Below, piece after piece: positions 1-64,000 of a DNA stretch of 64,000 bases. The notes below the pieces were generated by a model that worked only from the letters and a program-made list of their open reading frames with translations, ran no database searches and was not told where the DNA came from. A program made the position numbers and the translations under genes. Numbering within the stretch: the first letter of the stretch is position 1; the number at the start of each line of letters is the position of its first letter. Origin of the DNA: a virus (taxonomy: Duplodnaviria; Caudoviricetes); IMG/VR virus record IMGVR_UViG_3300012956_000012, positions 32,001 to 96,000 of that record. One strand, given 5' to 3'.

Positions 1-3000
1 AGCATTCTGGATCACTTGTCTTGCTTTTGCTGAAGCTCTTTCAACAATACGATCGAACTCCGCTTGTGAACTACCTGCAAAAAGTTCTTTAAATTTACTA
101 TTGTAAGTAACTTTGTCCGCCGTTATATTTAGATAATCGTAGAACGAGTTCTTTTCTAGTTTATTCCAAGCAGCTTCTATTTCACTTTTAGTTATAGAAG
201 GGCTGTTTATTTTACTATGCTTAACAAACTCTGTATAAGATCTAAAAGATCCATCGGTATTTAATCTGTAGTCAGTAAGAATTGCAAGTATAATTTTTGG
301 ACCTACAGGTTGGTTGGCTGCTTTTGATCCTAAGAAAGGTAATTTGTTTATTACTCGTGCACCTCTTCCAAATGAAGACTCTTTAACTCGTCCTTCAACA
401 TCTTCTATACCAAAAAACTCTACTATCTGATTTAATTCACTTGTCTTATTTACTTTACCCATTTCAGCTAGATACTTAGCAGAATGTTTTCTAAGTAAAC
501 TGTTTGATCTATTAGCAGAGGATTTATGATAATAATCTCCAGCAAATCTATCTACAACGTTAGATATTATACCAGTGGTTGCAGATGTCAAGTCTACAAA
601 TGGGTTGAATGCTAGATTAGAGAATCTAGCCCACGCTTGTGCTCCCATACCTAACTTAGTTAAATCCACCTGCTTGCCAAATATCTCAACTTCAAAATGT
701 CTTGACTGTTGTATACCATACAACTGGTAGTCTAAATATTCTTTAATTTTTAAATAGTAATTTGAAACCGATCCTTCTTTTAGAATACGGTTGCGTCTTT
801 GAAAACCTCCATTACTGATAAATTGCTGGTTAGCTACCTTGTACTCCAAAGCTTTTAAAGTTCTTTCTGCTTTTCCTCTTTCTGTGTATAATACAGACTG
901 TTTTAAATCAATCAATGCTGCTGCAACAGTGTTATCGGTTAACATCGAAGGATCTTCTACTTTACTTTGGAAGTATTTAGGTATAATCTTAGCATCAATA
1001 GTGGAACCAATCTTATTCAAATCTTGATTATCAATTAGCTCGCCATACGCTTTTTCATCTTTTCTGTTTTGGAACAAGTCTTTAACACTATCTTTAAACT
1101 TAGAAACATCTTTCCAGTTAGAGGCTCTAGCAAATTTTTCAAATTTTGATGCTGTCATTTGAACAGCTAAAAATTCGCTTTGATTTCCTGTGTCTCCATG
1201 GTTTTCAATTACTTGCTTCTTAGCCTCTACAAGCAATGTCAGTAATCGATATTCTTCTTGATTTTGAGATGGAGACATTTGAGTCAAATCCATAGTTGGA
1301 TTTTTCAACCAAGTTTCCATGTCAATGCCATACCTTTTGAAGAAATCTTTGTTTATGTACTTCGATACATTAGGTTTTTCATAGTATCCTCCAGGCATAA
1401 ACAAAGGGTTGTTTAAATCCTCACCAGAAGTATCTTCCACCCAAGTGTAGTCTGGAACTATTTCCATATACTCTAAAGCTGGATATGCTTTCTGAAGCTC
1501 TGCTTTTTTGTTTTTATCAAGTACCTCAGAAACCTTTAATGATCCGTTTTTGAAGGCTTCCATAACTTGTTCGTAACCATTTGGCTCGTAACGTTGGAAG
1601 TAACTAGCTACATTTCTCTTAGCAAATTCCGTTTTTAATACCTCTACTTTTGTAGCAGTATCCATTGTATCATTAATCTTACCCTCTGCTTTCATATCAG
1701 AAATAAACCTTTCGTGAGAAAGTTTTACATAAGACGATTTATTAGATACGATATCTCTTACCTTGGAAGCAAAACTAAGTACCTTACCCTTATTCGCTTC
1801 AGTCATGTGACTTAGAGCGAAGTCGTATTCAGATAGCGGAGAATCTTTAGCTAATTTAATAAAATCTTCGTTTACTTGCTTTCTTGTAGTAGATACTCCA
1901 ACTTCTTTGAAGAACGATTGAGGTACATCTAATTCAGCATTTAAAACTGAAATACGGGAATCAATTTCTCGAAGTTTATCCTGAATTGGTCCGGGCATAT
2001 TTATCACATCAGTCTCTAAAGGGTTACCTATCTTTCTATTTTGACGTAGAATAGCCTTCTTCGATCTCTGTAAGCTTTTATACTCGTCTAAGACATCTTG
2101 TTTTCTATCTCTGTTATTTGTATCTGGAAGAGAGTTTATGTATTCTTGAGCTACTACGTCAAATGATTGGTAGGAACCAATATTGCTGTAGTAAGAGTCA
2201 TTAAGGGTGATTGTAGCATTAGATGATATCCAATCAAAGGCTCCTCCTGACTCTTCTTGTAGACGTACTTCTTCTTTGAAAGCATCATTAGGATCACTAG
2301 TTTTACTCTTTTCTTTCAATTCTTTTCTATAAAGCATAGAGAGGTTAAAAGAGTCTAGTGCAACTCTGGATTCCTCTGGTAGGTCTTCAATATTGTATCC
2401 ATTCTCCAAGACAACTAAGTCTCCAGGAAAAGTAAACTCACTATCAATGTAGAATAGTTTATCCTGCTCTTCTTGTGTTAGCTGTGACAATTTAACTTGT
2501 CTAAGTCCTTCCTTTATATTACCAAATTGATCTACAACAGATAATGCTGCAGCTTTTGATCGCTTAGCTGCTGCTAACATTATTTTATCACCTTCTGAAA
2601 GCTTACTTTTGTCTATAGTTCCATTTTTATTTAACGCTCCCGCTTGCTTTAAAATGTCATAAACATTTGAGTTTGCGTTAGAAATGTACTCTTGTGTTGC
2701 TAGACTTACTCCAGCTGTAGTAAATCGCTCTTTTCTTTTTTCGTAATATTCTGGTTTGAATCGAAGTTCGCTATTATTCTCTTTCCACACCTTCATTTCC
2801 TTATTGTATTCGGAAATTAACTTTTCATCTTTTAGAACTTGAGCTGGTGTGAATTTTTCTAATAATTGCTTTACTTGTAAAGTGTCTTTACTAGTTAATT
2901 GAGTTACTATCTCAACTTGTCTGTTAAATTTATCGTTATCGTACCCATCCTGATCAATAGGAGACCAGTAGTAGAATGTTCCTTTTCCGTTCTTCTCTTG

Positions 3001-5079
3001 TCTTACTGTTTTTTGGTACTTATCTAGGCCTTGACTATAAATTTCTTCTAAAAAAGGGTCCGAGAATTTTTTAAAGGTGGAGTTTACTCTCTGCCCCATG
3101 TCACTTACTACTCTGGCAATCATTTGCACAACAGGGTTTTGCATTTGAGACATAAGCCCAAGCGCACTTCCTAAAACAGTTGTATCTCTGATGTTTCCTT
3201 CAATCTGAGACTTTACAGTTTCGATCTCCTTGTCAGTCATGTTAGATGTATCGAACTGTCTCTCAAATTCTTTCTGAACAGTATTTTCAAAATCCTGATT
3301 CATCCTAGGTTGGATATAAGATTTTGACTTTTCAATACTATCTATGGTTTCAACAAGTGAGTCAATTAAAGGTTTATTAGTACTTGTTTTAGCCAATTTA
3401 ACTAACCTGAGCTTCATATCATTTAACCCAGGAAGGATATTGTTTGTAAGGGTATCGTACCTCTTAGCATCCATTGTACTGATAGGTTCATTGTTTGCCT
3501 CAATCTTATCTAGGTTTGCAGCTAGCACCTTATACTGGCTATCAGCAATACTGGCAATAGTATTCACAGAACTTAGGATGGAGATTTCATCCATATTTTC
3601 TGAAATACGTTCTAACTCTGATTTATTTGGTACCTGTTGTTTTAAAACTCTTCGGTACATATCTTGTATCTGACTTGCTACAACTCTTAAGTTACTCTCG
3701 ATAGTTTTTGCATCGTTAGGCATTGCATTGTAGTAGAAGTTTGCCGAGGAAGTTTCCTTGTTAAACTTGGCCATATTCGCCCCCATAACAGCTTCTGCAA
3801 TTTGAGAGTTCAATCTGTCTAAAGATTTTCTATGGTGTGGTTTAAGAGCATCAGTAATTGTTGTCTTGAAATAGTTGAATATCTCAAGCAACTTATCAAT
3901 TAGTGATAATCTCTCTTCAGATTGATTAGCTGTATCAAAATTGGTTTTAAATTCTTTTGCTAATATCTTACCTAAGACTTCTTTTCTTACTTGATCTTCT
4001 AATTCTAAACCTTCATAGAATGGTGCGTACTTCTCTTTATAGTATGCAGCGTACTGACCATATTCTGGGGTCATGTGCACAGTAGCTAGGGCGCCGGAGA
4101 TAGAGTTCTGATCATTGTAAAACTCAATAGCTATGTGAGCTACCTCTTCAGATAGATCTTCAATAGTTACTTTACCTTCAGCAAAGGCTACCACACGGTT
4201 AACCATGTCAGATATAGCTTGGATATCCGGATCCTTACCGTATTTTGTATTGTAATTTTTTCTGTATTCTTCCAGTGTTGTAGGTGTAAATCCAAGAGTA
4301 GTTAAGAAGCTATTCAAACTTCTTAAAATGCTTTTTGCCTTTTGAGTTGTTTCAGAAAATGATGCTTCTTGAGTTACATCGTACTTCTTGTTTGCCGTTA
4401 AATAGCGGACCACTAAATCTACTTGGTTTTTATAAGTGTTGTCATTTAACTTGCTTGGAATATCTTGGATCAAAAATACATCTTGTTCCTTTTCTTTTTC
4501 AGCTACAACTAAGTCTGATTGGAACTCAACTTCTAAAGTCCCGTCTTTATTCACAGTAGTATACACTCCGAGATCTACTAAAGCATTTGCCCTTACCATC
4601 TGAGCAGTTACTTTCTTCGTTTCAGTGAAAGACCCCTTACCTTGAAATCTAGTAACACCATCTTCACCTAAAACTCTATCAGCAGACAATACTCCCTCTC
4701 GAACTCCATCTGTCAAGAAAGTAACTCTTTCACTAGAAGCTGTGTCAAACTTTGCGATAGGTGTGAATTCTCCATCAGTAGTTTTAAATCCCATAGCAGC
4801 TTGGCCATCAAGATCTGAAATTATTAAAGACTCTAGTGTTTCAAATTCCTTACCGCCTGGTGCTTTGTAGAACAACTTTGGTTCCCCTGTTTCATATTTT
4901 TGAAGGTCTTGTTTCTCAAACTTATCTGAGTATGCATTTGCCATTAATCTTAATGATGTGTCTGCATCACCTAAATAGATATTACTATGGATAGCCTTAA
5001 ACAACTCTGAAGGTTTACCCTCTGGAGTTGTTACTTTTACTACATTACCTTCTGCGTTTCTTTGTATTAAACAGTTCAT
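1..5079 (-). CDS. Giant virion ejection/cargo protein, >=1693 aa, truncated at the window edge (not in the ORF track)
   Basis: ATG at 5079 overlaps the upstream TAA (TAATG). It begins MNCLIQRNAEGNVVKVTTPEGKPSELFKAI and the same frame is open at position 1 (...EFDRIVERASAKARQVIQNA). A degenerate zincin motif EEVAH lies at 4149-4135. The interior was spot-checked, not fully translated. Confidence 0.85.
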   Translation of the reverse strand, partial: MNCLIQRNAEGNVVKVTTPEGKPSELFKAIHSNIYLGDADTSLRLMANAYSDKFEKQDLQKYETGEPKLFYKAPGGKEFETLESLIISDLDGQAAMGFKTTDGEFTPIAKFDTASSERVTFLTDGVREGVLSADRVLGEDGVTRFQGKGSFTETKKVTAQMVRANALVDLGVYTTVNKDGTLEVEFQSDLVVAEKEKEQDVFLIQDIPSKLNDNTYKNQVDLVVRYLTANKKYDVTQEASFSETTQKAKSILRSLNSFLTTLGFTPTTLEEYRKNYNTKYGKDPDIQAISDMVNRVVAFAEGKVTIEDLSEEVAHIAIEFYNDQNSISGALATVHMTPEYGQYAAYYKEKYAPFYEGLELEDQVRKEVLGKILAKEFKTNFDTANQSEERLSLIDKLLEIFNYFKTTITDALKPHHRKSLDRLNSQIAEAVMGANMAKFNKETSSANFYYNAMPNDAKTIESNLRVVASQIQDMYRRVLKQQVPNKSELERISENMDEISILSSVNTIASIADSQYKVLAANLDKIEANNEPISTMDAKRYDTLTNNILPGLNDMKLRLVKLAKTSTNKPLIDSLVETIDSIEKSKSYIQPRMNQDFENTVQKEFERQFDTSNMTDKEIETVKSQIEGNIRDTTVLGSALGLMSQMQNPVVQMIARVVSDMGQRVNSTFKKFSDPFLEEIYSQGLDKYQKTVRQEKNGKGTFYYWSPIDQDGYDNDKFNRQVEIVTQLTSKDTLQVKQLLEKFTPAQVLKDEKLISEYNKEMKVWKENNSELRFKPEYYEKRKERFTTAGVSLATQEYISNANSNVYDILKQAGALNKNGTIDKSKLSEGDKIMLAAAKRSKAAALSVVDQFGNIKEGLRQVKLSQLTQEEQDKLFYIDSEFTFPGDLVVLENGYNIEDLPEESRVALDSFNLSMLYRKELKEKSKTSDPNDAFKEEVRLQEESGGAFDWISSNATITLNDSYYSNIGSYQSFDVVAQEYINSLPDTNNRDRKQDVLDEYKSLQRSKKAILRQNRKIGNPLETDVINMPGPIQDKLREIDSRISVLNAELDVPQSFFKEVGVSTTRKQVNEDFIKLAKDSPLSEYDFALSHMTEANKGKVLSFASKVRDIVSNKSSYVKLSHERFISDMKAEGKINDTMDTATKVEVLKTEFAKRNVASYFQRYEPNGYEQVMEAFKNGSLKVSEVLDKNKKAELQKAYPALEYMEIVPDYTWVEDTSGEDLNNPLFMPGGYYEKPNVSKYINKDFFKRYGIDMETWLKNPTMDLTQMSPSQNQEEYRLLTLLVEAKKQVIENHGDTGNQSEFLAVQMTASKFEKFARASNWKDVSKFKDSVKDLFQNRKDEKAYGELIDNQDLNKIGSTIDAKIIPKYFQSKVEDPSMLTDNTVAAALIDLKQSVLYTERGKAERTLKALEYKVANQQFISNGGFQRRNRILKEGSVSNYYLKIKEYLDYQLYGIQQSRHFEVEIFGKQVDLTKLGMGAQAWARFSNLAFNPFVDLTSATTGIISNVVDRFAGDYYHKSSANRSNSLLRKHSAKYLAEMGKVNKTSELNQIVEFFGIEDVEGRVKESSFGRGARVINKLPFLGSKAANQPVGPKIILAILTDYRLNTDGSFRSYTEFVKHSKINSPSITKSEIEAAWNKLEKNSFYDYLNITADKVTYNSKFKELFAGSSQAEFDRIVERASAKARQVIQNA

Positions 5080-5447
5080 TAAAAGTTCATTAGTTGTTCA
5101 AAAGTTCTTCTGTTTGTGATCCTTACTTTGTCCCCCACCTTAGAGTTGGTTATGTCGATAGCTCCTATTGGATTTCCATCTACTCTTTTGATGCAGTATA
5201 AGAACCATCCAGACTCAGCTATTTTTTCACAATTTACAATTTTGTATTTTGTTTTAAGCATACCTGTCTGAATAATCTCTCCAGGACTAAGCCTTTCTTT
5301 TATGCCAATAAAAGCTCTTTTACCAGGCTTTGTCATTTCGTCAGTTACTGTTGTCCAAGCAACTCTTACTGATGAAAAGAGGGATAGATCGTTCAAAGAC
5401 ATGTCTACTCCCTCTAGTCTAAAATCTCTTGGATCATCCACAGGCAT
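5079..5447 (-). CDS. Hypothetical protein, 122 aa
   Basis: ORF overlaps both neighbours and is on the operon strand. Confidence 0.7.
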   Translation of the reverse strand: MPVDDPRDFRLEGVDMSLNDLSLFSSVRVAWTTVTDEMTKPGKRAFIGIKERLSPGEIIQTGMLKTKYKIVNCEKIAESGWFLYCIKRVDGNPIGAIDITNSKVGDKVRITNRRTFEQLMNF

Positions 5448-8400
5448 TCATTTTTTCTTGAATATTGTCTTTTTCAGAGTACGAATCTACAAATATTAGA
5501 TTAGAATCCAAAATAGATTGTACATTACTTATTTTTTTGCCGAAGTCATCTCGAAGCATACTTGTCGTAACTCTGTTTAGAATATCTTGAGTTGTAAGTT
5601 GAGAGGCTTGTTCTGAAGTCATTCCTTTAAAGCCAAGTTGATTTGCAATCCAACTTGAAAACTCTTTTATGAAAGCTTTTACTTTTTCAATAAAAGATGT
5701 AGCTTCTTTCTCATTCATACCCATTTCCTTTGTAAAGGACTCTAAGTACTGCTCAGCATTGGCGCCAAGTAGGTTAGCTTCTAACTCCTCTTTCATTCTA
5801 GAGATATAGCCCTCTCTTGATTCACCTTGTCTTGGGTTGTACGCTTCTGAAGTTAAATCAGCTTGTGGTGATATGCCTTGTTGGAATCTCATTCGAAGTC
5901 TGTCTGCCACAGGTACGTCAGTATAAGATTCGATAAGAGACTTAGATTGTTGCTCTTCTGTCATGCCAAATCTTTTAGCCACTGCTCTCGCTGTAACCTC
6001 TCCAGCAACTTTTCTGTAAGTATCTACAAGCCAAAAGCTCTCTTGCATGTCTGAAGATAAAAAGATATTAACTGTGTCTAGTAAATAAATATCCTCTGGA
6101 TCGATTGTTTTTTCTTTAGCTTCTGCTATTTTCGATATTGCGGAAAATTTAGTATCTTCTTCTCCAATTCCTGCAAGCTTAAATCCGGCTTGTAATACGC
6201 CAGAAGGTGAAGATCCCTGTACGTAACCTTCCTCCCTTTGTATATGATGAAGGAATTCATGCGCAAGGTTTGCTCCTGCGTTAGCTCCGTTGATATTTTC
6301 ATATCCTCTATCTTGGGGAGTGTCATATCTTTCTTTTGTAGATTTTTGACCTCTTGCATCCAAGTATATAATGGATTCAGCTCGGTTATATCCATTAACT
6401 CCCGACCTGTTAAATTGTACATTAACATCTCCATACGCTTGTGTAAGTTTCGTATCTTCAACTATTTCAGATAACTTATAATTTTCTCCTAAGTTAACAC
6501 TTTTTACTTTAAATTGCAAATCTGGAATTTCCATTACCCAGTTTCCATCTAGCCTTTCCCATCCAGTTGCCTCTTTTATTTTAAGTGGAGTTATTCTTTG
6601 TACTTCCAATTTTTTAGCTAAGGCTAGGTTGTTCAGCTCTTGCTCAGTTTCTGGTATACTTAAAATACCCTTTTCACCTATAATTTGAAAAGACTCATTT
6701 CTTCTTGATCTACTTATAACTAATTGGTCCTCTAGCGGTATCCCCTCCTGTTCAGCTAAAGCTTCTTTTACTTCGCTTATAGTTACTCCGTCTAGTGTAC
6801 CACCATTGTTCAATTTTAAGTATGCTAATTCAATAGCTCTAGCTTCTACCTCTCCATAGAGCATCTCATAAGCTAACTGTGCTGCAGTGGAGTTACCATT
6901 TAATAGACCATCTACAACTACTTTTGCTGCCTGTAGAACTTTTACGTCTTCAGTCGTTAAATCTTCTTTTAATTTTTCATCTATTTTTTTAATCACTGTC
7001 GGTGATATACTAGCTCTTTCTCCAATCAATTCTGCTGCTCTTCTAACTACTGTGTAAGGGTCGCCTCCAGTTGGAAGTAGCTCTATTTCTTGGATGATGT
7101 GGGCAATCTCGTGAACGTATGATGCGACAATGCTGTCTTCCAGTGTAATTTCATTATAGGTTCTTCCAATTCCTCCAAGGTATATTCCTCTATAGGCTTC
7201 GAGAGCTCTAGCTTCATTGATCCATATTTTCGCTCCATCCTTAAAAGATGCTCTTGCAAATTGCCCTTCATCCAATCCGTACTCATGTTCTACTTTTATA
7301 TTTTTTAGTTCTGGGTAATACTTAAATAAAATGTTGTCTTCTAAAACTTCACCTAATGTGGTTTCTGTACCTACTTGGGGAAATGTATTGTTTTTAAATT
7401 TTAACTGTTTTAATACGTTTGCGTCAAAGTATGTCCATTTTCCTTTGTACTCTGACCAACCTGTTATCACTTCTACTGCTGATTTGTCTGTACCTTCTTC
7501 TAATAATTTTTTAGCTTGTTGTAATTTATTATAAGCTTCTTCATCTCTTTGGGCCCCTTGTTCACCTATAATTTGAAAAGATTCACTTCCAGAGAAGTCT
7601 AAATTATTGCTTTTGCCAAGGAAGTCGTCAAACTTTTTACTGAACACCTCTTCATTAAAACCTTCAGATACTAGTTGGTCCATTTTATCAAGCAATGTTT
7701 TTGCATCGGTATCTCCATTCGCAGCAGCTTTTTTAACTACTGGTTTGTAGAGGTGCCATAGCTCGTGTATTAACGTGTTTGAATTTAATACGTCCTCTGC
7801 CAGATAGATTTGATCTGTTGCTGGATCGTAGAAACCATATACTGTTTCTCCTTTTTTGAAGAATTGTACTCTCTCTTCAATGGTAATTGCATTCCCATCA
7901 AATACTACGTAGTTGAAACCTTGTTTTTCAGCGTTTGCTTCGTCAATAGAGAGTAAGTTGTCTTTATATTTTACACCGTCTATACCTGCCCTTAGTAAGA
8001 ACAAAGAGGCATCCTTATCCGACTCTAATATCTTTTTTATCTTCTTGTACGTAGATGCTCCGTCATTGATTGGTCCGAACTGTGTTCGTCTTGCTTCTTC
8101 TACACTTGTGCCGTCTCCTTCTATGGCTCTCCTAATAAGAGGGCTATAATCATCAAATTTGGATCTTAAGCCCTCTTTGTCAATATTCTCTAATATTTTA
8201 TTCGCATTTTCTTCGCTTAGCTTGGCATCCCACTCTAGCCAAGAATAGTCTCCTGGCTGTTTTCCTTTGTGTAGGGATACTTTGTATAAGTAATTCTTTG
8301 CGTAGTTTTTAGCGATATCCTCTAACTCAGTGAAGTATAACCCCCACCCATAATTCTGCCTACCTTTTCCTGTACCCATAGCCTCCGTTGTAAATGAAGC

Positions 8401-10656
8401 TATATCATAAGGAGACCCATGGTATGCTTCAACCATAGCTTGGATAGAATCATACCCCCTCTTCTGAAGCTCCTCTTGTACCTGTTCTGGTGTAAGGATG
8501 TTTACATTAATACCTAGATTTTTCTCCATGTATTGCGAAATCATTCTTACCTGGTCTCTTCTTTGAGTTGTAGTTGGTTTGAATGGTTCTTTTATAGAGT
8601 CTACTTTTTCCTGTACTTTTTCTGAAGTAGTTGTATCCAGGCCAAAGTTTACCGCGGACATGAAATCTTTAGCTTGTCTTGCATCAAACTTCACGTCCGT
8701 TTTTGAGTTGTAGTAAGTCGTATTGTTTTCTGTGTCTACCTGAACAAAAAGTTGTCTGTTACCCTCTACAATTACTTTTTTGTAAAGCATGTTGTTCAAC
8801 TTTTTATAAGTTCCAGCAGTATTGCTTGTTAAAATAAAAGGTCCTTCTACAAGTATGTCTGCAGTAAATGGTTGAGCCTCCTCTGGAAAATTCTGGAAGA
8901 AAGTGTCTTCGTCTAAAATAGTGCTTGAAGGTTCAGAGAGTAGATAATCCATTCCAGACTCTCTTTTCAATCTGATATAATCCTTCAATTCGGTACTCAT
9001 TTCAATATCGTCAATTGAGTCGATAGTACCTTTAATAGAGATGTCAGAGTCAGTGATCCTGAATTTAGACAAAGTTGTTCTATAAACTTCTGAGTCAGCT
9101 AATTTCTCTCGTAAAATATAGTTGTAGAAATCCTCTACAAATCTTGATTGTAGATAGTCCTTATCCGTAGTAATAGAGTTTAACTGCAACACAGCATCTT
9201 TTTTGGATGCCTTATAAATTGGTTTGTGTTCAAACACTACCTGATTTAAAGATACTTCCTCGTTTGCCTCTACTTGTAATCCTATATTTCTACTATTTAC
9301 AAATACAGCTAGTTCTTTTAATACAGCCTCTTTATTATTGATATCAGAGTTGATCTTAACCGGTGAGTTACCTTTCATCACTTGATCGTAAAGGTACTCA
9401 TACATTTGGTCTACTTGACCTCTTTGTACTTTGTGGTAAAGTTTCTCCCCGACTTTAATCAATCCATGCTCTGAGAAAAGCTCGTTGTCAGTTAAATTTG
9501 TGTCTAAGTTTACAATAGTTAGGTTACTGTAAACATCATCTAACAATTCGTATGTTACTGGACTTTGATCAGACTTCAATACTTTATCCGAAAACTGAGT
9601 TGCAAACTCTTGGATATTCGTATCTGTTGGGTCTTTTACTACCTTTGATAAACCTACTAGTAAATCAATAACACCTTGCTTGTCGTTGGACAAATCAGAT
9701 ATTCCAATTACATCTACATTGATAGAAACAAAATCACTTTCAATTTCTTTTAGTACAGTCTTAATTTGTGGTTGCATAGCTGACCAAATATTATCATCTA
9801 TGGAAACCAAATATTCTAGCTCAGCATCTATTATTGCCGGGTTTATGTTAACGCTTACAGTGTTCTTTAAAGTTGTGTAGTAAGTGTTGTCTCCTGTCGA
9901 TAGCTTGTTTCCTAAAAAGGAAACTACTGGCACCTTTTTCAGGGATTGAATTCTATCTGTAACTTTTTTCCTGAATGCCTGGCTTGAGAAGAAACTTTCT
10001 GAAAATTCTCTGAAAGAAGATTCGTTTACTGCTTCGTCTAGCGTCATTCCTTTTGCTAAATTATCAAATAATTCTTGATCAACTTCTTTTTCCGAAGCTT
10101 TAGTAAAGGAACCAAATATTGTCTTGTTCTCGCTATCCTTGTAGTAAACCTTTCCTGTCTCAGGCTCAACTGTGATATCCTCCTTTGTAAGGTGCGATTC
10201 TATCTTACTGATGATGTTTATTAAAGATTGTGGCTCCAATTCAAAAGCCTCCTCTTGCGAGTATAATCCAGACGCCACAGCTCTAGGTACACTTATCTCA
10301 AAAAAGCCGTCTGGTTTGAATACAGCATTCATTACCCCACTTAGTTTTGATAATGTTTCAATACCATTTCGTTTCATAAACTCTTTAACTTCGAAGGTCT
10401 CTCTTGTAGAAAGCCTTTCCATTACAGGTGTCGTATAAAACTTAAACACATCTGCCAAAGTAGCGTCTGACTGACTTTTTCCAGTTGCAGTTTCAAACTC
10501 TGGTAAGTAAGAAGAAGCCCATAAATTAAGGGCCTCTTCCTGACTTTGTGTATATCTTAGTGCGTCAGCATACAATTTGTTAACTGTTCCGTCTTCGTTT
10601 GTTACAATCTTATCTCCAGATGGAGTGATTGTTATTTTGCATTTTAATCCCATCAA
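5434..10656 (-). CDS. Polyvalent ejection protein: ART-PolyVal-like ADP-ribosyltransferase, zincin metallopeptidase and two LPD23-like + zincin modules
   Basis: AYHGSP...GWGLYFTE...GIDGVKY...YVVFD (ART); GFYDP...HELWH; two copies of FQIIGE.G...TGW...W followed by HEIAH/HEFLH and GEVEAR/GEVTAR. Confidence 0.85.
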   Translation of the reverse strand: MMGLKCKITITPSGDKIVTNEDGTVNKLYADALRYTQSQEEALNLWASSYLPEFETATGKSQSDATLADVFKFYTTPVMERLSTRETFEVKEFMKRNGIETLSKLSGVMNAVFKPDGFFEISVPRAVASGLYSQEEAFELEPQSLINIISKIESHLTKEDITVEPETGKVYYKDSENKTIFGSFTKASEKEVDQELFDNLAKGMTLDEAVNESSFREFSESFFSSQAFRKKVTDRIQSLKKVPVVSFLGNKLSTGDNTYYTTLKNTVSVNINPAIIDAELEYLVSIDDNIWSAMQPQIKTVLKEIESDFVSINVDVIGISDLSNDKQGVIDLLVGLSKVVKDPTDTNIQEFATQFSDKVLKSDQSPVTYELLDDVYSNLTIVNLDTNLTDNELFSEHGLIKVGEKLYHKVQRGQVDQMYEYLYDQVMKGNSPVKINSDINNKEAVLKELAVFVNSRNIGLQVEANEEVSLNQVVFEHKPIYKASKKDAVLQLNSITTDKDYLQSRFVEDFYNYILREKLADSEVYRTTLSKFRITDSDISIKGTIDSIDDIEMSTELKDYIRLKRESGMDYLLSEPSSTILDEDTFFQNFPEEAQPFTADILVEGPFILTSNTAGTYKKLNNMLYKKVIVEGNRQLFVQVDTENNTTYYNSKTDVKFDARQAKDFMSAVNFGLDTTTSEKVQEKVDSIKEPFKPTTTQRRDQVRMISQYMEKNLGINVNILTPEQVQEELQKRGYDSIQAMVEAYHGSPYDIASFTTEAMGTGKGRQNYGWGLYFTELEDIAKNYAKNYLYKVSLHKGKQPGDYSWLEWDAKLSEENANKILENIDKEGLRSKFDDYSPLIRRAIEGDGTSVEEARRTQFGPINDGASTYKKIKKILESDKDASLFLLRAGIDGVKYKDNLLSIDEANAEKQGFNYVVFDGNAITIEERVQFFKKGETVYGFYDPATDQIYLAEDVLNSNTLIHELWHLYKPVVKKAAANGDTDAKTLLDKMDQLVSEGFNEEVFSKKFDDFLGKSNNLDFSGSESFQIIGEQGAQRDEEAYNKLQQAKKLLEEGTDKSAVEVITGWSEYKGKWTYFDANVLKQLKFKNNTFPQVGTETTLGEVLEDNILFKYYPELKNIKVEHEYGLDEGQFARASFKDGAKIWINEARALEAYRGIYLGGIGRTYNEITLEDSIVASYVHEIAHIIQEIELLPTGGDPYTVVRRAAELIGERASISPTVIKKIDEKLKEDLTTEDVKVLQAAKVVVDGLLNGNSTAAQLAYEMLYGEVEARAIELAYLKLNNGGTLDGVTISEVKEALAEQEGIPLEDQLVISRSRRNESFQIIGEKGILSIPETEQELNNLALAKKLEVQRITPLKIKEATGWERLDGNWVMEIPDLQFKVKSVNLGENYKLSEIVEDTKLTQAYGDVNVQFNRSGVNGYNRAESIIYLDARGQKSTKERYDTPQDRGYENINGANAGANLAHEFLHHIQREEGYVQGSSPSGVLQAGFKLAGIGEEDTKFSAISKIAEAKEKTIDPEDIYLLDTVNIFLSSDMQESFWLVDTYRKVAGEVTARAVAKRFGMTEEQQSKSLIESYTDVPVADRLRMRFQQGISPQADLTSEAYNPRQGESREGYISRMKEELEANLLGANAEQYLESFTKEMGMNEKEATSFIEKVKAFIKEFSSWIANQLGFKGMTSEQASQLTTQDILNRVTTSMLRDDFGKKISNVQSILDSNLIFVDSYSEKDNIQEKMNACG
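6673..7581. repeat. Exact 21-nt direct repeat TTCACCTATAATTTGAAAAGA at 6673-6693 and 7561-7581
   Basis: Read directly. It encodes SFQIIGE at the start of each LPD23-like module. Confidence 0.9.
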
Positions 10657-13600
10657 CAGTTTTTGTTACGTTCTTCTTCTGCTTTTAGTTCGGCATCTCT
10701 TGCCTCTTGGTACTTAGCCATCATCTCATCCATTTGAGGTTTTGTAAGTGGCTCTGATTTTGCACCAGATACTTCTACCTCTAAGTCTTTCAAATTGAAT
10801 TGAATCTTAGGTGAGTGGAATGGCCTGCTCAAATTGATATCTATTGTTGCCTGTTCTTTTAAGATATCTTTGATGTTTACTTTCCCATCTAACCAACTAT
10901 CAAGGTTGTAAAAGTACGAAATAGAATTCAACTGTGCAAGTTTCTTATTGAAAAACTCAGTATTTAAGTTTGATCCCCCGATGATTACAAAGGAATCTCC
11001 AGGTTTTTTAATGTCAATACCTTTGCTTGCCATATATCTGTTTAGCGCAATTACCTTGTCTGTTTCAGTAGCATTTGACTTAAAAATATCTTTAAATTCT
11101 TGATGGTCTGTTTTTTCAGTTTCATTTACTTTTACTGGGTAAGCTACTCTTTTTTTACCTACTTGTATTACAACAAATGCAACTCTCGATTTATCAGCTC
11201 TATCTATGTATTTCTGTAAGAATGTTGTGTCTAGCCCTTTTACTCCTGATCTAGTCTTATATCCTCCATTCTCAACAAATCCAATATCCTTTACTTTTTT
11301 GACATCTTGATCTGTGAATGATCTACTTTCTATTGCTACGGAATTGTCTTCAGTTTTAACCATATTATAATTAGGGTGTCCTAAAAATATTTTAGTTACT
11401 GTTACCTCTAATCCAGTGTCAATTACCTTCCCAGACAACATGTCGTCAAGTGTACTTGGATCTCCAAAAACTTGATCTCTTAGTGTAGTGAACTTCTCAT
11501 CTTCTTTAGTTCGGCCACCTGCCTTTCTTTTTTGTTTCAAAACTCCACAGAAAGCTCCTTCTTTATTTCTTAACCGGATTACTCCTTCTTTTTGAAGCCT
11601 TTCAATCACTAGGTCTTGTGGTGTTTCTGCTAAAATCCTTTTATTATAAGGATCGTTAGGGTCTACTTCTAAAGACAGTTTCTCTTTTTCTTGAGTGTTG
11701 TATGCTGCATTAACATCCATGTGCTCAGCGAAATCTTGAGCAAAAGGACTTTTTAACGGTTCAGAAGTTGTCTCAGTATGTTTTTCTATGAAACTATAAT
11801 TAGTCGTTAAATTTTTATTGGTAGGAAGTATTGATAAGTTAGTGGCATTATTAATTCTTGTTAGCAATGTAGGGTCTTCCTTATCATTAAGAAGTATATT
11901 GTTTGTTTCTTCTTGAACTTCAAAGGGGATATCCATACCTAACTCATCAATGAAATCTTCTGGTGAAATTCCTGAAATCTCGATAAGCCCCTTTTTATTC
12001 CTAGCAACAGTTACTGAATCATAAATCTGCGCTTTGTCATAATGTACTCTACCAACTTTATCTCCAAAATCAACACCCTCAATAATCTCTTGACTGGTTT
12101 GATTAGCTACAACTTGTACTTCTTCTACATCGATAGATTCTAGCATAGCTTTCTGTCTAAGCAAGTCACTTAGTCTTAATCCTTCTGCTACTGTCCCTGT
12201 TACAAAAAGCCATTGATCAATTTCATCCTCAAGAGTGTCTTTCTCTGCTTGTTCAGCTTCTGATAAACCTTCTTCCTCATCTTTGATCAATAGTTCGTTT
12301 AATCGAACATACTCTGGGGAATCTATAATTTTAAGGTTTTCAACTGCGGTAGTTAGTTCTTTTTCTAACTCTGCAATCCTATCGTCTATTTCTTGGCTTG
12401 ACTGATCGCTATTGCTATCATCTGCTTTTTGCTGCGTGGTTTCCCGTTCGATCCCCTTTCCTTCCCCTTCTTCTTGTTGTCTTTCGACAATTCCCTGAGG
12501 TTGTACTGAATCGCCTGGTTCACGGCCTTCTTGCTCTTGTTTTTGCTTTTCTTCAATGGCATTTTTCTTCGCTTTGAGTTCTTTTATCTTTTCATTGATA
12601 GATGTCACTTTTCTTGAGGTAGCAACATCTCCTCTTAAATATTCTACTTGGTTTAATATCGATGCAATAGCCTTATCAATAGCTTCAACATTATCTAAAT
12701 CTTCTGCCTTTATATTTAAAGACTCTTTTAAACGAACAGTATCTCCTTCCAAAGGATCATTTGACTGTTCCACTTGAGAGTTAAGTTCGATTACTGTTTC
12801 AGTTGCTTCTTTTACTTCTTTGTTTAACTGCTCAACATTTAAAAGCATTCTCAACAAAGTGTCAATTTTATGCTTCTCCCTTTCAGAAAGTTGGTCAGAA
12901 TTTTTTAATTTAGATTCAATCTCCAAATCAATAGCTTCTTGTCCTCGTATACCTGGAACTTTCAAGGCTATGTCCATAAACTTGTTGTTCTCCTTAATAG
13001 CTTTTCTAAGTTCAGATGTCATTTCATAAGGAGTCCCAATAATCATATTCAAGAGTCCCTTACCTTTTTTAGTTGAGAAGAAGTCTGTACTCGCTATGTC
13101 TCTTACTAGGTTAGAAGTTTCTCGGTGGAAGTCAGAATACTTTTTAAATCTTTCTACCATGTCCTCAATGGAGTCTGCATCAAAACTTCTTCCATTTCTT
13201 CTAAGTGCTGCTACGTAATCTTCTAACTTATCTATTTCAGAGATAGCTCCCATTACATCAGGAGTTGTTTGGAAGATACTTTCTGTTGGATTTACAGTGC
13301 TTGTTTTATAATCGGCTCCTAGTGTTTGTTCAATTTGTTCTTTCTCTTTTTCTAGTTGAGTAATTTGTTGTTGAACCAATACTAGTTTCTCTGCTGTCAT
13401 TTGCTGGCGGCGTCTTGCGGTCTCTGGTTTTAAGTTTCGCTTACCTTCTACCTGCACTTGAGATGCTTGCATACCATAAGATACAGCTCGCTCTCTTAGA
13501 TCGTTTAATCTTTTTTCCTTATTCTTTAAATCACTTAGTAATGTTTTTTGACTTGCTTTTAGAGAGTTGACAAACTCCATGTGATCGAAAAGTCCTGTAG

Positions 13601-15644
13601 ATCCTACCATGGTTTCAATCTCTGATGCCAATTTTCTAGCATTGCTTAAAGCACTTTGACCAGTGTGTAAACTCGTTATTAAAGCGTCTTCAACTTCAAT
13701 AGTATTACCAATAGGCATTTTTAGATTTCTTCCTACATTTAAAGCCTCTACAGTTGCCTTAGCTTTTTGGTAGTTTTCTAAATTTCTAGAGAACTGTTCT
13801 TTTAGATTTGATTTATATGCGTTAACATTATCCCCTAATAAATCCAGAGCTGCAGCATCAAGCTGCATGTGATCTATAATAGCATTATAATCTTCCTTAA
13901 TTTGTCCACTTGTTTTTAGATGAGATTGGCTTTTGATGAACTCGACATCCATCATCGAATCATTAATAGAAGTGTCAGATCCATTTTCAATACCTTGTTC
14001 TATCTGATTTCTAAACGCTCTGACAGAAGAGGCTCTATTCATGTTTCGAAGTGTATTAACTCCTCTGTTGACTTCCTCCACTTTAGATTGCAAAGAAGCT
14101 TGGGCTGCTTTTCTAGAGTTTTTACCAATAAACCCTAAACCTCTCTCCTGAACGGATCCAACTCCCCAACCAATTAACATACCAATACCCATTTCCTTCC
14201 AGCCCTCTTTGGTTCCATATTGTTCGGACAACGCTTGAGTAAAGCTTGAAAAGAGTGATAGTGAGGAGTCATTGTTTGGATCGTATTTTGCATTAAGGTA
14301 ATTCTGCATAGTCTTTCCTGCTACACCTTGCATACCTTCTTCATAGATACCCTCTACTGAAGCCTTGCCTAAAGTCTTGTAAATGTTTCCAGTAAATCTT
14401 TGAGCTCTTGATGCTTCTTTTACAGCCAATGTTCCTATCTCGTCTCCTGACTCTAATCCTAGCCCAATTACTTTATTCAACCTGTTTGTGGTAGACTTTG
14501 TAATGTTTTGCATTGAACTTGCAAAAGGATTTTTAACATTAAAAGCCTTTCCAAACATAGCTGCATTGGATACAGAGAGGATTGCCATATTAGCAGCAAA
14601 CACTCCATTTGCAGCTCCAGTAGCTTCTTGTAAGAACTTAGAGTATTCCTCATCAGTTGGCTGCCTACCATTCTTTTCCTCGAACGATTCTAAATATGTT
14701 GATACAGCGTCTTTAAAGTTATGCCTAGCTTCCATTCCAGCTTCAAATCCGGATGTTCTTGCTAAGAATAATCCGGTGTCAACAGCAGAGCCTGCAGTAG
14801 TTAAATAACGAGCTTTATTCAGTGATTTTATTAAATCAACACTTCCTTCGAATTTTTCTAAATCTTTTGCTTTGTCTAAAATTTTACCTGTACTTACAAC
14901 TGTCTTAGGTGCTCCAAAGAAAGTTTTACCTTTTGACATGTAATTAGTAGGGTCAAGAATCTCCTCTGCTCCTTCTTTTGCAGCTGTTTTTAAAAAAGAC
15001 TTGGCACCAGCTTTAAAGCTTAATTTAGCTGCTGATCCTGCAAATGTTGCTCCACCAGTTAAAAATCCTAAACCTATCTCTGGAAGTAATGCACCTCCAA
15101 CGAAAGCTAGAGCTCCTGCAGCGTCATTGGCCCAAAAGTTAGCTGTACCTAAAGATGATAAAAACCCTTTAGACTTCTGTTCATCTGAATAGTAGTTTGG
15201 AAGCTTGTAGTCTAATTGTTTATTCCAATCATCTAACTTATTTGAGAAGTCATTGTTCCAGTAACCCTCCCATGATCCTTCTTTAATTGCATTGATTGCA
15301 CCATATACAGTTCCTACTGTTGCATCAAGTACGTAGTTTCCAGTTTTTCTAGCGTTTTTTAACAGACCATTAGTCCACTGATCTAAAGCTGATTGTTGCT
15401 TAGCTAATCGATCTTCATTGCCTACAGCTCCTAAGTAGTTTTCGAATTTTGCAACATAAGTTCCATCAGATAGCCTATCGTATATAGCACTAGTTGGTAC
15501 ATCATACTCAACCGGTTTCAACTCATTTTTCGTAGTTGAAAACTTAATTGGGCCTTTAAAAGAATCTAAAGGATTTGCGTTAGGGTTTTTCACTTCCTGT
15601 CCAGATACTCTGGCAAGAATTGAATCAAAACTTTCTAATGACAT
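10653..15644 (-). CDS. Large ejection/cargo protein, 1663 aa
   Basis: Gly/Ala-rich hydrophobic helices, EGIYEEGMQ motif, long coiled coils, and position among the cargo genes of a crAss-like layout. Confidence 0.75.
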   Translation of the reverse strand: MSLESFDSILARVSGQEVKNPNANPLDSFKGPIKFSTTKNELKPVEYDVPTSAIYDRLSDGTYVAKFENYLGAVGNEDRLAKQQSALDQWTNGLLKNARKTGNYVLDATVGTVYGAINAIKEGSWEGYWNNDFSNKLDDWNKQLDYKLPNYYSDEQKSKGFLSSLGTANFWANDAAGALAFVGGALLPEIGLGFLTGGATFAGSAAKLSFKAGAKSFLKTAAKEGAEEILDPTNYMSKGKTFFGAPKTVVSTGKILDKAKDLEKFEGSVDLIKSLNKARYLTTAGSAVDTGLFLARTSGFEAGMEARHNFKDAVSTYLESFEEKNGRQPTDEEYSKFLQEATGAANGVFAANMAILSVSNAAMFGKAFNVKNPFASSMQNITKSTTNRLNKVIGLGLESGDEIGTLAVKEASRAQRFTGNIYKTLGKASVEGIYEEGMQGVAGKTMQNYLNAKYDPNNDSSLSLFSSFTQALSEQYGTKEGWKEMGIGMLIGWGVGSVQERGLGFIGKNSRKAAQASLQSKVEEVNRGVNTLRNMNRASSVRAFRNQIEQGIENGSDTSINDSMMDVEFIKSQSHLKTSGQIKEDYNAIIDHMQLDAAALDLLGDNVNAYKSNLKEQFSRNLENYQKAKATVEALNVGRNLKMPIGNTIEVEDALITSLHTGQSALSNARKLASEIETMVGSTGLFDHMEFVNSLKASQKTLLSDLKNKEKRLNDLRERAVSYGMQASQVQVEGKRNLKPETARRRQQMTAEKLVLVQQQITQLEKEKEQIEQTLGADYKTSTVNPTESIFQTTPDVMGAISEIDKLEDYVAALRRNGRSFDADSIEDMVERFKKYSDFHRETSNLVRDIASTDFFSTKKGKGLLNMIIGTPYEMTSELRKAIKENNKFMDIALKVPGIRGQEAIDLEIESKLKNSDQLSEREKHKIDTLLRMLLNVEQLNKEVKEATETVIELNSQVEQSNDPLEGDTVRLKESLNIKAEDLDNVEAIDKAIASILNQVEYLRGDVATSRKVTSINEKIKELKAKKNAIEEKQKQEQEGREPGDSVQPQGIVERQQEEGEGKGIERETTQQKADDSNSDQSSQEIDDRIAELEKELTTAVENLKIIDSPEYVRLNELLIKDEEEGLSEAEQAEKDTLEDEIDQWLFVTGTVAEGLRLSDLLRQKAMLESIDVEEVQVVANQTSQEIIEGVDFGDKVGRVHYDKAQIYDSVTVARNKKGLIEISGISPEDFIDELGMDIPFEVQEETNNILLNDKEDPTLLTRINNATNLSILPTNKNLTTNYSFIEKHTETTSEPLKSPFAQDFAEHMDVNAAYNTQEKEKLSLEVDPNDPYNKRILAETPQDLVIERLQKEGVIRLRNKEGAFCGVLKQKRKAGGRTKEDEKFTTLRDQVFGDPSTLDDMLSGKVIDTGLEVTVTKIFLGHPNYNMVKTEDNSVAIESRSFTDQDVKKVKDIGFVENGGYKTRSGVKGLDTTFLQKYIDRADKSRVAFVVIQVGKKRVAYPVKVNETEKTDHQEFKDIFKSNATETDKVIALNRYMASKGIDIKKPGDSFVIIGGSNLNTEFFNKKLAQLNSISYFYNLDSWLDGKVNIKDILKEQATIDINLSRPFHSPKIQFNLKDLEVEVSGAKSEPLTKPQMDEMMAKYQEARDAELKAEEERNKNC

Positions 15645-18600
15645 TATTCGTATGTTTTTAATGATTGTGTGTTAACAAACACTTCTATCTCTTCAGCTAC
15701 AAATTCGGAGAATGTTCTCTGATTGTACAACTGTGAATTCATTTTCATTTCTTCAACCTCTTCATCAGACAGTTCTTGTGTGTTTAAAGGTGTGCTGAAC
15801 ACTCTGTTACCGTCCATAAATATCGAGTGGTTCCACTGTGTACCATCTGATTCTAATTTGAAAGTGTAAGCACCTTTCTCAGCTCCATTGTACAAAGAAT
15901 CTACGGTTCTTGCTAAATCTGGGCTTATATTTGCTGCGTAGTTTATTACATCATTCTTAACCATGAAAGGTAAGTCTGTTCCGAATACGGTTTGAGACGT
16001 TTCTCTGAGTCTTCTAAACCTGCCAGCTCCGTTAGCAGCATCTGAGTCTCTAAGCGCCTTAACACTTGCATCTCCAAGGTCAACAGTTGGGGCATAGTCG
16101 CCGTAGATAGCATTGTAATCTGATCGTTTACCACTTCCCATATTGACTCCTGACTCTTTAAGTTGTTCCTCTGTTAGACTTCCTAACGGTTTCGAAACAA
16201 AGTATCCAGTCTTGCTGTCCTTCTTTTTATACGAAGCTAAATATGTACCTTTTGGAGCTCCGGTAGCTGGATCTAGTACTGGTATCAAATCTATAACTCC
16301 TATCTTATCATCAGATATTCCTAATTGTCTTTTTAGTGCACTCAGCATTTCTGGCGTTTTTTCCTCTGAAAATACGTGAGTTACTTTAGATGGATTTAAG
16401 TTAAGAGCTTCATATTCCTTATCTATACTTAATTTTACTTTATCAATACTCGTACTGATGTCAGCTTGCAACCCTGTATTAAAGGTTTTATCCCAATTCA
16501 TGGCACTGTCACTCCACTCTAAATCTGCTCTGTTGAAGTCTGATAAGTAATAATCTGAGGAAGCTATTGGATCTTCATACCCTGTGAAAGGTATTCGCTC
16601 TCTTTGTGTTCTTACACCAACTTTTCTATTGTAATTTTTTATAGCCCATTGTAGTTTCTTATCTGCCTCTTTATTTCCAGACTTAGCTTCAGAAGCCAGA
16701 GACACTAAATCTCCCAAGCCATCTGGTAACTGGTCTGTTAAACCTCTCCCTTGTAAGTCTAGTCCTTTATTGAATAAGAAACTTAAATTGTCGGGGGTCA
16801 TTTGAGATACAGGTACTTGTGTAGTACCTGCTTCGCTGTCTTGTGCGGTGATCTTATATTCCTCATACCAATTAGAAGACATCATGTCTCTTCCAGAGGA
16901 AGTCTTCTGTCTAAAGTCTTTGTCAATTTTTGAGTAAATAAGTTGTCTGTCGGACTTACTAATCTCTGGATCTGCTAGAAGATGTCTGTGCGAATACCAA
17001 TCTAAAGTAGCTTTTTCAGACTCAGTTAACTTCCTCTCTTTAGAAGCTCTCGTTAAGTTTGCATAGTAGTTTCCAGCGGCTTTATTTACTTTTTCTACTT
17101 TGAATCCTCCTTTTCCATCGACTACTAATTTTTCCTGATAGTTAGGAAGAGAGTTTGGGTCGATATCACCACCTTTAGATAAAACTGTACCTAGTTTGAA
17201 TTGTGATTTCTGAACCAAATTATCTATGGTTTTATAATAGGCTTTCTTTGCGCCGCTATCTCTAAGTACATTTGTATTAAACTCATCAACAGCTTTTGAG
17301 ACATACTTGTTTGTAAAGTCTAAAGTGACTTCACGTCCATTTGAAAGTTTAACTTTTACCTTATCTCTGCCAGCCGATCCTTTTTTAAGTTCAGCTACTA
17401 AGCCTGGATCAGAAAGATCGTTCTCTGTAATACCTTGTCCTGACAATACGTTTGCCATTCCTTTAATAGACTCTTCCTGTTTCCTAGCAATCATTGCCGA
17501 GGCACCTTCTACTGGTTTATCTCCATATACAGTAGCCTCAGTCTTCTTCCTATCTGGAGTTTCATCTGCCGGAAGAATTTCTCCGTTAGGCCCTAGTTTT
17601 GCACCTCTACTTTTAGCTTGAGCTTTTGCCAAGTCTAGCTCGTATTTTTTCTCGTTAAGTGCTAATTGCTTATCTGCTCTTGTGCTATTATGTACTGCAA
17701 GTTCATAGTTTCTTGTTGCAGTGTCCAAATCATTTACCTCACTTTTTACAAAACGTGATTCATAAGAGTATGCATTTAAGTAATTTTCTTTGAATCTGTT
17801 GGTGTAAAGCGTCGTATAGGCTGCCTCTTTACCAATATTATCGTAAGAGCTTGATTTTAACATTCCCATTTCAGCCTCAAAACCTTTGATCAACTGATCA
17901 TACTCAGCCTTTTTAGATGCATCTGTGGTAGCTGCACGAAGAGATTTGTATTTATTTACAGCTTCTTGTCTTTGAGACACTTTTTGATCAATAGTAGAGT
18001 TGTATGTTTCTCTTACCGCTTCATCTGGTGCTTGGCTGTACAATCCCCAAGCATTTATTTTAAGTTGCTCTCTAGCTTTCTGATCTAACATTCCTTCTAA
18101 GGCCGCTTCAACTTTCGCTCTTGGTATTGTCTCGTAGGTATCTTTTGTTCTGAATACTCCATTACCCTCACCATCTACTTGATAAGTCCATTGCATTTTA
18201 TCAGCAATTTGGGGTAATTTGTCAGATACAAGTTTTTCAACGTTGATGTACTCTTTGAACCCACCACCGCCTTTGTACCTAGCACCAACTTCTTGAGAAT
18301 TTCTCCAACCTTCAGATGCCTGCATTGAGTACGCATGATTTATCTCAGAATATTTTTCTGGCTCTTTGGTTCTCTTTTCGTCCCACTCTTTTTGCTCAGT
18401 CCTAAATACTCTTGTAGACATAACAGCGTTCTTCACGTTGTCATCTACAATTTGGTTTAAGTTTCTTTGAACTACATTTAAAAGGCCCGGATCAGACAGG
18501 TCTGCATTTGCATATTTATTGGTAACCTGTGTAATAAGATCAATTCTGTTTTCTAAGTAGTCTCTATCTACATCTTTGTAGACATCAAGCTCTTCAAAAT

Positions 18601-18739
18601 TATCTATAACAGATTGGAGACGCTGCCTGTTTGTGTCTAGGTTTCCTTGCTTGTACTGTAATACATTGGATATTAGACTGAAGTCAGGAGTGTAAAGAGG
18701 TACCTGATTATAGTTATGTAGTATTCCGTATGAATTCAT
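15644..18739 (-). CDS. Internal virion/ejection protein, 1031 aa
   Basis: Long helical ORF with N-terminal YTPDF, located between cargo genes. Confidence 0.7.
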   Translation of the reverse strand: MNSYGILHNYNQVPLYTPDFSLISNVLQYKQGNLDTNRQRLQSVIDNFEELDVYKDVDRDYLENRIDLITQVTNKYANADLSDPGLLNVVQRNLNQIVDDNVKNAVMSTRVFRTEQKEWDEKRTKEPEKYSEINHAYSMQASEGWRNSQEVGARYKGGGGFKEYINVEKLVSDKLPQIADKMQWTYQVDGEGNGVFRTKDTYETIPRAKVEAALEGMLDQKAREQLKINAWGLYSQAPDEAVRETYNSTIDQKVSQRQEAVNKYKSLRAATTDASKKAEYDQLIKGFEAEMGMLKSSSYDNIGKEAAYTTLYTNRFKENYLNAYSYESRFVKSEVNDLDTATRNYELAVHNSTRADKQLALNEKKYELDLAKAQAKSRGAKLGPNGEILPADETPDRKKTEATVYGDKPVEGASAMIARKQEESIKGMANVLSGQGITENDLSDPGLVAELKKGSAGRDKVKVKLSNGREVTLDFTNKYVSKAVDEFNTNVLRDSGAKKAYYKTIDNLVQKSQFKLGTVLSKGGDIDPNSLPNYQEKLVVDGKGGFKVEKVNKAAGNYYANLTRASKERKLTESEKATLDWYSHRHLLADPEISKSDRQLIYSKIDKDFRQKTSSGRDMMSSNWYEEYKITAQDSEAGTTQVPVSQMTPDNLSFLFNKGLDLQGRGLTDQLPDGLGDLVSLASEAKSGNKEADKKLQWAIKNYNRKVGVRTQRERIPFTGYEDPIASSDYYLSDFNRADLEWSDSAMNWDKTFNTGLQADISTSIDKVKLSIDKEYEALNLNPSKVTHVFSEEKTPEMLSALKRQLGISDDKIGVIDLIPVLDPATGAPKGTYLASYKKKDSKTGYFVSKPLGSLTEEQLKESGVNMGSGKRSDYNAIYGDYAPTVDLGDASVKALRDSDAANGAGRFRRLRETSQTVFGTDLPFMVKNDVINYAANISPDLARTVDSLYNGAEKGAYTFKLESDGTQWNHSIFMDGNRVFSTPLNTQELSDEEVEEMKMNSQLYNQRTFSEFVAEEIEVFVNTQSLKTYE

Positions 18740-18756
18740 ATTCTGATAATGAACTG

Positions 18757-18788
18757 TAAAATTAGTGAAAATATTTTAATTGACCAAA
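18757..18788 (-). promoter_or_regulatory. Bacteroidota-type promoter TTTG-N20-TAATTTTA
   Basis: Plus strand TAAAATTA 18757-18764 and CAAA 18785-18788. One mismatch to TAnnTTTG. Confidence 0.6.
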
Positions 18789-18808
18789 ATAAATTGCGTA
18801 TAATATTA

Positions 18809-18833
18809 GAAAAGCTCCACTTAATGTGGAGCT
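18809..18833 (-). terminator. Intrinsic terminator
   Basis: Perfect hairpin AGCTCCAC-TTAAT-GTGGAGCT, followed by a short T-run on the minus strand. Confidence 0.7.
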
Positions 18834-19032
18834 AATTTACTTTTCGCCAATACTCTGGATAATTTTCGATGTCTTCTGGTTTCAACTTTTTGAAATCAGG
18901 GTCTTTAATGTTTTTCGCCATTATATACCCTATAGTTGTTCCACCTGTGGCTTTCAACTCTAAGGCTAGTGTGCCTAACTCTGGTGAACCTGGGTACTCT
19001 CTCATTAGTTTGTACTTTTTTAGTATTGTCAT
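18832..19032 (-). CDS. Small hypothetical protein (KYKL..EYPGSP...ENYPEYW type)
   Basis: 66-aa ORF with ATGA overlap, followed by a terminator. Confidence 0.7.
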   Translation of the reverse strand: MTILKKYKLMREYPGSPELGTLALELKATGGTTIGYIMAKNIKDPDFKKLKPEDIENYPEYWRKVN

Positions 19033-21128
19033 GGTGTTGTGTTTAAAGCTCTCATTGCTGCTAAGTAGTCTACTCTATCCTCAGTCCCTCTTTGCGTATT
19101 CAATTGGTAGTTATAACTAGGGGTATAGTCTACACCGGTACCCATGAAATTGAGTTGATAGTCTGGAAACATTGAGTTGAGTAAATTTAACTGCTGTTGG
19201 TTTTTGAAGTTATTTAAAGCTACTGTTTGGTTTCTGTCAAACCAGTTGCGTAATTCTTCTTCTGCCAATGCTCTTCCTCTTAAAGCTCTTTGCTCATAGT
19301 TCAATGCATTCTGACCTGCAGCTATGTTTTCTCTATCTGCCTGACCAATATTAAATAGCTCAGCTTGAGATTGATTTTGAGCATTTATTACATTGGTTTG
19401 AGTAGCTGCTTGATTTGTAGCTGTTTGTGATGTTGCCAATAATCCAGCTAATGCTGCGGCTCTTTGAGAATCCGGTAAGCCTTCTAGTTGACTCTGAACA
19501 AACTGCCTAGAATCTGCTATCTGCTGAATATTTTGATCAATACCTATTTTAATAGGGTCTATTCTTCCAAACCTATTTTCAACCTTTAACTGAGCTTCTA
19601 GTGCTGATGGTGGTAAAGAGCTTTGGTCTGGCATGTAGAACATACGTGGACCTTTTGGACTAGCCTTATAGTCAGCAGCGTAATCAGTGAAATCTTGGTT
19701 TGGCTCTTCTACTGGAGGCGCTTTTTGAGGAGCTGGCTTTCCATTTAAGTTGTATGTATTTAAAGCATAATCTGAATCTTGCCCTTTAAATTTTCTAACA
19801 TCTGCAATTCTCTCCTGAGTAGTTGGATCTAATGTAGCTAGTGTCTCGTCATCAATCTGATTTAAGGTGAAGATACCTTTTTTACCAAGCATGTCCATCT
19901 CTTCTGGAGTTACTACATCTAAGGCTGCAGCAAAACGTCCTGATGTAAAGTTACCCATCTTGGAGTCGTAAGCTCTTACCTTATCTTCCATTGAAGCACC
20001 TTTACCTAAATTGTCTCCAGAGAATGTTTCTTTCTTTTTGTAGTCATTAGCCCATTGGATAGCTTCCTCAGAGAACTTACCTGGATTTTTAGTGATGTCG
20101 TCTGAGATTGATCTCATACGTTTGTCAGCTCTTTGTTGGAAGTTGTATACCTCTTTAATCTTTTCATTAAAAGGTAGTTTCTTTTTCCATTTTACTTCAC
20201 CCTGTTTTAATGCCTCTACATCAACATAGGAACCAAATACTTGGTCGTCGGCAATAATGTCTGGGAAGTTCCTGTATAGGTTTAGAATAATTTCTTCGTT
20301 ACTTTTTTCTACACCATAATTTTTTTCGTTAGCCCTTTGATGTTCTCTTTTGAATACCTCTTCATCAGAGAATACATTTTCTCTTTTTGATAGATTGTAT
20401 TTTGTCCCCCCATCTTGATACCTTGGCATTGATCCTGTATTTACAAGCGCCATTGCATCTTCTTCTGATAGTCCATATTTCGCAGCAACTTTTTTAAACC
20501 CTTCCATAGACACCCCACCGTTTTTATAGTTAGGATTACTGTCGCCTTTAGGTTTGGCTGTTTCCTGCATGTCAAAAACTCGATCGAAAAACTCAGCTCT
20601 CATGGCCTCCTTCTCTTTCTTTTTCTGCTCTATGTCAAATATTTTCTTGGATAAATACTCTTTATTAACTCTTAGAGTTTCTTCTGGTATTTTCTTATCC
20701 AACATACTTTTCATTTTGTTGAATAAATCCTCTTGTTCCTCATTGAGCTTTTTAAGCCCAATCTTTGCAGAGTATTTGTCAATAGCTTGCGCGTAAGATG
20801 TTTTAGTAGTTACGTCAATATCGAAAATCTTTTTAAGCCTTTTTGCTTGATCAGCTTTTAAAGTTAAGGTCTTCGAAATTATTTTGGTACCGTCAGGAAT
20901 AGCCATATCAGCCCCGCCTTTCTCATGAGAGTTTCCAACTACTTTTTGAATATCTCCTTCTGGAAACTGTAAATACTCGTCACCTTCTAATTCAGCATTA
21001 GGTACAATTCCAGAATTCTCTTTTAGCCCTTGAATATATTCTCCAGTTAAAAGTTTTTCAATTGGCACTTCAGGATTTTCTTTCTTCCTGTCTACCATTT
21101 TTATTTTATTGATATCAAACTCTTGCAT
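19029..21128 (-). CDS. Cargo/internal virion protein, 699 aa
   Basis: NAELEGDEY...GNSHEKGG N-terminus, YKNGG and YQDGG motifs, Q/N/A-rich C-terminal coil, position downstream of the muzzle gene. Confidence 0.7.
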   Translation of the reverse strand: MQEFDINKIKMVDRKKENPEVPIEKLLTGEYIQGLKENSGIVPNAELEGDEYLQFPEGDIQKVVGNSHEKGGADMAIPDGTKIISKTLTLKADQAKRLKKIFDIDVTTKTSYAQAIDKYSAKIGLKKLNEEQEDLFNKMKSMLDKKIPEETLRVNKEYLSKKIFDIEQKKKEKEAMRAEFFDRVFDMQETAKPKGDSNPNYKNGGVSMEGFKKVAAKYGLSEEDAMALVNTGSMPRYQDGGTKYNLSKRENVFSDEEVFKREHQRANEKNYGVEKSNEEIILNLYRNFPDIIADDQVFGSYVDVEALKQGEVKWKKKLPFNEKIKEVYNFQQRADKRMRSISDDITKNPGKFSEEAIQWANDYKKKETFSGDNLGKGASMEDKVRAYDSKMGNFTSGRFAAALDVVTPEEMDMLGKKGIFTLNQIDDETLATLDPTTQERIADVRKFKGQDSDYALNTYNLNGKPAPQKAPPVEEPNQDFTDYAADYKASPKGPRMFYMPDQSSLPPSALEAQLKVENRFGRIDPIKIGIDQNIQQIADSRQFVQSQLEGLPDSQRAAALAGLLATSQTATNQAATQTNVINAQNQSQAELFNIGQADRENIAAGQNALNYEQRALRGRALAEEELRNWFDRNQTVALNNFKNQQQLNLLNSMFPDYQLNFMGTGVDYTPSYNYQLNTQRGTEDRVDYLAAMRALNTTP

Positions 21129-23236
21129 TAGATATAAAGTTTTCCGTTTTCAATTTTTCTTATAACTCCTTTGACAATTTCTCCGTCGTATTCGAATTCA
21201 ACCTCGTCTCCAATCTTCTTGCCGTTAAAAGTTCCACCATCTTGGAATTTCTTCTCATAAGCTCTTGTGCTGTAGATTGGAAAATATTCGTCAGCCCCTA
21301 ATTTAGGATCAACATACATTTGGAAAAATTCTTTGTTGAACTTTTCATCAACAAATACAGGCTTACCATTAATTAGGTATGGTGTTGGTCCTTGGTACCC
21401 TTCTGGTGTCTCCATTACTGTGTATTGGTCTTTCCCATAAGTACCTACTCCAGGTATAGTGATACTCTCCCCAACCATTCTTGGATACCCATGCCCTTTT
21501 ATAGGTCGTAGTTTATCTAAGCTTAAAGGTTCTCCCTTTTTATCAGTCATTGGATTTTGGATCAACAGCTGTAATGCTTGCTCGTTTATCTGTTCCTTTG
21601 TAAGAGGTTGTACTTGTTGAGTTCCACCATCTTGGAAGGATGCTGATACTCGTCCCCTTTGTTGTAACATCTTATTTTTTAGAGCTACTTGGTCTAGGTA
21701 TTGCATTAATTGTCTATCTTCTTGTCCCGGTGATCCATACTCTTCTATTGGTAATGGTCTACCAGTGTTGGCGTCTAAATACCTTCCAACTTTAGGTGTA
21801 GTTGGTTGTGGAGTTTGTGATTGACTAGTTGTTGCTGTCGGCTCATTGAATTCAAAGAAATACGCACTTGGTGATACACTTGATTGATACACAGCTTTTG
21901 GTAATAACCCATTGGGATTTGGTCCATACAAGTCTGGGTTTGAATTTTTATCTACAAGTTGCCTAGTGTTGTATGGAGAATTAAATCCTTTTAAATTTTC
22001 CTTGTAAGCTTTAAGTTGCTCTTCGTATTTTGCATTCGCAGTGCCACCATCTTGATAGGCTGGTGTTTCATCTACATAAGATGCTCCTGGAAAAGTATAG
22101 TTCTGTCCCGGCTGCATCATAATTGGATCACCTACATTAGGTGTAGCCATTACAGGAAAGTCTACACCTTCCATTGTAATGTTATTTGACGGTATCCTGT
22201 AGTCACCTTTCCCATCCCACATACCTCTAGAACTTATTACAGGCCCATCTTGACCTTGTTGGAATGTTCCTCCATATTGATGTGTTGGAATTTCTCCTGA
22301 GGAGTTGTCATTGGATGTTTGAGATACCGGATTATACTGGCGTTTTCTTTGTTGTTTATTGTAGTAATCATTTACATACTGATTTCTCTTTTGATACCCA
22401 ATTCCTGCTGCTACATTTCTTGCGATATCAAATAGAGCTGCTCCTCCTGCTGCTACCATGGTTGCTCCTCTACCTCTTGTACCTGGTTGTGATCCTATAG
22501 CGTTTCCTAGCATATAAAGTTCAGAACTCAAGTCACTACCTGCAAAGTTTATTGGAGGAAGGTTTCCCCAAATATTTCCTTGTTGGTTTTGTTGTCCACT
22601 TTGATCTAAAGTGTTACCGTCTTGTATGGAACCATCTTCTGTTCCGGCTGGTCCATTTGTTACTTGTAACTCTAGTTGGTTAGCTTGATCTCTAGAAATC
22701 TGTCCACTTTTGTACATAGCATCAATCTCTTCGTAGGAGTTAGGTAACCTTCCTAGAGATGATGTTACAGATAGCTCTTGCTGGTTTTGCTGCGTAGGCA
22801 ATCCTTGAGTAAAATCTTGAGGCTGTTGTGTAGATGGTCCCATAGGAATTTCTTGATTTACAAGAAACTCGCTGTTTGGGTCAATACTAGGTTGTTGAAA
22901 CTGTAGTTGAGGGTAGTTAGGTATGTAGTCCTGAAAATCTGGTTGTAATCCAGTAGGTTCCTTGAAAGCTAATGTTTGGCTTAATGGTTGTTGCTGACTA
23001 TAAGTTGGTACTCTGCCTCTACCTGTTGCTGCTGGATTTTGAATGTTAGAATTTCTAGGCACTCCAAAACCTTGATTTAGATACTCTCCCAAAGGTCGTA
23101 AAGCATCATTTACTCGTTTCTTCTCTTGGGATTCTTTATATACAGCTCTTTGTAAAACTTCTTTAGTACCTATTTGTCCAGTTACAGTATCTCTGTATAA
23201 AGTTCCCATTACTTGAACTATTCTAGGATCTGGCAT
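21128..23236 (-). CDS. Cargo/internal virion protein with repeated [FY]QDGG motifs, 702 aa
   Basis: Q/P-rich low-complexity sequence with HQYGG, YQDGG and two FQDGG motifs, plus an IPSNNITMEGV module. Confidence 0.7.
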   Translation of the reverse strand: MPDPRIVQVMGTLYRDTVTGQIGTKEVLQRAVYKESQEKKRVNDALRPLGEYLNQGFGVPRNSNIQNPAATGRGRVPTYSQQQPLSQTLAFKEPTGLQPDFQDYIPNYPQLQFQQPSIDPNSEFLVNQEIPMGPSTQQPQDFTQGLPTQQNQQELSVTSSLGRLPNSYEEIDAMYKSGQISRDQANQLELQVTNGPAGTEDGSIQDGNTLDQSGQQNQQGNIWGNLPPINFAGSDLSSELYMLGNAIGSQPGTRGRGATMVAAGGAALFDIARNVAAGIGYQKRNQYVNDYYNKQQRKRQYNPVSQTSNDNSSGEIPTHQYGGTFQQGQDGPVISSRGMWDGKGDYRIPSNNITMEGVDFPVMATPNVGDPIMMQPGQNYTFPGASYVDETPAYQDGGTANAKYEEQLKAYKENLKGFNSPYNTRQLVDKNSNPDLYGPNPNGLLPKAVYQSSVSPSAYFFEFNEPTATTSQSQTPQPTTPKVGRYLDANTGRPLPIEEYGSPGQEDRQLMQYLDQVALKNKMLQQRGRVSASFQDGGTQQVQPLTKEQINEQALQLLIQNPMTDKKGEPLSLDKLRPIKGHGYPRMVGESITIPGVGTYGKDQYTVMETPEGYQGPTPYLINGKPVFVDEKFNKEFFQMYVDPKLGADEYFPIYSTRAYEKKFQDGGTFNGKKIGDEVEFEYDGEIVKGVIRKIENGKLYI

Positions 23237-23250
23237 ATCTTAAATTTTTG

Positions 23251-23280
23251 TAAAATTAGTGTTTTGTAATTTTTTGTAAA
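23251..23280 (-). promoter_or_regulatory. Candidate promoter (TAATTTTA -7 box, weak -33 box)
   Basis: TAAAATTA at 23251-23258, 14 nt from the ATG. Confidence 0.45.
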
Positions 23281-23304
23281 AATATCTACTACTACTGCTC
23301 AGAA

Positions 23305-24189
23305 TTATTGTTGACCAGTAGTGAAAAGACTATCAAGTTGTGGCAACTCATTTTGAACAGGTATCTCTGTCATGTATGAACTGTAAGCTTCTTCATCAGA
23401 CATTGTTTGAACATCCTCTTGAGGTTTAGCTACAACAGGTGTTGACATAGCTAGTGCATACTGTTCCAAGTATTGTTGCTTAGCTGTTTTTACTTCCTCT
23501 ATTTCAGACCTTGCTTGTGATGTTTCTCCTTTGCTTTCTTTGATAGCTTCTTTTTCTATATCGTATGTGAAGTTTGTGTATGTAGGGTTAAAATCTCCAG
23601 ACTCTATCGAAAATTTTGCTATGAAATCTTCGTTGGGATTTTCTACATCCTCAACAGTATCTTGACTTGGAGTGTAGTTTGACGGCTTAGCTGAAAAACT
23701 AGACCCCATCATACTTAAAACAGAACCAATTTTTTTATCGTAGTCAGGAGCTGTTGCATAGCCTTGACCTCTCCCTTTTTCCGGATTATACTGCCAGATG
23801 CTGTACAATGCTTCTGATACATTACTTGCATTTTGGTATTTTGATCCCCATTTTTTAACTCTGTCTTGTAATGCTGTATCTAAGTTGTTGTAAGACTTGA
23901 ACTTAGATTTTGTTGTGTAGTAAGAGTTGTTTGAAGCTTCCTTTGTAGTTGCTACATTACCAGCCTCATTTTTCCCAGCCTTTTGTCCAAAGTAGTTATA
24001 AGTTGCTGGCACATGTTTGAACCAGCCTGTTTCCAAGGCTGCTTGTGCTACGGTTAATTCTGGGAATTTATCTCCCGCTTTAGCTGCTGCTATATAGACA
24101 GATTTTGCAATGTTCCATTGAGTATCGGAAACCCCCTTCGGTTTAGAAAGGGGGATATCTGTTGTTGGTTGTAAATCTTTAGCTCTCAT
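23305..24189 (-). CDS. GH73 glucosaminidase/FlgJ-like peptidoglycan hydrolase, probably virion-associated
   Basis: AQAALETGW, YNYFGQKA and GYATAPDY motifs, with an acidic C-terminal tail. Confidence 0.85.
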   Translation of the reverse strand: MRAKDLQPTTDIPLSKPKGVSDTQWNIAKSVYIAAAKAGDKFPELTVAQAALETGWFKHVPATYNYFGQKAGKNEAGNVATTKEASNNSYYTTKSKFKSYNNLDTALQDRVKKWGSKYQNASNVSEALYSIWQYNPEKGRGQGYATAPDYDKKIGSVLSMMGSSFSAKPSNYTPSQDTVEDVENPNEDFIAKFSIESGDFNPTYTNFTYDIEKEAIKESKGETSQARSEIEEVKTAKQQYLEQYALAMSTPVVAKPQEDVQTMSDEEAYSSYMTEIPVQNELPQLDSLFTTGQQ

Positions 24190-27100
24190 TATTGATAAAA
24201 GTCTCTTGTATCTATTCCTAATCTGAATGCCATTCTGTACCTACTTTCCTTGTCTTGTACAAATCTTGTAAGGAAGTAATCACCACGTAATCTATCCTTA
24301 TAGTTGTTTCGGTAGTCTAGTAAGTCATTATCAAGTTCCTTTAACACTTGTGGACAGTCGTACTTCCATAAAGGTAGTCCAGATTTTTCTTTGCGAACAA
24401 TGTTGTAGAAGTAGTTGAAAGCGTATTTTCCATTCACTTCTGATTGCAAAACTTCTACACTGTCTATATTGTGTTTTGGGTACTGCATCATCTGATATGC
24501 ATTATTTTGTTCATGCGGTATCAAATCTATTCTTCCAGAGTTCTGATAATTGTTGTAAATATAAGCTTTATTAAATCCAATTCCAACAATGTCTGCAAAA
24601 TCATAACGATTATAGAACTTTTTAACTTCCATGAAGTATTCTATCGTATGTAATACAGAATCCGTTAAACTGCTTGGTTGAACAACTTCTAGAATCCATG
24701 GGTATCTTTTTCCGTAGAAAACTTGGTAAGAACTTATGAACGGGAAGTGGGACCAAAGTCCGAATTCTGTATCATCTTCTGAATAGTTTACTCCTGTTTG
24801 AAAGTAATCCGGGTACGATAAATAGTAACTTGGTTTGAAAGAGTAGTAAGAAATCCAACCTTCTTCTTGAGGATCGTACGCTACTGTGAAGGAACAGTCT
24901 GTAAAAAATTCAGCATCTGTTATTTCAACTTGATCTAAATCTATTCTTAACGTCTCATTTCCTTTTACAAACTGTAGCTTGCAATCTATTATTCCGGAGT
25001 AAGTATACCCATTTGATATGTACGCTGCTATCTGAGTTTCGTATCCAGTAGTTGAATAGAAGGCTCCGTTAGAATAACACACGTTTCCATTTGGCTTATA
25101 ATCCTTCTTAGTTAAGAACAATACTTTGTTTGTATTATCCCAGCCCATTGAGATACCGAACCATTTATACGGGTTGTCCACATTTATGTCAGGGAAGTAT
25201 TTTAGTATTTTGAACGGTAAGTGCTCCTTAAACCACTTTTCGAGTCCTGGTGTAATGTCTTTTAAGCTTGCAGCATTTGGTCCTAAATGAAAGATTTTAC
25301 CTCTTTTAGCATCTGCCCAGAAGTGTCCAAATTCACAGCTGATTTTTGCAGTGTGTTGTGATCCTGCATACCCTAGCTCTGTCTTGTTGAAGTTTATGTT
25401 TCTTCCTGTAAAAATAGCTCCAGTACCTAGTGCACTTTGCTCTGGTGCTACTCTATCTTTTAGTTGATCAATAGCTCCAAATACAGTAAATCCGTTTTCA
25501 AAGATTCCTAGAACTTGCTCCGACTCAATGCTGTCTAACAATGTTAACTTACCATAGTCACTTGGAAAGTTATAAAAATCTAATGGTTTGTACACCAACC
25601 AAGGATCTGTTAGATTTGACTCGGAGTTATCTTGTCTTGAGTAAATTACAGCGTTTTCTAAGTTGTTAAGTCCTTCCCACAAAGTTGTATCAAAGCTGTT
25701 AGGGAGTGTTGCATACGGATATTTTGAATGCCCGAACGAGTACACAAAATTGTAGAAATAAGTGTTTGGTTGTTTTATACTTATATTGGATTCCTGTGTG
25801 AACTCTATGATGTCAGATATGTTTGGGTAGAAGTTTTCAAATGCTTCTCGCTTTGCATACCTAAAGTTTACATTTATAGGGCTTTCGACTAAGAAGTATG
25901 GAATACCATAAGAGTACACATAAAACTTAGCTGGAGGTTTTACATAAAACCCAGAATCTGATCCTAAGTAGTCTAGATTATACTTTGACTTATTGTCTGG
26001 GAAAACAAAAGATGAAACATTAAATTCATCGTCATTGATTTCATAATCTAAGTAATACCTAGAATCTGTATACTCAGGATTTATGTTGAAATAATCTGAG
26101 TGCTTGTACGGAGTTAAAGGTGCTAATCCAAAAGCAGGTGTTGTAAAGAATGGTAACTTTCTTTTTAGAGCAAACCTTGAAATGAAAGTGTCCCCTCCAA
26201 AAATAGCGTTACATGTATTGTCTTCACTTAGCACTCCGCAGTAGTTTGTAAATACCCATTCAATAGAATTTATTGATCCGTATTGTTCTGGCAAATATTG
26301 TTTTAAAGCTACGTAAGGGGATGCGGCATGTCTTGTAAAAGCGGCACTTCTACCTACACCATCATAACGCATCCTGCTGGAATTTCCTCCTATATCGTAG
26401 TTGTAGTAAGACGCTGGATACTGTACGTTAAATCCTGTCCCACTTGTCAAGTACACTGAATCTTCTCTGTCAATGTTGTTGATGTTATAAGAAGCTCCCA
26501 ACACTTCATCCGATACAATCCAGTTACCAGCTTTTATATATTGTGATACTGTTAGTCCTCTGAGAGTGCTACCTGCTTCAGGGTTAGCTAAGAAGTTATT
26601 GTAGTGTCCTAAAGTTGCACTATAGTACGCAAAATTCTGTGGCTTACCAAGATCGCTGAATGTTTTTAACCATCTGTATCTATACTCTCCTACTTTAAAC
26701 AATCCTTGTGCGGTAATGACAATACCTGCCACTACTGCTATGATTATAGACGCAGCGGCTCCATACACAGTTCCAGCTGCAGTAGCGTTGATAGTGTAAT
26801 CAATTATCTGTAAGAATATTTCAAGACCTGCCTCTGTAGCTCCTAATGTGGTAGCTACATTGTATGCTTTCTTACCAAGAAGTACATAGGTAGGGTAATC
26901 CCAAACTTCGTCAAATATCGTCTGCGATTTTCCAAACTGATATCCTTCAATAGACATCTCTTTAGGTAACGTAGGTTTGTAAAAATGAGTGTCAGGTGAG
27001 TGGAAAGTGAATCGATTGTTTGAAGTACTTCCATAAGGATGTCCAACAACGTTTAATTCGTCAAGTCCTAATGAGTTTAGTGGGTAGTTTGGATACTGTA

Positions 27101-30100
27101 TTTGTTTCCCGTCTCCATCATCGTATTGATACATGTCAAACAAAAGCCCTTTTGCTAGTATAGACTTATCTACACTTCGATCGCCTCTGAATATTTCGTA
27201 CTTAGTAATTTTAAATCTCTCATCTACAGTTAACAGACCATTTGATACGGCAATGTCTAAGAATGCATTTATGATATCATTACTTAGAAAGAATCCGATA
27301 GGGTAAATAGTACTAGCTTTAAAGTCGCCTGGGTTATTCATACTCTCAGACATAAAAGGGATCACCTTATTATCTGGGAACTTGTAGTGTCTAATTGGCC
27401 TATCTTTAAAGTCTGCCTCTGCTGTTAAAACATAGTTTCCATTAGCATCTAAAACAGGTGCTGCACTTCCGCCTTGCACGTAATAATCTTCAAACTCATC
27501 TCTAAATTCTACTGGTACACTGTCTGGAGTTATCTTCAACCAAGATGAGTCGTATAAATCACTGTTGCATGGGTATTTCTGTAAAGATTCCCAATAACTA
27601 AATAGGCCATACTTATGAGGGACTGCAGAACAGTTTCCTAGATCAGGATAAGTGAATGTACATGTAGCGGTATATGTCTGCTTCTTTCCAAATTTTAAAT
27701 TTGTAAAATCAACCAGTGTGTTAAACAAACTTGGTTGGTAGTATAATGAAAAACACCCGCACGGTGGCTTCAATGTATATGAAGTGTCTGTTGATGCTAA
27801 AACTCTTGAATAAATACCAGAATCTATTGCTATGTATGCAGTTCCAGATGGAAAGTCAGTAGCAAGCAGTTCTACAAATTTTTGAGAATCATTTAGTGCA
27901 GCTACATTGGAAACTATCCGTCCATAAGCTGCGATATCAGAAGTAGCAGAACAGTCTGCAAAAGCAGATATTCTAACTGATGTTCCTGTGTTATCATCTG
28001 AGTTTACGCACAACACTGGGCTCATTTCCACTACAACTCTTTCATTACCATTGAAATCTACTTTATACCAAAGAGCGTTTGAATGCAACTTATTTGTATA
28101 ATTAGCACCAGTCATTGCTACTGTCAAAGAGGTCTGTAGTGTTGTGAATCCTCCAATCTCTCCCTTGTTTTGTAAAAAGTTGAAATTATCTATTTGAGGA
28201 TTTAGTATTAATTGAATGTCAGAAGCTACTGCACAACTTGTATTTGTTGGTACAACTGCACGTTCATAAACAATATCTCCAGGATTCATATAGTTGCTAA
28301 CAAAAGTTGCATCTACAACTGGGTTAAAAGTTTCATCCAACCTGAATGTATTACAAGAACTAGGTGCTTTGATCCTTTCGTACTCACTAAATACATACCA
28401 ATCTTTACTCTCTCCGATAGTTTCTGCCTCAATAGCAAACATTATCTCGGATGTTAACGCCGATGGCCCACAGTTGGTACCGAAAGTAGGTTCACAACTT
28501 TCTGTGTATTCTGATGGAACATCTATGACAGTCTGAATATCTACCCAAGCAGGATCCGTCGATGCTAGTATTTCAGCTTGATGTTCATTTACATACTGTA
28601 TAAATCCAATACCATCTGGTACTGTTACACTTCCAGATGCAACAGTGTCTAAAACAGTAATCACTCCGTCATTAGCTACCACACAAGATGATTCTACTTC
28701 TCTTTCCTCAGTTATTACAGTTATACCTGAGCCAGCTGGTATTTCACAATCTCCTTGTACAGAAGCTGTGTTTTCAAACTGCCATCTAAGAGTTCTATCA
28801 GATGACCCACATGCCGGTGAATTTGCATTTATAGAATCAACATTTAGATTATCTACTACTTCAATTTCTGATGCAAGTGGTGGTCTTGGTATAAAAGGAA
28901 ACAACGGTAGTTCATGCCCTCCTTGCATTTGAAACTTAATAGCCAGTGGTTCAACTTCATCTCGCATGTATGAAAGGAAGTTTGAGATATAAACTCCATT
29001 TTCATATAAGTTCTCTTTTGCTTGGTAGGTGCTCCACTTCACAGCCGATCCCATCAAGGAAACAACTGGTTGTAGGTTTATAGTCCTGACAGATTCTAAT
29101 CCATATTGAAATAAATATCCATTGGCAGATGTTAACCCCTTTGCTTTTGTATAAAAAGGTTTTCTACTGATGATAGACTGTACATCCGTCATCTGTTTGT
29201 CCACAAGGGAGTTTATAGTGATTGTTGTATTGTCGATAGGGTAGGTACCATATTTGTAATAGGTGACTGCAGAATCTAACCCGTTTCTGTATATCACATA
29301 TACTGTATAGTACTCGTAAGAATTATCCAATAGGGAGACTTCTACCTTAATAGCTTGATTTGTTTGGTAGTTTAAGTTAGTCTGATCAAGGATGTTATTA
29401 TTCTTATCGTGTACAGGTATAGGATTTGTAAGCGAATAGCAGTTGGAAATATTATCCCCAGCTGCATTGGAAAGCGCTACTGTTACCTCATACATACCTG
29501 CTCTTAAATTACCTCCGTTTTGGATTATAGTTGGATTAAGACATGGAATGTTATGCAATGGGAAGATACGAAGTTTATCACACTGCAAGCAAGTACTTGT
29601 CACACGATCATCACACTCATCAATAGTTTCATTGTAAATGTTTAAATGATCCAGCTGAACGTATCTCTGTGGGTTATTCCAGTCAGTGAAGTACATTACT
29701 GCACCTGTTCTTTCTTTTTTTATCTGAACATTTTTTTCAAATATCGGATAGTCAATTGAGAAGTTAAGGCACCCTGTACATGTATCTGTAAGCTCACAAT
29801 AATCTGTTAGTATTGTAAAATACTCACATATAGCCTCTTGAGGGAGATCCTCTAAAGGCGTCTCCAATATAACTGTTATGTTACAATTACAAGATTCTTC
29901 TACAGCTTGTAGATCAGTAATCCCGTTTAGGATGTTTATGTAACCAATCTCCGAACATCCTGTTGTAGGGTTAGTTAGGAAAAAATATGTTTTATAAGAA
30001 TTTAGGTCAAATTTATGACCTACTACTTTAAAGCCTGGTTTAAATCCAGTACACTTGACATTTGATGTTTGGTTAACCTTTGGTCCATCTTCGTGAGAAT

Positions 30101-30212
30101 CTCCTGATGCTGTATTTAAGGCGAATGTGTATTCGTCTTTGGTTAACTCAGATGCAGCCTTATCTCTCTGCATTCCTTTTCTTCCAGTAGATATGTCCTT
30201 TTTTAATGCCAC
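24189..30212 (-). CDS. Tail stabilisation/muzzle-like protein, 2007 aa
   Basis: YFTDWNNPQRY, SYMRDEV, FGGDTFISRF, GHFWADAKRG and WISYYSFKP motifs, as recalled for crAss-like tail proteins. Position follows the ring genes. Confidence 0.75.
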   Translation of the reverse strand: MALKKDISTGRKGMQRDKAASELTKDEYTFALNTASGDSHEDGPKVNQTSNVKCTGFKPGFKVVGHKFDLNSYKTYFFLTNPTTGCSEIGYINILNGITDLQAVEESCNCNITVILETPLEDLPQEAICEYFTILTDYCELTDTCTGCLNFSIDYPIFEKNVQIKKERTGAVMYFTDWNNPQRYVQLDHLNIYNETIDECDDRVTSTCLQCDKLRIFPLHNIPCLNPTIIQNGGNLRAGMYEVTVALSNAAGDNISNCYSLTNPIPVHDKNNNILDQTNLNYQTNQAIKVEVSLLDNSYEYYTVYVIYRNGLDSAVTYYKYGTYPIDNTTITINSLVDKQMTDVQSIISRKPFYTKAKGLTSANGYLFQYGLESVRTINLQPVVSLMGSAVKWSTYQAKENLYENGVYISNFLSYMRDEVEPLAIKFQMQGGHELPLFPFIPRPPLASEIEVVDNLNVDSINANSPACGSSDRTLRWQFENTASVQGDCEIPAGSGITVITEEREVESSCVVANDGVITVLDTVASGSVTVPDGIGFIQYVNEHQAEILASTDPAWVDIQTVIDVPSEYTESCEPTFGTNCGPSALTSEIMFAIEAETIGESKDWYVFSEYERIKAPSSCNTFRLDETFNPVVDATFVSNYMNPGDIVYERAVVPTNTSCAVASDIQLILNPQIDNFNFLQNKGEIGGFTTLQTSLTVAMTGANYTNKLHSNALWYKVDFNGNERVVVEMSPVLCVNSDDNTGTSVRISAFADCSATSDIAAYGRIVSNVAALNDSQKFVELLATDFPSGTAYIAIDSGIYSRVLASTDTSYTLKPPCGCFSLYYQPSLFNTLVDFTNLKFGKKQTYTATCTFTYPDLGNCSAVPHKYGLFSYWESLQKYPCNSDLYDSSWLKITPDSVPVEFRDEFEDYYVQGGSAAPVLDANGNYVLTAEADFKDRPIRHYKFPDNKVIPFMSESMNNPGDFKASTIYPIGFFLSNDIINAFLDIAVSNGLLTVDERFKITKYEIFRGDRSVDKSILAKGLLFDMYQYDDGDGKQIQYPNYPLNSLGLDELNVVGHPYGSTSNNRFTFHSPDTHFYKPTLPKEMSIEGYQFGKSQTIFDEVWDYPTYVLLGKKAYNVATTLGATEAGLEIFLQIIDYTINATAAGTVYGAAASIIIAVVAGIVITAQGLFKVGEYRYRWLKTFSDLGKPQNFAYYSATLGHYNNFLANPEAGSTLRGLTVSQYIKAGNWIVSDEVLGASYNINNIDREDSVYLTSGTGFNVQYPASYYNYDIGGNSSRMRYDGVGRSAAFTRHAASPYVALKQYLPEQYGSINSIEWVFTNYCGVLSEDNTCNAIFGGDTFISRFALKRKLPFFTTPAFGLAPLTPYKHSDYFNINPEYTDSRYYLDYEINDDEFNVSSFVFPDNKSKYNLDYLGSDSGFYVKPPAKFYVYSYGIPYFLVESPINVNFRYAKREAFENFYPNISDIIEFTQESNISIKQPNTYFYNFVYSFGHSKYPYATLPNSFDTTLWEGLNNLENAVIYSRQDNSESNLTDPWLVYKPLDFYNFPSDYGKLTLLDSIESEQVLGIFENGFTVFGAIDQLKDRVAPEQSALGTGAIFTGRNINFNKTELGYAGSQHTAKISCEFGHFWADAKRGKIFHLGPNAASLKDITPGLEKWFKEHLPFKILKYFPDINVDNPYKWFGISMGWDNTNKVLFLTKKDYKPNGNVCYSNGAFYSTTGYETQIAAYISNGYTYSGIIDCKLQFVKGNETLRIDLDQVEITDAEFFTDCSFTVAYDPQEEGWISYYSFKPSYYLSYPDYFQTGVNYSEDDTEFGLWSHFPFISSYQVFYGKRYPWILEVVQPSSLTDSVLHTIEYFMEVKKFYNRYDFADIVGIGFNKAYIYNNYQNSGRIDLIPHEQNNAYQMMQYPKHNIDSVEVLQSEVNGKYAFNYFYNIVRKEKSGLPLWKYDCPQVLKELDNDLLDYRNNYKDRLRGDYFLTRFVQDKESRYRMAFRLGIDTRDFYQ

Positions 30213-31060
30213 GGTACGATTATTTGATATTGTAAGCTTTCTAATCTATTTAGAGCTTTTACTTTATAAATGGAGCTAGGTGATAACATCTTCAACTCAT
30301 TTGAAGCATTGTCTCTAGCAGAAACCTCTTCTTGTTTGTAAACTGTGTATAAGGATGCTAATCCTGCCATAGCATCACTATTTGCAAGTAAATCTTCTGC
30401 ACACCTCCTTAATAGGTGGTACTCTAGATATGTTTCTAACTCTCCGTTGAATGTTTCTGGAATGTCTGGTTGACCATCCTCATCTGTAGGTAAGCCATAG
30501 TATTGAAGATAAATGTGGCCACTATTGAAGTTGGCTTGAATTTTACTGCCTATTATTGATATCTCATTAGGATTATCTTTTACGACTCTATTCCTACACC
30601 TTAGATGCATCTTAGATTTTTCAAAAGACCTCCCTAATTTAAGAAGTGTTGGGTTCTTGTATACGAATTGTGCTGACCCTCCATTAAAATACAGATTCTC
30701 TCTGATCACATTCTCTGTCTTACTTTGGCAGCAGGATTCACATTCATTCCAAGTTGAAGACTCTATGACTCTTTCTTTGTAAAAATAAGATGTTTGAAGT
30801 GCATCTATTTCCCCAGTATAGGTATAGGCATGTGGTTCACACAGTATAGCCATGTAGAGGCTAATAAAATTATCTGGTAGATATCCTATTCCGTCTACAA
30901 TTTCTACGGTGCCTTCTGTCATCGTTCCAATAGAGTTGCCAAATCTTTTTAAGGCTTTTAAAGCATCTCTCCTCATAGATATTTCATCTAGTAAACCTGC
31001 TTCATCATACTTTTTAAGTTTTGATTTTACCTCTAAAATCAACTCGTCTAATCTGCTCAT
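30203..31060 (-). CDS. Tail ring/tubular protein
   Basis: IQANFNSGHIYLQYYGLPTDEDGQPDIP motif, directly upstream of the muzzle gene. Confidence 0.65.
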   Translation of the reverse strand: MSRLDELILEVKSKLKKYDEAGLLDEISMRRDALKALKRFGNSIGTMTEGTVEIVDGIGYLPDNFISLYMAILCEPHAYTYTGEIDALQTSYFYKERVIESSTWNECESCCQSKTENVIRENLYFNGGSAQFVYKNPTLLKLGRSFEKSKMHLRCRNRVVKDNPNEISIIGSKIQANFNSGHIYLQYYGLPTDEDGQPDIPETFNGELETYLEYHLLRRCAEDLLANSDAMAGLASLYTVYKQEEVSARDNASNELKMLSPSSIYKVKALNRLESLQYQIIVPWH

Positions 31061-31518
31061 GATAAATATCTTTTGAAATCATAAAAGAATGTTTTATACT
31101 TCTTTCCTGATATTAATTTTTCAGATAAAGCCTTTTTCATAGGCTTTGTAAATTTCTTGTCCATTGTCCATAAGGATAACCAGGTATTTTTAACCGGCAT
31201 GAAGATAGGTGTGTACATCTTATTTCCAGTGTGATGGTTGTACTTTTTAACAGAACCATTTTTTGATGGCATTGTGTTTACAAGTGGTCTTGGTATCATC
31301 CATATAAAAAAGTATCCTAGTTTCTTCATGAACACTCCTCCAGGTCGATCGACAACTAGCTCTGATATTGCTTCACCTATTGCAGAAACTGCTTCACAAT
31401 ACCTATCTCTGTGTACAACTATATCTTTTCTCTCAACTTTTCTTTGACTGTAGTGTTCTCTATACTCTTTATATCCTTCTCTGCCTCCAGCGTTAAATAC
31501 ATTGTCTGCTAACCTCAT
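31057..31518 (-). CDS. Basic IHF/HU-like protein
   Basis: Helix followed by GGVFMKKLGYFFI and NHHT, located between ring genes as in crAss-like phages. Confidence 0.5.
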   Translation of the reverse strand: MRLADNVFNAGGREGYKEYREHYSQRKVERKDIVVHRDRYCEAVSAIGEAISELVVDRPGGVFMKKLGYFFIWMIPRPLVNTMPSKNGSVKKYNHHTGNKMYTPIFMPVKNTWLSLWTMDKKFTKPMKKALSEKLISGKKYKTFFYDFKRYLS

Positions 31519-32216
31519 TATTGAGTTGTTTGAGTTTTTTGATTTTCATCCATATTTGGATTCTCATCTGCTTGAGATGTTCTGTATATAGAAGCTACCT
31601 CTTGAATTGTATCTCTTATGACAGAATCTAGTAGACGATCTGAACAAACAAAATCAAGTTCTAGGTAGGATTTACAATTGTTGGAACTATTGTCCTTACA
31701 CCCACAAGCACTATCTACTTGCGACTTGTCTGTGGAAAACATTCTGATCTCTACTATCTCGTTCTTAGAATCTGGTAGATACAAGTATCCATCTTTTATA
31801 TAGTAATACTTTATCTTTTTTGAGTAGTGCTTTCTTTTCTTATTTATGGAGAATGTTCTAGGACTTACGTAAGTGTAAGATATGGAGCCATCTATATTTG
31901 TAACACTTAGAATTCCGGATCCATTTTTTCCAAAAAGTCCTTCTGGAATTTTTTCACACGACTTCATTAAATTTTCACATAATCTGAATTCAAATATATC
32001 GCAAGATTTTACATCTACACTTTTCATTTTGAAGCATTCTATTGTAGATATTATACCTTCCTCTCTAAACAAAGTACCTTCATCTAATTTTTGAGTCATC
32101 AAATATTTAGCCTTTGTTTTAGCAATATTTAAAATGTATCGCTTACTAATATGTAAGTCTTTTGACGTTGCTTTAAGTCCATTCACTATTCTAGTGACTA
32201 CATCTGAATTAGTCAT
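31518..32216 (-). CDS. Tail ring protein
   Basis: YYYIKDGYLYL and C...DF.C motifs, synteny. Confidence 0.6.
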   Translation of the reverse strand: MTNSDVVTRIVNGLKATSKDLHISKRYILNIAKTKAKYLMTQKLDEGTLFREEGIISTIECFKMKSVDVKSCDIFEFRLCENLMKSCEKIPEGLFGKNGSGILSVTNIDGSISYTYVSPRTFSINKKRKHYSKKIKYYYIKDGYLYLPDSKNEIVEIRMFSTDKSQVDSACGCKDNSSNNCKSYLELDFVCSDRLLDSVIRDTIQEVASIYRTSQADENPNMDENQKTQTTQ

Positions 32217-32511
32217 TTAATATCATTTTTTGAATTTTTAATAGTTCGTGACAGGTTTCGTACTCCTCATACACTTCCCCTCTGACTATTAGCCTCTTTA
32301 CAACAGCTAGTACTTCCTCCTCGTTAACAATAAGTCGTTCAAATTTGTTTTTGTGCCGAACTTCTATTATATGAGGATTTATGGACAAATCAATTGCCAC
32401 ATATAGTCCTTGAGACTCCATGAATAATTTCTCTTGTTCTGTGATCTGATATATTTCAAAATCTAAACTCTCACCTCTAATAGATGAACTGAGTGATACA
32501 GTTATTGCCAT
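32209..32511 (-). CDS. Hypothetical protein with C-terminal UVR-like helix (EEYETCHEL)
   Basis: ATG at 32511 is preferred because the track's GTG start (32517) overlaps a -7 promoter box. Confidence 0.6.
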   Translation of the reverse strand: MAITVSLSSSIRGESLDFEIYQITEQEKLFMESQGLYVAIDLSINPHIIEVRHKNKFERLIVNEEEVLAVVKRLIVRGEVYEEYETCHELLKIQKMILND

Positions 32512-32516
32512 GCTCA

Positions 32517-32550
32517 CAAAGATAAAGTGAAAGCTTGAAGTTTGAAAAAA
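32517..32550 (-). promoter_or_regulatory. Promoter with TATCTTTG -7 box, 5 nt before the ATG
   Basis: CAAAGATA at 32517-32524. Confidence 0.6.
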
Positions 32551-32623
32551 TATTATACATTATACAACAAAGGCTACCCGAAGATAGCCAATGTGAGTGA
32601 AGTAAAAACCAATAAATCCTCCA

Positions 32624-34180
32624 CTAATTAAAAGTTTTAGTGTTTCTCTTTATGTCTGTATCTACTATAACAGTTGATCCTGTAACTCCATTTGTTACAT
32701 TAACATCTAACGCTTTATTGGTTGAAAGCATTGATTCTATAAAAATAGTTCTCGCAGATGGGCAGTATACAGATGCTGCAGAAGCTCCTGTCACATCTGC
32801 CTTAACATTGTTTAGCCTTAATATTGAATTAGCATCTGCCAATTCTACTCCATGAGCACTATTTGATGAAGATAAGTTAGATATTGTTGAGTTGTTAATT
32901 GACATTTCAACTACTCCTGCTGTAGTGCCTACATAAACAGTTGAAACAGTATTATCACTTGTTTTACCTAAGTAAGTGTTGTCAATTTCTGCATATATAT
33001 TTACAGTATTTGTTGGAACGGATATTGCTGAATTTCTGGATTTAACTTGGCAATTTACTAGTTGTAGTATTGTGTCTCCAGATACATTTCCTAAAATTAC
33101 TCCAAAGTTGTTTGTGGATTTAATTGCTCCTGATATTTTTAATTTTCCAGATTGGTGCCAGATAGCTGCTGTTGTGAAAGAGTCTGAGGATGTAGTGTGT
33201 TCTATCGAATCTATATCTATAATAGTACTTAGTGTATTGCAGTTTTCTGTTGTTATGGCTCCTTGCAAAGCTTCACAATTTGAAGTCAACTTCTTGCCTT
33301 TAACAACTAATGTTCTCTCTACTGCATCTAATGATGCATTTCTGATAAAGATTGTTTGCCCTTTGTTAGAAGATACAGATCCATCATAATAGTCAATATC
33401 TACGTAACCAGTGGCATTACCTCTTATTGATACAGTGTACTGAGTAGTTCCAACAACATGTTTACCCTTTATGTTTATGTTGTTCGCATTACCAATTAAA
33501 ATACCATCAAATCCTTGGGCATAATTAAAGTTGAATATTACGTTTGTGTCAGGATCATTGGTAAATATAGCTCTACCATATGCTGCAATAAAATCACCTT
33601 CTCCGTATACCATTATATTTTTTGGGAATCCAACTACATCAGATATACAAGTACCTGATGAGGATACAATAGCTCCTTTATAAAAATAGTAAGCTATATC
33701 TGACAATACCACATTACTCTCACTGTAAGTTCCTGGGTAAATAACTATCAGATCTCCTGGTTGAGCTGCTGTGTTTGCTCCGGTTATGGTTAAAAACGGT
33801 TTTGCCCAATCATTTCTAACGCCAGTAGAGTCATTACCGTTTTTTGAAACTATTAGTGTATTTTGTATTAGTAGCTGATTAGGTCCTGCTGGTCCTATAG
33901 GTCCCTGTGGGCCTCTTAAATCTCCTGTAGTATAAGATGTACCATTTGTAAAGTTTAAAGTTAACTCTCCTGTCAAAGGATTGTAACCTTCACTCTCAAT
34001 ACCAACACCGTCTGTAAATTCTACATCTGATGTGTAATTGGATAGAATTTCTAACACTTCATCATACGTCATTCCTGTCGTAATTCCTACTTGAAGGATA
34101 TCAGGGCCTTGGTATCTGTTCTCACACTTACATGGGTTACATGGATTGCAATCGTTGCAATCATTACATTTATTGCACAT
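32624..34180 (-). CDS. Tail fibre/spike: Cys-rich N-terminus, short collagen segment, parallel beta-helix-like body
   Basis: MCNKCNDCNDCNPCNPCKC; GPQGPIGPAGP; VSKNGNDSTG...KPFLTI...GDLIVIYPGTYSE, a typical beta-helix cap. Confidence 0.7.
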   Translation of the reverse strand: MCNKCNDCNDCNPCNPCKCENRYQGPDILQVGITTGMTYDEVLEILSNYTSDVEFTDGVGIESEGYNPLTGELTLNFTNGTSYTTGDLRGPQGPIGPAGPNQLLIQNTLIVSKNGNDSTGVRNDWAKPFLTITGANTAAQPGDLIVIYPGTYSESNVVLSDIAYYFYKGAIVSSSGTCISDVVGFPKNIMVYGEGDFIAAYGRAIFTNDPDTNVIFNFNYAQGFDGILIGNANNINIKGKHVVGTTQYTVSIRGNATGYVDIDYYDGSVSSNKGQTIFIRNASLDAVERTLVVKGKKLTSNCEALQGAITTENCNTLSTIIDIDSIEHTTSSDSFTTAAIWHQSGKLKISGAIKSTNNFGVILGNVSGDTILQLVNCQVKSRNSAISVPTNTVNIYAEIDNTYLGKTSDNTVSTVYVGTTAGVVEMSINNSTISNLSSSNSAHGVELADANSILRLNNVKADVTGASAASVYCPSARTIFIESMLSTNKALDVNVTNGVTGSTVIVDTDIKRNTKTFN

Positions 34181-34181
34181 A

Positions 34182-35144
34182 TTATCTTTCTTCTACAATT
34201 ATTTGAGCCTTTCTTACCCAAGCTGGTGATAAGGCATCTTTTGTTCTAAATTTTAAGCTAACCTTCTCTCCTGGCTGTAATGTAACCGGTTTGAAGAAAG
34301 ACGCGTTTGCATTGTATACAGCATTAGAAAATCTAAACTCAACCGGAATTGCATTCTCAGTTAATAGTACGTCTGGTGGTGTTGATATTCTTACTACAAT
34401 ATCCCCAGAATTTGGTCCGTCAAAAATGTAACCACTTAAATCAATATCTGATTTATGCCAATACTCTACTGTATCTGTTCCAGACACTGTTTTTATAATA
34501 GCTCCGTCTACTACATTTTCAATGCTAACTCTGTTGTTTTGATCTACTGTAAATGTGTCAAAAGATACTCTTACAATGTAATTTTTTGCAGTAGATGTTG
34601 TATTAGTATACTCTAGGTTTTCGTATACAGTAGCTGGACCAAAATCCCATGTGGCTGGTACAGGGTTTGTAGCTATGTTCACAACTTCTACAGCTTCTTG
34701 GTAAAAAAACTCTTTTGGTCTCGATACAGTGAATGTAGGTACTCCAGATACTACAGTTGGTGTGACTATAATATCATCCTCTCCTAATACATTAACAGTA
34801 GTTCCTGCAGGTCCCTGTGGGCCTGTTTCGCCTATTGGCCCTTCAGGCCCAGTTAAACCTTGTGGCCCAGTTAAACCTTGTGGCCCTCTGCAGCCTCTAT
34901 CCCCCTTATCACCTTTTTCTCCTTGTTCTCCTTGAGGGCCTTGGGCCATATTAGCTAAATCGCATATAGATTTATTTACAGCCTTAGCAAATTGTTCTAA
35001 CGTTTGTCCTTTTTTAAAATCTATGCAGCTTAAGTCTTCCCCATCGTGCCTTACACATTGGAATGAATCTAATTTTATTGGGCATCCGCAAGGTTGAGCT
35101 TCTCCGCATTTTTTATTGCAATTGTTACAATTTCCTCCGCACAT
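34182..35144 (-). CDS. Collagen-repeat fibre protein with Cys-rich N-terminus
   Basis: True start is likely the ATG at 35144 (TAATG coupling; MCGGNCNNC). About 15 Gly-X-Y triplets. Confidence 0.75.
34846..34886. repeat. Exact 18-nt tandem duplication in the collagen region
   Basis: GGCCCAGTTAAACCTTGT twice plus GGCCC, encoding GPQGLT repeats. Confidence 0.9.
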
Positions 35145-35659
35145 TATATTCTGATCATTAAGGGTGAATTTAGTAATAAGTTGTCTGATAATCCGGAATA
35201 TCCTAAGCAAGTTATTTCTATCTGTGTTGTAGATATTACTTTACATGATGTTAAGTAAGCTTCAACATCGTTAGTTACTAATGTTGCATAAGTTGTTGTT
35301 GGATTTAAAATACCTTGATTGAAGGTCATAAGATATTTACCAGTTGCTGTGTATGAAAAGGTGTATGTTACGTTACTTAGTAATGTAGATTCTACACCAG
35401 ATATAGTTGGTGCATCTCCACTTACTTGTGTAATCAATCCAGTCATAAAACGCCTCTTACTCACATACAGTAAATCCTGACGAATAGCTTTTATAGCGTC
35501 GGAGATTATCTTCAATATTTTTGTAAGAGTTTCTCCTTTTCCATATTTTAGATAAGTGTCTGCCTCAGATGCTACAACACAATTTGATCTGTATATGTTA
35601 CAGCATTCGATTTGAGTTTCGTCTACTGTTGGTTTATTTGTTTCTTTACATTTTCCCAT
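35144..35659 (-). CDS. Putative fibre-associated structural protein
   Basis: Cys-containing N-terminus; [10 protein letters not shown]...TGKY...DNLL..SPLMIRI C-terminal beta domain. Confidence 0.6.
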
Positions 35660-35660
35660 C

Positions 35661-36650
35661 TTAGCAAGTTGGTTTGTTACAGTTTGGCAAGCAACTTTTG
35701 CAACTTACAAAACTATCTGTTAATACTACTTCAATAACTGGATCACAAAATGCTACTGTCCAACATCCGTCATATCCACTTAATATGACCACATTACCTA
35801 CTTCTTCTGTTAGGTCTGTTTTTACAGTTAGCAAATCTCCTGTTTCACAGTTTGTTAGTGTAAAACAATTGTCACATAATTCACAAGCACATTCTTCTAA
35901 TACTTCTATATGTGTGATATCTTTACCTAAAGGGTATAAGAATATAGCTTTTTCTGCAGTAACGTAATCGTTAACTACTGTTCCTGAATCAGGAACCATT
36001 GTTACTCCGTCGATAGTATATGTTGCTACTGTATCGCTGAATGTTATGATGTGCTCTTTAGTTACTACTGGACCTGTTATAGGTGTTTCAATGACAGAGA
36101 ATTCCATGTGAAATGTGCTTTCCTCTTCTTTCTGTACAATAAAATTGAAAAAGGCCCTGTCTGTATCGTCTATGTCAGCTAATGTCCTATGACCAGAATA
36201 CACAAATAAGTTTAGAATTCCAGATGCATTTATTGCGTTCTGTACGTGTTGTGAAAACGCTATAGGATTATTTGTTCCTGATAAATACACTGTAGCTTCA
36301 TTTTGTCCTGAGCTATAATCAGTTGGATATACAGTTGGAAACGATACAGTACCTAAAATATTTGACTTTAGATATGCTGCAGATGTGTACGAATACGCTA
36401 AAGGGGTTGATAATATTTCTACTCCGTTAAGCAGTATAGTACTTACAGTTACACTAACATCTGTTAGATTTCCTAGATTATATGGGTACGGGAATATACA
36501 TTGGTTATTCCTAGTCACTAAATACTGTCCATCAAAATCTTCTGATCCGATTATTTGACCTAAATATGTACTTAGGGCTGGCTCATACCTGTGGTATATT
36601 GACGGATATAATACATCGTCACAACTTATGAGGTTATATGAAACTGCCAT
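35661..36650 (-). CDS. Cys-rich structural protein
   Basis: Related modules at both ends (Y.LISC...L..YLGQII and FTLTNC...L.EEVGNVV..GCW). Confidence 0.6.
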   Translation of the reverse strand: MAVSYNLISCDDVLYPSIYHRYEPALSTYLGQIIGSEDFDGQYLVTRNNQCIFPYPYNLGNLTDVSVTVSTILLNGVEILSTPLAYSYTSAAYLKSNILGTVSFPTVYPTDYSSGQNEATVYLSGTNNPIAFSQHVQNAINASGILNLFVYSGHRTLADIDDTDRAFFNFIVQKEEESTFHMEFSVIETPITGPVVTKEHIITFSDTVATYTIDGVTMVPDSGTVVNDYVTAEKAIFLYPLGKDITHIEVLEECACELCDNCFTLTNCETGDLLTVKTDLTEEVGNVVILSGYDGCWTVAFCDPVIEVVLTDSFVSCKSCLPNCNKPTC

Positions 36651-37390
36651 TATGATTTTTCAATTATCATTTTTACTCCATCTACTGAAATAGATGCTGC
36701 TGTTGCCTTGAATTTCAACTTCAAGACATCATTTTTCTTAATGTTTCTTAAGAAAAAGTGGACTGTTTTTGAATTGAAATCTGGAATTAACTGATACTCT
36801 GAAAAAGGATTTCCAGCTTCGGGTGATACTGTATTTACTCCAATACCAATCCAAGCTCTTCCATTTGGGTCTTCAACTGCACATCCTACATCTAAAGTCA
36901 CTTTATAGTTCCCATCTTTTGTAGCTGTGTATTCAAGATTGTACCCAGAAGTTGTAATAGCAGTCCAGTTAGTTGCATTAGATGTGTTTATGAAAATTTC
37001 TCCTGAGGTGTATCCAGCGTAAACAACACCACCTTCACAACAGTTTGATGAGGTAGCGTCACATGGATCAACACACTCTGGGCAATTTTCTGCAGCATCT
37101 AAACCTGTGTGATCAATCAGTTCACAAATCTTGTTTACTATTGTTTGAACAGCTACAGAATTTAATACTTTCCCTTCTTTGTCTTTTTCAAATTCCAAAC
37201 ACCCTGTTAAGGTAAGATGTGTTTGTTCATAAGCTGTATCTGCCATATTTACAAGATCGTCTAAGACATCTTGTACTGAGTGACAATCACATGAAGTTAG
37301 ATTTCCATGTTCCGCTATATTTCCTTCATGGGTTACACAATTGGCAAAAATTTTTTTACCACATGTTTCTAGTTTGTTTCCACAACTCAT
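36650..37390 (-). CDS. Cys-rich structural protein with C-terminal beta-sandwich (C1q/BclA-like)
   Basis: Many Cys residues; YTATKDGNYKV...LKLKFK beta-strand pattern. Confidence 0.55.
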   Translation of the reverse strand: MSCGNKLETCGKKIFANCVTHEGNIAEHGNLTSCDCHSVQDVLDDLVNMADTAYEQTHLTLTGCLEFEKDKEGKVLNSVAVQTIVNKICELIDHTGLDAAENCPECVDPCDATSSNCCEGGVVYAGYTSGEIFINTSNATNWTAITTSGYNLEYTATKDGNYKVTLDVGCAVEDPNGRAWIGIGVNTVSPEAGNPFSEYQLIPDFNSKTVHFFLRNIKKNDVLKLKFKATAASISVDGVKMIIEKS

Positions 37391-37635
37391 TTTAATTCTC
37401 CTATTGATTCCACCGCACTGGTGATTAAATGTTCTCTTAGATTTTGATCCTCTTTACAAGTGTACCTTTTAGCTACTCTATCTAGAATCATCATATCTTG
37501 TATTTCTGATCTGTTTACACATCCAAAATCAAACCTTATTTTTTTAAGTAGTGATAGTGATGCATCCATAAAATATTTGTCAAGTAAATCCTCTTTAACT
37601 ATCTTATGGTTGCTGACCATACTTTGTGTACTCAT
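37387..37635 (-). CDS. Hypothetical protein
   Basis: ORF overlapping its neighbours in the operon. Confidence 0.6.
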   Translation of the reverse strand: MSTQSMVSNHKIVKEDLLDKYFMDASLSLLKKIRFDFGCVNRSEIQDMMILDRVAKRYTCKEDQNLREHLITSAVESIGELK

Positions 37636-37876
37636 TCTGTATGTATATTTTTAGAGCTTCTACGTCTGCTGTTTTAGGGCATTCTGTAGCCGATCTGTTG
37701 ATACTGTCTTCGATTCCTCTTTTTACTAGTAAGTATTCTTCCTTTTTTACTGGGTCTTGTTCTAGAGTATAAAGAGTTTGAATTCTATTTTTTGACGAAC
37801 GAAGAATTTTTAACGATCCTCCGCATGATCCTCCTGATCTCATAGAGGAACCATTGTTACTATTACATCCGCACAC
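37604..37876 (-). CDS. Small MCGC-start protein
   Basis: ORF in the operon. Confidence 0.65.
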   Translation of the reverse strand: MCGCNSNNGSSMRSGGSCGGSLKILRSSKNRIQTLYTLEQDPVKKEEYLLVKRGIEDSINRSATECPKTADVEALKIYIQNEYTKYGQQP

Positions 37877-38393
37877 AGTCTGGGCAGTTTAAAAGTTTAT
37901 CCACTATTTCAGCTGCTTTAGAGAACATTTCATTAGCAATATTTATATTCTCATACTTAATATTTGCTGAGGCTCCTCTTACTAGGAGTTCAATATCTGC
38001 TATCTGATCCATAACAGCTTTCCTGTCTCTACGGTTTACATACTTGATGTACAGTTTGTCTAACTCCATATCGAACATGTCTGTTTTCAAGTAGTAGTAC
38101 TGTTTGCAGAAGTTCGAAGGAGACCCTATAAGTTTGACTTTGTAAATGCCGTCAGGAAGAGTGACTCTCTCTTGATCACACTCTGTCGGACAGGTAATGT
38201 TTAAGTCGTTGCTGTTAAAATTGTTGACAGCATACTGGTCAAAATACCTAGTTTCAGGAGTTGCTGAGCCAGGTAAAGTTATTTCAATAATAGATGGTTT
38301 ATTTTCAATCAAAGCCCAATTAGAAGTATCCGTCACGGTCAAATAGTACGGGTTGGACGTTATTATGAAATCTATGTGAATGCTTTGTTCCAT
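37863..38393 (-). CDS. Putative tail hub/structural protein
   Basis: LTVTDTSNW...LPDGIYKV motifs, C-terminal CPDC. Confidence 0.55.
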   Translation of the reverse strand: MEQSIHIDFIITSNPYYLTVTDTSNWALIENKPSIIEITLPGSATPETRYFDQYAVNNFNSNDLNITCPTECDQERVTLPDGIYKVKLIGSPSNFCKQYYYLKTDMFDMELDKLYIKYVNRRDRKAVMDQIADIELLVRGASANIKYENINIANEMFSKAAEIVDKLLNCPDCVRM

Positions 38394-38397
38394 TTTA

Positions 38398-38431
38398 CAA
38401 ATTTAAGTAAGAAGTTTTATTTGTGAAAAAA
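38398..38431 (-). promoter_or_regulatory. Promoter with TAAATTTG -7 box, 4 nt before the ATG
   Basis: CAAATTTA at 38398-38405; ATG at 38393. Confidence 0.65.
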
Positions 38432-38442
38432 TATGAACACCA

Positions 38443-38511
38443 TCACCATTTTTCCTTTTTGGCCCACCAACTTGCTGACATCTTAGATTTTACTCTATCG
38501 GGTATAGCCAT
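38443..38511 (-). pseudogene. 22-aa mini-ORF MAIPDRVKSKMSASWWAKKEKW, probably an internally deleted gene remnant
   Basis: Translated by hand; TAATG-coupled to the endolysin stop. Resembles the two ends of a recalled ~90-aa basic phage protein family. Confidence 0.55.
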
Positions 38512-39131
38512 TACTTTATGTTTAGGATTTCAGCAAGAGTCGTTGCATCAGTGATATAATACCCCATGTTTTTAAAGTATGATCTTATCAAACTTAAATA
38601 AGTGTTTTTCTGCCTTGCTCCAGTTGAGTAAATCTTAATGAATTGGTCTAATCGGCCGGTGTATATAAATTCATAGCCTGGGCAATAAGGCTCTAGCTGA
38701 TATGTTTTTTGATTATCTGCAATTTCTTGGGAATAATACGAAGCTTTTTTCCAAACCTTTCCTAGTGGGTAGGCTTTGTTCTTTCCATTCGCAATATCCG
38801 TTAAAAAAGAAATCTGTTTTTCGATACCAGCTTTTAAAGTATTAAACCCTTTGTTTGCTCCAGAATCTGTATTTCCAATGTTTCCAGGGTTATTAAACTT
38901 GTACGATCGTGAATCGTTTTTAGTTCCTGGTAAATCAATAAAACCTTCTTTTTGAGCCATTATTAGGGCAAGCATTTTAATACCTTTTGGGGCTTCAATT
39001 GTGTTCCAAACAGGGATGTATTGTTCAATGATAGCTTCTGAGAATGTTACTTTAATATTATCTCTTGAGTCTGGAGCATCTGGTGCTTTTGAGCCTTTTA
39101 CTATAAGGCCGTCGTATGGATGTTTTGGCAT
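38511..39131 (-). CDS. Putative endolysin (lysozyme-like fold)
   Basis: MAQKEGF...SRSYKFNNPGNIG...F.TL..G motif, near holin and spanin candidates. Confidence 0.6.
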   Translation of the reverse strand: MPKHPYDGLIVKGSKAPDAPDSRDNIKVTFSEAIIEQYIPVWNTIEAPKGIKMLALIMAQKEGFIDLPGTKNDSRSYKFNNPGNIGNTDSGANKGFNTLKAGIEKQISFLTDIANGKNKAYPLGKVWKKASYYSQEIADNQKTYQLEPYCPGYEFIYTGRLDQFIKIYSTGARQKNTYLSLIRSYFKNMGYYITDATTLAEILNIK

Positions 39132-39142
39132 TTTATATAATT

Positions 39143-39445
39143 TTATCCTCTGGCTTTTCTGTCACCTTTGGTTGATTTTTTGCTTTTTGAATTTCTTCCT
39201 CTGTTTGTTTTAGCTTTTTCCATTTTACCGGTAGCATGATCAAAATCCTTTCCATCGTGGTTTCCATGTGTACCACGCTTTCTGTTTTCAGCTATAAGCT
39301 CTGATCGGTATTTCCTTCTTTCGGGTGTAGAGTGATACTTAGTATCATACTCTTTTTTCTTTTTCCTAGCTTCTGGATTGTCTTGATAGTACTTAGCTGA
39401 CTTAGATTTTCCAGTTTTGGTACCTGCTAATTTATTTCTAGCCAT
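39143..39445 (-). CDS. Small basic HNH-like protein
   Basis: DGKDFDH...NRGRN motif, Lys/Arg-rich. Confidence 0.5.
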   Translation of the reverse strand: MARNKLAGTKTGKSKSAKYYQDNPEARKKKKEYDTKYHSTPERRKYRSELIAENRKRGTHGNHDGKDFDHATGKMEKAKTNRGRNSKSKKSTKGDRKARG

Positions 39446-39846
39446 TACTTTAATATTGCTATAGTGCCTAATATTCCTGATACACCTATTAAGATATTCC
39501 TCTGTCTTTTTAACCTTTTATTGTCAAACTTAAGAAGGTCTATAAGTGTATCTTGTTTTTCAACTATTTGGTTTAAGTAGACTATTTGAGTATCCTGATA
39601 AGTGATCACAGAGTCTTGATATCTTACTATGTTTACAGTGTCAAAAACACTTTTATAATAAGTTACCTCGTTCTTTAAATAGGTTGTCTTCACTCTAGCT
39701 GAGTCAACTTTTTCTTTTGTTCTTTCAATAACCTTTGTGAGGTTTTTGGTAGAGTAGTTGTACACTTGTTTTGGTTTTCTAAACGCTATAAGAAGCAGTA
39801 CTACTATAGTTACTACTAGTAGTAATGGTGTTATGTAATTTTTCAT
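39445..39846 (-). CDS. Spanin-like membrane coiled-coil protein
   Basis: N-terminal TM segment, heptad coil and hydrophobic C-terminus, upstream of the endolysin. Confidence 0.5.
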   Translation of the reverse strand: MKNYITPLLLVVTIVVLLLIAFRKPKQVYNYSTKNLTKVIERTKEKVDSARVKTTYLKNEVTYYKSVFDTVNIVRYQDSVITYQDTQIVYLNQIVEKQDTLIDLLKFDNKRLKRQRNILIGVSGILGTIAILK

Positions 39847-41321
39847 TATTCATGATATAAATTAGGTGATATTACAAATTGCCATACTTGAGATGCTGTT
39901 GCTGCTCCTGAAAGTATTTTAGCCATTATTCCTACGAACTCACCTGGATTGACAATAATAGGCGCTTCAAAATCAAATTGCAAGGACGTTCCTTGTTGTC
40001 CTACAACAGCAGATATTGGTAATCCTACAACTCCAATAGGCTGTGGTCTTCTAATTTTAGTTGTGTTATTTCCAAAAGATGCAGACTCTGTGGTGGCAAG
40101 AGATGCTGCAGTAGACCCCCAAGCTAAGGCTAAAGCTAGTGTTGTTGGCACAGTTGCTGAGTTCGCAACACCTGCGTTTACAATATCCACTTTTATTCCT
40201 CTAATATGCATTACTCTTGGTGTTTGATTCACACTTCCTAAAGGATTTTGATAACTTGATATTACAACGTCAGTTGTTGAGGTTGCTGCAGCATTCATTT
40301 GAAAAATACCTCCTAAAAAAGCTCCTAAAGCTGCGGTGGTGTTTGTTGCAGCAGCAGCTGTTGGTAATGTTGTATTAGCCCATTGAATTTGTTGTGCTCC
40401 ATTTGTAAATGTACCTCCATCAAGAGTTTGCAATCCTAATCCTGATCTAGCTAATTGTCCTGCCCAAGATTTATTAGTAGCAATATCCATCAGTGTAATA
40501 GTTACATCGGATATTTTAACTCTCATATTTGGTGAAGAACCTATTGTCCCACTATTGTATTTTTGAATAAACAGTGGTAGTGCTGTAGTTAAGAAGGCTT
40601 GTCCTTGTGCCGCTGGTATCATTTGTTCTCCTACCAATTCATCATCTACCCAGTACTCAATTTCTCTCTCACCTACTACCATTGCATACTTAGACGTTGA
40701 ATTTAAAATTATGTCAGAAGCATTTGCAATAAGATCAATTTTATCTGTAACTCCACTATTGTACCTGATACACCCTTTTAATCCAGCAGAAGTTAACTCA
40801 AACCATACTCCATCGACGGGTTCTACTGCTCCTGTTGCTACTCCTAGTCCACATTGAAATACTTCATTAACAGTTGGGGTCATGTTTATGCTTCCTGTAA
40901 ATTCGACGCATATAGGGGCTGTACCTATCAAAGGGTAGTAACTCCATGTTTGTAGATACGCGTAGTTATTAGCTACTGTAGATGTACCTGCCGCATTTAC
41001 ATTCAAAAACCCAGCTGATTGGGTCATAGTCATAGTACCAAAAGAATGTTTCCATACCCCTGTGTTTTGAGTTGTAGCACTAAAAGTATGAGAAAACATA
41101 ACAGTATCTATACCCACACGAGTCCTAAAGTCTTGAGAAACTTCTGGAGATTTTAAATAAGGTTCTCCTGTTATTCGTCCTGGATCGTTCTCACTGAAAA
41201 TTTTTACAGATCCTACTCTGGATGGGTTTGTTGCAGCATCTGTTTCAGTTCTTACATGTAATTGTTTATCTGTTACTGATGCTTCATCAATATTCAAACC
41301 ATGTTTTGTTGGAAATCCCAT
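39846..41321 (-). CDS. Putative tail/receptor-binding beta-rich protein
   Basis: 491 aa, Thr/Ala/Gly-rich with a lectin-like beta pattern. Confidence 0.5.
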   Translation of the reverse strand: MGFPTKHGLNIDEASVTDKQLHVRTETDAATNPSRVGSVKIFSENDPGRITGEPYLKSPEVSQDFRTRVGIDTVMFSHTFSATTQNTGVWKHSFGTMTMTQSAGFLNVNAAGTSTVANNYAYLQTWSYYPLIGTAPICVEFTGSINMTPTVNEVFQCGLGVATGAVEPVDGVWFELTSAGLKGCIRYNSGVTDKIDLIANASDIILNSTSKYAMVVGEREIEYWVDDELVGEQMIPAAQGQAFLTTALPLFIQKYNSGTIGSSPNMRVKISDVTITLMDIATNKSWAGQLARSGLGLQTLDGGTFTNGAQQIQWANTTLPTAAAATNTTAALGAFLGGIFQMNAAATSTTDVVISSYQNPLGSVNQTPRVMHIRGIKVDIVNAGVANSATVPTTLALALAWGSTAASLATTESASFGNNTTKIRRPQPIGVVGLPISAVVGQQGTSLQFDFEAPIIVNPGEFVGIMAKILSGAATASQVWQFVISPNLYHE

Positions 41322-41323
41322 AA

Positions 41324-42379
41324 TTATATTATTTCATTATATTTAAGTTTGTATGTCCCCCAAGTATCATGTTGAGATGTTATTATTACATCAAAACTTA
41401 TTCCTGAGTTTACTGAGACTACGGATGCTGATAATCCACCTAAGAGGGCTTCTCCAGGTAAGTGGTCACTTCCATCATCTGTAACTTCGCATTTAATTTT
41501 ATTGATGTGTGCAGGTGTTACCCATACAGCAGGTATCGTTACCTGCAAAAAATCACCGCTTACTCCAAAATTTATATCTACTGTTCCAGAATGTAAGTCT
41601 AGCTTTGAAATTATAGTAGATTGTGTTTCATCTCCTGTGTTAGTATTCGATGTGTTTGATAGTACCACTAGGTCTGCATCTGTAACATACCTTTTATCTA
41701 ATGAATCATTTATGTCTGCAGTTGTAGCATCTCCTCCAGCTGTAACTAGACCATTAGAATCGTATGTTATTTTTGTTTTTGTACTGGCAGTTATAGGAGA
41801 ATTTGGACTTAGTTTAGAGTTCCAAGTTGATTTCTCTATGTCTGTAACAAAACGGTGTGTAGCATTCTCAGTGACTTTATTAGCGTCTACATCAACTATC
41901 TTAACATCATCAATTGTATTGTCATCAATTTCTATTATAGTTCCTCCCCCAGATACAGTTACATCTCCATAATCTCCATCTGAAATAGTTGTTGATGGAA
42001 ATGGTTGGGGATTACCCTCGCCATCTAGGTATTCAGTTGGTAATCCCGATGGAACATCAAACTTTGTATTCCATTTAGATGCATCTGTAAATGTCTTTGG
42101 AGTTACAAAATTACTGTTGTTCATTCCTGAATCAACTTCTGATTGTGTAGCTTGGTATGGAAACTCTCCTACATAGTCCCATGAAGATCCATCAGAGTAG
42201 TAGATACCTTCTGGGTAATACGTACCTCCTAACCAAGTAGGTCTCCAAGATGCATTCTCACCTTGAAGTGTTCTATAGTATTGTCCTGGAACTAAGGTAG
42301 CAGAAGGCAAGTCACTGTATTTTGTGACTATTGAAATTATCATACCATTCTTTAAGTCTACTTGAGTTCCAAAATTCAT
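41324..42379 (-). CDS. Tail fibre-like protein
   Basis: ATQSEVDSG...VTPK, DGDYGDVTVSGGG, TKITYDSNGLVTAG and SNTNTGDET fibre motifs. Confidence 0.65.
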   Translation of the reverse strand: MNFGTQVDLKNGMIISIVTKYSDLPSATLVPGQYYRTLQGENASWRPTWLGGTYYPEGIYYSDGSSWDYVGEFPYQATQSEVDSGMNNSNFVTPKTFTDASKWNTKFDVPSGLPTEYLDGEGNPQPFPSTTISDGDYGDVTVSGGGTIIEIDDNTIDDVKIVDVDANKVTENATHRFVTDIEKSTWNSKLSPNSPITASTKTKITYDSNGLVTAGGDATTADINDSLDKRYVTDADLVVLSNTSNTNTGDETQSTIISKLDLHSGTVDINFGVSGDFLQVTIPAVWVTPAHINKIKCEVTDDGSDHLPGEALLGGLSASVVSVNSGISFDVIITSQHDTWGTYKLKYNEII

Positions 42380-42381
42380 AG

Positions 42382-42873
42382 TTACTTATTTTTATCTATT
42401 AATTTTTTTAATCCAAACCTAGTCTTAAGAAGAACCACTATTGGGCGGGGTAGTAATCCTATTTCTCCTAGATTTTCTAACATGGATACAAAATATACTG
42501 AGTAGAATCCACACATTGCAATAGCCGGTAGCGGGTAAAATACTGCGTATTTTTTAGACATCCACCATGATAATCCGAGTACAAGTGATGTAGCTATGTA
42601 ATATAATGGCATTCTCCACAATTTATAGCTTACAAATCTTTTATTTACCGCTGACTTAACAATACCTGATGCCCAATCAGCGGCCATTAGTGTCCAAAGA
42701 AGGTACACTGCTTGTGGATCATCCCACACATAATTGCTTACAAAAGAAGCTATTGTTCCTACAATTGCTAATGCTGTGTTAACTATCCAAGCTTTTACAC
42801 CAAATAGAGAACTGAAAAAATCATTTACATTCTCAAATCCAAGAAACCCTGTTGTTGCATCCCCTAACTTCAT
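42382..42873 (-). CDS. Holin (phage_holin_4_1-like)
   Basis: Several TM segments; ADWASGI and SMLENLGEIG motifs. Confidence 0.75.
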   Translation of the reverse strand: MKLGDATTGFLGFENVNDFFSSLFGVKAWIVNTALAIVGTIASFVSNYVWDDPQAVYLLWTLMAADWASGIVKSAVNKRFVSYKLWRMPLYYIATSLVLGLSWWMSKKYAVFYPLPAIAMCGFYSVYFVSMLENLGEIGLLPRPIVVLLKTRFGLKKLIDKNK

Positions 42874-43097
42874 TCTTGAATATTTACGTTTTGCTTCTTT
42901 TTGTCGTATACCGTCATTCCAGCTAAAGTGGCAGCAAAGCCTAAAAGTCCTATAAATACGTACTCTTTTGTTACCACTCCGAAGAAAGGTAGTGAAAATT
43001 CATATAGTATTGCAGTTAGAAAAGACGCAAATAATAGTACGGATTTTCTACTCCATTTTCCTCTAGGTGTTTTTAGAAGGTCGTTTACAATTGACAT
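42870..43097 (-). CDS. Small 2-TM holin/antiholin-like protein
   Basis: GKWSRK followed by two hydrophobic helices and a basic tail. Confidence 0.6.
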   Translation of the reverse strand: MSIVNDLLKTPRGKWSRKSVLLFASFLTAILYEFSLPFFGVVTKEYVFIGLLGFAATLAGMTVYDKKKQNVNIQE

Positions 43098-43114
43098 ATT
43101 CTGTTTTTTACAGA

Positions 43115-43143
43115 TAAGCCCCTCACATTAAGTAGGGGGCTTA
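43115..43143. terminator. GC-rich hairpin between the promoter and the holin start
   Basis: TAAGCCCCTCAC-ATTAA-GTAGGGGGCTTA; T-rich tail only on the plus strand. Confidence 0.55.
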
Positions 43144-43155
43144 ATTTATTAAATA

Positions 43156-43186
43156 CAAATTTATTCTATTATCTTCTAATATCAAA
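43156..43186 (-). promoter_or_regulatory. Promoter TTTG-N19-TAAATTTG
   Basis: CAAATTTA 43156-43163 and CAAA 43183-43186, matching the consensus. Confidence 0.7.
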
Positions 43187-43217
43187 AAATGTGCTTTTGA
43201 ATAATAGATGCTTATCT

Positions 43218-43541
43218 TTACAACTTTTTCTGTGTTGTGATCACTACTGTTCCAGACGAAGAAGTTGTTATTGCAAAACCTGTAAGTAAATCTCCAGTAT
43301 TTGCTCCGTAGCTATAAGAACCTTCTGGCACTAATACTCCATCTAATTCCACAGCCCCAGTTGTTATAATTGTAAATGAATGGTATACATTGTCTGGAAT
43401 AGTGTAAGGAAGTGCCGGAGCTAATACACCGGTCTCAATTACACTATTTGTGGTTAAGATGGTGTTTAACTTATTTACTGCACAACTTACTGATCTAAGT
43501 AGGTTTTGATCGTTTGGTGATAATTTTACGTATGATGACAT
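43218..43541 (-). CDS. Small structural protein (head-fibre/decoration-like)
   Basis: N-terminal coil followed by a beta-rich domain. Confidence 0.5.
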   Translation of the reverse strand: MSSYVKLSPNDQNLLRSVSCAVNKLNTILTTNSVIETGVLAPALPYTIPDNVYHSFTIITTGAVELDGVLVPEGSYSYGANTGDLLTGFAITTSSSGTVVITTQKKL

Positions 43542-43555
43542 AATATTGTTGTATG

Positions 43556-43581
43556 AAAAAGGGGAGGTGGTTAGCCTCCCC
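43556..43581 (-). terminator. Intrinsic terminator
   Basis: GGGGAGG-TGGTTAG-CCTCCCC with TTTTT on the minus strand. Confidence 0.8.
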
Positions 43582-43597
43582 TATTGAGTTTATTTTA

Positions 43598-45874
43598 TTA
43601 AGCTCCGAAAGCTTTAACTGGATCTACTCCTGCTACTCCTGCTAAGTTGTTTAACAACGTTTCAAGAGCGTAGTGTTGTCCTACTGGTGCGAAGAACTGG
43701 TAGTTTATGTCTTCAGTTGAAATTCCAGCAAATGATTGTGAATGACCAGTGCTGCTAATTTTCAATGTGTACTGTACATACTGAACCAATTGGTCTTCGA
43801 TATTTGAAGTCTCACCACGAAGTACTCTTCCAAGGTAATCTTTGTTAGATGTTCCTTTGAAGTACAAGTCTCCTTCTCTTTCCAAATCTAGCATGTTACC
43901 ACCTAAGTGTGTTCTAGGAATGAAACGGGAGAAGTATCTTCCAACATCAGCTCCTTTTGGTAATCGGCCGATACCTTCACGAATCTCTTCTGGGTATTCT
44001 GCAGATGCACGAATCAAAGTAGAAGTTTCTGTAAATCCAACTAGATCACGTAAAGCCTCTTCTCCAACTAAGTGGAATGTTTTAGCTTTGATACGGATAC
44101 CGCACTCACAGTTACCGTTGGGTTGAGTTGTATTGTCTACTACTTTAACCCAAGCTTGAATATCAAAATCTCCAGGAGCTTGTGATACGAAGTAGTCGTT
44201 GAAAATTGGGTCACACTCTTCACATACCAAGTTAGTTGTAACTGTAGTGGTATATTTAGTTTGACAAGCTTGACGGAAAGGAATCACTGATGATGCACTT
44301 ACTGTTCCAGCTAAGTTAGTTGTTGCGTTAGTAATAGTTACTGTACCACCTACAACTGCTGTTGGTCCAACTAATGTGATTACTGCGCCACTTGATGTTA
44401 CTGTTACACCTTCGTCAGCTAAGATTGTTGCTGCATGTGACGTTACGAAAGCTGCTGCTGTTACAGTTAAGCTAGTAGCATATGTAGCTAAGTAATCTGT
44501 ACCTCCAATGTTAATGTTCGCTGTACCTGAACTACCTGTTAAAGTTACTGTTCTTGTTGAGTTAGCTGATCCTGCTACTGCGATAGTCAAATTAGGGTAA
44601 GCACCTTGCAATTCAGCTAAGCGTGTTTCTCCACAAATTGTGTCGTTTAAGATGATCTCGTAAGTTTCACTAGTAGCGTTACAAGTCTCACCTGCTGTCC
44701 ATGCTACTCCAGCTGGTTGTGAATCTGGTTCGCATAATGAAGATACTGTTCCTGCGTAAGCAACTGTAGCTGTACCAGAGATAGCATTTGTTGCCATCCA
44801 AGTTGTGATCTCAGCATCTGTTAATTTGTTGTCCAATACTAACGTGTAGTATCCAACTCCGTAGTCATTACCACTTTTTTCAATTGTAGTAGCTACATAT
44901 CCAGGTAAGTTATCAACTAGTGCTGATTGATCTGTACCATCGTCTTCCAATGTAACTACGTACAATACTCCAGATGGTGAAGCTGTATATCCTGCTGGAC
45001 ATGCTGCACAATCTTTAATGAATGATCCGATAGTTTGTACATGTGAACTTGGTGCACCTACTGTATCTGGTGTCATCACTGTGTAAGTAGATGTTGATCC
45101 AGAGCGTCCTGTACGTACAACTTTGTAGTCGTAGTTTGCTTGTACTGCTGCTAATGCTGCATCTGTTCCTGTATCACACAAACTTAATGTGTAGAATGTA
45201 TAAGGAATCAATGTAGATGTAACGTCATTGTCACAAGAGAATACTGGTGTGATGTCTACTACTTCGTCTAAACGTGTACCACCTGTTAATTGTTTTCTAC
45301 GTAAGCGTTCGATAGCTTCCATAGTGATTGATTTACAATCTACATTTGAACAGTTGTCACAATCTACACAAGTGTTGAAAGGATCACAGTCTGGAACTTC
45401 AACACGAACCACTACGATTTCTGATTCTGTACCTCCACCTAAGTAAGAGATAGGGTCTCCAGAAACTTCAACCGCGATTTGGAAGTAAGGATCTCCTGTT
45501 TTGAATGAGAATCCTGATCCAGGTGTGATTCCATCATAACCAATTACCAACTCATCAACAGATTGTTTTGTATTTTTTGGTGCGCTAACTTCTAAACCTA
45601 CTACTTCATTTAATGAAAATGCTTTTGTAGATTTAGGGTGATTTGCATAAGAACGGTTAGCTTGACGTTCTGAAACTCCTAAGCGGATTGCAAAATCTTT
45701 TTCTTTTTTTGGTTTACCTGCAAAACTAGATACGACCTTAGCTCCTGCTGGAGATGTTTTAGAAAGGTCAACTGCTGCCAACTGTCCTTTTGCTAACGAT
45801 AAAGATCCTCCTGATGTCTTAACAGCTCCATTTACAAGATAGAAATATCTATCGAAAGGTTTGTTTAGTCCCAT
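43598..45874 (-). CDS. Abundant structural protein (auxiliary capsid-like by position), 758 aa
   Basis: Codon usage resembles the MCP gene (CGT/GCT/TTC), multiple CxxC motifs, followed by a strong terminator. Confidence 0.55.
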   Translation of the reverse strand: MGLNKPFDRYFYLVNGAVKTSGGSLSLAKGQLAAVDLSKTSPAGAKVVSSFAGKPKKEKDFAIRLGVSERQANRSYANHPKSTKAFSLNEVVGLEVSAPKNTKQSVDELVIGYDGITPGSGFSFKTGDPYFQIAVEVSGDPISYLGGGTESEIVVVRVEVPDCDPFNTCVDCDNCSNVDCKSITMEAIERLRRKQLTGGTRLDEVVDITPVFSCDNDVTSTLIPYTFYTLSLCDTGTDAALAAVQANYDYKVVRTGRSGSTSTYTVMTPDTVGAPSSHVQTIGSFIKDCAACPAGYTASPSGVLYVVTLEDDGTDQSALVDNLPGYVATTIEKSGNDYGVGYYTLVLDNKLTDAEITTWMATNAISGTATVAYAGTVSSLCEPDSQPAGVAWTAGETCNATSETYEIILNDTICGETRLAELQGAYPNLTIAVAGSANSTRTVTLTGSSGTANINIGGTDYLATYATSLTVTAAAFVTSHAATILADEGVTVTSSGAVITLVGPTAVVGGTVTITNATTNLAGTVSASSVIPFRQACQTKYTTTVTTNLVCEECDPIFNDYFVSQAPGDFDIQAWVKVVDNTTQPNGNCECGIRIKAKTFHLVGEEALRDLVGFTETSTLIRASAEYPEEIREGIGRLPKGADVGRYFSRFIPRTHLGGNMLDLEREGDLYFKGTSNKDYLGRVLRGETSNIEDQLVQYVQYTLKISSTGHSQSFAGISTEDINYQFFAPVGQHYALETLLNNLAGVAGVDPVKAFGA

Positions 45875-45899
45875 TTGTTTTTATTGTATATTTATTTGA

Positions 45900-46568
45900 T
45901 TATATGTTTGAGAACAATCTGTCGCTATTTAATTGATAGCTTGCTGTGTCTCCTTTGTTTGCTGAGAATTCTTTTGCCATTGCCTGTAGTATTTTATTAA
46001 CTACTTTGTCGTCAAAATCAGGATCGATATTTGAAGATGGTTGGTTATTTAGGTTGATATAACCTGCAATGTCTACTTTTTTTGGATATTTATAGTAGCT
46101 TAAGAATGCCTTGTCAATACTGAAATCTGTCTTGTAGGCTGCTACTTTGTTTTCTGATAGCAGGTAGAAAGTTTCCCTCCATTCGAAGGAGGGCTTATTA
46201 CTTTCATCTGCTAATAGTTCTTCTACATCTTCACTTTTAATTTCAAATGTAGAGATTTTTTTGCCGGTGCAATTCCCTTTTGAAGCTACTAAACTTAAGT
46301 TTGCAAACTCAAAGTAGTCTTTAGGAAGAACAAATGTGCTTATTGTGTCTGTCAAAACATCCGGCTGAAGTTGCTTGTCTAAAATTAATAAGTTAGATAT
46401 GTTTCTTATCGAATCGTCATTTCTTTTTTCTAACATCCACTGTACGTAGCGAATAGCTGTTGAGTTGAATAAGGTTACAAATCTAAATTTGTCTACACTT
46501 AAATTGTTGTTGGTAGCATTACTGTTTACCATATTAACAAAACTTATGTAGACCTCATTAATTTGCAT
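45900..46568 (-). CDS. Ring/head-tail connector protein
   Basis: FVLPKDY, NKPSFEWRET and YYKYPKKV motifs, synteny after the MCP. Confidence 0.65.
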   Translation of the reverse strand: MQINEVYISFVNMVNSNATNNNLSVDKFRFVTLFNSTAIRYVQWMLEKRNDDSIRNISNLLILDKQLQPDVLTDTISTFVLPKDYFEFANLSLVASKGNCTGKKISTFEIKSEDVEELLADESNKPSFEWRETFYLLSENKVAAYKTDFSIDKAFLSYYKYPKKVDIAGYINLNNQPSSNIDPDFDDKVVNKILQAMAKEFSANKGDTASYQLNSDRLFSNI

Positions 46569-47508
46569 CCTCTCTTAGTATTATTTGATTCTTTATATCT
46601 TCTAGTTTTGGATTTTTAGCAATAAAGTCCGCTGCTGATTTCAAATCCTGTCCGATCTCTACTCCATCGTAGGCGAAAGTTCCGTTTGTCTTTCTAGTTA
46701 CCGTACTTCCATAAAGTCCGTTTAGCTTTCTGTAGATGATGTATTTCTCTACGTTATCATTACTGATGTCTGAAATAGCTTCTACGAACATTCGTAACTT
46801 ATCTTCTTTAGGTAGGATGTGCTCATCGAATAGTGTCATCAATGCTTCGGAGGAAGACTTATTATCTACTTTAATATCTAAGTAGAATAGGATGTCTATA
46901 AGTGCACTCTTATTTGCGTCTAAAACTGTTGAGAATTTAGAAATGGCACTGAATTTTGTTTCAGTCCTCTCTTCTTTCAGTTTTTTAGCTTTTGTTGTGT
47001 CTACGATTACGTAGGATGACCCACTAAATTTAGGATCTTTTTCAAATTCTTTTGGTGTAAGTTGGTATGCGTTAATAGCCATATACAACTCAAAAGTATC
47101 TACTGGATTGTCGGTATTATAAATACGTCCATGCCAGATTTTAAAGTCTTGTAATTTCCACCATGCATCGTTATTTGGATCTAAAGTATCATTATCTTTA
47201 ATACCTTTAACTCGCATGAATGGTTTGGCAACATTTTCAAAGTTAGCTTTTGCTTTCACTTTTGCTTCTGCTGGGTCTAATGTTGAAAAGCAAGGCGACC
47301 AGTCAAAAAATCCTGAATCCCATAAACCCTCTGGAGAACATCTACATTGGAAAGATTCGTCAACACCATCAGGTAATTTTGTACTACCTTCATTTACAAA
47401 CCCGGAAGGTGCATTTAAGTCTAGCTTATTTTTAATTGCGTAGGTGTATCCTTTTTTTACTTCAAACCTGTTCACATTGAACAGAACATTGTCTTTTTCT
47501 TTTGCCAT
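46558..47508 (-). CDS. Conserved post-MCP protein of unknown function
   Basis: ATG at 47508 is preferred; the track's TTG start (47532) is inside the -7 box. Confidence 0.65.
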   Translation of the reverse strand: MAKEKDNVLFNVNRFEVKKGYTYAIKNKLDLNAPSGFVNEGSTKLPDGVDESFQCRCSPEGLWDSGFFDWSPCFSTLDPAEAKVKAKANFENVAKPFMRVKGIKDNDTLDPNNDAWWKLQDFKIWHGRIYNTDNPVDTFELYMAINAYQLTPKEFEKDPKFSGSSYVIVDTTKAKKLKEERTETKFSAISKFSTVLDANKSALIDILFYLDIKVDNKSSSEALMTLFDEHILPKEDKLRMFVEAISDISNDNVEKYIIYRKLNGLYGSTVTRKTNGTFAYDGVEIGQDLKSAADFIAKNPKLEDIKNQIILREDAN

Positions 47509-47529
47509 TACTTCTTTTGGTTTAGTAGA

Positions 47530-47561
47530 CAAAATTACTTAAGTTGTCTACATTTCCCAAA
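47530..47561 (-). promoter_or_regulatory. Promoter TTTG-N20-TAATTTTG
   Basis: CAAAATTA 47530-47537 and CAAA 47558-47561. Confidence 0.75.
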
Positions 47562-47580
47562 AAAGTAGTTTTTTTAAGTA

Positions 47581-47605
47581 TGGTAGGAGTACTTGACTCC
47601 TACCA
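47581..47605 (-). terminator. Hairpin after the MCP gene
   Basis: TGGTAGGAGT-ACTTG-ACTCCTACCA, a perfect 10-bp stem with a weak U-tract. Confidence 0.7.
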
Positions 47606-47616
47606 ACTTTTTGGTG

Positions 47617-49320
47617 TTATTTAAGGTCCTGTAATTCGATCATTACAGTAGCTGTTGTATCTAATACTAGTGCTCCTGATTCATTCAATGCCCAGAATGT
47701 TCTACCCATGTATTTCAAAGAAGATTGAATATTCTCATAAGAACCTTCGTTTGCCATACGTCCTTGCTCATAACCGTAAGTTACAGCTGGCTCACCTGTG
47801 CGTTTAACGTAGTAGATGTTAGCTCTGTTGTTACCTCCATCAACTACTGATGCGTTACGAACTTTGCTTGTTACATTACTATACTCAGATGATCCTGCAT
47901 TCCAAATTACTAATGAGTAAGATGTGTGAGCTGCCATTTGGTGACCGTATGCTCCTTGGCTGAATCTATCTGCTAATGGTTGGTAATCTAAAGAAGGGTC
48001 GTGCTCAACAATAACTTTACCTACTCCAGGAATGAATACAGATTTGATACGTACTTCTTGCATTTCCAATTCATTCAAATTACCTTTGAATACTGGTTGT
48101 GGCAATTGAGAATCATTTCCTACCATTCCTACTGGTAAACCGTTCAATTGTTGGATAGCTTCTTCTCTAAAGATTTGCATTACATTCATCCAAGCAAAAT
48201 ATCCAGCTTTGAATTTCAAGAATCGTTCTGAAATCGGAACAGTTGAATTTTTATAGATGTACGAAGCAGCTTCGTGGATATGGTTAATTGTCAAAGATCC
48301 TGGTTTAGAATACTTGATAATTTTACCACGTCTCAATTGGTGCCATACACCTTCATTTACACGAAGAACTCCATTTGCTGTTGGAACAACTGCAGCTTTA
48401 GCAAACAATAAAGAGTGACACTCCATCATTGCTAATTCCATTAATGCTAAGTATTCTAATGTAGTTCCAATTTTTGCAGTACTTGCATCAAACTGACCAT
48501 TTCTTAGGCGGCCCATGTAGAACATGTTGTTGTCACCACCCATCGCTTCTAGCTGTGCATTAACATTCTCCATCATTGCATCTGTAAATGCATTGAATCC
48601 TGGAGCTTTCATTCCTGCAGCTTCACGAGTCATGAATGTTTCAACACCTCGTGGAGATCCTAAGATAAACTCATTAGTGATTGATCCAGAAGGATTTTTA
48701 GTCATGTTGATTCCGGAGAAGTTTTGTCCAAACTCTGGAATAGCATTTCCAATTTTCATGTACTTAATACCAGCTTTCAATTTGTCAGCAGGGTAGTAAG
48801 CCGTTTTGTCTGTAGTCATCAAGATTACCCAGTGAAGGTAATTTTCTCCTACCATTTGTACGTCGTGGTCAGCCGATACCATAACTTGCTCGCCATGAGT
48901 TGGGTTGTAAGTTAAGATATCTCCTTTTGTAAACTGCTCATTCAAAATCAATTTGAAAACAGTTCCGTCGATACCTGGAGCATCTCTTTCTGTTGAAGTG
49001 TCCTCAGCAGTCATACAAACATCTTTCATACGTTTAACTGGTAAGTCGTAAGTGATTGTCTGTCCGCGATCTACTTCCAATACAGCTGAACCTACAAAAA
49101 GGTTCTTCATGAATGGTAAAGATACGTTGTGAGTTGTTTCAAACAATTGGATTAATCCTAAATGCTTTCTATGTGAAGCTGGACCTTCGTCGCCCATAAG
49201 GTAAGTCGCAACTTTTGAAGAGTCCAAAAACCCTTGATTCTTCATTGTTTTAGCAGATGTAAAACCAATGATAGAATCTCCGTTAATTGAATCTTTAATG
49301 TTAAAGATATTTTGTGACAT
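47617..49320 (-). CDS. Major capsid protein
   Basis: 567 aa, two genes after the portal. PGIDGTVFKL, EGVWHQLRRG and VEHDPSLD motifs, strong codon bias. Confidence 0.8.
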   Translation of the reverse strand: MSQNIFNIKDSINGDSIIGFTSAKTMKNQGFLDSSKVATYLMGDEGPASHRKHLGLIQLFETTHNVSLPFMKNLFVGSAVLEVDRGQTITYDLPVKRMKDVCMTAEDTSTERDAPGIDGTVFKLILNEQFTKGDILTYNPTHGEQVMVSADHDVQMVGENYLHWVILMTTDKTAYYPADKLKAGIKYMKIGNAIPEFGQNFSGINMTKNPSGSITNEFILGSPRGVETFMTREAAGMKAPGFNAFTDAMMENVNAQLEAMGGDNNMFYMGRLRNGQFDASTAKIGTTLEYLALMELAMMECHSLLFAKAAVVPTANGVLRVNEGVWHQLRRGKIIKYSKPGSLTINHIHEAASYIYKNSTVPISERFLKFKAGYFAWMNVMQIFREEAIQQLNGLPVGMVGNDSQLPQPVFKGNLNELEMQEVRIKSVFIPGVGKVIVEHDPSLDYQPLADRFSQGAYGHQMAAHTSYSLVIWNAGSSEYSNVTSKVRNASVVDGGNNRANIYYVKRTGEPAVTYGYEQGRMANEGSYENIQSSLKYMGRTFWALNESGALVLDTTATVMIELQDLK

Positions 49321-49339
49321 TATATGTGTTTATTGATTA

Positions 49340-50491
49340 CTATAAATTTTCCAAAGGAATTAAGCCTTTCTCTGGTGGTGTTCTTTTGTTTTCTACAACT
49401 TGTGATCCTTTTTTAGCAAGTAGTTTCAATCTTCCAAGTTGGTTGATTTTTTCAGCTGTAATTTTTTTATCTGTTATTTGAGCCTCATACTCTTTCTCAT
49501 CTAATAAGAATAGTGTAAGTTTAGCTGCTTTATCCGGGTCTTTCATTGCTTCGCCGTACAGCTTGTCAATTTCATACATTCCCTTCTCGTCAATCTTAGT
49601 AGCCATTTCAACTACTTTGTTTTTAACAGTGTCTTTCAATTGGAAATTAGATAAGCTCTGTTTTAAACTTGACTTGTATTTTTTTCGTTCTTCTTGTAAA
49701 GCAAGTGCTTTGGCTTGTGCCTTTTGTTTTTCGTTTTCAATAGCTTGGTTCATTAGAGCCTTTAACTCTGTCTCCGCCTTCTCAGCTACTTCGTCCAGAA
49801 TACCTTTTGCCTTAACGCCACTCAATTGAATTTCAACTTGATCTGGTGATAATCCTTGAGCAGACAACCTTAAAGCTACAACTTCCATTTTCCCTTGATC
49901 CGTTGTTGTATCAATTTGTGATAGTGGATCGTAGTAAGATTGTTTGACGTTTAATAGTTGACCTAAGTCTCCACCATTTTTGTCAACCTCAATCATAGCT
50001 TTTGTAATATCAGAGATACCTTCAACTGAAATTTTTCCAGATTGTGCAGCTTCTCTCTCTTGCTCTATTTTTTGAGCGACTAAAGATTCAAACGTTTCTG
50101 AATCCATTTCGATGTCGTCAATTGAAAACTCGACAACCTCTCCTTCAATTTCTTGTTCGATTACTCCTAAGTCTCCAAAAGTGTTTTTCAAAATAGCTTT
50201 GAATCTTTTTGACTCTTCTGACTCTACAGCTGGTTCATCATTGTCATTGCTGTTGTTGTCTGGTGTAATAACTGGAGGTGTAATCCCTAAATCATCTTTA
50301 GGTTGATTGTCTTCCTCGATCTCTTCTTCCTCTTTGGAATTGAATCCTAAATTGTCTTCAACTTTTCCTAAAGGGATTTGAGCTTTTTTAATTTGCTCGT
50401 CAATAGTTTCAATCTTCTCTTCTGTTAAAGGTGCATTTCCTGCTAAAGCTTCTAAAGATATTAGACGAACTTCTGTTTCTGGTTTACTCAT
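49340..50491 (-). CDS. Scaffold-like acidic coiled-coil protein
   Basis: Acidic N-terminus and long helices, between portal and MCP. Confidence 0.6.
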   Translation of the reverse strand: MSKPETEVRLISLEALAGNAPLTEEKIETIDEQIKKAQIPLGKVEDNLGFNSKEEEEIEEDNQPKDDLGITPPVITPDNNSNDNDEPAVESEESKRFKAILKNTFGDLGVIEQEIEGEVVEFSIDDIEMDSETFESLVAQKIEQEREAAQSGKISVEGISDITKAMIEVDKNGGDLGQLLNVKQSYYDPLSQIDTTTDQGKMEVVALRLSAQGLSPDQVEIQLSGVKAKGILDEVAEKAETELKALMNQAIENEKQKAQAKALALQEERKKYKSSLKQSLSNFQLKDTVKNKVVEMATKIDEKGMYEIDKLYGEAMKDPDKAAKLTLFLLDEKEYEAQITDKKITAEKINQLGRLKLLAKKGSQVVENKRTPPEKGLIPLENL

Positions 50492-50492
50492 G

Positions 50493-50524
50493 CAAAATTA
50501 TATTTGGTTTTTGTATTTGGCAAA
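50493..50524 (-). promoter_or_regulatory. Promoter TTTG-N20-TAATTTTG
   Basis: CAAAATTA 50493-50500 and CAAA 50521-50524; the ATG is only 1 nt away. Confidence 0.7.
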
Positions 50525-50579
50525 TAGATTGTAAAACCTACCTACGTTTTCGTTAAAAAGTTGTAAAATATTATATTTT

Positions 50580-53330
50580 CTAATTTTTATTCATAGCTGC
50601 TACTCTTTCTGCGGACTTTCTCTTTTCGATACTCTCATTTAGAGCTTTAGCTTTTAAATTCAAGTCTTGAAATTTGATATTGACATTATCTTCATGCATT
50701 TTTTCTTTAAGCTTGAAGTTGTTTGCATCTGCTTCAATCTTACCTTCAATCCTAGCATCATCTTGAGCTTGCTTAGCTGCTTGTTCAATAGCTTGGAAGC
50801 CTTGTGGATCAGATTGCTTATCTGAAGCCCTTCCTAATGCTCCTAATCTAGCTGATTGTATTTTAGCCTCGTTATTCATTTGAGCTAAAGTAAACTCGCG
50901 TTGATCTTTTCTATCTTCAACCATTTGGATATTCTGAGCTCTCTTATCTTCAAGCTCAAGATTTCTTTGGTGTGTTAACTGATCTTGCTGCTCTCTAGAT
51001 TTTCTTTCAAGGTTTGCAATTTCAAGTGCCTCTCTCATTGTATCAGAAGAAAGTAGTTTTGCAAATTCAATAGTATCTGATGCCATTGTATTGTTCGACA
51101 TCATATATTGTTTGAATTGTTCCAGCTCTTTTCTTTTTCTTGAGTCCTCAGACGGTATAACTCCTATTCTTCTTAAAGGAAGTTTCTCATCAACGTGACT
51201 GAGATATGCGATACTTGCATCACTTTTAGTGTAGAATAAAGAAATATCTTTGTTGTTACTTTGCGCATGTTGTGCTACTGCTAAATGTAAATTCCATGCT
51301 CCTTTTTTGTAGAAGGAGAATTCTTCGTATAATTCTGATACTTGAGCGAAGGAAACATCTTGACTTGTTCTGACTCCTTCTGCTGTTTCATATTTAGTAG
51401 GTTGTCCTACCATTCCTTGGTTAATTCCAATTACTTCCCAAGCCTTTCTCTGATATACATCAGCTAATTGAATCCTGTTTGCAATTTGGTTTGTATAACT
51501 AATATCATACGTACTGAATTGGTTAAACGTGGATGCTGTCTTCTGACCATCTTGTGTGGTAGCTACCGGCATGATACCAGTTTCTTTGGCTATGTTTCTA
51601 AGATGTATAAATGCTTCTTCTGCGTCACCATATCCTGCATACTCTGCTGGGATCATTTGTACGTCCATTAAGAAGAACAGACCAATCTCTTTCTCAAGTA
51701 AAGAGAATATTTGGTTTAGGCATAAGTTGTACTGAGCTTGATAAGGTGCTATTTTAGCTGCCGGCGATGGTCCAATTATTCCTGCGACAGGTAATTGTCT
51801 TTGGAAAGGTGTGTCTCCAGGTATCTGGTTTTCCATCTTTCTGCAGTATACATATAAAGGCTCGTTTAAATTAGGGCTCTGTACTTTTACGCCTTCGTAG
51901 GTGTTTTCAGTTAGTACCCACTGTAAGGTGTTCGCTTCAAACTTCTCAACAACATCTACTAATGACTCTTTGAAGGTCTGCTTGATCTCATTCTCTTTTA
52001 AGAAATCTTCTAAAATGTCTTCAGTTACTTCTACTGTCTCTAAACGTCCATACTCATTTTCATAAGTTAGATATCCATAATAGTCGTATGCGATGAAGTA
52101 AACTTCTGTTACTTGGCAAAGCTCAGTAGAATGCTCATAGTCATTTCTTAGAACTCGTGCAAAGTAGTTATATCTTCCAACACCATCTCCGTACATTCTA
52201 GGTAAGAACCTGTCAGATTTAGAATGTGTCCCGTCCCCGTTTACACCGGTATATTCTCCCATTGGAATCCCAAGCTCATCTTGTATTCCTAATGCAAAGT
52301 TGTAATCAAAGTACCCATCAAAAGGTACTTGAACTGGTTTGTTAAAGTTATTATTTATGGCTGTGTTAATAGATCCTTCCATTACTCCACCGCCCATATA
52401 AGAGTCCCAACTATTTGATCCTCCTAAAAGTTTTTTCTGCTTGTCAGTCGGAATATGATGTCCATATTCTCTGATTACTTCAGATGGTAAGTAAAAATGC
52501 AATCTACCTACGTATGATCTGTATTGAACTCTTGGTTCATCAATTTCTTTTGAGAAGAAAGTGTTCTTAGGACTCCACGTTTTTGGATAATACCTGTCGT
52601 ATCCTAATTTATATTCTCTGAAACACCTACCAGTTAGTAAATAATCTTTGAATTCCTCCTTCTCCATTCGGCCCAAGACAAATTGCTCTCTGTCTCGTTC
52701 CATGGTTGCTTCACCCCACTGTACACCTAAAGTTTTAAATGATTTTTTGGAATCATTCTCAGTTGACTTTGGTGTATACTCAGCTTTGAATTGTTCAAGT
52801 TGCTGCATGTAGGCTTGCTGCTCTTCTGGTGATTCGAATTGTTTACCTTCTGGGGTAAAGCCATTCTTAACCATATGCATATCAACCTCATTCTTGATTA
52901 CGTTTTTCAAATAAGTCTGGATTTCCTCATTCTTGTAACGTAGGTATTCACTTTCTGCAACTTCCCCTGTATCTACTACGTGGAATTTATCTTGTAGGTC
53001 GATGTACTTACCTATTAAGGCATTCATAATTACACCAAGTATATCGTAGTGTTTTAAGAATGTAGGTACTCCGACTCCATCCAGTAAGTCTTGAATACCT
53101 CTTAGGTGCGGGATCACTTCTGAAAGTTCTTGGAAAGCAATCTGACCATCTACCATACGGTAATAGTCCCAAAAGGCCATATTCTCTCTGAATTGCTCAA
53201 AAGCAATATACTCAAAAGAGTCTAAAACGGCCTTTTTCCATTTATCTTTTTCCTTAACTTTTTTTCTTTCGTGTAGTGATGGTAAAATACCACTCCTGTG
53301 TACGTTATTAAACCAATCAGTTTGATACAT
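50580..53330 (-). CDS. Portal protein
   Basis: LKHYDILG, DYLLTGRCF, PYQAQYN and FNQF motifs, downstream of TerL. ATG at 53330 preferred over TTG at 53339. Confidence 0.85.
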   Translation of the reverse strand: MYQTDWFNNVHRSGILPSLHERKKVKEKDKWKKAVLDSFEYIAFEQFRENMAFWDYYRMVDGQIAFQELSEVIPHLRGIQDLLDGVGVPTFLKHYDILGVIMNALIGKYIDLQDKFHVVDTGEVAESEYLRYKNEEIQTYLKNVIKNEVDMHMVKNGFTPEGKQFESPEEQQAYMQQLEQFKAEYTPKSTENDSKKSFKTLGVQWGEATMERDREQFVLGRMEKEEFKDYLLTGRCFREYKLGYDRYYPKTWSPKNTFFSKEIDEPRVQYRSYVGRLHFYLPSEVIREYGHHIPTDKQKKLLGGSNSWDSYMGGGVMEGSINTAINNNFNKPVQVPFDGYFDYNFALGIQDELGIPMGEYTGVNGDGTHSKSDRFLPRMYGDGVGRYNYFARVLRNDYEHSTELCQVTEVYFIAYDYYGYLTYENEYGRLETVEVTEDILEDFLKENEIKQTFKESLVDVVEKFEANTLQWVLTENTYEGVKVQSPNLNEPLYVYCRKMENQIPGDTPFQRQLPVAGIIGPSPAAKIAPYQAQYNLCLNQIFSLLEKEIGLFFLMDVQMIPAEYAGYGDAEEAFIHLRNIAKETGIMPVATTQDGQKTASTFNQFSTYDISYTNQIANRIQLADVYQRKAWEVIGINQGMVGQPTKYETAEGVRTSQDVSFAQVSELYEEFSFYKKGAWNLHLAVAQHAQSNNKDISLFYTKSDASIAYLSHVDEKLPLRRIGVIPSEDSRKRKELEQFKQYMMSNNTMASDTIEFAKLLSSDTMREALEIANLERKSREQQDQLTHQRNLELEDKRAQNIQMVEDRKDQREFTLAQMNNEAKIQSARLGALGRASDKQSDPQGFQAIEQAAKQAQDDARIEGKIEADANNFKLKEKMHEDNVNIKFQDLNLKAKALNESIEKRKSAERVAAMNKN

Positions 53331-53336
53331 TGTAGA

Positions 53337-53367
53337 CAAAATTAGCTCTTACGCAGAAATTCTCAAA
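53337..53367 (-). promoter_or_regulatory. Promoter TTTG-N19-TAATTTTG
   Basis: CAAAATTA 53337-53344 and CAAA 53364-53367. Confidence 0.75.
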
Positions 53368-53394
53368 AAATGTTGCCTATTTTAGTAGGATGTG

Positions 53395-55467
53395 TTAAAA
53401 TGGATTGTGTCTTCTTCTTCCGTAAGGATTCCTAATTTGGTTAACTTTTTTCTTGGGGGCTTCTTGTTGGTTACGCATTGTCTCTTTCTTAGGTACTACT
53501 CCTTTTTCATCAAGCCTTTGTGCATAAACAAGTGCGTGAGAAAATGCTGCAATACGGTCATAATTGCCTCCTTTTCTGTAGGATGCCATTTCTTGAAGAA
53601 GTTCAATGTCATCTACAAAATCAACTCCGTATTTTATTATTTGATGTCCCTCTTCATCCTGTCCAACCACATGTTCCTCCTTAGTCCACTCAACAGTTGA
53701 TTTAATTCTAAAACTATTGTTTTGTGTTGTTGGGTAAAGTCCGTATCTTGAATTTAACGATGGCTCCTTACCATCTTTTGTTTTTGTAAAAGTAAAGGCT
53801 TTACATAAATATTTATCAGCTTCTTTTCTTAAATCTAAGTATTTCTGAAATCCTAAATCGGCTGCCTCAAGATTACACTCTGCATTGTAAGCTTTTATTA
53901 CATCTCTGGCAGTTACGTCAAATTCACTCTGCCTGTAAGGTCTTGCTACATAGGATGCTGCAATTCTTTCACATGGGGAGTTGGGGGCTAGGTTTCGTCT
54001 TAATATAACATACAAGGCCCCTAGTGATCCGTCATCAGCTTGCTCTAATTTATAGTAGTCCATTCCAGACACAAACATATCTTCCACCGGTGGTGTCTGC
54101 GGAACATCGATGTACATCTTGATTGGAGCATCTACTTCTGAGCCTTTGTATTCTAAATCAGCTAATTTTTTATTTGAGAATTTATAGACTGTTTTCGAAC
54201 CTTCTTTTTCAAACTCAACTGCTTTGAATTGCTGATCATCTTGTAATTCTTTAATCCTTCTGTTAATCAGAGAAACTGGGAAAGGGTTGGCGCCGGACGT
54301 CAGCCAGATGTCGTCAATATTTAAAGGGAAGTACATTCTTACCTTATCCTTTCCATCTTCCTCTTTCTGTTCTGCGATCATTTCTAGGATACGCTTTGTA
54401 GCCTTTTCCCAATCAGTTACATTTACAACAATCTTTTTTAATTCTGGGGAATTTATTCCTACAAGATTTGCCAGATTAGTTTCGATTTTAGGTACATCCA
54501 AACGTGTTGACATTTGACCAGGTACAAAGATTGAGAACTTGTCTTTCTTACTTTCATTCCATGTTATAGCTTCCTCTGGAATATTTCTTTCCAATCTATT
54601 CCAGTCCATAGGTTTTAATCTGTAGGCTTCTGGATTACTGAGCATTTCTTTAGATGCTTTTGATAAAGTATCGTTACCACTTGTTCCGGCTAATATATGA
54701 ACCAACTTTGCCCCATCTGGTGTTATAAAGGAAGGTAGTGCTGATCTTAACAACTCTCTTGGGTCCCATTTACCTCCCTCATCTAGGATGTACCCAACTG
54801 GGTTACCTCCGGCACCTTTCTCAGATTTCTTATCTTTACCTGCATCAGCATTTGTAATCTGTAAGTATGAGTGTGTAAAGCGAGTGTTTCCATCTTTTAA
54901 TTTCAAACCTAATTCTACTTGCTTGTCCCAGTCATTTACTAATGTTGGTATATAGATAGCTGGGTGTAAATTTGTTAGGGCAACTTTGATTGTTTTCGAT
55001 ATCTGCTTTAAATCGGGATCTGATCCTCCAGTAATAGTTGTAGTTCCATTTGGTTTTGTAACGTTTAACCAGGTAGTTACACATGAGATGTTAGTTGTTT
55101 TGTGCACACCACGGGCTCCAAACATATACATACCCATATCAGTTTTTTCACAGTCGTGATAGGAATCAACAAAATACAAGAAATTGTCTGTCAATGGTGG
55201 TACCCTAATAATCTCCTCCATCCTTCCGTAATTATTCTTTGTAGGGATAGGTGTGTGGAAGAAATTCAAGTTATAATACAGTAGCGGGTGAATATAGTAT
55301 CCACCAATCATAACTCCCTCTGTTATTTTTCGAATCTCTTCTTCATAAAATTGTATTACATCAGTTGTTTGTTCCCAGTAAGATTTTTTATGATTGTATA
55401 CCGGTGGATTTTTCATGTTAATGAAAAGCTCCTTTGATGTAAGATATTCTGGTTTAGTCTCTTTCAT
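53395..55467 (-). CDS. terL: Terminase large subunit
   Basis: YYNLNF, Walker A-like GARGVHKT, Walker B YILDEGG, AGTSG coupling motif, nuclease SGMDYY and GNYDRIAA. Confidence 0.9.
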   Translation of the reverse strand: MKETKPEYLTSKELFINMKNPPVYNHKKSYWEQTTDVIQFYEEEIRKITEGVMIGGYYIHPLLYYNLNFFHTPIPTKNNYGRMEEIIRVPPLTDNFLYFVDSYHDCEKTDMGMYMFGARGVHKTTNISCVTTWLNVTKPNGTTTITGGSDPDLKQISKTIKVALTNLHPAIYIPTLVNDWDKQVELGLKLKDGNTRFTHSYLQITNADAGKDKKSEKGAGGNPVGYILDEGGKWDPRELLRSALPSFITPDGAKLVHILAGTSGNDTLSKASKEMLSNPEAYRLKPMDWNRLERNIPEEAITWNESKKDKFSIFVPGQMSTRLDVPKIETNLANLVGINSPELKKIVVNVTDWEKATKRILEMIAEQKEEDGKDKVRMYFPLNIDDIWLTSGANPFPVSLINRRIKELQDDQQFKAVEFEKEGSKTVYKFSNKKLADLEYKGSEVDAPIKMYIDVPQTPPVEDMFVSGMDYYKLEQADDGSLGALYVILRRNLAPNSPCERIAASYVARPYRQSEFDVTARDVIKAYNAECNLEAADLGFQKYLDLRKEADKYLCKAFTFTKTKDGKEPSLNSRYGLYPTTQNNSFRIKSTVEWTKEEHVVGQDEEGHQIIKYGVDFVDDIELLQEMASYRKGGNYDRIAAFSHALVYAQRLDEKGVVPKKETMRNQQEAPKKKVNQIRNPYGRRRHNPF

Positions 55468-55470
55468 ATT

Positions 55471-55506
55471 AAAAACAGAAAGAGCCCTCTTTAATTGGAG
55501 GGCTTT
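55471..55506 (-). terminator. Terminator-like hairpin just upstream of terL
   Basis: AGAGCCCTC-TTTAATTG-GAGGGCTTT, then TTCTGTTTTT on the minus strand. Confidence 0.65.
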
Positions 55507-55970
55507 TCAAATCTTGGTGAATTGTAAAATTTTTCGTAGTCTAGAGTTCGAAGTTTCTCTGCCATTCCTTGGCTGTGAAGATCGTATTGTTCTTTATCAG
55601 CTACGATTATTGATCCAGCTTGTACAGCGAACATTCTATCTTTTTTAGTGATTTCCTTGAATGCTGCATCTTGCTCTTCTGTTAGCTCCAAATCTACATC
55701 CATGAGTGTTGCTAAAATCTTGTGCTCACCTAAGATGTCTATTTTGGCGACATAATCTTGATAGAGTGGAGCTACTTTAAAACTGTCTTGAATGATATTA
55801 TCAATACATTGTTTTACTGAAGCATCGTCGTGAGTTATGTTTTTTGATTTTAACTCTGTCAGAATTTTTGAATTTGTTTCAATATTCTGCTGCAGACGTT
55901 TCAATTCAAAATCAAAAACTCCTAACGCCTCAAGCTCACTTCTTACTCTTCCCTGTAGTATTTCTTTCAT
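55491..55970 (-). CDS. Hypothetical helical protein
   Basis: ORF in the operon. Confidence 0.7.
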   Translation of the reverse strand: MKEILQGRVRSELEALGVFDFELKRLQQNIETNSKILTELKSKNITHDDASVKQCIDNIIQDSFKVAPLYQDYVAKIDILGEHKILATLMDVDLELTEEQDAAFKEITKKDRMFAVQAGSIIVADKEQYDLHSQGMAEKLRTLDYEKFYNSPRFEKPSN

Positions 55971-56307
55971 TTATTTCTGCTTTTGCGTCTAATTTATCCA
56001 ATTCTTCGTAAGAGATTGTCTGACCAGATTCGATGTGCTTAATATGTTCTCGCATCATCTGAACAGCTACTTTGTCAGCATCTTCTGTTAAACGATCTAC
56101 AAATTTATTAACTGACTCTCTGAATGACTCTAAGGTTACTCGTACATTTGCATTGTGTTGAACAATTTGTGAAAATGTTGTTCCAGAAATTGTAACATCT
56201 ACTCCGTTTTCGTAGCCTTGATTTTTATACTTGTCCTCTCCTATCTTTGCAAGCATTTCATCCAACTCTTGTTGGACCTTGTTGATTTGTTCTTGTTGTT
56301 CTTCCAT
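55936..56307 (-). CDS. Hypothetical protein
   Basis: ORF in the operon. Confidence 0.7.
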   Translation of the reverse strand: MEEQQEQINKVQQELDEMLAKIGEDKYKNQGYENGVDVTISGTTFSQIVQHNANVRVTLESFRESVNKFVDRLTEDADKVAVQMMREHIKHIESGQTISYEELDKLDAKAEINERNTTGKSKK

Positions 56308-56313
56308 CTGTTA

Positions 56314-56529
56314 TTAAAAATTATCGTTTGCTGGTGCTTTTTCTCTAATCATTGCTGTTATACAAACTCTGTATAAATCTTGATCAGATACAGTTAATAA
56401 ATCTTCTTTGGTCCAGTTACCTTCACTTAGTATAGTCATCATTGAAAAAAGTGTCTGTCCTAATGTGTAATCTGGTAATTCTTCTCTAAATTTCGCCAGA
56501 TCCTTATCTAGCAGCGCTCTCTTATTCAT
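56314..56529 (-). CDS. Hypothetical protein
   Basis: ORF with ATGA overlap. Confidence 0.7.
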   Translation of the reverse strand: MNKRALLDKDLAKFREELPDYTLGQTLFSMMTILSEGNWTKEDLLTVSDQDLYRVCITAMIREKAPANDNF

Positions 56530-57173
56530 CCTATTGTTGTGTGTAAGTCTATTGTGAATGTATTTATTTTTGTTGGTGCCTTATAATAATGTATCATAAG
56601 TTTTCGATCGTTTCTACCTTTTTTAAATCCAGTTGTAGACATTACAAAAGTTATCACAGCTGTTCTGTCATTTTCCATCTCTAGCGTGGGAGTCAAACAA
56701 CCACAACTTGGTTCTAGATTTTTAATCTCTAGTTTGTGACTACACTTCATTTTGATCTTAAACATTACAACCGGTCTTACTTCGTCAACAGATACTACAA
56801 ATGTGCTGTCAGGGGTTGGTTGAAAAGTTACCACCTCTGGGTTCAAATTTTCCACTGAAATGGCTGAATCGTTCGGAGTTAATGTTTCAAGTGAATTCCA
56901 TTTTGGAGGTTTGTTCTCATATTCCAAAAGTGCACATACACTTGATTTTACAGCAGCTTTACGATCGACAGGACATCCGCAAAGTTTACATGATCCTTTT
57001 GGTCCAATTGTTTTTGATTTTAAGTAGTCAAAAACACCTCCGTTTCCAGTTACTGCAGTATTGTGTTCACATGACAAACAAGACTTCATCCTCTCTTGGT
57101 ACCAAGCCTCATTCTCTGGAATTTCGTTTATATAAGCTGAAAGTATCTGTTTTCCCTTATCTATCTTTTTCAT
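56526..57173 (-). CDS. Cys-cluster domain fused to a DUF1573-like Ig domain
   Basis: RMKSCLSC...CKLCGC...K...C...KW, then PSCGCLTP. Confidence 0.6.
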   Translation of the reverse strand: MKKIDKGKQILSAYINEIPENEAWYQERMKSCLSCEHNTAVTGNGGVFDYLKSKTIGPKGSCKLCGCPVDRKAAVKSSVCALLEYENKPPKWNSLETLTPNDSAISVENLNPEVVTFQPTPDSTFVVSVDEVRPVVMFKIKMKCSHKLEIKNLEPSCGCLTPTLEMENDRTAVITFVMSTTGFKKGRNDRKLMIHYYKAPTKINTFTIDLHTTIG

Positions 57174-57570
57174 AATGTTCGTTTTGTTTTTCCTGCATTT
57201 GTTCTCTTGTCAATCCAGTTGTAAGGTATAAGTTTGAGATTCTTTTGCTTTGCCTGTAAAGCCAGTTGTCTTGCATTGATCTCATATCCTCTTCCTTATT
57301 CCTCAGTTTTTCTACCATTGCTGATCGATACTCAGTGTTGTAGAACTTATGGGCCTGTTTAAGTTTTCTTATTAATGCTTTGTATCTGATGTAGAAAGTT
57401 CCTAAACCTCCCCAGTATATTGCATGAATACCTGGTTCTGTAGATTTGTTTTTTAACTGTTGAACTAAGAAGTTGTATACACTTAGTATTTGAGCTTCTG
57501 TCATTCCAGATTTTTCAACAGCTAATTTGATCACATCATTAGTCGTTGCTATCTCTTTTTTTGGTCCCAC
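57157..57570 (-). CDS. HU/IHF-like DNA-binding protein
   Basis: DVIKLAVEKSGMTEAQILSVY...IYWGGLGTFY pattern. Confidence 0.6.
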   Translation of the reverse strand: MGPKKEIATTNDVIKLAVEKSGMTEAQILSVYNFLVQQLKNKSTEPGIHAIYWGGLGTFYIRYKALIRKLKQAHKFYNTEYRSAMVEKLRNKEEDMRSMQDNWLYRQSKRISNLYLTTGLTREQMQEKQNEHYEKDR

Positions 57571-58036
57571 TTCTACTTACTAATTTTACTGTAAACATTG
57601 GCTCATCTTTGTGAACCAAATAGTAGTTTCTTAATTCCAACAACCCGCTGTTTAATGTATCCATTCCGGTTCTCATCGGATTCTTAATTGTGAATCCTAA
57701 ATTTCTAAGATCAGCGTTCAATGAGTTTAAAGACGTTTTTTCAATGTTCAAAACATCTAGAGCCAATTTTCTAGATTCCTTATCATTGATACCTTGCAGG
57801 AAATATATCGACAACAAGTGGAGCAATTGTGGTCTAAGTAGTTTAGTAGATGTTCCATCCAAAACTCTAGCTACACAATACATTGTGATCAATCCATATA
57901 CCAATTCAAATTCATCTTCTGAGTAAATAGTTACTCCATATTTTGGGTTAAATACATCTTTAATATTTTGTGGACATTCGTCTGTTTTTGTAAAAGCCAC
58001 TAAGGTCTTTATGGCTGATGAAACTTCTTCCTGCAT
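57539..58036 (-). CDS. Putative winged-HTH protein
   Basis: LALDVLNIEKTSLNSLNADLRNLGF. ATG at 58036 preferred to TTG at 58054. Confidence 0.5.
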   Translation of the reverse strand: MQEEVSSAIKTLVAFTKTDECPQNIKDVFNPKYGVTIYSEDEFELVYGLITMYCVARVLDGTSTKLLRPQLLHLLSIYFLQGINDKESRKLALDVLNIEKTSLNSLNADLRNLGFTIKNPMRTGMDTLNSGLLELRNYYLVHKDEPMFTVKLVSRSGTKKRDSND

Positions 58037-58051
58037 TCGATATAATTTCTG

Positions 58052-58119
58052 CAAAGAAAATAATAAAATTCCATATTTCCAAACTTTTTAGGTTTATTTA
58101 ACTAAATATGGTAATTTTG
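58052..58119. promoter_or_regulatory. Divergent promoters at the strand switch
   Basis: Minus strand TTTG(58083-80)-N20-TTTCTTTG(58059-52); plus strand TAATTTTG at 58112-58119. Confidence 0.55.
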
Positions 58120-58136
58120 ACAACAAAACCAAAGTC

Positions 58137-58349
58137 ATGGATTACGAAACTTATTTTCACGAATGTTGGGATCAGATTAGTACTGATACCGTTTCACCAG
58201 AGAAGTATCAATCAAACTTGAAACTGATTCAAGAGATTACTTATGAACTATATAGGACTAATGAGGCATACGGAAACATGCCAATTTCTTTAGCTGGAAG
58301 AGTTCTATCAACTTTTTTTGAGGGCCTCCGTGTGAATGGTCTTCGTTAA
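58137..58349 (+). CDS. Hypothetical protein, 70 aa
   Basis: ORF downstream of a promoter box. Confidence 0.7.
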   Translation: MDYETYFHECWDQISTDTVSPEKYQSNLKLIQEITYELYRTNEAYGNMPISLAGRVLSTFFEGLRVNGLR

Positions 58350-58373
58350 AAAATACTAAATTTTACTATACTA

Positions 58374-58405
58374 TTTGGATTTCTTAGGAAGTGTTATTAT
58401 TTTTG
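58374..58405 (+). promoter_or_regulatory. Promoter TTTG-N20-TATTTTTG
   Basis: Exact consensus match. Confidence 0.75.
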
Positions 58406-58545
58406 TTGCTTATACTGTGAAAAATCTATAGCAAAAAACAATAAAAGGACATTTTTAAAATCCTCCTCGTAAGCTTTAACCTATTGTTTTTTTTGTATTT
58501 CACAGTACTAACACAAAAGGCTTACTTGGGGGATTTTTTATTTGT
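58406..58545 (+). promoter_or_regulatory. Structured 5' leader with interleaved inverted repeats (attenuator/pseudoknot-like)
   Basis: TACTGTGAAA/TTTCACAGTA, AAAAAACAATA/TATTGTTTTTT and AAAATCCTCC..GTAAGC/GCTTAC..GGGGGATTTT. Confidence 0.6.
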
Positions 58546-59379
58546 ATGGAATCAAAGATAGTTAGAATCCCTTCTCGGCTTTATAGCGATATCTACCAGG
58601 TTGGTGGGGATAAACTTCTTGCTGTATTCTGTACTTTAAAAGCTTATCGAGGAAAATCAGATAAGTATTATGCGTTCAAATCTAGGAACCATAAATCTAT
58701 TGGGGGTTATTCTCTCCTAAGATCAAAAACAAATTTATCATTAAGCGTTATTCAAAAGTACGTGCCTATGTTAATCAACATGGGCCTTTGTAGTATCGAC
58801 TCATCTGGTAATGTTTCTATCGCTGGAAATGATAAATTGAAATCTAAATTTAACAACAAACTTGTGCCAATTAGAATTGGAAAGAATTTTATTGACACAT
58901 CTTACAATACTATATCTGTTCGCCTTTCTTCTGAAGAGAGACAACAGCGTAGACAAATCGGTATAAAAACACATCGAAGAGACTTATTATTGCAATTGAA
59001 CGATCCTAAGACTGCAACTGCTTACAAAGAAGCTAAGCGTGTTGTAGACAAATATGGTTCAAGTATTTCCGTAACAGAGTGTGTAGTTATGTCAAACGCA
59101 GGATTTGCCGCCCTTAAAGATGGCACACAAAACAATAAGCACAAAGGAGCCTACTGGAAGAAGAAACTCAAACAAAAAGGGTTGATCTCTACCAAGAGAC
59201 GTTTTAAGCGTGTAATGAAGGCTTCCTTTGAAGAATACAAGCAGTATAGAGTTTTTTCTAACTGTCCACAGAATACCAAATACTCATACGGTTATATAGT
59301 AGAAGAATTAGTATCTAACTATAGTAGTATAGATTTAGTATCCGGGGAAATGATTAGTGAGCTTGCAATAGTTGGTTAA
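58546..59379 (+). CDS. Basic putative wHTH DNA-binding (Rep-like?) protein
   Basis: LRSKTNLSLSVIQKYVPMLINMGL HTH-like segment and a second KLKQKGLI segment. Confidence 0.5.
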   Translation: MESKIVRIPSRLYSDIYQVGGDKLLAVFCTLKAYRGKSDKYYAFKSRNHKSIGGYSLLRSKTNLSLSVIQKYVPMLINMGLCSIDSSGNVSIAGNDKLKSKFNNKLVPIRIGKNFIDTSYNTISVRLSSEERQQRRQIGIKTHRRDLLLQLNDPKTATAYKEAKRVVDKYGSSISVTECVVMSNAGFAALKDGTQNNKHKGAYWKKKLKQKGLISTKRRFKRVMKASFEEYKQYRVFSNCPQNTKYSYGYIVEELVSNYSSIDLVSGEMISELAIVG

Positions 59380-59436
59380 GAAAAAATACACGGACTATAT
59401 TTTTGTATTTAATTAGATTATTTTAACAGAATTAAC

Positions 59437-59467
59437 TTTGTTATTACATTTTTTGTAATTAATTTTA
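59437..59467 (+). promoter_or_regulatory. Promoter TTTG-N19-TAATTTTA upstream of recA
   Basis: TTTG 59437-59440 and TAATTTTA 59460-59467; an overlapping TAACTTTG at 59433. Confidence 0.55.
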
Positions 59468-59481
59468 CTGAAAATTATAGA

Positions 59482-60471
59482 ATGGCAAAAGAAAAAGAAT
59501 CACTCGATGCTGTCTTAGCACGAATCAACAAGAGTGTTGGGGACGGATCAGTTTACAAATACTCTGACTACACAGGAATTCCAACAGAAAGGCTCCGTTC
59601 TGGATCCATTGGAATTGACATCCTCACCGGAGGTGGTTGGGTTATTGGACAAATGAATTACTTATCAGGATGGGAATCTTCTGGTAAAAGTACATTATGT
59701 CTATACGCAATTGCAGAGACTCAAAAACTTGGTGGAGTGGCAGCTTATATCGATCATGAGTACTCTTTCGATAAGACTTATGCCACATCTTTAGGAGTTG
59801 ATGTAGATTCAATGATCCTAGCGCAACCAGATTGCATCGAAGATGGGTACCAAATTGCATTGGACCTTATTGAATCAGGGCAAATCAATACGCTTATTTT
59901 TGATAGTATCGCTGCAGCTATTCCAAAGAAGGAACTTGAAGGTGATGTAGGAGATAAAACCATGGCTGAAAAAGCTAGATTAAACTCAATCAACTTTCCA
60001 AAGTTTTGTTTTCATGCAAAAAAGAACAACGTTACATTAATCTTCGTAAACCAACTTAGAGAAAAAATTGGAGTAATGTTTGGAAGTCCAGTAACTGAGC
60101 CAGGAGGAAATTCTATAAAATTCTTTCCGTCAATTAAAGTTGAAGTGCAGCAGTCCACAAAACTCAAAGATGGTGAAGATATTGCAGGTAATTTAGTAAA
60201 AGCTAACTGCAAGAAAAATAAAACAGCGAGGCCATTTAAAACTTGTGAGTACAATATTGTTTACGGGTTAGGTATCGATCGTAATGCTGAGGTATTGCAT
60301 TATGCAGAACAGTTAGGGATTATTGTCAAAGCTGGATCTTGGTATAGTTTAGCTGATGGTGGGACCAAAATAGGTCAGGGCGGAAATAAAGCTTTGGAGT
60401 TTTTAAGTGAAAATCCAGACTTAGTTGAACTTATTGAAGAGAGGATTTATGAAAACATTCTAAAATTATGA
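59482..60471 (+). CDS. recA: RecA recombinase
   Basis: GWESSGKST, YIDHE, FDSIAA, NQLREKIGVMFGSPVTEPGG and KAGSWY motifs. Confidence 0.97.
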   Translation: MAKEKESLDAVLARINKSVGDGSVYKYSDYTGIPTERLRSGSIGIDILTGGGWVIGQMNYLSGWESSGKSTLCLYAIAETQKLGGVAAYIDHEYSFDKTYATSLGVDVDSMILAQPDCIEDGYQIALDLIESGQINTLIFDSIAAAIPKKELEGDVGDKTMAEKARLNSINFPKFCFHAKKNNVTLIFVNQLREKIGVMFGSPVTEPGGNSIKFFPSIKVEVQQSTKLKDGEDIAGNLVKANCKKNKTARPFKTCEYNIVYGLGIDRNAEVLHYAEQLGIIVKAGSWYSLADGGTKIGQGGNKALEFLSENPDLVELIEERIYENILKL

Positions 60472-60914
60472 GTTGGAAAGTAAAGAGCTCTAAGTTTCCG
60501 AAAATAAAGGAGTGTAAATCGATCGAAGATTTCCCAGAAGGATGTATTGGATTTATCTATATGATCATGGACGCAAATGGGAAAATGTACATCGGCCAGA
60601 AATCTTTATATTCGATGCGTAAGAAAAATTTCGGTAAAAGGAAAATAGCTGAAATTACTGACAAAAGGAAAAAGACTTACGAAATAGTCAAGAGTGAGTC
60701 TAATTGGTTGACCTATACTGGTTCAAACAAAAACTTAAATGAAAATATTAAAAACGGCCTTGGAATACAAAAACTAATCTTACATTTCTGCTTTACCAAA
60801 AAGCAACTCTCATACTACGAGGTAAAAGAAATGATGATTCATGGAGTTTTGGAAGACCCAGTTAATTACTACAACGATAACATCTTAGGAAAATTTTACA
60901 GTAAAGACGTATGA
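60468..60914 (+). CDS. GIY-YIG family nuclease
   Basis: GFIY...MYIGQK...Y.GS...E...YYNDNI motifs. Confidence 0.8.
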   Translation: MSWKVKSSKFPKIKECKSIEDFPEGCIGFIYMIMDANGKMYIGQKSLYSMRKKNFGKRKIAEITDKRKKTYEIVKSESNWLTYTGSNKNLNENIKNGLGIQKLILHFCFTKKQLSYYEVKEMMIHGVLEDPVNYYNDNILGKFYSKDV

Positions 60915-61240
60915 TTAAAGTAACAAGAATAATTAAAGAGTTCACTCCGGAGTTCATGGAACGTCTAGAGAAGAAAAAAGCTGACTATGAAGCAGCTATT
61001 GCAGACTTTCCAGATGATGAGTTAATACCTCCAACTGTAAAGGTCAAAGAAGGTGACATGATTGAAATGAAAGCCCCTTTCTATATTCACCCAACTAATA
61101 TTAGAGTTATCTCAACAGATTTTGATGGCCACTTCTTACAAACTATCTGGGATGAGGATATTGATATCACAGATACACCAGCTAGAGTTTACAAAAAAAT
61201 CGAGGAGTTTTGGAAGAAAGAACGAACGAGCTTGGCGTAA
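60911..61240 (+). CDS. Hypothetical protein
   Basis: ORF with ATGA overlap. Confidence 0.7.
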   Translation: MIKVTRIIKEFTPEFMERLEKKKADYEAAIADFPDDELIPPTVKVKEGDMIEMKAPFYIHPTNIRVISTDFDGHFLQTIWDEDIDITDTPARVYKKIEEFWKKERTSLA

Positions 61241-61329
61241 AAAACGACAGTGGAAAACTTCCAGTGGGAATTGTCATTCAAAGACAGTTCCCTAAAGCTT
61301 TAAAACGTATTTCAGAAGCATCTGAATGA
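61210..61329 (+). pseudogene. 5' fragment of a disrupted DUF5664 (dATP/dGTP diphosphohydrolase) gene
   Basis: Hand translation (M)EERTNELGVKNDSGKLPVGIVIQRQFPKALKRISEASE* matches the family N-terminal pattern G.K.D.GK.....FP.AL. Confidence 0.7.
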
Positions 61330-61664
61330 GTAGATTTGAAAAGGTGGTAAAACTAAAAAATAATTTAATGGAAAATATAGGTAAGAAAGAATCAGATGGT
61401 AAATTATATTATGAAATATCTTGGGAATTTTTAGAAGAGATAGCTAAGAGGATGGCTAACAATAAGAAAGAGAAGTATGATATATATAATTGGAAAAAAC
61501 CGATGACACCAAATGGCGTAGAAGGTTTAAAACAAGCTATAACAAGACATCACATAGAAGTGATGAAAGGTAATTATAAAGATGGTAATGAAAAACTAGG
61601 ACACATTGTAGCTTATGCATGTAATGCTATGATGCTTTGGGAACAATTGAAAGACAATGGGTAG
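61326..61664 (+). CDS. dATP/dGTP diphosphohydrolase domain protein (DUF5664)
   Basis: GKKESDGKL, KYDIYNWKK, AITRH and GHIVAYACNAMML motifs. It may start at the second Met (MENIGKK). Confidence 0.8.
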   Translation: MSRFEKVVKLKNNLMENIGKKESDGKLYYEISWEFLEEIAKRMANNKKEKYDIYNWKKPMTPNGVEGLKQAITRHHIEVMKGNYKDGNEKLGHIVAYACNAMMLWEQLKDNG

Positions 61665-62904
61665 TGATAAATTAACATACGATCAAGTTATTTCTAGGCT
61701 TCTAGAAGACAATATCTATTATAAAAATAAAGAATTTACAATAATATCTAAATTTAAGGGTGGACGTTACCCACTTATAGTGAAGGATAAGTATGGGTAT
61801 CATAGAATGAGTGTCTACTCTCTACTTAAGGGTTCAAAACCATCCTCTAGATCAAGCTTATTCCCTTTAAATTATTTATCTAATAGATTGTGCGAACTGT
61901 ACACACACTTTTATAAGAGAGAGGTAGTGTTGATAGGTCCTTATAAAAAGGGCATAGACTCTATCCTAGTAAAAGATTCGTTTGGCATGTGTAATTGCAC
62001 TGTATCAAATCTTTTGAAAGGTAGAAAACCCACAATATTATCAGCAGTAGATAAGACTGAATATTTTATAAATAAGTCTAAAAAATTATACGGAGATAGA
62101 TTTACATACGAAAAAACACAGTATAAGGACAACGGTGATGGTGAGGTAATTATAACTTGCAAAAAACATGGAGACTTTAAAACAACTCCAAATATACACA
62201 TGCAGAGTCCTAAATGTAGTAAATGTCACATGAAAAATTTATCTGAGGAAGAAAGATTACGATTGTTCAAGACTAGTAGGTTATCAACTGGTGATTTCAT
62301 AAATAGAGCAGTAAAAGTACACGGAGATAAATATGATTACAGCTTAGTTAAATACACTATTTCTCACAATAATGTAGATATTTTATGTCACGAGCATGGG
62401 GTGTTTAAACAAAAAGCAAACAATCATTTAAATGGATCTGGTTGCCCAGCGTGCAGCAACCAATACACTGTAGGAAGCTTAAAATGGTGGTGCCACTTAT
62501 GTAATGGCAAGCAGGGTATCTTATACATACTAAAATGTTATAATAATGATGAGGTATTTATTAAAATAGGTATAACATGTAATAGTATAAAATATAGATA
62601 TAGGAAGAAAACGCAAATGCCTTATAATTATGAGGTAGTTAGTACTATATCAAGTAATAATTTAAAACTGTTGTATCTTACAGAAGCGGCCTGCAAGAAA
62701 AAACTAAAACCTTATAGATACGCACCTAAAAATAGTTTTGGAGGTAGCCAAACAGAGGCTTTTATTTTAAATAATGAAGGATACCACACAAAAGAAAATG
62801 AAAATGAAAATAAATTCAAAGACATTGAGCATTTGGTCCACGCCGTATGGAATGGGCTTCAACTTTTAGAAGCAATTGAGAATGAGAGAAAAGAGATTGG
62901 ATAA
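61657..62904 (+). CDS. Free-standing homing endonuclease (zinc-ribbon repeats + GIY-YIG-like domain) with a fused DUF5664 C-terminal remnant
   Basis: Two copies of GD.(F/Y).Y...Y....V.I.C..HG.F.....H....C..C; GILYILK...FIKIGIT; tail EHLVHAVWNGLQLLE. Confidence 0.8.
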   Translation: MGSDKLTYDQVISRLLEDNIYYKNKEFTIISKFKGGRYPLIVKDKYGYHRMSVYSLLKGSKPSSRSSLFPLNYLSNRLCELYTHFYKREVVLIGPYKKGIDSILVKDSFGMCNCTVSNLLKGRKPTILSAVDKTEYFINKSKKLYGDRFTYEKTQYKDNGDGEVIITCKKHGDFKTTPNIHMQSPKCSKCHMKNLSEEERLRLFKTSRLSTGDFINRAVKVHGDKYDYSLVKYTISHNNVDILCHEHGVFKQKANNHLNGSGCPACSNQYTVGSLKWWCHLCNGKQGILYILKCYNNDEVFIKIGITCNSIKYRYRKKTQMPYNYEVVSTISSNNLKLLYLTEAACKKKLKPYRYAPKNSFGGSQTEAFILNNEGYHTKENENENKFKDIEHLVHAVWNGLQLLEAIENERKEIG

Positions 62905-64000
62905 ATCAGCAGGAGGTACAAGTAAAATTATAACTCCATTGGCACCACATCAAAAAGTAGTATCAAACTTTTTAAGATCAAATGATATATCAATTCTAAT
63001 TGGGCAAGCTGGTACCGGTAAGGATTTTGTACAACTTCACCGGGCAGTGGACGGACTTTTAAAGAAAGAGTTCGAAAAGATTGTCATTACAAAACCTGCG
63101 GTAGAAGTAGGAAAATCAATCGGTTTCCTTCCTGGACCTCAACCTTTAGACAGTAAGGTACTGACGCCAAATGGTTGGGCGACTATAGAAAATATAGAAG
63201 TTGAAGATAGTGTTATAGGTAAGGATGGTAAAGCATATAAAGTTACTAACAAAAGCTCTGTAAACAAAGAGCCAGTCTACCTAGTAAAAACAACAGATGG
63301 TAGGGAAATGGAGTGTTCCACATTACACTTGATGCATACACTAGATGCTAATGATAAAAAACATAGGCTAGATAAAAAGAAATATAAAAAAGATTATAGT
63401 GGTAGTGTTAAGACATTAAAAGAAATTATTAGCACATTATATACAAAAAATGGTAGACCCAACCATTACATAAATTACTGTAGTCCTATCGAATTTGAAA
63501 GCGTAGAAAAATTTATACACCCATATTTACTAGGGGCAATACTGGGAGATGGGTTTATATCAGATAGTGTAGGTGTTTCCAATACTGATGAAGAACTTAT
63601 AACTAAGTGTAAAAATATTTGTAAGGATATGGGTCTTATTATGAACGGAGGTGCTAATGATTCTATAACTTACTACATTTCTAGTAGTAAGGAGAACAAT
63701 AAGCCTGCAAAAGAAGTTATTATTACGAATATTTCTACTAAAGATGAAAGGAGATACAAGACTATCGGTGAGGCTTTAAAATATGAAGAGATAAAAAGAG
63801 GTACACTAAATAGTAGGTGTAAATCTGAATCCATAGTTGGTGAGCTACAGTACTCCTTTGGTGAAAAAGAGGGTGTATATACGAACCCAATAAAAGAGGA
63901 ACTTAGAAAATTAGGGTTAGATGGTAAAGGCGCAAAAGAGAAGTTTATACCTGATAAATATATATATTGCTCCAGTATAGAAGAGAGGGTAGAACTCCTA
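62882..64000 (+). CDS. phoH: PhoH-family ATPase interrupted by an intein (runs off the window; not in the ORF track)
   Basis: MREKRLDK...GQAGTGKD...KIVITKPAVEVGKSIGFLPG (85 aa), then the intein in frame. Confidence 0.9.
   Translation, partial: MREKRLDKSAGGTSKIITPLAPHQKVVSNFLRSNDISILIGQAGTGKDFVQLHRAVDGLLKKEFEKIVITKPAVEVGKSIGFLPGPQPLDSKVLTPNGWATIENIEVEDSVIGKDGKAYKVTNKSSVNKEPVYLVKTTDGREMECSTLHLMHTLDANDKKHRLDKKKYKKDYSGSVKTLKEIISTLYTKNGRPNHYINYCSPIEFESVEKFIHPYLLGAILGDGFISDSVGVSNTDEELITKCKNICKDMGLIMNGGANDSITYYISSSKENNKPAKEVIITNISTKDERRYKTIGEALKYEEIKRGTLNSRCKSESIVGELQYSFGEKEGVYTNPIKEELRKLGLDGKGAKEKFIPDKYIYCSSIEERVELL
63137..64000 (+). mobile_element. Intein with LAGLIDADG endonuclease, N-terminal Pro
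   Basis: Block A PQPLDSKVLTPNGW; block B DGREMECSTLHL; PYLLGAILGDG; KFIPDKY...ERVELL. Confidence 0.9.

Follow-up and report, generated by a model that had tools for sequence, protein, structure and literature searches.

A phage endonuclease gene that apparently invaded a DUF5664 gene and supplied its own replacement

The window analysed here, a stretch of 64,000 nt from the 106-kb IMG/VR record IMGVR_UViG_3300012956_000012, contains a gene of the PF18909 (DUF5664) family that appears to have been invaded by a selfish nuclease which brought along its own substitute for the gene that it broke. This reading is suggested because the middle of the resident gene, which is unbroken in sister phages, has been lost to an insert carrying a distantly related gene together with a nuclease. 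We consider it probable that the insert is a selfish two-gene module, in which a PF18909 gene of a foreign clade is translationally coupled to a free-standing homing endonuclease of the T5orf172/GIY-YIG type, and that this module is lodged in a distantly related resident gene. The locus is organised as follows.

60468..60914, + strand: SegE-like GIY-YIG endonuclease gene, 148 aa (PF19835, E 3e-23)
60911..61240, + strand: 109-aa gene, left synteny anchor, overlapping the resident PF18909 start by 31 nt
61210..61329, + strand: orphaned 5' remnant of the resident PF18909 gene (39 codons from a TTG start, then TGA)
61326..61664, + strand: incoming complete PF18909 gene of the 'prime' clade (47.3 bits, cut-off 27)
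61328..62823, + strand: foreign insert, 1,496 bp (blastn breakpoints against contigs L011-L015)
61657..62904, + strand: T5orf172 (GIY-YIG superfamily) endonuclease ORF, 415 aa (PF10544, phrog_681)
62794..62811, + strand: (GAAAAT)x3 repeat, translated as ENENEN in the nuclease's C-terminal linker
62824..62904, + strand: orphaned 3' remnant of the resident PF18909 gene (26 codons and the stop codon)
62882..63136, + strand: phoH N-extein, right synteny anchor (PF02562), with its ATG inside the resident tail
63137..64000, + strand: phoH intein with a LAGLIDADG-type nuclease, extending beyond the window to about 64399

Five sister contigs (L011-L015), whose flanks are 95-96% identical to the window at the nucleotide level, share with it the gene order recA-segE-109aa-X-phoH. 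It is between the 109-aa gene and phoH that an intact allele had been proposed to lie in relatives, and all five contigs carry there an intact PF18909 gene of 114 or 115 aa, one of whose products (P0002, 114 aa) scores 63.7 bits against the family profile. The initial annotation had read the apparent spacer at 61210-61329 as a DUF5664-type N-terminus, and each of its 39 residues is indeed identical to the corresponding residue among positions 1-39 of P0002. The claim that the nuclease ORF closes with a DUF5664-type C-terminus also holds, with the correction that this tail (62824-62901) measures 26 aa rather than about 40; it is identical to the sister protein P0001 at 26 of 26 residues and to P0002 at 25 of 26. 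When searched separately against Pfam, the tail matches PF18909 positions 64-94 (E 0.011), while the N-terminal fragment, being too short, gives no match. The two fragments are exact pieces of the intact allele still present in close relatives.

Nucleotide homology to the sister contigs ends at 61327 and restarts at 62824, so that 146 bp of resident sequence (L011:3363-3508) have been exchanged for the 1,496-bp insert. The exchanged segment encodes residues 40-88 with the KY and RH motifs, in line with the earlier observation that the middle of the resident gene is missing. On the left, resident DNA extends to 61327, the TGA of the N-terminal fragment arises at the junction itself, and the junction is a plain break with a possible overlap of at most 1-3 nt. 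On the right, the (GAAAAT)x3 repeat that had been noticed near the junction is present, but inside the insert, 12 nt from the breakpoint; it is found neither in the homologous nuclease of contig L016 nor in native homologues, and it is probably a slippage expansion. An 11-nt repeat at the same junction was considered as well, and no simple junction model accommodates it. The insertion is genuine and no assembly artefact, since a second assembly (L026) matches the window without a single difference along 4,844 nt spanning both junctions and a contig from a third sample (L027) contains the left one. Wider searches returned little: 50,697 phage records contained no match to the region by megablast or to the 109-aa neighbour by tblastn, IMG/VR yielded nothing when scanned with either the 109-aa protein or the intact allele, a RecA scan yielded only uninformative relatives at about 30% identity, and a PDB sequence search with the intact allele produced nothing significant.

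The neighbouring genes provide the anchors for this comparison. The 109-aa upstream gene could be assigned to no Pfam or PHROG family. The SegE-like gene is a separate free-standing nuclease gene, and the same gene is found in L011-L013. Downstream, the phoH N-extein is identical to the PhoH of L011 at 84 of 85 residues. The phoH gene is itself interrupted by an intein, a separate mobile element that neither the sister phages nor L016 possess; homology to L011 is lost at 63136 and returns at 64400, a Hint match is detected, and Hom_end and LAGLIDADG_3 domains are found in the 650-aa PhoH of L026. Mildly raised divergence at 62924-63123 lies nearer to this intein than to the insert.

The incoming gene covers profile positions 3-91 of the 99 in PF18909, and a whole-genome scan found no other complete PF18909 gene in the 106-kb record. 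It encodes 112 aa if read from an ATG at the junction, which is formed by the resident A and T and the G of the insert and overlaps the TGA of the N-terminal fragment, or 98 aa if read from the ATG at 61368, the start used by the L016 copy. That this gene is complete and very different from the resident one, as initially proposed, is borne out by several comparisons. BLASTP finds no significant similarity between the two, and hhalign aligns them colinearly at 26% identity (E 3e-4). In the PF18909 tree, the split between resident and prime clades has 100/100 support, and the cassette copies fall in the prime, foreign clade. Against the 50,697 phage records, the incoming gene has only weak matches, at 28-38% identity. 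Nevertheless, both types score above the Pfam cut-off and match the same PHROGs. As dNTP pyrophosphohydrolase activity has been measured for a stand-alone DUF5664 protein of Arthrobacter phage Wayne (PMC12884076), both types are, by analogy, predicted dNTP pyrophosphohydrolases.

The nuclease ORF matches PF10544 (T5orf172) over residues 287-374, with 29.2 bits against a cut-off of 20, and the endonuclease family phrog_681 (E 4e-43). GIY...YIG-like motifs are present; residues G287, Y290, K303, G305, R314 and E367 are invariant across six nuclease homologues, and going by the GIY-YIG literature they are predicted to be catalytic. Candidate N-terminal DNA-binding modules are suggested by a PF05265 zinc finger, which scores 13.5 bits, below its cut-off of 20.9, and is listed by the precomputed annotation both for this ORF and for nearly all of its homologues; the sequence shows two CxxC...CxxC units as well as a 46-nt internal repeat. 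The start of the ORF overlaps the incoming PF18909 gene by 8 nt, an overlap kept in the window, L016, L017 and L020. Judging by alignment with homologues P0004, P0007, P0010 and P0014, the native part of the nuclease ends at 62823, its own last 13 or so codons having been swapped for the resident tail. The ORF enters this tail in frame and reads through it to the resident stop codon, and the overlapping phoH start is thereby left undisturbed. The arrangement is also a trap for annotation, because a 415-aa nuclease ORF closes with 26 residues of another protein. Scanning for promoters and terminators gave counts at or below shuffle expectation, and a promoter-like site at 61336-61364 consequently does not count as evidence.

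The same pair of genes occurs elsewhere. In L017, L019 and L020, a prime PF18909 gene is followed by the nuclease and then by a homologue of the 148-aa gene, whereas in L021, L022 and L025 the prime gene is followed by the 148-aa gene directly. The nuclease thus behaves as a free-standing homing nuclease gene that is variably present. At the resident-type locus, it is found in the window and in L016 and is lacking in L011-L015. L016 represents a more distant phage (RecA 65% and PhoH 68-71% identical to those of the window) in which the corresponding gene nevertheless harbours this cassette too; the right junction (KFKD|IE) is the one seen in the window, and an N-terminal fragment of its own is present. 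The left junctions of the two differ in position and sequence; independent insertions or the decay of unconstrained DNA would explain this difference no less well than homing. Taken together, these loci support the view that prime gene and nuclease form a conserved two-gene module that travels as a unit, as the initial annotation had suggested for nuclease and replacement. The window and L016 are the only two cassette-bearing lineages found; scanning IMG/VR and the JGI metagenomes for the nuclease revealed no further cassette-bearing loci. An exhaustive HMMER search with the intact allele recovered representatives at 55% identity or less, none of them recognisable as an intact allele of the L016 lineage, so the L016 junctions are unanchored.

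Base composition bears on the origin of the cassette to different degrees. The cassette is indeed richer in ATA than recA, with 21 of its 31 isoleucine codons being ATA compared with 2 of 30; however, it is recA that is atypical, as the median ATA share across the 43 ORFs of the window is 0.41. Codon usage is thus weak evidence of foreign origin, and was rejected as proof of it. Low G+C marks foreign origin somewhat better: the cassette genes, at 30-32% against a median of 35.8%, are the lowest and fourth lowest of the 43 ORFs, and the insert as a whole has 30.9% against 37-39% in the flanks. Regarding selection, synonymous sites between the window and L016 cassettes are saturated, while pN is 0.07 for the PF18909 gene, whose products are 83% identical, and 0.20 for the nuclease, with a dN/dS of about 0.10. 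Saturated synonymous sites combined with low pN indicate that both cassette genes are under purifying selection and have long been kept functional. Strong purifying selection on the incoming copy and its position as the sole complete PF18909 gene of the record suggest that the insertion would be selectively neutral.

In the DNA beside the insert, the left 100 nt are 100% identical to L011 and the right 100 nt are identical at 99 positions, which amounts to one difference in 200 nt where the average of 95.5% predicts about 9. No co-conversion tract left by a divergent donor can be seen next to the insert. Given an old right junction and near-identical arms, the cassette must have moved between resident-type alleles, or the arms must have been renewed, after the fusion was formed. 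Repeated homing into new alleles would be expected to produce just such a combination of an old fusion and fresh arms. The most explicit form of this idea is that the cassette is an actively homing element that targets the lost 146 bp, uses the orphaned ends as arms and once jumped between PF18909 clades similar only at profile level, a proposal that we put forward tentatively. In the reading that we consider probable, the nuclease would cut intact alleles of the resident type, with the site most likely inside the 146 bp or at their border, and carriers, which lack this region, would be immune. The break would be repaired from a cassette-bearing genome, with the orphaned gene ends and their neighbours serving as homology arms. 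Hydrolase function would never be lost, since the cassette supplies a working substitute, and neither an intron nor an intein would be required. Since neither DNA nor pairwise protein similarity is detectable between the two gene types, the first jump, from a prime-type locus into a resident-type gene, would have required non-homologous joining on the left side at least. Comparison of prime alleles with and without the nuclease gene (n=8) revealed no diagnostic substitutions that could be candidate immunity changes.

An unlikely account invokes illegitimate recombination as a one-off event in a mixed infection, in which the 3' part of a prime PF18909 gene and the adjoining nuclease gene of another phage were joined by chance into the resident gene and survived because function happened to be restored; no homing would occur here, and the nuclease would target its original locus rather than the resident gene. 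The lack of usable homology between resident and prime types, the plain left junction with its few nucleotides of overlap at most, and the unlike left junctions of the window and L016 are all consistent with such an event. No nuclease target site could be identified, and intact alleles are far commoner than cassette alleles in the data. Chance joining, however, has difficulty with the recurrence of the same gene and the same codon-level right junction in two lineages whose RecA proteins are 65% identical, and with a junction old enough for synonymous saturation that is nonetheless bordered in the window by arms nearly identical to intact sister alleles.

Still less probable is that the insertion took place in a common ancestor of the window phage and L016 and was inherited vertically, the sister phages having regained an intact gene by recombination with cassette-free phages. 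The nuclease might then be inactive or domesticated, for instance as an anti-satellite factor like Odn of ICP1, and co-option of T5orf172 nucleases is known (PMC8263062). In agreement with vertical descent, the two lineages have the right junction in common, and the divergence of the cassette (nuclease 65% at the amino acid level) matches that of RecA and PhoH in the backbone. On the other hand, unconstrained fragments should decay over such a time, yet the N-terminal fragment keeps its start codon and its complete identity to the intact allele. The single difference in the flanking 200 nt argues in the same direction. Moreover, the window cassette lies below its backbone in G+C, unlike the L016 PF18909 gene, which matches the L016 backbone.

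Finally, a self-splicing element that restores the resident protein, or a chimeric contig, might be imagined from an insert within coding sequence whose nuclease ORF runs in frame into the 3' end of the gene and which lies 230 bp from the true intein of phoH, but this is very hard to credit: no Rfam family is found up to E 1 in 60400-64000, which speaks against a group I intron; the TGA after the N-terminal fragment, the lack of a Hint domain in the insert and the deleted gene middle speak against an intein; joining the ends cannot restore the resident gene because 49 codons with conserved motifs are absent; and the independent assemblies described above speak against a chimera.

Several known systems resemble an invading module with its own replacement gene. 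In the 'intronless homing' of T4 SegF and gene 56 (Belle et al. 2002, reviewed in PMC2988022), a free-standing nuclease gene of the GIY-YIG type likewise adjoins a nucleotide-pyrophosphatase gene, the cassette is likewise promoter-less with a start overlapping the upstream gene, and its spread likewise swaps the competitor's allele for the donor allele plus the nuclease. SegF differs in that homologous recombination takes place between homologous alleles and one clean gene is left, whereas the window contains a gene from a clade without pairwise similarity, lodged inside the resident gene with both ends orphaned, and a nuclease of the T5orf172 type with candidate zinc-finger repeats. Endonuclease ORFs of fungal mitochondria bring a foreign C-terminus into atp6 of Allomyces macrogynus and into atp6, atp9, cox2 and nad3 of Glomus (PMC3630166). 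As in the window, an endonuclease ORF and a foreign replacement for the displaced part enter a coding gene without splicing, the downstream native remnant is identical to that of close relatives, and the ORF often shares its reading frame with native sequence. The fungal elements exchange just a C-terminal segment, giving a hybrid protein whose core is native and whose end is foreign, while in the window a complete gene is supplied, the N-terminus is orphaned too, 146 bp are deleted and the host is a phage. By analogy, the window would fit the same class of endonuclease ORF with a carried replacement, this being a mechanistic class and not a sequence family. The nuclease genes mobE in nrdA of Aeh1 and mobA in T4 gene 39/60 (PMC2988022) also lie free-standing within phage coding genes without an intron, but there both halves are retained and reassemble into a working enzyme, whereas here the middle is lost, the halves are insufficient and a second gene would supply the function. 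T5orf172 homing nucleases of ICP1, T5-like and other phages (PMC10448857) share with the window nuclease the C-terminal T5orf172 domain, a position beside or inside conserved genes and variable presence among genomes, and their repeated DUF723/CapR-like zinc fingers have candidate counterparts here; the searched text of that survey describes no case in which the nuclease brings along an entire gene to stand in for the one that it interrupts. The closest precedents are the intronless homing of SegF and the endonuclease ORFs of fungal mitochondria.

Homing nucleases are generally considered to spare their hosts by residing in introns or inteins, by occupying intergenic sites or by splitting genes whose halves still work. 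The module described here would represent a fourth route in phage, in which the nuclease brings an entire replacement gene, taken from a remote branch of the enzyme family to which the disrupted gene belongs. The case is a clean one, as empty and filled alleles occur in near-identical backgrounds, breakpoints are known at single-base resolution and the locus native to the module can be identified, and it yields the testable prediction of a cleavage site inside a defined 146 bp. It may also provide a route by which nucleotide-metabolism genes are exchanged between phages too divergent for homologous recombination. If active homing is true, phage nucleases could colonise useful, even non-orthologous, genes without splicing machinery, and enzyme subfamilies would be swapped between phage lineages in the process.

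Between its 109-aa gene and phoH, the phage carries a resident PF18909 (DUF5664) gene that has been broken, and its orphaned ends enclose a cassette formed by a second, complete PF18909 gene and a nuclease gene. The local genes of the window are as follows.

59482-60471, plus strand: recA
60468-60914, plus strand: SegE-like GIY-YIG gene (PF19835, E 3e-23), flanked by recA and the 109-aa gene
60911-61240, plus strand: 109-aa gene
61210-61329, plus strand: 39-codon ORF, the resident N-fragment, matching residues 1-39 of the intact resident-type protein P0002
61326-61664, plus strand: 112-aa ORF, the incoming gene (PF18909)
61657-62904, plus strand: 415-aa ORF, the nuclease (T5orf172)
ATG at 62882, plus strand: phoH, starting inside the resident tail

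Pfam assigns PF18909 to the 112-aa ORF (47.3 bits, cut-off 27) and T5orf172 to the 415-aa ORF (29.2 bits, cut-off 20), whose last 44 residues also give a weak PF18909 match (positions 64-94, E 0.011); these are the only two PF18909 matches in the whole 105,974-bp viral record. The operon is an unbroken series of overlapping ORFs, cassette included, in which the overlap with the upstream gene is kept despite the insertion and the phoH start is kept within the resident tail.

Searching a set of 5.8 billion proteins with those 44 residues recovered two members of PF18909, 114 and 115 aa long. The resident N-terminus that the initial annotation had read in the apparent spacer is borne out, the 39-codon ORF being identical to residues 1-39 of P0002, around which a 90%-identity cluster holds nine members. 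The C-terminus proposed on the nuclease ORF is also real but shorter than the suggested 40 aa or so, as the match to the C-terminus of P0001, also an intact resident-type protein, is exact over the last 26 residues. The intact allele expected between the 109-aa gene and phoH occurs in five contigs of sister phages, from five sequencing runs, all with the order recA, segE-like gene, 109-aa gene, intact PF18909 gene, phoH, and with 95-96% DNA identity to the window (88-91% for L015). Homology to them ends at 61327 and restarts at 62824, so that 146 bp in the sisters correspond to 1,496 bp in the window; the lost 146 bp encode residues 40-88, conserved KY and RH motifs included, which is the missing middle noted previously. 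The 112-aa ORF begins at a codon that straddles the left junction, two of its bases being resident and one from the insert; this codon overlaps the TGA closing the resident N-fragment.

Assembly error is rejected, because a second assembly of the locus is 100% identical to the window along a 4,844-nt stretch spanning both junctions and the left junction recurs in L027, a 523-bp ENA scaffold from a third sample. L027 matches window 61290-61586 without a difference and then passes into unrelated G+C-rich sequence (L027:298-523); although probably chimeric, it independently supports the left junction. A perfect 11-nt direct repeat, ATTCAAAGACA, lies at 61276-61286, within the resident N-fragment, and at 62814-62824, where its end coincides with the right junction. 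Across the rest of the window, only 0.024% of 11-mers have a match in the 400 nt of flanking sequence, and chance placement is therefore unlikely (roughly 1 in 1,000, judged post hoc); no simple junction model accounts for the repeat.

Two other nuclease genes or elements lie nearby. phoH is split by an intein, about 421 codons long (63137-64000 and on to about 64399 in window numbering; in the second assembly, L026:3981-5243), with Hom_end and LAGLIDADG_3 matches. A 226-aa PhoH is uninterrupted in sisters L011-L014 and in the more distant phage L016. Cassette and intein are thus independent insertions 230 bp apart, both absent from the sisters; the extein DNA directly left of the intein is 90-91% identical to L011, slightly below the regional average. 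The SegE-like ORF is a third nuclease gene within the same 3.5 kb and, unlike the cassette, is also present in L011-L013. In L011, about 1.1 kb downstream of phoH, lies an 80-aa gene that matches the Acb2/Tad1 hairpin domain (L011:5335-5577).

The incoming protein shows no similarity to the resident type by BLASTP; by profile-profile alignment the two are colinear end to end (26% identity, E 3e-4), and both match the same PHROG families, a dATP/dGTP pyrophosphohydrolase family among them. In a maximum-likelihood tree of 31 PF18909 domains, a resident-type clade is separated with 100/100 support from a second clade, here called prime, which contains the inserted genes of both the window and L016, in line with the marked divergence first described. 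For a stand-alone DUF5664 protein, dNTP pyrophosphohydrolase activity has been measured (PMC12884076). ATA richness relative to recA is, by contrast with what had been suggested, a weak mark of foreign origin: ATA makes up 0.56-0.86 of Ile codons in the cassette, within the window range (median 0.41, 90th percentile 0.68). It is recA whose codon usage is atypical for the genome, since ATA accounts for 2 of its 30 Ile codons against a median of 41% over 43 window ORFs. The G+C content of the cassette is at the low extreme among window ORFs.

In the nuclease, CxxC zinc-ribbon repeats annotated as DUF723 precede a C-terminal T5orf172 domain, which shows GIY/YIG-like motifs and in which Arg314 and Glu367 are invariant; phage T5orf172 homing nucleases are reported to have this same architecture (PMC10448857). 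The insert gave no RNA family match and no Hint domain. The closest homologues of the nuclease (47-64% identity) occur in four other contexts. In contigs L017, L019 and L020 the nuclease lies directly 3' of a gene for a protein of 248-313 aa that ends in a prime-type PF18909 domain; an 8-nt overlap joins the two genes in L017, L020, L016 and the window, and in L019 they are 1 nt apart. In L021, L022 and L025 a 148-aa gene comes immediately after the prime-type gene; L017 and L020 have homologues of this 148-aa gene just 3' of the nuclease. The nuclease is thus a free-standing, variably present gene linked to the 3' end of prime-type genes. The insert corresponds to the PF18909 domain part of such a prime-type gene, a few linker codons and the nuclease without its last ~13 codons.

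Prime-type domains are usually C-terminal in proteins of 250-330 aa, with about 70 conserved N-terminal residues and a highly variable middle, as in the following.

L017:5262-6008, long prime-type protein
L019:737-1678, long prime-type protein
L020:185-1078, long prime-type protein
L021:3293-4282, long prime-type protein
L022:3434-4318, long prime-type protein

The L020 protein matches NUMOD1 in its middle part (E 5e-5); such modules are typical of homing nucleases. Long, unrelated N-terminal extensions are also found on many resident-type representatives. Between phoH and the long PF18909 gene of the nuclease-free locus in L022, a 205-aa ORF beginning MVYFIKAGDYIKVGYS (L022:2309-2926) looks by eye like a putative T5orf172/GIY-YIG-type gene.

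The nearest phage analogue is the intronless homing of T4 SegF and gene 56, an exchange between homologous alleles that leaves no orphans, whereas the window cassette does; in nuclease insertions splitting nrdA or a topoisomerase gene, both halves remain functional (PMC2988022). Closest in logic are endonuclease ORFs of fungal mitochondria that introduce a foreign C-terminus and reduce the native one to a remnant, although they swap an end only and the cassette supplies a complete gene (PMC3630166).

Two cassette lineages were found, the window and L016, whose RecA and PhoH are 65% and 68% identical to those of the window. In L016, a resident-type N-terminal fragment, which has the stretch GIVIQRQFP in common with that of the window, is followed by a 98-aa prime-type gene, a nuclease with 65% identity to that of the window, a resident-type tail and phoH. 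The two phages agree to the codon in their right junction (KFKD then IE); the left junction differs, as do the 40-47 nt preceding the incoming gene, and the 11-nt repeat is not common to L016. Comparison of the two cassettes gives saturated synonymous sites and a non-synonymous divergence of 0.07 in the PF18909 gene and 0.20 in the nuclease (dN/dS about 0.10); both genes have therefore long remained functional. The fused architecture, being common to both phages, is old. The arms of the window look fresh: the 100 nt 5' of the insert are identical to L011 at 100/100 positions and the 100 nt 3' at 99/100, against a regional average of 95.5% and synonymous divergence of 0.15-0.27 in neighbouring genes. 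We infer from this near-identity that the cassette recently entered the window allele or recently swapped arms with it. The cassette may instead have descended vertically with renewed arms, or it may stem from an independent insertion.

In the proposed mechanism, the nuclease would cleave intact resident-type alleles in or near the missing 146 bp; comparison of prime-type alleles with and without the nuclease located no target site. Break repair would then copy the cassette, with the orphaned gene ends serving as arms, and the incoming enzyme would maintain the function. The first jump between PF18909 clades would have required non-homologous joining. Homing of this kind into intact alleles would yield an old fusion with fresh arms.
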